Source of the DNA: a virus
IMG/VR virus record: IMGVR_UViG_3300045988_111756
Location: 1 to 40,642 of that record
DNA: 40,642 bases
Direction: 5' to 3' (one strand)
Both the position numbers and the translations under genes were made by a program. The notes under the pieces are model-generated. The model was not told where the DNA came from. It was given only the letters and a program-made list of their open reading frames with translations, and ran no database searches. Shown piece by piece: positions 1 through 40,642 of this stretch (its first letter is position 1; the number at the start of each line of letters is the position of its first letter).

Positions 1-56
1 CTTGGTTTGCTTGATTTGCTTGATTTGCTTGGTTTGCTTGATTTGCTTGATTTGCG
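1..56. repeat. Tandem 9-bp repeat array CTTG(G/A)TTTG, 6 units. The same array, with 42 nt of identical overlap, is at the window end (40575..40642). It is in frame and encodes (ANQ)n on the minus strand
   Basis: Direct reading: units G,A,A,G,A,A at the start; G,G,A,G,A,A,G,A(partial) at the end. The last 42 nt of the window equal the first 42 nt. Confidence 0.9.
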
Positions 57-316
57 ACACGAGCCGCGCCGCCTTTGGCCCCTGCCTTCCGGCGTTTTTC
101 GCTCACCTCTTCGTACCTTCTGAAATTAAATTCCTGACGTGGCTTGAAGGCTTCAAAGAGTATGTCTGTCACAGCGTCAAGCTCAGGCTTGTCGCAAGAT
201 CCTAGCAAAGAAACCAAAGCCTGGATAACGTCTCTGAACTGCTTGTCAGAGAGCTTTGACAGGGCTGGCCACATGTCAGCATACAAAAGTATCCCGGGCG
301 GCGTCTGGGTAGACAT
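1..316 (-). CDS. Replication initiator-like protein, N-terminal (5') part, YdaU/DUF1376-like. The ORF has no stop before the window start and continues across the junction into 40056..40642
   Basis: ATG at 314-316 (minus), MSTQTPPGILLYADMWPALSKLSDKQFRDVIQAL... ending in ANQANQANQ that runs off position 1. The frame is continuous with the (QAN)n frame at the window end. The DUF1376 assignment is from memory only. Confidence 0.55.
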   Translation of the reverse strand, partial: MSTQTPPGILLYADMWPALSKLSDKQFRDVIQALVSLLGSCDKPELDAVTDILFEAFKPRQEFNFRRYEEVSEKRRKAGAKGGAARVANQANQANQANQANQANQ

Positions 317-317
317 A

Positions 318-548
318 TCAGCTCCCTGATTTTGCCTGTTCCTGCATTTTCAAAGCGGCCTTTTCGAGCATTTTCATTGCCTGCCGCAGTTTCTGGGCGT
401 TCTCGTCAACCACGCTTTTCCTCTTTCCCCGAACAAGGTTGCTAATTGTCGGAGCTGGGACTTCAGCCACGCTGGATAGCAATGTGGCCGTGCAGCCGGT
501 GCGCTCAAAAAACGAGCGGACTTCATCGGCGATGCATGTCGTTTCCAT
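318..548 (-). CDS. Cro-like XRE-family HTH regulator (76 aa), first gene of the leftward operon leading into the replication gene
   Basis: HTH motif TGCTATLLSSVAEVPAPTISNLVRGKR. RBS GAGGAGG 6 nt upstream of ATG 546-548. Stop overlaps the start of the next gene. Confidence 0.7.
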   Translation of the reverse strand: METTCIADEVRSFFERTGCTATLLSSVAEVPAPTISNLVRGKRKSVVDENAQKLRQAMKMLEKAALKMQEQAKSGS

Positions 549-667
549 GAGTACCTCCTCACGCTTGTTTTCTTAGCAAAGGCTAATAGCATACGCAAAT
601 ATTTTATTCAAGCATTTAATTAATAATTGCTAATTTTTTGCGCATGCTTCGATGGTAGGAGGTGCTT
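549..667. promoter_or_regulatory. AT-rich divergent promoter/operator region (genetic switch) between two HTH regulator genes
   Basis: AT-rich 119 bp between divergent starts. Holds TAGC-N4-GCTA at 574-585, a half-site at 629-632, and the inverted repeat GCATACGCAAAT (589-600) / TTTGCGCATGC (637-647, 1 mismatch). Confidence 0.6.
574..585. promoter_or_regulatory. Operator-like palindrome TAGCAAAGGCTA (TAGC-N4-GCTA)
   Basis: The same palindrome architecture recurs at 1113-1124 and 1146-1157. Confidence 0.4.
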
Positions 668-1051
668 ATGCCTATCAAAGAAGAAGTACTGAATGTTTTC
701 CGACAAATGGTTGAGGAAGAAGGTGACAATCAGGCTAAGGCTGCCGCCAAGTTGGGCGTGAACCAGGTAACGTTCTGGGGCTGGCTGTCTGGCTCCAGAA
801 ACATTGGGAGCGACGCCTTGTGGAAGGCTCTGGACGCCGCTGGGGCTCATGTCGTGCGTGGTAACGATAAGTTTACGGACGAAACCGTTACTGAACATGA
901 ACTTCGGGCCCAATTGTCTGCGGTCAAATTAGATTTGGCTGCCGCTCGTGAACGTGCTGCTGTATATAAGAAAATGGTGGACAAGCTGATGGGGAGAGAT
1001 GCGAACAAGGACGCTAGGGAAGAGCCAGAAAAATTCCGTTCCGCGGAATAG
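668..1051 (+). CDS. CI-like XRE-family HTH repressor (127 aa) with a C-terminal coiled-coil/acidic tail
   Basis: HTH QAKAAAKLGVNQVTFWGWLSGSR. RBS AGGAGG at 656-661, ATG 668. Followed by a terminator. Confidence 0.7.
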   Translation: MPIKEEVLNVFRQMVEEEGDNQAKAAAKLGVNQVTFWGWLSGSRNIGSDALWKALDAAGAHVVRGNDKFTDETVTEHELRAQLSAVKLDLAAARERAAVYKKMVDKLMGRDANKDAREEPEKFRSAE

Positions 1052-1068
1052 TTATCAAGTAGATTATC

Positions 1069-1100
1069 GGCCCGTCTGAAAATGGCGGGCTATTTTTTTT
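1069..1100 (+). terminator. Rho-independent terminator after the repressor gene
   Basis: GC stem gcccgtc/ggcgggc with a 7-nt loop, followed by T9 (1092-1100). Confidence 0.55.
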
Positions 1101-1112
1101 GAAAAAAGTTTT

Positions 1113-1157
1113 TAGCAATTGCTATTTTTCTCTTGCCATAAAAATTAGCTTTTGCTA
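1113..1157. promoter_or_regulatory. Two operator-like palindromes, TAGCAATTGCTA (1113-1124) and TAGCTTTTGCTA (1146-1157), in an AT-rich putative early-right promoter
   Basis: TAGC-N4-GCTA architecture identical to 574-585. Located between the repressor terminator and the early operon. Confidence 0.4.
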
Positions 1158-1200
1158 TTGTCTCCTTAACGCAAGGGGGAACACCCCAAAGGAGACACCA

Positions 1201-1503
1201 ATGACCACAACCACTGAATCCAGATTGCCGCCGTGGCGTGGGTGGCGTGCGTCCTCATCGTATCAGGGATGCTGTTCACTGTCGGGACGGACTTTTAAAA
1301 TTCCGGGTTCCCCGGGACCACGGCAGGGTCAGACGCTGCCCTTCGCCGCGAGGCGTCAGGGGCGGCTATCAGGGATACAGTCTCTCTCTCAGGCTACTAC
1401 CTCTCTCTACATAGCCGCCCTTCACCACTTTCCCCAAATTCCCTGCCCGGCACAGGCAGGGCCATGCGGTTCCTCCCGCACAGGACAAAGGCGGGGCCTA
1501 TGA
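1201..1503 (+). CDS. Doubtful ORF: basic low-complexity 100-aa product (S/R/G/P-rich). The region may instead be a structured noncoding leader
   Basis: Good SD AAGGAG 7 nt before ATG 1201, but the composition is atypical. Hairpins at 1362-1426 (9-bp stem ggcggctat/atagccgcc) and 1493-1512 (ggcggggc/gccccgcc). Confidence 0.2.
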   Translation: MTTTTESRLPPWRGWRASSSYQGCCSLSGRTFKIPGSPGPRQGQTLPFAARRQGRLSGIQSLSQATTSLYIAALHHFPQIPCPAQAGPCGSSRTGQRRGL

Positions 1504-1528
1504 GCCCCGCCGCTTAAGGAGTAAAAAA

Positions 1529-1906
1529 ATGATCATTAACTGCACGCCACATGACGTGGCCATATACACCGTCTCAGACTGCATCCTGAATAACGGAAGG
1601 CTCTATCTCCACGAGAAGGCGGATATGGAGTACCCCGAGCCTTTGCGCGTGTACCCAGCCGCCAAGGAGCCGGCCCGCATGCACTTCGTGCAGGGAGACC
1701 CGGGCATGGCGGACGGAATTATGGTTTATCACTGGGGGCCCTACGGGATCACCGGCCTCCCCGATGCGAAGCCGGGCACGTACTATATCGTGTCCAAGAT
1801 ACTAGCTCAGGTATGCCCTGAGCGGAAAGATATCATCTTCCCCGGAACGTTGGTGTATGACGCCGACGATAATGTCGTCGGCTGTATCGACTTCTCCAGA
1901 GTGTAG
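1529..1906 (+). CDS. Hypothetical early protein (125 aa), first gene of the exo-recT operon, in the position of lambda gam/kil-type genes
   Basis: SD AAGGAG at 1513-1518. No recognisable motif. Confidence 0.55.
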   Translation: MIINCTPHDVAIYTVSDCILNNGRLYLHEKADMEYPEPLRVYPAAKEPARMHFVQGDPGMADGIMVYHWGPYGITGLPDAKPGTYYIVSKILAQVCPERKDIIFPGTLVYDADDNVVGCIDFSRV

Positions 1907-1917
1907 GGAGGCAGGGT

Positions 1918-2739
1918 ATGTCCAAGATCATCTATGACCAGCCGGCCGCCGACTACTTTGCGGAAAAGGCGCTGAACAATACCTCCATCGGCTACCTTCT
2001 GGAATGCCCAGCCCTCTACAAGGCACATCAGACCATGGAGGAGACGCCGAGCAAGGCCTTTCTCCTCGGCTCCCTCCTGCATGCCATGGTTCTGGAGCCT
2101 GACAAGGTGGCCGAGCGGTACGCAGTCTGCCAGCACCCAGGAACCACCAAGGCCGGGAAGGAAGAGCGCAAGGCCCTTTCCGAGAAAGGCATCACGGCCT
2201 TCTCCGGAGAAGACTGGCACCAGGCACAGTCTATGGCGGGCTCCCTGCTCACGACGTGCCCGGCCACGGCGAAGCTCCTCACTCTCCCCGGGAAAAGTGA
2301 GGTCTCCATCTACTGGGATGAGACCGTTGAGGGCAAGCCCCTTCCATGCAAGGCGCGTGTCGACCGCCTTGCGCAGCTGTCGGACGGCTCATGGGTCGCC
2401 ATCGACCTAAAGACCACCGCCGACACGGTGAAGCCCTCGGAGCTTGCCCGCAAGGCGTACAACTACGGGTATCACCGGCAGGCCGCATGGTACACCCGGG
2501 GACTAAGGGCCTGCGGCATAGAGGCCCCCTTCATTTTCTGCTTCGTCTCAAAGCAGGCGCCCTACCTCGTGACGCCGCTGTCCTTTACGGCTGACGCGCT
2601 GGCGCTCGGTGATGACCAGTGCATGCGGGCATGCCGCACCCTGATCCACTGTCAGGAAGACGACGAATGGCCGGCCTACACGACCGGCATTTACGAAGTG
2701 GATCTTCCAGAGTGGGCCTACTATCAGGCCTCAAAATAA
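1918..2739 (+). CDS. PD-(D/E)XK recombination exonuclease (YqaJ / lambda Exo-like)
   Basis: Motifs VDRL...WVAIDLKTT (D..D-x-K) and GYHRQAAWY, typical of YqaJ/PDDEXK_1 viral recombinases. Sits immediately upstream of recT. Confidence 0.75.
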   Translation: MSKIIYDQPAADYFAEKALNNTSIGYLLECPALYKAHQTMEETPSKAFLLGSLLHAMVLEPDKVAERYAVCQHPGTTKAGKEERKALSEKGITAFSGEDWHQAQSMAGSLLTTCPATAKLLTLPGKSEVSIYWDETVEGKPLPCKARVDRLAQLSDGSWVAIDLKTTADTVKPSELARKAYNYGYHRQAAWYTRGLRACGIEAPFIFCFVSKQAPYLVTPLSFTADALALGDDQCMRACRTLIHCQEDDEWPAYTTGIYEVDLPEWAYYQASK

Positions 2740-2752
2740 TAGGACAACTCAG

Positions 2753-2800
2753 TTGTGGTATTAGTTGTGGTATTAGTTGTCCTATCAGTTGTTCAAGGAG
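2753..2800. repeat. Four tandem 12-bp units (ttgtggtattag x2, ttgtcctatcag, ttgttcaaggag) in the exo-recT intergenic region
   Basis: Direct reading. Overlaps the recT RBS. Confidence 0.5.
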
Positions 2801-2808
2801 AAAAACGT

Positions 2809-3849
2809 ATGAGTACGATGAACAATAACTTACCTGATTTGATCATGCGCTCCAAGCCTCAGTTCGCTCTCGCCATCGGTGGCAGCACCCCCGCCCAGAG
2901 GCAGGAGAGGGCCGAGCGCTTTACCCGCATCTGCCTCACGGCCATGAGACAGACACCCAAGCTCGCACAGTGCGAACCGGCCTCTATCCTTGGCGCCATG
3001 ATGACATGTGCTCAGCTCAATCTCGAGCCAAACACGCCGCAGGGCCTCGCCTACCTCATCCCCTACGGCAGGGAGTGTCAGTTCCAGGTAGGATATAAAG
3101 GCCTTATGCAGCTCATGTACCGGAGCGGGGCTATCGCCTCCTTCAATGCCGATGTGGTCTATCGGCAGGAGGTCGAGCAGGGCCTCTTCGAGTATGAGAG
3201 CGGGATTAGCCCCCGTATCAGCCATAAGATAGACCTGCTCAATCCCGAGGCCCGCACGGGTAAGCCCGAGGACGTCATAGCCGCATACGCCGCCGTCGTC
3301 CTCAAGACCGGTGAGCCGATTGTCCGCCTCGTCACCAAGATGGAGATTGACCAGGCACGGGCCCTCAATCGGGGCAACTCCCCCGCATGGCGTGACCATT
3401 ACGCAGCCATGGCCATCAAGACGGCCATCAAACGCCTTTCCGCATGGCTCCCGGTCACGAAGGTCGCCGATGCCTTCGCCGCGGAAGAAGCCACCGCGCC
3501 CGCTGAAGCCGTGGTCGAGCATGAGAAGCCCACTCCCGCGGCTACTGTGGACGCGATCAACGCCATGCTTGCCGGGGAAGAGAAGCCGGCCGGGAAGAAG
3601 GCCGACGAGCCCGAGAAGGAAGAGCCGGCCGCCGTCGAGCAGGCCGGAGAGAAGCCCGCGGAACAGCACGCGGAGAAGGCAGAGGAGCAGACTTCCGCCC
3701 AGAAGGCTGCAGCCGAGCCCGAGCCTCAGCCCGCCCAGGCCAAGGGCCCGGGGGAAAAAATCAAGTGCCCCGACACCGGCAAGCTCGTCGACGACGTAGC
3801 CGACTGCCCGAACTGCCCCCACCGGCAGGGATGCCCTCAGTGGGACTAG
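2809..3849 (+). CDS. recT: RecT-family single-strand annealing protein with a low-complexity acidic linker and a C-terminal CxxC...CxxC zinc ribbon
   Basis: RecT signature QCEPASILGAMMTCAQLNLEPN...GLAYLIPYG...QFQVGYKGLMQL. C-terminal KCPDTGKLVDDVADCPNCPHRQGCPQW. RBS AAGGAG before ATG 2809. Confidence 0.8.
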   Translation: MSTMNNNLPDLIMRSKPQFALAIGGSTPAQRQERAERFTRICLTAMRQTPKLAQCEPASILGAMMTCAQLNLEPNTPQGLAYLIPYGRECQFQVGYKGLMQLMYRSGAIASFNADVVYRQEVEQGLFEYESGISPRISHKIDLLNPEARTGKPEDVIAAYAAVVLKTGEPIVRLVTKMEIDQARALNRGNSPAWRDHYAAMAIKTAIKRLSAWLPVTKVADAFAAEEATAPAEAVVEHEKPTPAATVDAINAMLAGEEKPAGKKADEPEKEEPAAVEQAGEKPAEQHAEKAEEQTSAQKAAAEPEPQPAQAKGPGEKIKCPDTGKLVDDVADCPNCPHRQGCPQWD

Positions 3850-3945
3850 ATGGATGACGGAGGGGCGGTAAGCCCCTCCAAATTACCGAATGCGCCGTAA
3901 AACCCCGCCCTTCAGGGCTGGGGATATAAGGCGCGTCCGCCGAAT

Positions 3946-4305
3946 TTGCGTAAGCAATTGAAGGCGGACAATTCTCTTAAGTACCATATCGTTTTTTGCC
4001 CTAAGTATCGTCGCAAAGTACTGGTGAATGGTGTGGATGTGAGGTTAAAGGAGCTCATCAGATCCATAGCCGACGAAAACAAGTTTGAAGTCATCGAAAT
4101 GGAAATCATGCCAGACCATGTGCATCTGCTTTTGGAGGTAGACCCGCAATTCGGAATCCATAAAGCAGTAAAGACAATCAAGGGCAAGACATCGAGGATA
4201 CTTCGCCAAGAATTTCACTGGCTGACAACGAAACTGCCTACGCTTTGGACGAACTCCTATTTTTGCTCAACAGTAGGCGGCGCGCCGCTTGAAATCGTCA
4301 AGTAA
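3946..4305 (+). CDS. tnpA: IS200/IS605 Y1 (HUH) transposase TnpA
   Basis: KYHIVFCPKYRRKVL, HUH motif PDHVHLLL, catalytic Tyr in WTNSYF. TTG start (no in-frame ATG upstream). Confidence 0.85.
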   Translation: MRKQLKADNSLKYHIVFCPKYRRKVLVNGVDVRLKELIRSIADENKFEVIEMEIMPDHVHLLLEVDPQFGIHKAVKTIKGKTSRILRQEFHWLTTKLPTLWTNSYFCSTVGGAPLEIVK

Positions 4306-4337
4306 TATATCGAGAGTCAGAAAACGTCGCAAAGGAA

Positions 4338-5471
4338 GTGAAAGAAATGGAAACGTACACGCTCGGCTACAAGTTCCGCATCTATCCGAATGCGACGCAG
4401 GCGCGTCTCATCCATCGGACGCTCGGCTGTGCCCGTTTCGTGTACAACCATTTCCTCGCTGTCCGCCGCGACCAGTGGAACGCGAACCGCAAGTCCATTG
4501 GCTACACGGAATCCAGTAGATTGCTCACTGACCTCAAGAAGCGCGAGGAAACTGCGTGGCTGTCCGAAGTAGACAGCATGGCATTGCAGGAAGCCCTGCG
4601 CAACCTCGACCGTGCATTCCAGAATTTCTTCGATAAGCGGGCAAGATACCCGCGCTTCAAGTCGAAGCATAGTCATGCGCAGTCCTACCGGACACGCAAT
4701 CAGTCAAACGGTGTGCGCATCGTCGGCAAGAGAATCAAGCTGCCGAAAATCGGCCTTGTGAGAATCAAGCAGAGCCGCGAATTTTCAGGCAGGATTCTCT
4801 CCGCAACCGTGAGCCGCACAGCGTCCGGCAAATACTTCGTCTCGCTCTGCGTAGAGCAGGACAAGGCAAAGCTCTTGCGTCCGAATGCAGGCGGGCAGAT
4901 TGGCATCGATGTCGGCATCAGGGAATTCTATACGGACAGCAACGGCAATACCGTTGAGAATCCGAAGCCGTTAAAGAAGCTCCTACGGAAGCTAAAGCGC
5001 GAGCAACGCAGGCTGTCCCGCAAGCTGCCCAGGTCGCAGAACCGGGGCAAGGCGCGTGTGCGCCTCGCCCGCGTCCACGAGCGGATAGCGAATATCCGCA
5101 AAGATTTCCTGCACAAATGCACCACGCGGCTTGCCCGTGAAAACCAAACGGCAGCCGTGGAGCATTTGAATGTGAAGGGAATGCTCAAGAACCACAGGCT
5201 TGCGCAGGCAATCTCGGATGTGAGCTGGTCAGAGTTCTTCCGCCAGCTTGCATATAAGATGGAGCTGCGCGGCGGCGAGCTATTAAAGGTCGAGACCTTC
5301 TATCCGTCGAGCCAGACGTGCAGCGTCTGCGGCTATCAAAACACCGAGGTGAAGAACCTCGGCGTCCGCGAATGGACGTGCCCGCAGTGCGGAGCGCATC
5401 ACGACCGCGACCATAACGCGGCAAAGAATATCCTGCGGCGAGCCTTGGAGAACAAAGCCAAGGCAGCCTAG
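4338..5471 (+). CDS. tnpB: TnpB (OrfB) RuvC-like RNA-guided endonuclease
   Basis: RuvC-I GIDVGI. Zinc finger CSVCGYQ...CPQCG. RuvC-III DRDHNAAKNI. 377 aa, appears intact. Confidence 0.85.
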   Translation: MKEMETYTLGYKFRIYPNATQARLIHRTLGCARFVYNHFLAVRRDQWNANRKSIGYTESSRLLTDLKKREETAWLSEVDSMALQEALRNLDRAFQNFFDKRARYPRFKSKHSHAQSYRTRNQSNGVRIVGKRIKLPKIGLVRIKQSREFSGRILSATVSRTASGKYFVSLCVEQDKAKLLRPNAGGQIGIDVGIREFYTDSNGNTVENPKPLKKLLRKLKREQRRLSRKLPRSQNRGKARVRLARVHERIANIRKDFLHKCTTRLARENQTAAVEHLNVKGMLKNHRLAQAISDVSWSEFFRQLAYKMELRGGELLKVETFYPSSQTCSVCGYQNTEVKNLGVREWTCPQCGAHHDRDHNAAKNILRRALENKAKAA

Positions 5472-5597
5472 CATAGCAAAAGTACCGTGGGGCACACGGA
5501 AACTCACGCTTGGGGAGATCGTGTAAGACGCCAAGTCCTAGGATGCGGCGCAGTGGTCGTCGAACCAAGAATCCCCCGGATTTATCCGTGGGGAGTG
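5430..5597 (+). ncRNA. Putative omega-RNA (right-end element RNA) of TnpB, overlapping the tnpB 3' end and the IS right end
   Basis: Established biology of IS200/IS605 TnpB. Local hairpins at 5485-5499 and 5573-5593. Boundaries are inferred, not observed. Confidence 0.3.
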
Positions 5598-8500
5598 TCA
5601 TCTAGGGCTCACCACTGACAGCGGTGTTCCTTCGCCTTCCTGCCACTGTTCCACGCCGCGCATAACACGACGAGATACAGGGCCGACAGGAACCCTGCTT
5701 ATATAGCTTCCCAAGTCTATTGCCGACATAATCAGCTTTTCCGCGTCCACATCTTCCCCCCTTGCCGCCTTACTGCCACGGGAAAGAGCCGTGCCAATGA
5801 GCTGCATGGGAGTGTCAAACGCGGTAGAAAGTTCACCGCCTCGACCACCTGCGCCAGAGGCGGAGATAATCATATCAGAAGCAGCGTTGCCGAACACGGG
5901 AACGGCCATGGCCGCCTGTCCCATGATGGACGATATCAGGAGCTTCTTCAGCTGTTCGTCGTCTTCTTCGTCGCCACCAAAAGCGCCCTGCATAAGCCCC
6001 TTCATAACGACCATGCCGAGAGCAGGAAGTAGCATATCGTATGCTTCCATTTTGGTGAACTCGAACTTACTCACCTTGCCGCGCTTTATGCCCTGCAACG
6101 CATATCTCGACCTCTGAGCAAACTTTGTCGTTGCGCCGGAAAACATATTGAACATGCGGACAATGCCCTTATCACGGCCGAAAGCGGAGCGGGAAAGAGC
6201 GTCGTTGTCAGGGTTACTCTGAGCAATGACCTTGTCGGCATACGCCACGGCCTGCTCATGGAACTCTGAGTTCTTATCTATCGTCCAGCCTGCTTTGCCG
6301 CGCAGTTCCTTCATGCGCTTATGATACGCGCCGCTCCAAACTGCGGAAGTAATCACGAGGTCTGCAACAGCTATGGGCATCATTCCAAGATTGGCCACGT
6401 CTTCCCAGGTGTACACCTTGCCGTTTTTGATAATCGTCATCTTGCGCTCAGGATCGAACCTCATAGCCTTCCGCGCCATATCCTGATCTATGTTGCGGTA
6501 TCTGCGCTCCATGTACGGGCTTGCCGCGAATATCTCCCGAACAAGGCCAGTTCCACGCGTGGTGAGCTGAGCAACGCCACGGGCAACACTGGCAAGGCCA
6601 ATATCATGTATCGCAGGGAATACGGCCGTAAGCTGCATAAGTGCCGTGTTCAGATTCATGGACAGGGCGTAATAGACAAGGAGCTGTCTAGCCTTCTCCG
6701 CAATCTGATACAAGCCGGAGTTTGGCGTCACATCGTCAACGACAAGGGCTTTCAGGTTTGGCCTGATTCTGTCGTAATCCTGTATGCCGAATACTCTCTG
6801 ATACTCGGAAGCAAACACAGGAGAATTGATAACCTTGTCCGCGAAACGCACGTCATAGCCAAGCTCGATAAAACGAGCAGAGTCCACAAGGTGTTTCTGC
6901 AGGGCATCGACGCCGAGGCGGACAGAACGTCCGGTGTGCTTCACGCGCCCCATGGTAAAGCCTTTGCGTGCAGCAGGCACACCGAACAGCCCTTCCGATC
7001 TGTCAAGGATATCTTCCTTGCCTTCGAGAGCGCGCATCTTCACGTCAAGGCGAGAATCGTACTTGATGGGATAATAGCCGCCACGCAGTCCGATTTCTTC
7101 ACCGCCGACAGTAACGGCAAACGCGCCCGGCTCTATCCCCTTCGGAGCAAAGCCGTATATCTTCTTATGGGCCTTCTGAGTGTCTTCCCACTGGCTGCCG
7201 AGAACATCCCAAACGCCCTGTATGGCACGCCAGTCAGCAGCAGAGAGTATTCCGTCACGTTTTGCACGGCCAGACACAAGCTGTTGCGCCTCAGTGGGGT
7301 TGATATCAAAAAGCGTAACTGCCGCGTCGTCGCCAAGGAGTAAAGAGACCATATCATAAGTTAGGCCGCCTCTTCCGTCCTCATCGAAATAGCTGGACCG
7401 CAGACGTTCCCTGTTTCCGTCGTTGCCCATGTTGAGAGCCATGCCGATAACCATTTCAGCAGTCCAGCCCTTTTCCCCAGAACGTCGCATAGCTTCAGGG
7501 ATGGGCACAAGTTCCCCTTTCTCATCCCTGACGTTCAGCACACTCTTGCCGTACTTCTTTCCCCATTCTTTCATGCTGGAAAGAAGCTGCACCAAGTGAG
7601 GAGTGATAGCCTTATTCGTGCTGTTGAGTCTCGACTGGAATCTGTCAGTAGCCTCCCTGAGCGGCTCATACACCCCGCGTTCTGCGGCGCCTGCGGAGCT
7701 TCCCTTGCGGCCAGGAACATTCTGAAAACCGTCAGCTTTACGCATTTCCCATTCAAGGGAGTCTATAGAGCTAAATCCCTTGTCGAGCCTGTCGCCTACA
7801 GAGTCCCTGCGGCTTGCGTAGTACGTCGGCATAGACGACATGCTTTCCGCCGCACTGTTTGCAATGCTGTTTATTTTTGCGTTCAGGCTTTCTTTGTTTG
7901 TGGCGTTCTGTTCCCGGCCGGAGTGTCTCAGGAAGTCAACAAGATTGCCGACCTGTTCCACCTCCTCAATCTGGAGCTTGTCCCAGCGGAGAGCAATGCC
8001 GCGCTTGCGTTCGGTCTCGTCTGGGTTGGCGAGGTCGAGCAGCCAGTCAGGGAACATAGGCATAAGGTCTATGGCGGAAGTATCGCCCACACTCTTTTCC
8101 ACAAGTTCACGCAGGGAAAGTTCAGCCGAGTCAACATCCCACGCCGTAGCAGGAGCACGCACGCCAAGGCCCATAGCGAGCTTTCTGAGCGCCTCAGTTT
8201 GTGCGGCGGCATAAGTGCCGGGCTTTACCATGTTCGCGCGTCTCAGCTTGTTCTGGGCGGCTTCTATGGTCTTCTTCGCCTTGTTCACTTCCTGCAGCAT
8301 GGCGAAGGCCATACGAGCACGCTGCACGGCACGAACGGCTTCAACGTCTCTGCCACGCTTGGCAGCTTTGGAACGGTCATTCATAGCGCGGCGAAGGGCA
8401 GCAATGAACCTGGACGGCGAAAGCTGCTGCACTGTCATGCCTGCGACTTCACGCTTTGCCATGTTGCGGTAGTAGCTTTCCGGCAGGCTTTCACGTTCCA

Positions 8501-17572: not shown

Positions 17573-18292
17573 CTACTGGCCTTCTTCCTGCATCTTCTTG
17601 AACAGATTCACGAAGTAAATCTGACCACGGCCCGTTACCTTCGTTGTCCTGGTAATGTGGCATTCACCGCTGGAACCGATGCGCGTACCTTCCTTTATCT
17701 CCATCCACCCGGCTTCGATGCAGCGTTGCGTGGGCATGTTCTTCGCGCTGCCGCTCTTGTGCAGGTAGCCATTGGCCCGCAGCCAGTCAAAGAAACGATT
17801 CTGGCCCATGTCATAGCCAGTAGCCTGCTTGATGAGCTTCGCCATTTCACCGATGAGGATAGAGGTCTTCGCAACCTCGATGGATTCCGCAAACACCACC
17901 TTTGGCCTGTCAGCCGCAGCCTTCACTTCAAGGGCCTGACGCTTTTCCCGTTCTTCCTTGAGATCGGTAGCCAGACGGATGAGTGTATCAGGATTCAACA
18001 GCGCCTCCTCCAGCTTGGCCGGGGTCAGGTAGCCGCCGTGCTTGCGGATGGCGGGCAGGACTTCGTGCGTGATCCAGCGCTTGAAAGTCTTGGCCTCTGG
18101 TTTGCGGGAACGCAGGATCAGGGAATACAGGCCCGCTTCGGAAACGATGGACATTTCCTGCGCCCCGCCGGGGGTCTGCACAGTATGCAGACCCTTTTCA
18201 TCATCATCGAGGCCGCGCGCACCGGAAGCAAGGTCAAGTTCCAGGCACTCGCACACGTCCTTTGCCACGAACCACGGTTCACTGGACTGCAT
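17573..18292 (-). CDS. Phage antirepressor (Bro-N N-terminal domain + KilA-C/ANT C-terminal domain)
   Basis: Bro-N-like FVAKDVCECLEL...GLYSLILRSRKPEAKTFKRWITHEVLPAIRKHG. C-terminal KVVFAESIEVAKTSILIGEMAKLIK...RFFDWLRANGYL. Confidence 0.8.
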   Translation of the reverse strand: MQSSEPWFVAKDVCECLELDLASGARGLDDDEKGLHTVQTPGGAQEMSIVSEAGLYSLILRSRKPEAKTFKRWITHEVLPAIRKHGGYLTPAKLEEALLNPDTLIRLATDLKEEREKRQALEVKAAADRPKVVFAESIEVAKTSILIGEMAKLIKQATGYDMGQNRFFDWLRANGYLHKSGSAKNMPTQRCIEAGWMEIKEGTRIGSSGECHITRTTKVTGRGQIYFVNLFKKMQEEGQ

Positions 18293-18459
18293 GACAACAC
18301 GAATGCTGCCAAAACCTGCCTGCTCGAATAGGAATCCTCCAAAAAAAATGCGCCCGCCGGGGTGGTTCAGGGCGGACTGGCCACCCTCCCGACAGGCGCA
18401 AAAATGAGTTCAATTTTCTGTCCCGAACCACCAAGACAGCAGTAGGATACGGAAGCTAG

Positions 18460-18480
18460 GGACGCATGTCAAATGCGTCC
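18460..18480. promoter_or_regulatory. Perfect inverted repeat GGACGCAT-gtcaa-ATGCGTCC in the antirepressor upstream region
   Basis: 8-bp arms, 5-nt spacer. Between small ORF 18485-18592 and the ant start. Confidence 0.35.
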
Positions 18481-18484
18481 TTGG

Positions 18485-18592
18485 CTAGTCATCTTCCTTA
18501 CCGCGCTTCTTGCCCAGGAAGAGGCAGACACCGGCGAGGAAGACGAAGGCCACGCCATAGACGATGAAGCTGCCAAAGCTGATACTTTCCAT
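18485..18592 (-). CDS. Small hydrophobic peptide (35 aa, single TM) immediately downstream of fiber gene 3
   Basis: SD GGAGG 6 nt before ATG 18590-18592. MESISFGSFIVYGVAFVFLAGVCLFLGKKRGKEDD. Confidence 0.4.
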   Translation of the reverse strand: MESISFGSFIVYGVAFVFLAGVCLFLGKKRGKEDD

Positions 18593-18601
18593 AGGAACCT
18601 C

Positions 18602-21013
18602 CTAGATTATTTTAATGTCCAAGCGCAGCACGGGCGCTACGCCAGAAGTTTGAATATATGCGCCGTCCACGGCGTCAGACCTCATTTGCAGGCCATACGC
18701 TTCTCCCGCCTTCACCTGCCACTTAATGGGCACAGACTTGTACAGTTTGGGGGCGCTATTCGCCGGAGCACTGAAAACAACAGAGGCATCGGGAACGACC
18801 TGAGCCTTGCCGTCATCGAACTTCATAATAACAAACTCGACCTTGTGGTCTCTGTCGTTCTCATTGGCAAGCATGATGGATAGCCGTGCAGATACAGCGC
18901 ACTCCCTGCCGAACACCAGCACGCCGTTGTCGTCAGGAACCTGGGAACCAGTAATGACATTCTGCTTCCGGTCTATGGTAATCGGTGCGCTGCCGGAGAC
19001 CATTTTGCCAATAGGAGCCGGGATGAGCGATTTGTTGATGGTATATCGGATGGATGCGTCCCCCGCTGGCTTGTCAAGCTCAAACGTGGCTTTCTGCGTC
19101 GGCAAGACAGGCGGCACAAGGTTGTCTACAATCTGGTACGTCGTGAAAGGATCAGTGACCTCGACATCGAAACCAGAGAGCTCAAGAGTCATAGGGCTCT
19201 GCGCGTCAATAGGCACGATGCCCGCGCTTATCTTATGCGCCGTCTCGGGAACCACGAAGTCGAGAACATACGTTTTGAACTTCCCTGTCGGCTGTTCCTC
19301 GATGAAACTGTCAGAGATTTTCGTCCAGCCCTGCGCCCAGACAATGGCTATATTGTCTCTGCGCTCGATACGCTTTTTGGCGTCCGCTGTTTTATCACCG
19401 GCGAGAGCTACCAGCTTGAAAGCGTCATTCGGGTCAGCGAGCATTACCCTGGCGCGCAAAGACCGGCCATGGAGACTGTACACATCGTCTTCGTGAAGCG
19501 TGTGGCCAAGAAAGAAGTCAGCGATGTTGCCATTGTCGGAAATGGTCACCACCTTGTTACTGATCTTTCCCTTTATTTCCGTAACGTTGTCCAGCTCCCA
19601 GCCGTCCGCGCCAAGCATTCCAGTGCGTGCCGGAACGACCGCTTCCGCCTCGTTTCGGCTGAGACCGAAGGCAATGTTTGCCACAGAGCTGAAGTACTTC
19701 TTTTCGACCAGTATGCGCTCATTGAAGTCAGCCTCATAAGCGAGCTGCGCGAGGCCAGTATGTGACTTATTGGTGAGCGCCTGTGCCATGATGCAGGTGC
19801 CTCCACGAACACGCCCGGCCAGCATCACGCCGTCACTCTGCGCATTGTGAGAGACAGAAATGCCTACTGTGGCCATACCAGCGAACAAACAGACCCCCTC
19901 AAGGATGATGGGCGCAATAGGCTCACCTGCCTTGACGGTCACAGTCTTTGACAGCAAGCGGCCGTTCACATCTTCCACAATCTTGTCCGCGGACGCTTCC
20001 GGCTGCGTATGTTCCCACAGCCTGACGGTAAGCTGGAAGTCTTCCACAGGGATCTGGTCTAATGCGATATGCGCTACCAGAAGAAAAGCCGTGCCGCCAG
20101 TAACGCTCGGATCATCCATGGTAACGTCCTGCAAGGTGAGGCCCTTGTTTATCTCGTCAAGAGACAGGAAAGCTCCGCCAGAAACAAGTAGCTCATCGCA
20201 ATACACCTTCCCGGCATGGGTGGAATCCTCAGGCCGCCCGACCACCTCGACATCCTGAGACAGCGCAGCGTAGATGCCCGGAGCCTGGTCGCTTTGTACC
20301 ATGGAAGCCGGATCGATCATGAGAGAAAGGACGCCGTTCTTTATACGGCCCTGCACCGGAGGCACAACGACAATCTCTGTCACGTCCTCGCCGTTGAACT
20401 GCACAGGAGACGACATGGGAAAGGCCGCAGCCTCATTGTTCAGGATGACCCAACGGCTTTCGGCAACGGCGGAGCGCAGGCTGACGGACTCTCCGGGGAG
20501 AAGCGTATAAGAAGTGGCGTCTCCGATGGTATCGCTCTCTCCACCGGGAACAAGCGTGACCTGTCCAGATGTTTTGCTGTTGCGTACATATACTTCCATG
20601 CCGTCACGTTCGTTCGTGATGTTCGGAAGCATCTGCTGCACATCGCCCGCGCCCGTGAACTCATGCGCCCACGCCGTCATGCCCACAGGAGGGACAAGAA
20701 CAGCGTCCTCGCTGCTCGTGTAACGACTATTGGTAAGTCCGCTGATAGCACCCGCTGTGAGCGCATCAGCCGTTCCCCCGACCCACTCAATACCGTCCAC
20801 GATAGCTGCGCCATCACGCTTAAAGTCGAGGCTCCCGGGGTCTCCTTTGTCTCCCTTGGGGCCAGCGGGGCCCGTCGCACCTGTGGCACCTGTCAACCCC
20901 TGAATGCCCTGCGGGCCAGTGGCGCCGGTGTCCCCTTTGTCACCCTTGGAGCCGGGGACGCCAGAGCCCCCGCCACCCTTCAACATGGCGTCTGCGATTT
21001 TCGTGATGCTCAT
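18602..21013 (-). CDS. Tail fiber / tailspike protein 3 (about 803 aa) with a short N-terminal collagen-like G-X-Y segment
   Basis: [64 protein letters not shown] overlaps the upstream stop (ATGA). RBS GGAGGA. Confidence 0.7.
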   Translation of the reverse strand: MSITKIADAMLKGGGGSGVPGSKGDKGDTGATGPQGIQGLTGATGATGPAGPKGDKGDPGSLDFKRDGAAIVDGIEWVGGTADALTAGAISGLTNSRYTSSEDAVLVPPVGMTAWAHEFTGAGDVQQMLPNITNERDGMEVYVRNSKTSGQVTLVPGGESDTIGDATSYTLLPGESVSLRSAVAESRWVILNNEAAAFPMSSPVQFNGEDVTEIVVVPPVQGRIKNGVLSLMIDPASMVQSDQAPGIYAALSQDVEVVGRPEDSTHAGKVYCDELLVSGGAFLSLDEINKGLTLQDVTMDDPSVTGGTAFLLVAHIALDQIPVEDFQLTVRLWEHTQPEASADKIVEDVNGRLLSKTVTVKAGEPIAPIILEGVCLFAGMATVGISVSHNAQSDGVMLAGRVRGGTCIMAQALTNKSHTGLAQLAYEADFNERILVEKKYFSSVANIAFGLSRNEAEAVVPARTGMLGADGWELDNVTEIKGKISNKVVTISDNGNIADFFLGHTLHEDDVYSLHGRSLRARVMLADPNDAFKLVALAGDKTADAKKRIERRDNIAIVWAQGWTKISDSFIEEQPTGKFKTYVLDFVVPETAHKISAGIVPIDAQSPMTLELSGFDVEVTDPFTTYQIVDNLVPPVLPTQKATFELDKPAGDASIRYTINKSLIPAPIGKMVSGSAPITIDRKQNVITGSQVPDDNGVLVFGRECAVSARLSIMLANENDRDHKVEFVIMKFDDGKAQVVPDASVVFSAPANSAPKLYKSVPIKWQVKAGEAYGLQMRSDAVDGAYIQTSGVAPVLRLDIKII
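20854..20945. repeat. Near-identical (about 95%) 92-bp repeat shared with 22769..22860 (collagen-like segment of fiber genes 3 and 2)
   Basis: cccgtcgcacctgtggcacctgtcaacccctgaatgccctgcgggccagt... is present in both. Confidence 0.75.
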
Positions 21014-21592
21014 TTCACTTCCTCCCACTGCCACAGGCCCTGGGTATCGGGATTCCAGACACATGCGGGCATGTCGGCTTTTGCGAGATACAGCTTACCG
21101 TTGAAGCGGTAGTAGAGGCCATTCTCCACGTCCATTCCATAGATGAACGGAATCGGGTTGTCCTGGGTGCCTTGCGGTTCATCTCCGCTGTCGGGATCTA
21201 CGGACAGCGGGCGGTATACAGCCAACATTCCCGCGGAGTCAGGCGGCTGATTTTCCACAGAGGTAACGTCATTGACAACTTCGTAGACGATGCCATTGTG
21301 GACAAGACGATAGCCGCTTGCATAGGTCTGACCGGCGGCCCATTCTGTGAACAGCCCGGCTTTGGCGAAGGTGGCGAACTCGGCGGCGGCGAAGGCGCTC
21401 GTCTGTACCATGCCCGCCTGCATCCGGGCCATGAGGATGCTGCGCGACTGCGCCCTGGCCTCGGCTACGGCCTGCGCGGCCAGCTCCTCGTCAGTGGGAG
21501 CGTGCAGATTCTCCCACTCAGACTCAGTAAAATATCCGTCAGGCTTTTCATCCCACATTTCCGCGTTGCCATTAGGGCTATAATAAACAGCC
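21010..21592 (-). CDS. Hypothetical tail-fiber-associated protein (194 aa); possible fiber distal or assembly protein
   Basis: RBS GGAGG before ATG 21592. Sits between fiber genes 2 and 3. Confidence 0.45.
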
Positions 21593-21607
21593 ATATTTAC
21601 CTCCGTG

Positions 21608-23152
21608 TTACTCGGTATATCGCACGATGATAGCACCAGCGGCCCCAGCTCCGCCTGCACCGCCAGCTGCACCCACGCCGTATGCTCCTGCTCCACCACC
21701 GCCGCCGCCACCGGCGCCGTAGCCTATACCACCAGCGCCACCAGAACCCGCTGTATATACCCCGCCGCCGCCAGAGCCACCCGAACCGTTATTAGCTTTC
21801 ACGTTTGTGAGATAGCCTGGGGCGCCTGCTCCACCATCGCCACCTTTTCTGGTAGCCCCATTAGAGCCGCTGCCACCTTCATTAATTCCGGGCGCCCCAG
21901 TGCCGTTTGATCCAGCAGAAGCATTATTGCCCGCAAATCCAGAAGAGCCGCCTTTTGACGTTACATATGTTCCAAAAGAAGATTCGCCGCCAGGTCCGCC
22001 AACGGTAATGGGGACTACAGTACCCGCACTCAGTGTAACGAGGACGGTCTTTATAAAACCACTTCCGCCGCCGCCTCCTCCGCCACCATTACTATTTTGT
22101 CCAGAATTGCCTACACTTTCTCCTCCAGTTCCTCCTTTACCTCCGCCACCGATACAAGTGATGGAATACACGCCAGACACAGGTGCCTGCCAGTCAGCGT
22201 CACTGGAGGTAAAAAAGATTTCTTTATTGAAATTGCTGGCAGGAGAATTAGCTTTGTTCAACGCCTCTTCTGCTGTTTCTTTTGCGGCATCCGCAGCCGT
22301 CTGGGCTTCGCTGGCGGCGGTCGCGGCGGCGACCCCCTTGTCGTATGCGGTCTTTACCGCTATGGCCGTAGCAGCCAGAGTGGTGCTGGTGGAATTGATG
22401 GCGGAGGAGAGCTGCACCACGCCCTTGGCAGAAGTGGACGCACTGGCGACGCTGAGGGTCCCGTCGGCAGCAACAGAGAGGTTCGTGCCGACCTTCACTT
22501 TACCGGCTACCGTAGAGGTAGCCACAGGAACAATAGCAGATGAACCGGCAGGGCCTCGCAGATCCACAGCCTGCCCCCACGAGCCGTCGGGCTCCTTGAA
22601 GCGCAGAGCTGTCCCCTGCCATTCATGCTCCGGCGGCAGGCCATCAGAGCCATCCTTTCCCGGAGCTCCCGTCGCGCCGGTGTTTCCCTTCGGGCCGGGG
22701 TCGCCTTTCGCGCCCTTCTCACCCTGCGGCCCCTGCGGTCCTTCCGCCCCCTGGATTCCTGGGTTGCCCTTGGGGCCAGCAGGGCCCGTCGCACCTGTGG
22801 CACCTGTCAACCCCTGAATGCCCTGCGGGCCAGTATCGCCGGTGTCCCCTTTTTCCCCCTGAATCCCCTGTGGGCCTTGCGGGCCAGTGTCTCCTGGGTC
22901 GCCCTTTGCGCCGTCAGCACCGGCAGGCCCTTGGATTCCCTGCAATCCGCGCTCGCCTTGCGGGCCTTTGGCCCCGATCTTCACCCAGAACGTGCTGGAA
23001 TTATCCTGCGGAGCCGTGCCAGCAGGCGCATCCTTTACGCACTCCCAGACCTCTCCGTTCAGCGTCACACGGTCAAGCACGGCATACGCTTTCGCGCTGC
23101 TGTATTCGCCCTGAAAGACAGGGCGCACCCTGCCAAGCGTCATGCTAGGCAT
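21608..23152 (-). CDS. Tail fiber protein 2 (514 aa): N-terminal domain, collagen-like G-X-Y repeats, Ala/Thr-rich coiled region, and a C-terminal poly-glycine domain
   Basis: G-X-Y run [20 protein letters not shown]... C-terminal [10 protein letters not shown]...[20 protein letters not shown]. Start overlaps the fiber 1 stop (ATGCCTAG). Confidence 0.7.
22769..22860. repeat. Second copy of the 92-bp collagen-segment repeat (see 20854..20945)
   Basis: Direct comparison. Confidence 0.75.
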
Positions 23153-24652
23153 ATGTCACCTCCAGTTCGCCATTTTCATTGATCTTGTATGTGGCATCTG
23201 GGGCAGTCTGCCCCGTGTAGTTGAGGATCAAGTTCCCGCTGCCATCCACAGCAAACTGGATGAACTGAGCATCCAGCGCTGTGGTAATATCGCCGGCCTC
23301 CCCCTTCGGCCCCTGCGGGCCAGGCTCTCCTGGTTCTCCCTTTTCCCCCTTCTCACCTTGCAATCCTTGAGGCCCCTGCGGGCCGCGTGCACCAGTATCG
23401 CCAGTGTCGCCTTTCGGCCCGGTCAAGCCCTGGTCGCCCTTTTCGCCTTTTACGCCTTGAGGGCCACGCGCACCGGTATCGCCGGTGTCGCCTTTCACCC
23501 CAGCAGGGCCGGGAATGCCTTGGATACCCTGCGGGCCAGGCTCTCCTGGTTCTCCCTGGATTCCCTGCAAACCGCGTGCTCCTTCCTGCCCCTTCGGGCC
23601 TTCTGGGCCGCGTTCACCGGGGTCACCCTTGGCACCGGCAGGGCCAGTGCCGCCGGTATCACCCTTCTCGCCTTTGGCACCGGGAAGGCCGCGGGGGATG
23701 CCGAAGAAGAAGCGTAGGGCGTCGGAATCGAAACGGCACGTCGCAGCCTCGCCGGGTTCCAGCGTGCTGGCTTCGGCGGTCAGGGCGGAGATATCGAGGT
23801 AGGTATCTTCGATGCGTTTGACCAGCTCTTGGATCTTCGCAATCTGCACGTCACCTTCCGCGTCGATCTTCGCAATCTGCACGTCACCTTCCGCGTCGAT
23901 CTTCGCAATGCCCTTTTCCACCACGGCGCGGATATCAGGGTTTGCGAAGCTCAGGCTGGAGATACCCCACACCCGCAGGCCTGCGCCTGGGTTGCTGGCG
24001 AAGCGGATGCGATTCTTTCCGATGATGGTATAGGCTTTGTCAGGTTCCTGCACCACGCCGCCCAGGGAGAGAAGAAGATTGTTGGCGTCGGGATCAAGGA
24101 TAATGTCCTCGCCAACCTCGTATTCCACGACGCCAGCCTTGGTGGTAAACGGCTCGATGGTCTGGGCGAAGAGATTGGCCATGGCCTGATTCACGGCAGC
24201 GACTGCCTGCTGCATGTACTTGTAGGCGACGAGAATGTCCTCGGCCATCTGCTCCGGCGTCCTGTCATCTGTGGGCGGAACGATGACGGCGCGTTCCAGG
24301 GCCTCAAGGAGCTGCTGCCGTTCGGCACACGCCATATCAAGTGCGTCTTCGAGGACTTGAGGATCGAAGCGCGTGCCGGAAAGCAGATCAACCCCCTGCG
24401 TGAACGGCATGTCACGCAGGATGGCCAGCTTCCAGCCAGAGGGCAGCGGAGCGCCGTCTTTGCGATACGTCACCGTGCCGCCGGTATCAGTCAGCGTTGC
24501 CGTCCAACCTGTGGCCGGCAGGGATGCACCGTCCGGGCCGGTGATGGTGACGGACAGCTCCGAGGTACCCCAGACCCGGAAGTCAAAGGGGAAGTCCGTG
24601 GTGGCGCCATTGCCGTTGAATACGGCTTTGGACACCTTGCTTTGCATGGTCA
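23145..24652 (-). CDS. Tail fiber protein 1 (about 502 aa): T7 gp17-like N-terminal tail-attachment domain, coiled coil, about 50 collagen-like G-X-Y triplets, small C-terminal domain
   Basis: N-terminal [28 protein letters not shown] resembles T7 gp17 DGSNRDFNIPFEYLARKFVVVT. Long G-X-Y run 23280-23700. Confidence 0.7.
23833..23910. repeat. Perfect tandem duplication of a 33-bp unit (encodes [11 protein letters not shown] x2, plus a partial third copy) inside fiber gene 1
   Basis: gatcttcgcaatctgcacgtcaccttccgcgtc at 23833-23865 and 23866-23898. Confidence 0.8.
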
Positions 24653-25267
24653 TCGCCAGTAGTCCTCCGCACACCCGCTGCGGGCCGTGATCCACGGATC
24701 CTCACGCTTCGGGGGGTTGTTGTCGTTCGTGTTGCCGTCATAGGCCGCGGGAAGCGCCAACTGGTAACGCTGTTCCAGCTCTTGAACCTTCGCACCGTTG
24801 TTTTTCAGCAACGGGCCTGCAATCTCACAGGCAAGGCGCAAGGACATGGCCTTCACGAAAGCGTCGTCCCAGCGGCTCACGTCTTCCACGTCCACCGTGT
24901 AGTCAGCCACGGCCTGGGGAATATCGCTCAGGATAAGCGGCGTCCCGTCAGTCATAGATACCAGCAACCAGCGCGGCTTGCCAGTCCTGTCACCGTCCGT
25001 CGCCACGCGATGCAGGCGGAGGAACTTGTCCGGCACCGTGTACGCATAGCGCCATTCTCTGGCGTACAGCTCCGGCACGTCCTTTTCCGCCAGGCGCGCC
25101 CGACGCTGCGCCCAGCGCCACGGATAGCCGCGGAGGGCAGCCCGGCGGGCAACGTCCCAATACAGGCCGCACTGGATGGCCTCCGGCGTGCGCTCCGTCT
25201 CACTGGCCACAGTGCGCGTGCCCAGGTAGCCCAGCGCCATGTTCCAGATCTGGATTTTACTTGTCAT
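24650..25267 (-). CDS. Tail tubular protein A (T7 gp11-like, about 205 aa)
   Basis: N-terminal IWNMALGYLGTRTVASETERTPEAIQCGLYWDVARRAALRGYPWRW pattern resembles T7 gp11 (NDILASIGEPPVSTLE...ARRILNKINRQIQSRGWTF). RBS GGGAGG before ATG 25267. Confidence 0.5.
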   Translation of the reverse strand: MTSKIQIWNMALGYLGTRTVASETERTPEAIQCGLYWDVARRAALRGYPWRWAQRRARLAEKDVPELYAREWRYAYTVPDKFLRLHRVATDGDRTGKPRWLLVSMTDGTPLILSDIPQAVADYTVDVEDVSRWDDAFVKAMSLRLACEIAGPLLKNNGAKVQELEQRYQLALPAAYDGNTNDNNPPKREDPWITARSGCAEDYWR

Positions 25268-25286
25268 GCCACCTCCCAAAAGGAAA

Positions 25287-25310
25287 GGGGCGAGGGCTTA
25301 CCCCCGCCCC
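25287..25310 (-). terminator. GC-rich hairpin (possible attenuator/terminator) between the acidic 92-aa gene and tail tubular A
   Basis: ggggcgaggg-cttac-ccccgcccc. The minus-strand T-rich tail overlaps the next RBS. Confidence 0.3.
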
Positions 25311-25316
25311 TGTAGG

Positions 25317-25595
25317 CTATTCGGTCACGCTGTCCGCCTTGCGGCGGCGGCCCCGCTTGCTGGCCTTCGCAGGTTCTTCCTGCTGGGCCTGCTGGGCTTC
25401 ATCGTTTTCAGGTTCGTCATCAATTTCTTCCGCCTCCTGTTCGGGGTCTTCCTTGGGCACGGGCTCCGGCACAGGCACGGGGTCGGGTTCCAGCGGGATC
25501 ATGTAGTCTTCGGGCTGTCCGGGCCAGTCGAACTCGTCACCGGACTGATGCAGCACGCCGCGGATGAAGCACTCTTCGGTGCAGCGCACGCGCAT
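25317..25595 (-). CDS. Acidic hypothetical virion-module protein (92 aa; Pro/Glu-rich, with a basic C-terminus)
   Basis: ORF in operon context. PVPVPEPVPKEDPEQEAEEIDDEPENDEAQQ. Confidence 0.45.
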   Translation of the reverse strand: MRVRCTEECFIRGVLHQSGDEFDWPGQPEDYMIPLEPDPVPVPEPVPKEDPEQEAEEIDDEPENDEAQQAQQEEPAKASKRGRRRKADSVTE

Positions 25596-25597
25596 GG

Positions 25598-26026
25598 TTA
25601 GCCCTCGACCTTGCCCTTGTCGATGTACTGGCCGGCAACCTGCGGAAGTTCGTCTTCACGCATCACAGCGGCGAACATCTTGCCGCCGGTGCCCACGGTG
25701 CCGGAGACGTTCAGACGAATCCAGGGCTTGGTGACGCCGGGAGGCAGGAAGCGGATGGGCGCACGCTTGCCCACGGCCATGTCGGCGTCGGCGGTCAGCG
25801 TAATGGCCACACCGGGGACTTCCTGATAGCTGCCACCCTTCTTGTCAGCCTGTTTGATCTTGATGACCACGCTGGAAGCGCTGGAAGGCTTGGCCGTGAA
25901 TTTGACCATCAGGGGAATGGGCTCTTCGCGGCCGGGGATCAGGAACGAGGTCAGACCCACTTCGGGGCCATCCTTGGCGGCCAGGGCTTCGTCCCACAGG
26001 ACGTTATGGCTGTCGATGATGGACAT
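25598..26026 (-). CDS. Hypothetical head protein (142 aa) immediately downstream of the major capsid gene
   Basis: RBS GGAGGTG before ATG 26026. Position. Confidence 0.5.
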   Translation of the reverse strand: MSIIDSHNVLWDEALAAKDGPEVGLTSFLIPGREEPIPLMVKFTAKPSSASSVVIKIKQADKKGGSYQEVPGVAITLTADADMAVGKRAPIRFLPPGVTKPWIRLNVSGTVGTGGKMFAAVMREDELPQVAGQYIDKGKVEG

Positions 26027-26037
26027 ATCGCACCTCC

Positions 26038-27033
26038 TTACGCAAGGGCGGATTCGGTGGAGAGAATGGCGTCACACTGGCGGATGGGACGGCCATGCAG
26101 GACGGGAACGCCCTTGCTGCCGAAGAACTCGCCGTAGCTCAGGTGGACACCCTTCGGGTCAATGGCCTGCATTTCCAGGGCGGTCAGCACGTCCTGGTTG
26201 GCGTACCAGATGGCCTTGCCGCGCATCATTTCGGGCATCATGTTCTTGGCCTTGATGGTGAGCTTCTGCAGGTCAACAAAGCCGGATTCGCCGTAGCCGA
26301 GGCCCAGCTTGGTGGTGTCGATGTTGGCGATACGCACCACGGCGCGCCAGTCGCGCACGGTCAGACCACAGCGCCAGTTGTACTTGTCGCCAAGACACTG
26401 GAACTTGCGGCCATCGTCGTCGTTGGTCATGTACTTTCCCATGTCTTCATGCTCGAAGCCGCCCTTGCTGCCCTTCGGATAGAGACCGTGGACGGTCTGT
26501 GCCCCCCAGCACACCAGCCACATGGACGTACATTTGGCACCGGTGCCTTCAGCACCGACCACATGCGGGGAGGTCTTGCCGGGGTAACGCATGGAAAGGC
26601 CGTTGAACTCGTCCGGGGTCACATTGCTGTCGCCATAGAACATGGTCTTGGCCACCTTCTGGCGCATGGCTTCGGTGAAGGCCTTGGACTCGCTCATGCG
26701 GAAGGCGTTCAGCTTGTCGCCGTAGAGGCGCGTTTCTTCCACGTCCAGTTCCATGAGGGCTTCAAGGATGCCGCAGCCTTCCTTAACCTGGCTCCACTGG
26801 GACTTGCTGGGCGGCGTACCCTGATACAGGCGGCGCCAGTAGACTTCCGGCAGGCCGGTGCGGATGCGCGTCAGATGGCCGTCAGACTGGTTCGATTCCA
26901 TCCACGGCACGTCAGACAGAATATCATTGGTCTGGTTCATCAGTTCAATGATATCGCCGGCGGCCTGCCCCTTGTAGAAGTCTTCCAGCTCGGCGAGGGT
27001 GGCCACAAGGCCAAGGGACTTACTCACAGCCAT
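26038..27033 (-). CDS. Putative major capsid protein (331 aa)
   Basis: Called from position (portal-scaffold-capsid) and size. Family not recognised from sequence. Confidence 0.55.
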   Translation of the reverse strand: MAVSKSLGLVATLAELEDFYKGQAAGDIIELMNQTNDILSDVPWMESNQSDGHLTRIRTGLPEVYWRRLYQGTPPSKSQWSQVKEGCGILEALMELDVEETRLYGDKLNAFRMSESKAFTEAMRQKVAKTMFYGDSNVTPDEFNGLSMRYPGKTSPHVVGAEGTGAKCTSMWLVCWGAQTVHGLYPKGSKGGFEHEDMGKYMTNDDDGRKFQCLGDKYNWRCGLTVRDWRAVVRIANIDTTKLGLGYGESGFVDLQKLTIKAKNMMPEMMRGKAIWYANQDVLTALEMQAIDPKGVHLSYGEFFGSKGVPVLHGRPIRQCDAILSTESALA

Positions 27034-27053
27034 GTCACACCTCCTTCAGTGTG

Positions 27054-27668
27054 CTATTTTTTCGCATACAGGCGATCTTCCAGCGGAGTTTCACCGCCGG
27101 AAGTGCCAGCACGCAGAACATTGTCTTCGCCCATGTCGGCGCCGATGCGGGCCAGCAGCCTGACCAGGGTGGGGTGGCTGCCGTAGCCAGTCTGACGCAG
27201 CAGCTCCACAGCCTCGCCCGTGGGGTCATAGGCTTTCAGGGCCTTGCGGGCATTGGTGACGGTCTTGTCCCAATTCTGGCCGCCGAACTCCTTGTCGGCG
27301 TACAACTCGTCGCGCCACTCCTGATCCATCTGCGCCATGCGCTGCGGCAGGTCGGCGCGTTCCTTGGCGTGCTGGTCGCGGATCTTTTCAGCCTGTTCCT
27401 TGTTCAGGCCGACCGTCTTCGCCCACTTCTCCAGCCGTTCCAGGTCTTCGCCTTCCAGGCCAGTTTCCCCGGCTTCCAGCTTCCAGTCATCGCCGCCATC
27501 GGTGGGCTTGGCTTCGGGCTTGGGGGCAGTGCCTTCGCCCTCGCCGTCCAGCAGGCCACCAGCCGCGGGGGGCGTGGTGCCGCCGTCGCCCTGGTTGTCA
27601 GCAGGGGAGGGTTCATTCACCGGCGCGCCACCTTCCGTGGTCACGCCGTCGTTGGTTTCATCAGCCAT
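27054..27668 (-). CDS. Putative scaffolding protein (204 aa, acidic disordered N-terminus, helical C-terminus)
   Basis: Position between portal and capsid. Composition (G/E/D/P-rich then coiled coil). Confidence 0.5.
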   Translation of the reverse strand: MADETNDGVTTEGGAPVNEPSPADNQGDGGTTPPAAGGLLDGEGEGTAPKPEAKPTDGGDDWKLEAGETGLEGEDLERLEKWAKTVGLNKEQAEKIRDQHAKERADLPQRMAQMDQEWRDELYADKEFGGQNWDKTVTNARKALKAYDPTGEAVELLRQTGYGSHPTLVRLLARIGADMGEDNVLRAGTSGGETPLEDRLYAKK

Positions 27669-27671
27669 TGT

Positions 27672-27932
27672 TTACTCCTTTTCCAGCAGGCTGCCGATGA
27701 TGCCGGCCTCTTGCGCAAGCGCCATGATTTCAGCACCGATAGAGCGTTTCCCTTCCCTGTACGCGGCAAGGGATGGATTGTCCACATAGCCAGACTGACA
27801 GATTCCGGACTGTTGCACAAGCCAGCGCAGCAGCTCACGCGCGCCGGGGTCATTACGCAGCAGCCGCCCCACGGTCTTCACGCGGTCATTCTGCTGCGCC
27901 TGCATGATCTGGCCTCTCGATTCCATATCCAT
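27672..27932 (-). CDS. Hypothetical protein (86 aa) between portal and scaffold
   Basis: ORF, operon context. Confidence 0.4.
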   Translation of the reverse strand: MDMESRGQIMQAQQNDRVKTVGRLLRNDPGARELLRWLVQQSGICQSGYVDNPSLAAYREGKRSIGAEIMALAQEAGIIGSLLEKE

Positions 27933-29641
27933 TACAGACCTCCCAGACCACCGATCAGAGCGCTGAGGGCCGTCTCACCGTCCGGGCCTGTCGGTGCCTG
28001 TCCCAGGTTCTTTGCCGCTGCCGCCGCGCCTTCCATCGTCTGCATGGACGCGGCCGCTTCGGCTTGGGCCTGTGCCTGCGCCTGAGCCTGTGCCCGCTGT
28101 TGCCGCATGGCGTCGCGGGCTTTCTCGTCGCGGAAGATGGACTGAGGCGCGCCAAGGTTCTCGGCGTAGGTCTTGATAAGGCTGTCGGGGTCGAAGTTGT
28201 CCAGTATCTCAGGCATAGCGCCTGCCATGTTCGCGGCAAACGCCATAATCTGGTCAGTGCTGGACGTGCCTATCATCTTCTGGGCCTGGGCCAGAACGCT
28301 GACAAACTCCACACGCAGGGTTTGTCCTGCCATGTCCTGCGGAGCTTCCGGCAGGTAGTCCCATTCCCCCATGAGCTGGAATGTGCGCTCAATGAGAGGT
28401 GAGAGCAGCTCCTTGTCCAGCCGCTCAACCACGGGGCCGATGAGGATGAGCTTTTCCTGCTGCTTCGCCTCGATCTCCGTCGCCGTGATCTGGCGCCGGT
28501 CATTGTCCAGCAACATGCGGAACAGGTCAGTGTACATGGCCTGCTCGATCTGCTGCCGAATAAGCAGCTTTGCCTGCTCCACAGCCTGCATACTCGCCGC
28601 ATCTGCCTGGATGATGGGAGTGGCGGCCACAGGCTGGCCAGTGCCAGACCACGAGACATAGTTGCACGCGCCCGGCGTCAGGTCGATGCCGACTTTCTGC
28701 AGCTCCGCATTGACGGACAGGGCCGGATCGCTCATGCGATGCCAGCTTTTGATGGACGTGCGCTGCATGGCCTGGAGCATACGGTTGTCGGCCATGGCCT
28801 GCATGGCCGGGCTGTAGCCGTACACGTTGCCGTCCCGCAGCTCCCAACGCGGCGCGAACGCAGGGAAGCTCTGGAAGCCAGATTCCCGCACCACTTCCGG
28901 CGCCCTGTTGCCGCCCTGCATGAGCAGGTGGACGGACGCCCACGGCATCTGCGTTTTGACCTTCGAGCCCGGAACAGCGTCCTTGCGCGGATAGATGCAC
29001 TGCACCACCTCGTAGAGGTTCTGCGCCGTTGCGCCTCCCTTCTGCTCAAGCTGCATCCGCATGGATTCCGGCAGCGTGGCCTTGCCGTACTCCTGCGCGA
29101 GCTGACGCAGGGTCAGCCAGCGGGAGAACATGAGTGTATCCACCTCGTCCTTCGCGTTCACGTCCAGCACATAGCTGCCGGGCTCCAGCACGCGGAAGTA
29201 GAGGCCGTTCGCGTCTGCCGTCTCGACCATGACGCCGGTGCCATAGAGGCCCATGTCCAGGTAGAGGACGTGCAGCGCGTTGTACAGGTTAGACTTGTGG
29301 AAGATGTTCTGCATTCGGTCTTCGACGTCCTGCAGCCATCCACCACCCATCTGATCGTTAGTTTCCTCTCCCTGGAAACGCAGTCTGAACCATGGCCGGG
29401 CCGGGCTGGTCATGCCACCCTGCATCCCCGCGGCAAGCGTCCGAGTAGCCTGGACGCCACAGGTCTCCAAGATCTTGTCATTGAGGATAGCCTGGCGCGT
29501 GGCAATGTCGCGGGCCTGGCCTGGCCGGTATCCGTAGGGGGAGAAGGCCTCCGCCACGGAATCCCATGCAGTGATCCAGTTCTGCCGCTCGCTTTTCAGC
29601 GTCTCGTATCGGCGCGCCAGTTCCCCGGCCAGCTCACTCAT
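27932..29641 (-). CDS. Portal (head-to-tail connector) protein (about 570 aa)
   Basis: Size. Position after terminase. Q/A-rich C-terminal tail (AQAQAQAQAQAEAAASMQTMEGAAAAA) similar in character to the T7 gp8 C-terminus. Real start MSELAGELARRYETL at 29641. Confidence 0.6.
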   Translation of the reverse strand: MSELAGELARRYETLKSERQNWITAWDSVAEAFSPYGYRPGQARDIATRQAILNDKILETCGVQATRTLAAGMQGGMTSPARPWFRLRFQGEETNDQMGGGWLQDVEDRMQNIFHKSNLYNALHVLYLDMGLYGTGVMVETADANGLYFRVLEPGSYVLDVNAKDEVDTLMFSRWLTLRQLAQEYGKATLPESMRMQLEQKGGATAQNLYEVVQCIYPRKDAVPGSKVKTQMPWASVHLLMQGGNRAPEVVRESGFQSFPAFAPRWELRDGNVYGYSPAMQAMADNRMLQAMQRTSIKSWHRMSDPALSVNAELQKVGIDLTPGACNYVSWSGTGQPVAATPIIQADAASMQAVEQAKLLIRQQIEQAMYTDLFRMLLDNDRRQITATEIEAKQQEKLILIGPVVERLDKELLSPLIERTFQLMGEWDYLPEAPQDMAGQTLRVEFVSVLAQAQKMIGTSSTDQIMAFAANMAGAMPEILDNFDPDSLIKTYAENLGAPQSIFRDEKARDAMRQQRAQAQAQAQAQAEAAASMQTMEGAAAAAKNLGQAPTGPDGETALSALIGGLGGL

Positions 29642-29645
29642 GACG

Positions 29646-29867
29646 CTACCCGCCGAGGATGGAGCCGCCGCCACCGCCGCCGGACAGCGGAGACTGAGAC
29701 GTGAGGATGGACGAACGCAGGCCCGCGGCCTTGTTCGCCTTTTCCTTCTGATTTTCACGGGCCGCCGTGGCCGCCTCGCTCACGCTCTTGGTCGCGAGCT
29801 GGGCCTTCGGGGCCGGGGGAGGAGTGTAGGAGGGCGTGCCGCCCTTACCACCGCCGCCACCACCCAT
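29646..29867 (-). CDS. Gly-rich small protein (73 aa) upstream of portal
   Basis: RBS AGGAGG before ATG 29867. MGGGGGGKGG...GGGGGGSILGG. Confidence 0.4.
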   Translation of the reverse strand: MGGGGGGKGGTPSYTPPPAPKAQLATKSVSEAATAARENQKEKANKAAGLRSSILTSQSPLSGGGGGGSILGG

Positions 29868-29868
29868 G

Positions 29869-30384
29869 TTACACCTCCTTGAGGTTACAGATGATCAATA
29901 CCCCATCACAGACGCGATTGTTGTGATGGGCAAGGATGCAAGCGCCGGGCACGATGCCCGCCATCTTGTACCCCACATTCAGAGCAAAGCGCCACGCATG
30001 GCGGTATGGCTTCGGAGTCAACCCCATGAGGGAATGCATACCGCCGTCGCGCAGCGCCGTAAGCCATTCATACGCCAGCGTTTCGCGCATGTCCATCCCG
30101 GCCCGGAAGAAGCAGAAATGGGACAGGGCGCTGTAGCCGGTGTGGTTGTTGAGGATGGCGAAGACCAGGGGCTCACCTTGCAGGGAGAAGGCCGCATAGA
30201 CCCACTGGTCATCCCGCTGCATCCGCGAGATGAAGTCCAGCTTGCCCATGCTGTGGCAGTCATAGAAAAACGTTTCAAGCAGACCATCGTCCACAAGCTG
30301 GTCGTAGAGATCAGCCAGGGACAGCGGCCCGTCGTCGCGGAACGTCACGTTGCCAGGAAGGTGGCACAGCCAGAAATGATCCAT
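29869..30384 (-). CDS. GNAT-like protein (171 aa), paralog of 14983..15435
   Basis: RETLAYEWLTALRDGGMHSL vs RQGWTALSLLRYAEGGLRDAG in the paralog. ATG 30384 overlaps the TerL stop. Confidence 0.4.
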   Translation of the reverse strand: MDHFWLCHLPGNVTFRDDGPLSLADLYDQLVDDGLLETFFYDCHSMGKLDFISRMQRDDQWVYAAFSLQGEPLVFAILNNHTGYSALSHFCFFRAGMDMRETLAYEWLTALRDGGMHSLMGLTPKPYRHAWRFALNVGYKMAGIVPGACILAHHNNRVCDGVLIICNLKEV

Positions 30385-31685
30385 TATCGCACCCCCCACA
30401 CATCATAGTTGGTTTTGGCATGTCGGTGCATTTCCGCAGGCCGGGAGACAGGGGCCGCCAGCGTCAGGGCCAGCGCATCAGCCACGTCCGGGGAGCGCAT
30501 CAGCCGTTCCTTGATCTCGTCCTTCGGTTCCAGCTTGATCTTGCCCGCATTGTCATAGCAGTAGGTAGGCGCAGACAGCTCGGCTTTAAGCGCCTCGTCT
30601 GGGGGCAGCGCGCCGCCAGATTCCAGCCACTCGCGCACCGAGTACCACATTTCGGAGCGGCGGTTGACGAAACGGTCATGCCGCATCGCCCGGCCACCGA
30701 ACGGCACTTCCATGACGGTGTGGCCGAGCTGGCGCAGGCGGTCAATGACTCCCTGCCCCTGGCCGGCGTCGATGAAAACAGCGTCGGGCCGATGCTCAAC
30801 GATGGCCGCGGCCACGCGGTCAGCAAGACTCATGTTGTCCATGCCGCGAAGGATGACAGGGGGGAAGCCCACAAGGCCCTGCCGCCTGAAAATGACACTG
30901 CTGTCGTCACCGAAGCGAGCCACGTCCACACCAAGCACCACAGGCGCCCGGCTGTACTCGTGGGGCTTGTACGTCCGCCGCATGGCCTCACCGACGAGGT
31001 ACAGGGGGATCAGCACGTCATCGGAGGACGCGGAGAAATCGCACATCATTTCCTGCCGCCAGACATTCTCTGACAGCTCATGCCGCAGCCGTTCCACCTC
31101 GTCAGCGGGCAGGCTGTGCGTCTCAGTGACCGGGAAGGACATGGCGCACCACGTCGTGTCCCCGGCCTGCTGCCGCTCCAGGGCGCGGTAGTACAGCTCC
31201 GAGAACACGTTGATGCCCTTGGGCGTACCAATGAAGAGCGCCCATCCCATGCGGTCGGCCAGGGCAGGCTGCACAATCTCTTGCCAGACCTCCGGCTTCA
31301 TTTGCGCCACTTCGTCCATAACCACGCCGTCATAATAGAGGCCGCGCAGGGCGTCGGGATTGTCGGTGCCGAAAATGCGTATCTTCGCCCCTGACGGCAG
31401 CGCAATGGAAAGCTCACTCTCGTTGACGGCACGGCCGGGAAGCGGCTCCGTGTAGTGCTTCAGGTAGTCCCATGCGATTTGCTTTGCCTGATTGCGGAAC
31501 GGCGCAATATAGGCATATGAGCCACGCTCTTTCTTGCACAGCAGCGCCATTTTTATGAGGTGGTTCACAGCCAGCACCGTCTTTCCGAAACGACGATGGG
31601 CCACAACGACAGAGAACCGCGCATGCTCCAGCCGCTCGTGGACTTCCGGGTAGCGCGGCTTGTACGGGATGGTCACGACTGCCAT
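30384..31685 (-). CDS. terL: Terminase large subunit
   Basis: Walker A VVAHRRFGKT. Nuclease motifs VLGVDVARFGDDSSV, FIDAGQGQG, PDVADALALT. Confidence 0.85.
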   Translation of the reverse strand: MAVVTIPYKPRYPEVHERLEHARFSVVVAHRRFGKTVLAVNHLIKMALLCKKERGSYAYIAPFRNQAKQIAWDYLKHYTEPLPGRAVNESELSIALPSGAKIRIFGTDNPDALRGLYYDGVVMDEVAQMKPEVWQEIVQPALADRMGWALFIGTPKGINVFSELYYRALERQQAGDTTWCAMSFPVTETHSLPADEVERLRHELSENVWRQEMMCDFSASSDDVLIPLYLVGEAMRRTYKPHEYSRAPVVLGVDVARFGDDSSVIFRRQGLVGFPPVILRGMDNMSLADRVAAAIVEHRPDAVFIDAGQGQGVIDRLRQLGHTVMEVPFGGRAMRHDRFVNRRSEMWYSVREWLESGGALPPDEALKAELSAPTYCYDNAGKIKLEPKDEIKERLMRSPDVADALALTLAAPVSRPAEMHRHAKTNYDVWGVR

Positions 31686-31990
31686 TTGATATCCAGCCCA
31701 CCAGAAATTTCATTCTCGACCTTGTCCACAGGTTTCTCGCCCACGGTGTCGCGCACCCAGTCGGCCGCCTGCTTATCCCCGGAAGACGCTTTCAGTATCA
31801 TGGCCTTGCATATGGCCAGACGCGGAGAGACCTTTTCGAGTTCTTCCATAGGTACATCCATAAAGGCTTGCAGCATCAGCTTGAAGCTCTTTTTTTCTGC
31901 CCGCGCTTTGCCGGACGCAATGCCGCCGTTTCTGCCTCTTCTTTTTGCTTCTTCGCTGGTTCGCACCGGAGTCAAATCAGATTTCGCCAT
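31673..31990 (-). CDS. Putative terminase small subunit (start uncertain: ATG 31990 or GTG 32014)
   Basis: Small basic protein overlapping the terL start. No diagnostic motif. Confidence 0.4.
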   Translation of the reverse strand: MAKSDLTPVRTSEEAKRRGRNGGIASGKARAEKKSFKLMLQAFMDVPMEELEKVSPRLAICKAMILKASSGDKQAADWVRDTVGEKPVDKVENEISGGLDIKWQS

Positions 31991-32053
31991 GTTCTTCCCT
32001 TGCCAGTCTTTCACGCTCCCGCTTGTCCTTTTCTTCTGCCCTTGTGCTGAACG

Positions 32054-32365
32054 TCAGATCATACTCCCACGGAAGCGCTTTTTTGTTCGAGATAGGAACG
32101 GTTGTAAGGTTTGTGCCGGAATCAGGATCAGTCTGTCCCTTGTTCTCCGGCTGGTAAAAATTCCTGCGGCAATCATTTTCGCCACGGCTCCACGGACTGC
32201 CCGCAATGTCAGGCCGCACTCGTTTGCGATTACCTCTTGCTTTACCGCGATATGGTTTTTCTTCCTGTCGAGGTGCAGCGCAACCATGGTTCCGGCGAAC
32301 TTTTCCGCGTAACTCATGCCGTCCACTTTGGCAATCGCCCTTATGATAGCTTGACTGTTTGTCAT
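32054..32365 (-). CDS. HTH/winged-helix DNA-binding protein (103 aa) upstream of the terminase genes; possible late-gene regulator
   Basis: IANECGLTLRAVRGAVAKMIAAG HTH-like segment. Confidence 0.45.
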   Translation of the reverse strand: MTNSQAIIRAIAKVDGMSYAEKFAGTMVALHLDRKKNHIAVKQEVIANECGLTLRAVRGAVAKMIAAGIFTSRRTRDRLILIPAQTLQPFLSRTKKRFRGSMI

Positions 32366-32531
32366 ACATGCTAAATCTCACTTTTTAGCCTCACATGATA
32401 GGTATGGGGCAGGGCGTGTGAGTGTCGCCTTTTCGGCCCGTCGGCCTATCCCCATGATTGAAAAATCATAGAAATATGGACATGGCAATGCAACGAGAAA
32501 AAAAAGGCCCCGCGTTGAACGGAGCTTTCTG

Positions 32532-32807
32532 TTAGAACAGCCGACTAACCAATGATCCCACGAGACCACCTGCGGACGATATGGCCGCCATGATTGCCAT
32601 GAGCGTTGCCTTGCTGCCCTCAAGTTTGCCGCGTTCTGCCGCGCAGTTTTCGGCCATGTGAGCAATGCGGTCCTCAACGTCTTTGATTCTGTTCCCGTGC
32701 TCTTTCAGAGTGTTGAACAGACCTTCTTTGAGTCTGTCGTTTATGTCATCAAGTATGCCTTCCATTCTGGAAAGCCTGCCCTCGTATCCGAGAAAATTTT
32801 CTTCCAC
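32532..32807 (-). CDS. Small protein with a coiled coil and a C-terminal TM helix; start ambiguous (GTG 32807 / ATG 32765); possible lysis-associated
   Basis: C-terminal ATLMAIMAAISSAGGLVGSLVSRLF hydrophobic segment. Confidence 0.35.
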   Translation of the reverse strand: MEENFLGYEGRLSRMEGILDDINDRLKEGLFNTLKEHGNRIKDVEDRIAHMAENCAAERGKLEGSKATLMAIMAAISSAGGLVGSLVSRLF

Positions 32808-32861
32808 GATTACCTCAACAATGCTACAGTGTTTTGATAGGAAGTTAGACAATGACGAAAT

Positions 32862-32951
32862 GCCCTTACTGCGAATCCGACAATCTCGGCATCATCAATA
32901 TCATGGGAGATAGCTTTGCCGTGGGCTGCAGAGACTTCTGAATGTCCGGCC
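32862..32951 (+). CDS. Mini-ORF (29 aa) MTKCPYCESDNLGIINIMGDSFAVGCRDF; truncated Lar-like zinc-ribbon fragment?
   Basis: CPYC motif like the Lar-like gene 36335-36574. AGGAAG 10 nt upstream. Confidence 0.2.
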
Positions 32952-33078
32952 CACAGTCCTGCACAGAGGGCGGCGCAAGAAACTCATGGGAGGGACTGTG
33001 CGCGCGGATGTGTCACCATTGTATATCGAGGCCATGGGGTAAAGCAATGGCCAGACGCATTTCACGCCTGGCCACGAA

Positions 33079-33363
33079 TCACAGCCCTGAAACTCCGGTC
33101 ACTGAGTAAATCCACGCCGCCAGAGTTCCGGCATCCGAGTCACTCATCCACAGCCCCGGACTTCCTTCCAGTTCCGCCCGTTGCAGACTTTTCAGCACCG
33201 GCAGGGGAGGAACTTCCGGGGTTGAGCTGCTGGAGCAGCACCCCTGCAGGATCAGCAGCACAGCGGCGACGGAACTCAGCAGCGCGAGCCGCGTCCAGCT
33301 TATCCAGAATGGCAAGCACAACATCCAGGAGCGCGGCGAGGACTGCCGTGAAGGTTTCCACAT
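33079..33363 (-). CDS. Spanin-like region: 73-aa i-spanin-like frame (33140-33361, GTG start, N-terminal TM) plus a possible o-spanin lipoprotein in the other frame (LILQGC lipobox-like, Pro-rich)
   Basis: Position after the holin. Two overlapping frames with TM/lipobox features. Confidence 0.3.
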   Translation of the reverse strand: MWKPSRQSSPRSWMLCLPFWISWTRLALLSSVAAVLLILQGCCSSSSTPEVPPLPVLKSLQRAELEGSPGLWMSDSDAGTLAAWIYSVTGVSGL

Positions 33364-33653
33364 TATTTCCCCGTGACGGCCTTGACGGCCTGCTTCACTT
33401 CGCAGGAATTGCCGTCAGCCTTGGCGCCCTTGTTCTGGCTAAAATGCGCGGCGAGCCCATGCACAATACGATAAAACACGGCATAAAATCCCGTAGTCTG
33501 AGATGGCACAGGCATCCACATGGTAGCCACGGCCGCAATGCCACAGACGGAGAGCATGGCAGTCAGCACCAGACCGACCCACGAGGCGTCGGGATTCTGG
33601 GAGGACATGGTTTCAAGGGCTTGAAAAATGAGATTGATGATCGTTTCTTCCAT
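33363..33653 (-). CDS. Holin-like membrane protein (96 aa)
   Basis: TM segment WVGLVLTAMLSVCGIAAVATMW. Adjacent to the endolysin. Confidence 0.45.
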   Translation of the reverse strand: MEETIINLIFQALETMSSQNPDASWVGLVLTAMLSVCGIAAVATMWMPVPSQTTGFYAVFYRIVHGLAAHFSQNKGAKADGNSCEVKQAVKAVTGK

Positions 33654-33708
33654 GAGGTTCTCACTTGGTAAAAGGTTTCATCATAAATCGGCGCGGAAAC
33701 CCTGCCCT

Positions 33709-33954
33709 TTAGGACGGGGAGGAGGCGCCGTTCTCCTTTCTAAGTTGAGTTAAGAAAGTGGTTCGCTTTTCGAGAAGCATCAGCTTTTTGGAACTGATGC
33801 CGGCGGAAAGCCGGGCTCCATCCAGCGTTCTGACGTCGAAGCATCCGGCGCCCCAGTTGTGTACCCAACATTCTGACATGAAAGCGCGCACGCCGTCCTG
33901 CGCTTCGGGACATCTTCGGCCGCAGCCGATGAAGACGCACTGCGAGAGCGACAC
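33709..33954 (-). pseudogene. Degraded partial paralog (about 75% nt identity) of the middle of the Cys-rich beta-helix gene 34672..35442, overlapping the 3' end of the endolysin ORF in another frame
   Basis: 33836-33951 aligns to 35050-35165. Protein-level CVFIGCGRRCPEAQDGV...CWVHNWGAGCFDVRT vs CAFIRCGRRCPEVQDGV...CWVHDWGVGCFDVRT. Confidence 0.5.
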
Positions 33955-34601
33955 TCTTCCTCCAGCTCGGCGCAGAGCCCCGCTAAAAGGCGCCCTTCCG
34001 CGGCACGCCTCCCCAGGTACTCCCCACCCCAGCCGTCACGGTCCATGAGAGCGGCGGACGCCTTCGCCCAGTCTCCTTTGCGCATAGCGGAGATGGTCAC
34101 AGGTCCTCGTCTCTCGGCACCCTTCACGCCGCACTGGTAAACGATGGAGAAGAGAACGCATTGAGCCTGCCACGGTAAGTCCTCATACTGCATAACATGC
34201 TCCTTGTGATTCCACCACGGGACGACGACGTCCCCCATATACCCCCGATGCTCGGCCTGAGTAAGTTCTTCCGCCTCCTCCTGCGTCAGCATGAGGGGAG
34301 CATTGCGGAGGGCACGGAGGGCCTCCCCCTGCCTCTTCCCGATGTAGGGGCGGACCTTATCCAGAGTGGGGGCAGACACGCCCCACCGGCGGAGCTGCGA
34401 CACTGTCTGCTGCCCGAGGTCCACGCCGACGCCAATAGTCACACCGGACACGCCCATGGCGCGGTACTCGGTGACGGGCTGGGTGCCGTTGTAGTTGGCC
34501 GTGCCGCCGGAGTTCCGGTAGCACGGGATATAGCCGCGGCGGGTCATCTTGCCTTCCACATTTTCGAGCCACTTGAAAATCTTCTCGTATTCAATCGCCA
34601 T
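33780..34601 (-). CDS. Endolysin, lysozyme-like muramidase (T4-lysozyme-like signature) with an unusual C-terminal extension
   Basis: EGKMTRRGYIPCY...SGVTIGVGVDLG resembles the GH24 E...G..TIG.G pattern. Real ATG 34601 (MAIEYEKIF) with RBS GGAGACAG. Confidence 0.55.
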   Translation of the reverse strand: MAIEYEKIFKWLENVEGKMTRRGYIPCYRNSGGTANYNGTQPVTEYRAMGVSGVTIGVGVDLGQQTVSQLRRWGVSAPTLDKVRPYIGKRQGEALRALRNAPLMLTQEEAEELTQAEHRGYMGDVVVPWWNHKEHVMQYEDLPWQAQCVLFSIVYQCGVKGAERRGPVTISAMRKGDWAKASAALMDRDGWGGEYLGRRAAEGRLLAGLCAELEEECRSRSASSSAAAEDVPKRRTACALSCQNVGYTTGAPDASTSERWMEPGFPPASVPKS

Positions 34602-34671
34602 TTCTGTCTCCAAATGATGTGTGCGGATTAGTAGCTGCCTACCTTTTTACCGGAAGCGACAGCTCCTGCCC

Positions 34672-35442
34672 TCATATCTCCTGCCCGGCATATTCCCATA
34701 GCGTCATGCCGAGCGACGTACCGGACGTGTCGGGCAGCTGCTTCAGCCAGTCCAGGGAAGGTGACTCGTCCTTCACCTGTACACCCCTGACCTGCCTGCA
34801 TCCGACAAACCGGCAGTCACGGCTTCCGCCCTGGCCGCCACCGGTGTAGTCGAGTCCTCTCTCCTGTCCGCTCACCCAGGATGACGGGGAGAAGATGTCT
34901 CTGATGCCGCCATCGTTGTAGGCTTCGCCCAGGTGATTGAGGTGATCCACGATCCAGTCTTTGCGGGAAAGACTGTGAGAACGCGAGAACACACAATTTG
35001 TGGCAGTCAGGCAGGCGCTGTGATGGGCCCATGCGCCGAAGGTGCGGACATCAAAACATCCCACGCCCCAGTCGTGCACCCAGCACTGGCTCATATCGGC
35101 GATAACGCCGTCCTGCACCTCGGGACACCTTCTCCCGCACCTGATGAAGGCGCAGTTTTTGAGAAAGAGAAGCCCTGACTTGTCTTCTGCCGGGTAGTCC
35201 CCGTTGCCCCCAAGGATGGCTTTCTTGCAGCCGATGAAGACGCAGCGGTCGATGACCACATGGGCGCCCTTGATGCAGTCGATAGCTTCATCCTGGTCAG
35301 CGAGCGGGACGGCGGAGAGGTCGAAGATGCAGTCCTGGATGAGAGTGCCGCCGTCACTTCCCCAGACCTGAATACAGTCTCCGCCAAGGTTGAACGTCGG
35401 GGCCGTATAGAGGCCTTCCCGGATTACCCTGCTGTAGCTCAT
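34672..35442 (-). CDS. Cys-rich protein with right-handed beta-helix-like repeats (256 aa)
   Basis: Recurring rungs DCIFDLS, RCVFIGC, NCAFIRCGRRC, NCVFSRS, DCRFVGC. Confidence 0.5.
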   Translation of the reverse strand: MSYSRVIREGLYTAPTFNLGGDCIQVWGSDGGTLIQDCIFDLSAVPLADQDEAIDCIKGAHVVIDRCVFIGCKKAILGGNGDYPAEDKSGLLFLKNCAFIRCGRRCPEVQDGVIADMSQCWVHDWGVGCFDVRTFGAWAHHSACLTATNCVFSRSHSLSRKDWIVDHLNHLGEAYNDGGIRDIFSPSSWVSGQERGLDYTGGGQGGSRDCRFVGCRQVRGVQVKDESPSLDWLKQLPDTSGTSLGMTLWEYAGQEI

Positions 35443-36167
35443 TGCCCCTGCCTTCCAGACTTGCCCATACCGTGCTTAACGCGATCCGCTTCTTCGGCGC
35501 GCTTCGCGTCGTTGAAACGGTCAAGGGTGCCGACAAGATACACATGTCGTGGACTGTTACTTGCCCCGTAGGGCCTCCGGCGTTCAGTCTCTGCATTCCG
35601 ATACGATACCGCCCATCCGCGGATATAAGCGCGGCGCTTTTTCAGCCTTGCCCTGTACTGCTCAGCCTTCCCCCCAAGCCGTGCCGCCAGAAGACGGGAA
35701 GCGGCGCAAAGACTGGAAGCTGACATGGTTTCTCCGTTTTTGGTGAGCGTTACGCCCACGCTGATACGGGCATTCCATGCCTGACAGTTGGCTACGCACC
35801 TGCTGATGGTCGCTGCACTCAGGGTGCGGTTCTTCATCTGCTGGGAATGGTTCACGTAGCGCAAATTGCTGTAGTGGTTGTTGTGCGAATCGCGGTCGAT
35901 GTGGTCGACTTCCATGCCTTCCGGGCACGGCCCGAGCCAGCATTCCGCGACAAGACGGTGAATCATATGCCTGCGCACTTTCCTTACCCCGTTCAACGTA
36001 CAGCTCGTCCACGCAGCGTAATAACCGGGCTGGGAATGGTGCGTGTCGAGCCTGATCGCAATCTGTTTTTTACTTTTCACATTGCGCATGATTCGCCCGT
36101 CTTCGCTGATCTCGTACAGGTACTTTAAGGATGGTATTTTCCGAAACTCAAGGTTTGATTCGTTCAT
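35439..36167 (-). CDS. HNH homing endonuclease (NUMOD4 + HNH_3)
   Basis: IPSLKYLYEISEDGRI (NUMOD4). VDHIDRDSHNNHYSNLRYVNHSQQ (HNH). Confidence 0.8.
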   Translation of the reverse strand: MNESNLEFRKIPSLKYLYEISEDGRIMRNVKSKKQIAIRLDTHHSQPGYYAAWTSCTLNGVRKVRRHMIHRLVAECWLGPCPEGMEVDHIDRDSHNNHYSNLRYVNHSQQMKNRTLSAATISRCVANCQAWNARISVGVTLTKNGETMSASSLCAASRLLAARLGGKAEQYRARLKKRRAYIRGWAVSYRNAETERRRPYGASNSPRHVYLVGTLDRFNDAKRAEEADRVKHGMGKSGRQGQ

Positions 36168-36334
36168 CTCTTGATCCCCATGCTGGAATTATTTGATTTC
36201 CGGCCCATTTTTGGGCACCACCAGCATGAAGCCGGGAATATCCCGGGCAGCCGGATGTTTACTGGCTCGCCTGTCAGCAACCAGTTATTCTTCTGATGCG
36301 CTCGAACTTTACGCCCTTGCCGACAAAACGCATT

Positions 36335-36574
36335 TTATTCGGTATGCAGATACTTTTCATTTTTTAGCTCCTTCACGATTTTCAAAAGGTGGGAATTGCA
36401 GTGCCGGCACATCCGGCCGCAAAGTATACTCCAACCCCGGGCAGCCTCTGTATCATCACCATCTACACTTTCAGGGCCCGACATGCCGCAGGCGGGGCAG
36501 GCGACAGTCCGCCCGCCCCCGTCAGTATCCGCCAGGTAGACGTCGGGACAGCCGCAGTAGGGGCAGGAGTGCAC
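36335..36574 (-). CDS. Lar-family-like restriction alleviation zinc-ribbon protein (79 aa)
   Basis: MHSCPYCG...VACPACG...EAARGW matches the Lar CPFCG...C..CG...EAI..WN pattern. Confidence 0.5.
   Translation of the reverse strand: MHSCPYCGCPDVYLADTDGGGRTVACPACGMSGPESVDGDDTEAARGWSILCGRMCRHCNSHLLKIVKELKNEKYLHTE

Positions 36575-40642: not shown

Follow-up and report, generated by a model that had tools for sequence, protein, structure and literature searches.

A tnpA-Defective IS608-Like Element, Most Likely Immobile, at the End of an Ejection-Protein Gene in a T7-Like Phage

Introduction

This phage carries an insertion sequence with recT on one side and the gene for its large ejection protein on the other. 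Of what kind is it, how did it come to rest there, and can it still move? In the window, by which we mean the whole 40,642-nucleotide stretch of viral DNA analysed here (IMG/VR record IMGVR_UViG_3300045988_111756), the two reading frames of the element are bounded on the left by the stop of recT (3849) and on the right by that (5598-5600) of a minus-strand gene that encodes a gp16-like large ejection protein of 2199 amino acids. A sequence-only reading had seen an intact tnpA-tnpB element filling the intergenic space from 3850 to 5597. We favor a different account, to which we give a probability of about 0.8: positions 3887-5601 hold an IS608-like IS200/IS605 element, of a very abundant sort, from a human-gut Desulfovibrio; this copy was lately gained by a T7-like phage and is tnpA-dead and non-autonomous, most likely locked in place, and intact in its TnpB and RNA.

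Results

The assignment to IS200/IS605 is confirmed by Pfam matches of one open reading frame to Y1_Tnp and of the other to TnpB, and the element has subterminal imperfect palindromes at both ends without terminal inverted repeats, as IS608 does. Its limits had to be redrawn. Comparison with about 40 other copies places the insertion sequence at 3887-5601 on the plus strand (1715 nt), since homology to L001-L007, L017-L026, L113-L128, and L131-L158 begins at 3887 and ends at 5600 or 5601. Positions 3850-3886, previously counted as part of the element, are phage DNA common to related phages. They include a hairpin 3′ of recT (3859-3880, plus strand; GGAGGGGC-GGTAA-GCCCCTCC; single-stranded DNA fold of -10.3 kcal/mol, z = -4.1) that is also found downstream of recT in the related phages L011-L014, with compensatory changes in its stem; this hairpin is outside the insertion sequence and marks where phage DNA stops on the left side of the element. 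The flanks, ...AAATTAC and CTAGGG..., have no repeat in common, and thus there is no target-site duplication. A scan of the region for direct and inverted repeats returned only short matches of a kind often due to chance, and an Rfam search of 3700-5800 (E up to 1) returned no family match. The lower GC content that had been taken as a mark of acquisition is a weak signal at best: the element has 54.5% GC against 58.3% for the window, and the drop is clear for tnpA alone (47%), tnpB (57%) being like the flanks.

The transposase gene is not intact. What is left of it (3946-4305, plus strand) still matches Y1_Tnp over profile positions 4-115 of 121 (E = 2e-39) and retains the HUH motif (HVH, 4117-4125). 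Alignment with the full-length copies L001, L002, L003, and L004 reveals an 84-bp deletion, with its junction at 3977-3978 on the plus strand, by which tnpA lost its promoter (TATAAT), its ATG, and its first 15 codons; a promoter scan found no plus-strand sigma-70-like promoter left within the element. A second lesion, a CAA-to-TAA nonsense codon (4303-4305; C>T at 4303), falls directly 5′ of the catalytic Tyr codon (4306-4308), so that sister copies read ...VKQYIESQ and the window reads ...VK-stop-YIESQ. The Tyr lost in this way aligns with Y127 of IS608 TnpA, and it is present in the intact 135-residue TnpA of the sister copies. On these alignments tnpA is a pseudogene with two independent lesions, and the window element, a Δ84, tnpA-defective variant of a 1799-nt IS608-like element, is a defective copy of a true member of the IS200/IS605 family.

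The second gene fits its earlier description as encoding a catalytically intact TnpB. It specifies 374 amino acids (4347-5471, plus strand, within an open reading frame that runs from 4338 or 4347 to 5471) and matches HTH_OrfB_IS605, OrfB_IS605, and Cas12f1-like_TNB. The RuvC residues D188 (4908-4910), E272 (5160-5162), and D355 (5409-5411) are all kept and align with D191, E278, and D361 of ISDra2 TnpB, and the zinc-finger cysteines are present (C325, C328, C345, and C348, in a CxxC...CxxC arrangement). A protein identical to it occurs in thousands of metagenome contigs (3863 indexed blocks of the collection), and ten IMG/VR viral contigs carry relatives of it. The element as a whole is almost the same as its chromosomal copies, however, so that the intactness of tnpB, as judged from these comparisons, is not readable as evidence of selection. 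With the native promoter gone, TnpB could probably be transcribed only by read-through from recT, which would come from the same strand and pass a hairpin without a U-tract.

The 130 nt 3′ of tnpB appear to form a guide-RNA (omega RNA) scaffold, as had been proposed for the right end of the element. RNAalifold applied to 16 relatives predicts 30 pairs there, with compensatory changes in half of them (15/30), and 98.5% of the alignment cells pair against 37-53% in slid controls, a value attained by none of 500 shuffles. The structured core (5485-5594, plus strand) consists of five covarying helices: 5485-89/5495-99, 5509-13/5565-69, 5517-23/5551-58, 5529-32/5547-50, and the right-end hairpin 5572-80/5585-94. 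The first four are outside the hairpin used by TnpA and its adjoining guide tetranucleotide, and nucleotide conservation of the scaffold reaches elements whose TnpB is only about 33% identical. The evidence supports a conserved structured region of the guide-RNA-forming kind, which we regard as a putative omega RNA. Karvelis and Altae-Tran are both said to have set out, in 2021, a TnpB/omega-RNA rule under which the guide comes from the flank immediately past the right end. The same rule is described for TnpB by Meers et al. (2023; PMC10055086), and it predicts here a guide of about 16 nt, CTAGGGCTCACCACTG (5602-5617, plus strand), directly past the right end and antisense to the 3′ end of the virion gene. 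An omega RNA from this copy would bear that guide and match the virion-gene end; within the window, the 16-mer occurs once, in the element's own flank. In the reconstructed empty allele the guide match stands beside TTAC (TTAC followed by CTAGGG...) and not beside the element's target-adjacent motif (TAM), TTAT. TnpB should thus lack a cognate target motif at the IS-free allele, and the usual cycle of retention by cutting and copying back probably does not operate here.

The left end (3887-3977, plus strand; single-stranded DNA fold of -25.8 kcal/mol, z = -4.8) is conserved in relatives and comprises a guide tetranucleotide, AAAA (3899-3902), and two hairpins, the first (3903-3923) an imperfect palindrome that has a bulged T and the other at 3935-3969, a layout that agrees with the left end of IS608 (PMC3201880, PMC5934647). 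The right end for TnpA, delimited by comparison with family right ends (5569-5601, plus strand), has the guide GAAT (5569-5572), a further imperfect palindrome, likewise with a bulged T, at 5572-5594, and the cleavage motif TCAT (5598-5601), for which TCAA is canonical. Both palindromic hairpins show compensatory changes across relatives.

At both cleavage sites this copy deviates, which is at odds with the normal, mobile insertion implied by the sequence-only reading. The TTAC noticed near the left end (3883-3886, plus strand) is the left-flank motif, in the target/TAM position, but it is not the usual target, which is TTAT: all of about 35 other independent sites have TTAT on the left, among them those of 28 of 28 metagenome contigs (24 distinct sites), and the window alone has TTAC. 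The C of this TTAC is ancestral in the recT-downstream DNA of L011-L014. In IS608 the guide AAAG goes with the target TTAC (PMC5934647), a combination found also in the relative L006, and the left guide AAAA predicts TTAT; target and guide in the window, TTAC and AAAA, do not pair in this way. On the right, GTCAA is the terminus of every close copy and of every non-redundant family right end (24 of 24); only the window has GTCAT. Its guide, GAAT, is the one that in IS608 is paired with TCAA (PMC5934647). Mutation or deletion of the right cleavage motif destroys the synaptic complex of IS608 (PMC3201880). In ISGst2, TnpA does not excise from a non-cognate TAM and TnpB cleavage is lost when one base of the TAM is changed; mutations of the right-end motif (TEM) are partly tolerated via alternative sites (PMC10055086). 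Since the left guide AAAA faces TTAC and the right motif is TCAT, even TnpA supplied in trans from chromosomal copies should cut poorly or not at all. We infer that the window copy is not excisable and most likely immobilized.

Although both open reading frames lie between the two stops, as had been stated, the element is not purely intergenic, for its right boundary falls within the final codon of the virion gene. The reading frame of that gene (5598-12197, minus strand) ends in the Arg codon AGA (5601-5603) and the stop TGA (5598-5600); the IS boundary is at 5601, and the insertion sequence provides both the stop codon and the last base of the AGA. Homologues of the protein end in ...PR-stop (L016, P0001, P0002) or in ...PR followed by 2-3 residues, and the closest (72-74% identity) terminate exactly in ...PR-stop. 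The native end of the gene can be reconstructed as ...CCT AGG TAA, in which case the TTA of 3883-3886 would be the native TAA stop of the minus-strand gene. A canonical right end would give ...Pro-Ser-stop; T at 5601 gives the conserved ...Pro-Arg-stop, and the insertion sequence now supplies the stop codon. The argument that A>T restores the Arg is post hoc. Two other ideas about this boundary were discarded. A native site reading TTAC/TCTAGGG (the slash marking the insertion point), with a right end one A short, would have given the native protein an extension of about 46 residues, antisense through recT, as against the ...PR-stop of the nearest homologues. Nor did a terminator scan favor the right end as a late-operon terminator, with 3 minus-strand terminator-like matches against 3.8 expected in shuffles.

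The element was gained recently, a claim of the sequence-only reading that the comparisons support: except at 5601, the window copy is identical to those in L020, L114, L119, and L121. Chromosomal and viral contigs carry copies with more than 35 different flanks, as befits a mobile element, and the Δ84 variant is present at at least five sites, chromosomal sites among them. Related phages lack the insertion sequence, both those that share the recT module (L011-L014) and those that share the virion module (L016, L129, L130), which argues that it is not native phage content. Proteins encoded beside chromosomal copies bear the name Desulfovibrio sp., and the host assignment comes from these names. 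Distant blastn against reference phage genomes gave short or weak matches and no close relative; no close copy was found in plasmids, where the best full-length match is 68% identical (Bifidobacterium), and the best TnpB match among species-representative genomes is 78% (a Selenomonadaceae MAG), which gives no pointer to the host.

An IS-free sibling of this phage was sought in three ways. An exact 25-mer of the right flank had no matches in IMG/VR, exact-protein look-ups with the big protein, RecT, the exonuclease, and the 708-residue protein recovered only contigs with the same insertion, and a homologue search with the C-terminus of the big protein yielded none above 73% identity. The pre-insertion sequence is consequently a reconstruction: we predict that the IS-free junction would read 5′-GCCCCTCCAAATTAC/CTAGGGCTCACCACTG-3′, and that the uninterrupted native sequence would include ...GCCCCTCCAAATTACCTAGGGCTCACC... 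(reconstructed around ...AAATTAC/CTAGGG...).

Discussion

Since the element did reach a TTAC, either this target is open to it at some level or its junction arose secondarily. The most likely route, to which we nevertheless give only about an even chance, is off-target insertion after TTAC that would have been followed by A>T at 5601. Cleavages shifted by one base, which might have produced TTAC and TCAT in one event, were rejected by reasoning, as no register yields both junctions. The main alternative is IS-associated deletion or recombination, a tentative one in our judgment: the element would have entered canonically at a TTAT, in the virion-gene end or downstream of recT, and an IS-adjacent deletion or recombination between two copies would then have removed the phage genes between. 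That event would have joined either the left end to the TTAC of recT or a right end lacking its last A to the virion gene close to its terminus. Secondary junctions would be in keeping with the occurrence of TTAC at none of the other 35 or so sites, and homology with the recT-module relatives breaks off exactly at the left IS boundary. Those relatives carry on with further plus-strand genes, including a tyrosine integrase, and the late-module relatives have Bro-N genes after the big gene, so that the window is without DNA on both sides of the element relative to both sets. Two copies, L017 and L019, share a left flank and have different right flanks, which shows that this insertion sequence does join in rearrangements, and some homologues of the big protein extend 2-3 residues past ...PR. 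Yet the closest homologues stop exactly at ...PR, and the relatives (protein identity 63-91% for recT and 51-74% for the big gene) are too distant to stand for the ancestor. Furthermore, a deletion accurate to the nucleotide at the left end would need an unusual process, for instance one in which TnpA acts at a pseudo-target, and we found none documented; recombination between two copies alone explains neither TTAC nor TCAT.

One can imagine that neither of the two boundary changes is an accident: the phage would have fixed the element through a change of the base beside each TnpA cleavage site, the right-hand change would restore the C-terminal Arg of the ejection protein and make the IS end part of an essential gene, and TnpB with its guide RNA would be kept as a phage-borne nuclease. 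We consider this doubtful. Very unlikely, in our view, is outright co-option, in which selection locks the element in place as an RNA-guided nuclease whose targets might be host DNA, competitor phages, or siblings that lack the insertion sequence. In its favor, TnpA is dead but TnpB and the scaffold are intact, the window copy departs from the closest copies at just two bases (one in the IS and one in the flank), each beside a cleavage site, the same insertion is present in phage contigs of at least two studies, and the adjoining RecT/PD-(D/E)XK recombination module could mend breaks from an IS-bearing template. But the tnpA lesions are older than entry into the phage, the same variant being found at chromosomal sites; tnpB has no phage-specific change, and hence no selection signal; the phage contigs that were sampled show 0 mismatches and are in essence one clone; and within the window the guide matches only its own flank. 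An IS-free allele would moreover present a non-cognate TAM, and in ISGst2 a change of one TAM base is enough to abolish cleavage (PMC10055086). Finally, the view that this is an intact, autonomous tnpA-tnpB element simply filling intergenic space, for which strong Pfam matches for both reading frames, the HUH motif, and an intact TnpB can be cited, has next to no chance of being right, because the TnpA frame is without promoter, ATG, first 15 residues, and catalytic Tyr, the ends are non-canonical, the right one runs into the end of the virion reading frame, and the sister-copy alignment already refutes it.

The locked, tnpA-dead copy that we favor calls for some changes in annotation: tnpA becomes a pseudogene, the insertion sequence is 3887-5601, and the stop of the virion gene is IS-derived. 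It provides a case of an insertion sequence that entered the last codon of a large virion gene and left the protein unchanged, and its near-identical chromosomal copies tie an uncultured T7-like phage to a gut Desulfovibrio host. Lacking a transposase, flanked by a non-cognate target motif, and mutated at its right terminus, it is a natural dead end that could be used to test how strictly the shared TAM couples TnpA excision to TnpB targeting. For the wider understanding of these elements it mostly changes nothing, since TnpB-bearing IS200/IS605 elements are known, in phages included, and each part obeys the rules of IS608, ISDra2, or ISGst2.

IS608 (ISHp608) of Helicobacter pylori is like the window element in having tnpA followed by tnpB on one strand, and its TnpA is 66% identical to that of the intact sister copies (E = 2e-58). 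The two have in common subterminal imperfect palindromes with a bulged T, a second left-end hairpin, a lack of both inverted repeats and target duplication, and the right pair GAAT and TCAA, which is identical in IS608 and the element at large; the left guide and target follow the same pairing rule, with AAAG/TTAC in IS608 and AAAA/TTAT here. Spacings differ slightly, the left hairpin lying 19 nt from the cut in IS608 and 16 nt here, and the motif ending 10 nt past the right hairpin as against 8 nt. Unlike IS608, the window copy has a dead tnpA, and the bases at its two cleavage sites are non-cognate. ISDra2 TnpB (PDB 8exa, 8h1j) is 48% identical over 358 aligned residues (E = 2e-99), with the same RuvC Asp/Glu/Asp and zinc finger, and in both elements a structured RNA-coding region, putative here, extends from the end of tnpB to the right end and is followed by a flank-encoded guide; the target motif of ISDra2 is TTGAT where that of the present element is TTAT, and the window scaffold has no Rfam match. 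ISGst2 of Geobacillus stearothermophilus likewise has a TTTAT-type TAM for both TnpA and TnpB, a right-end motif with two mismatches to the TAM, and non-autonomous derivatives alongside autonomous copies (Meers et al. 2023; PMC10055086). In its retention model TnpB cuts the donor joint, whereas the window flank is non-cognate (TTAC), so that a donor joint would be neither formed nor cut and the cycle is probably broken. IS200/IS605 elements and TnpB genes are reported from Campylobacter, Thermus, and cyanobacterial phages. The present element resembles them as a TnpB-bearing passenger in a tailed-phage genome; it differs in that an essential-looking virion gene takes its stop codon from the IS end and in that both boundary bases are altered.

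State of the Phage Copy

A stranded, non-autonomous copy is the best description of the insertion sequence (IS) in this phage. Alignment to other copies puts its left boundary after 3886 and its right boundary at 5600/5601, giving 1715 nt (3887-5601) against 1799 nt for the full-length element. The sequence-only reading had drawn the span as 3850-5597; positions 3850-3886 are phage DNA, and the hairpin and AAATTAC string found there are common to related phages (in L013, which shares the recT module, ...GGAGGGGCTTACCGCCCCTCCAAATTAC runs directly into GGAG...). This post-recT hairpin (3859-3880) is conserved in four related phages (L011-L014) with compensatory stem changes (GGAGGGGC/GCCCCTCC vs GGCGGGG/CCCCGCC), and the L013 loop, TTACC, is the reverse complement of the window loop, GGTAA, as if flipped. 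The lower GC content reported for the element is slight (54.5% vs 58.3% for the genome), and the drop is confined to tnpA.

The tnpA ORF (3946-4305, +; Pfam Y1_Tnp, E=2e-39) had been taken to encode an intact Y1 transposase, a description that no longer holds. Relative to the near-identical copies in contigs L001-L003, 84 bp are missing at 3977/3978, and with them a TATAAT box, the ATG start, and the stretch coding for MNRVYHSNHNIVYSC; in addition, a C>T change at 4303 converts ...VKQYIESQ to ...VK-stop-YIESQ. Intact TnpA of sister copies is 66% identical to IS608 TnpA, and the tyrosine behind the new stop aligns with catalytic Y127 of that protein. A promoter scan of the IS found no promoter-like site left on the + strand anywhere in the element. 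Judged from these lesions, tnpA is dead. The lesions are older than entry into the phage: the same 1715-nt variant, nonsense codon included, occupies chromosomal sites in an aat gene (in many samples) and beside a flavodoxin gene; the phage-like contig L023 has the deletion without the nonsense codon. At the flavodoxin site, the full-length 1799-nt IS is present in L157 (one sample) and the 1715-nt variant in L114/L115 (other samples); given both forms at one site, conversion between copies may spread the variant in addition to transposition in trans, or the 84-bp deletion may arise repeatedly.

Non-canonical Junctions

Both ends of the window copy are anomalous. The left flank is TTAT in 28 of 28 contigs from a metagenome scan (24 distinct sites) and at every site seen earlier; among these copies TTAC flanks the window element alone. 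Every close copy has GTCAA at the right end, as do 24/24 non-redundant family members out to cyanobacterial elements, with GTCAT again peculiar to the window. IS608 recognizes its cleavage sites through pairing with guide tetranucleotides, AAAG with TTAC and GAAT with TCAA (PMC3201880, PMC5934647). The corresponding bases here, immediately 5′ of the end hairpins, are AAAA (3899-3902) and GAAT (5569-5572). Since a relative, L006, carries AAAG beside TTAC and the TTAT elements carry AAAA, the pairing rule holds in this family, and by that rule C3886 and T5601 each create a mismatch at the base adjoining the cut. In ISGst2, TnpA excision is lost when the target motif (TAM) is non-cognate, and changing a single TAM base is enough to stop cleavage by TnpB (PMC10055086). 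We infer that the window copy would not be excisable and that its empty site would not be cut by TnpB.

The right end also overlaps the 2199-aa virion gene (5598-12197, -): IS sequence supplies its TGA stop (complement of 5598-5600) and, at 5601, the third base of the final sense codon. Removing 3887-5601 in silico joins ...AAATTAC to CTAGGG..., which on the minus strand reads ...CCT AGG TAA (...Pro-Arg-stop), the terminus shared by the nearest homologues (...KPR-stop, CCC AGG TAG, in L016, a late-module relative; ...PR-stop in P0001 and P0002); more distant homologues end in PRAN, PRSGN, PRSGK, or PASD. With the canonical A at 5601 the gene would end ...Pro-Ser-stop, and with the observed T it ends ...Pro-Arg-stop. 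Within the IS, this is the sole base differing from the copies in L020, L114, L119, and L121. T5601 would fit selection for the restored arginine, or for blocked excision, a post hoc reading of limited weight.

TnpB and a Putative Guide RNA

The tnpB ORF (4338/4347-5471, +; Pfam HTH_OrfB_IS605, OrfB_IS605, Cas12f1-like_TNB) bears out the earlier claim of a catalytically intact nuclease, as far as alignment can indicate: its product matches ISDra2 TnpB (8h1j/8exa; E=2e-99, 48% identity), D188, E272, and D355 align with catalytic D191, E278, and D361, and the four zinc-finger cysteines are present. In the metagenome collection, 3863 indexed blocks contain this exact protein, and relatives occur on ten IMG/VR contigs. 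The 130 nt from the tnpB stop to the right end are conserved at the nucleotide level even where TnpB identity falls to ~33%. Aligning 16 relatives yields five helices of 30 pairs, 15 with compensatory changes; 98.5% of alignment cells pair, against 37-53% with the partners slid, and none of 500 shuffles attains the observed level. Rfam has no family matching the region. All but one of the five helices fall outside the hairpin used by TnpA, which supports a putative RNA scaffold and, with it, the guide-RNA-type region proposed for the right end. Under the TnpB rule, the flank at 5602-5617, CTAGGGCTCACCACTG, would serve as the guide; this 16-mer occurs once in the window.

Phage Setting and Origin

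Upstream of the IS lie a PD-(D/E)XK/DUF3799 exonuclease (1918-2739) and RecT (2755/2809-3849); gene callers differ on the recT start (364 vs 346 aa), and a 12-nt tandem repeat, AGTTGTGGTATT (2751-2792, 3.5 copies), directly precedes the ATG at 2809. Downstream, the 2199-aa ORF comes after a 708-aa protein (endolysin and tape-measure PHROG matches) and a T7 gp14-like protein, in a module with tail, fibre, major-head, head-tail-adaptor (portal-position), and terminase genes; from this late-module content, the window is a T7-like podovirus genome. Calling the 2199-aa gene gp16-like is reasonable from position, its domain matches being weak: ART-PolyVal (ADP-ribosyltransferase of polyvalent proteins; residues 570-625) and LPD22, both under Pfam thresholds (5601-12197, -). 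An HNH_3 endonuclease gene (35439-36167, -) is possibly a second selfish element, and a perfect 33-nt tandem repeat (23832-23909, 2.4 copies) lies within a tail-fibre-like gene. Both window ends (1-55, 40575-40642) carry a 9-nt tandem repeat (CTTGATTTG/CTTGGTTTG; 27-nt super-period), possibly iterons or a regulatory array. With an identical 42 nt at its start and its end, the assembly is probably circular, opened within an array of ~13 repeats.

In recT-module relatives (84-89% nucleotide identity), TTAC is followed by further + strand genes, including a tyrosine integrase; in late-module relatives the big gene is followed by Bro-N genes and then convergent early genes. These different continuations place the IS precisely where two mosaic modules meet, and DNA present in both sets of relatives is missing from the window. 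Either a simple off-target insertion at TTAC or an IS-associated deletion or recombination may have produced the present junctions; in favor of the latter, L017 and L019 show that the IS does rearrange its flanks. L017/L024 and L019 share a left flank (...CATGGCTTAT) and differ on the right, in different Desulfovibrio contigs, which points to recombination between IS copies. The viral contig L003 has a second, inverted right-end copy 3.2 kb from the first (5254; 8423-8522), and L025 has a second Y1 transposase gene (4551-4961) in opposite orientation ~400 bp beyond the IS.

The NCBI names on genes neighboring chromosomal IS copies are those of Desulfovibrio sp.; the near-identity of the phage IS to those copies indicates recent transfer and suggests Desulfovibrio sp. 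as host. The identical insertion occurs in phage contigs of metagenomes ERZ28657587, ERZ1689948, ERZ1689480, and (partial) ERZ1689295, and since these are essentially clonal (0 mismatches), they do not date the event.

Relation to Known Elements

TnpB-bearing IS elements have already been reported in phages. Some 45 nt of the left end (3891-3935) match Morganella phage IME1369_01 at 93% identity, and one or another short piece of the IS is matched at 95-99% identity in ~890 enterobacterial plasmid records; an IS200-type end that is conserved, or a miniature derivative, may account for these. By architecture and sequence, we class the element as IS608-like IS200/IS605, its TnpB being ISDra2-like. 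The element family belongs fully to that class; the window copy departs from it in three features, having no functional TnpA, a left flank that is not cognate, and a non-canonical right terminus. It shares the right guide GAAT with IS608 but ends in TCAT rather than TCAA, and where IS608 sets AAAG against TTAC, it has AAAA.
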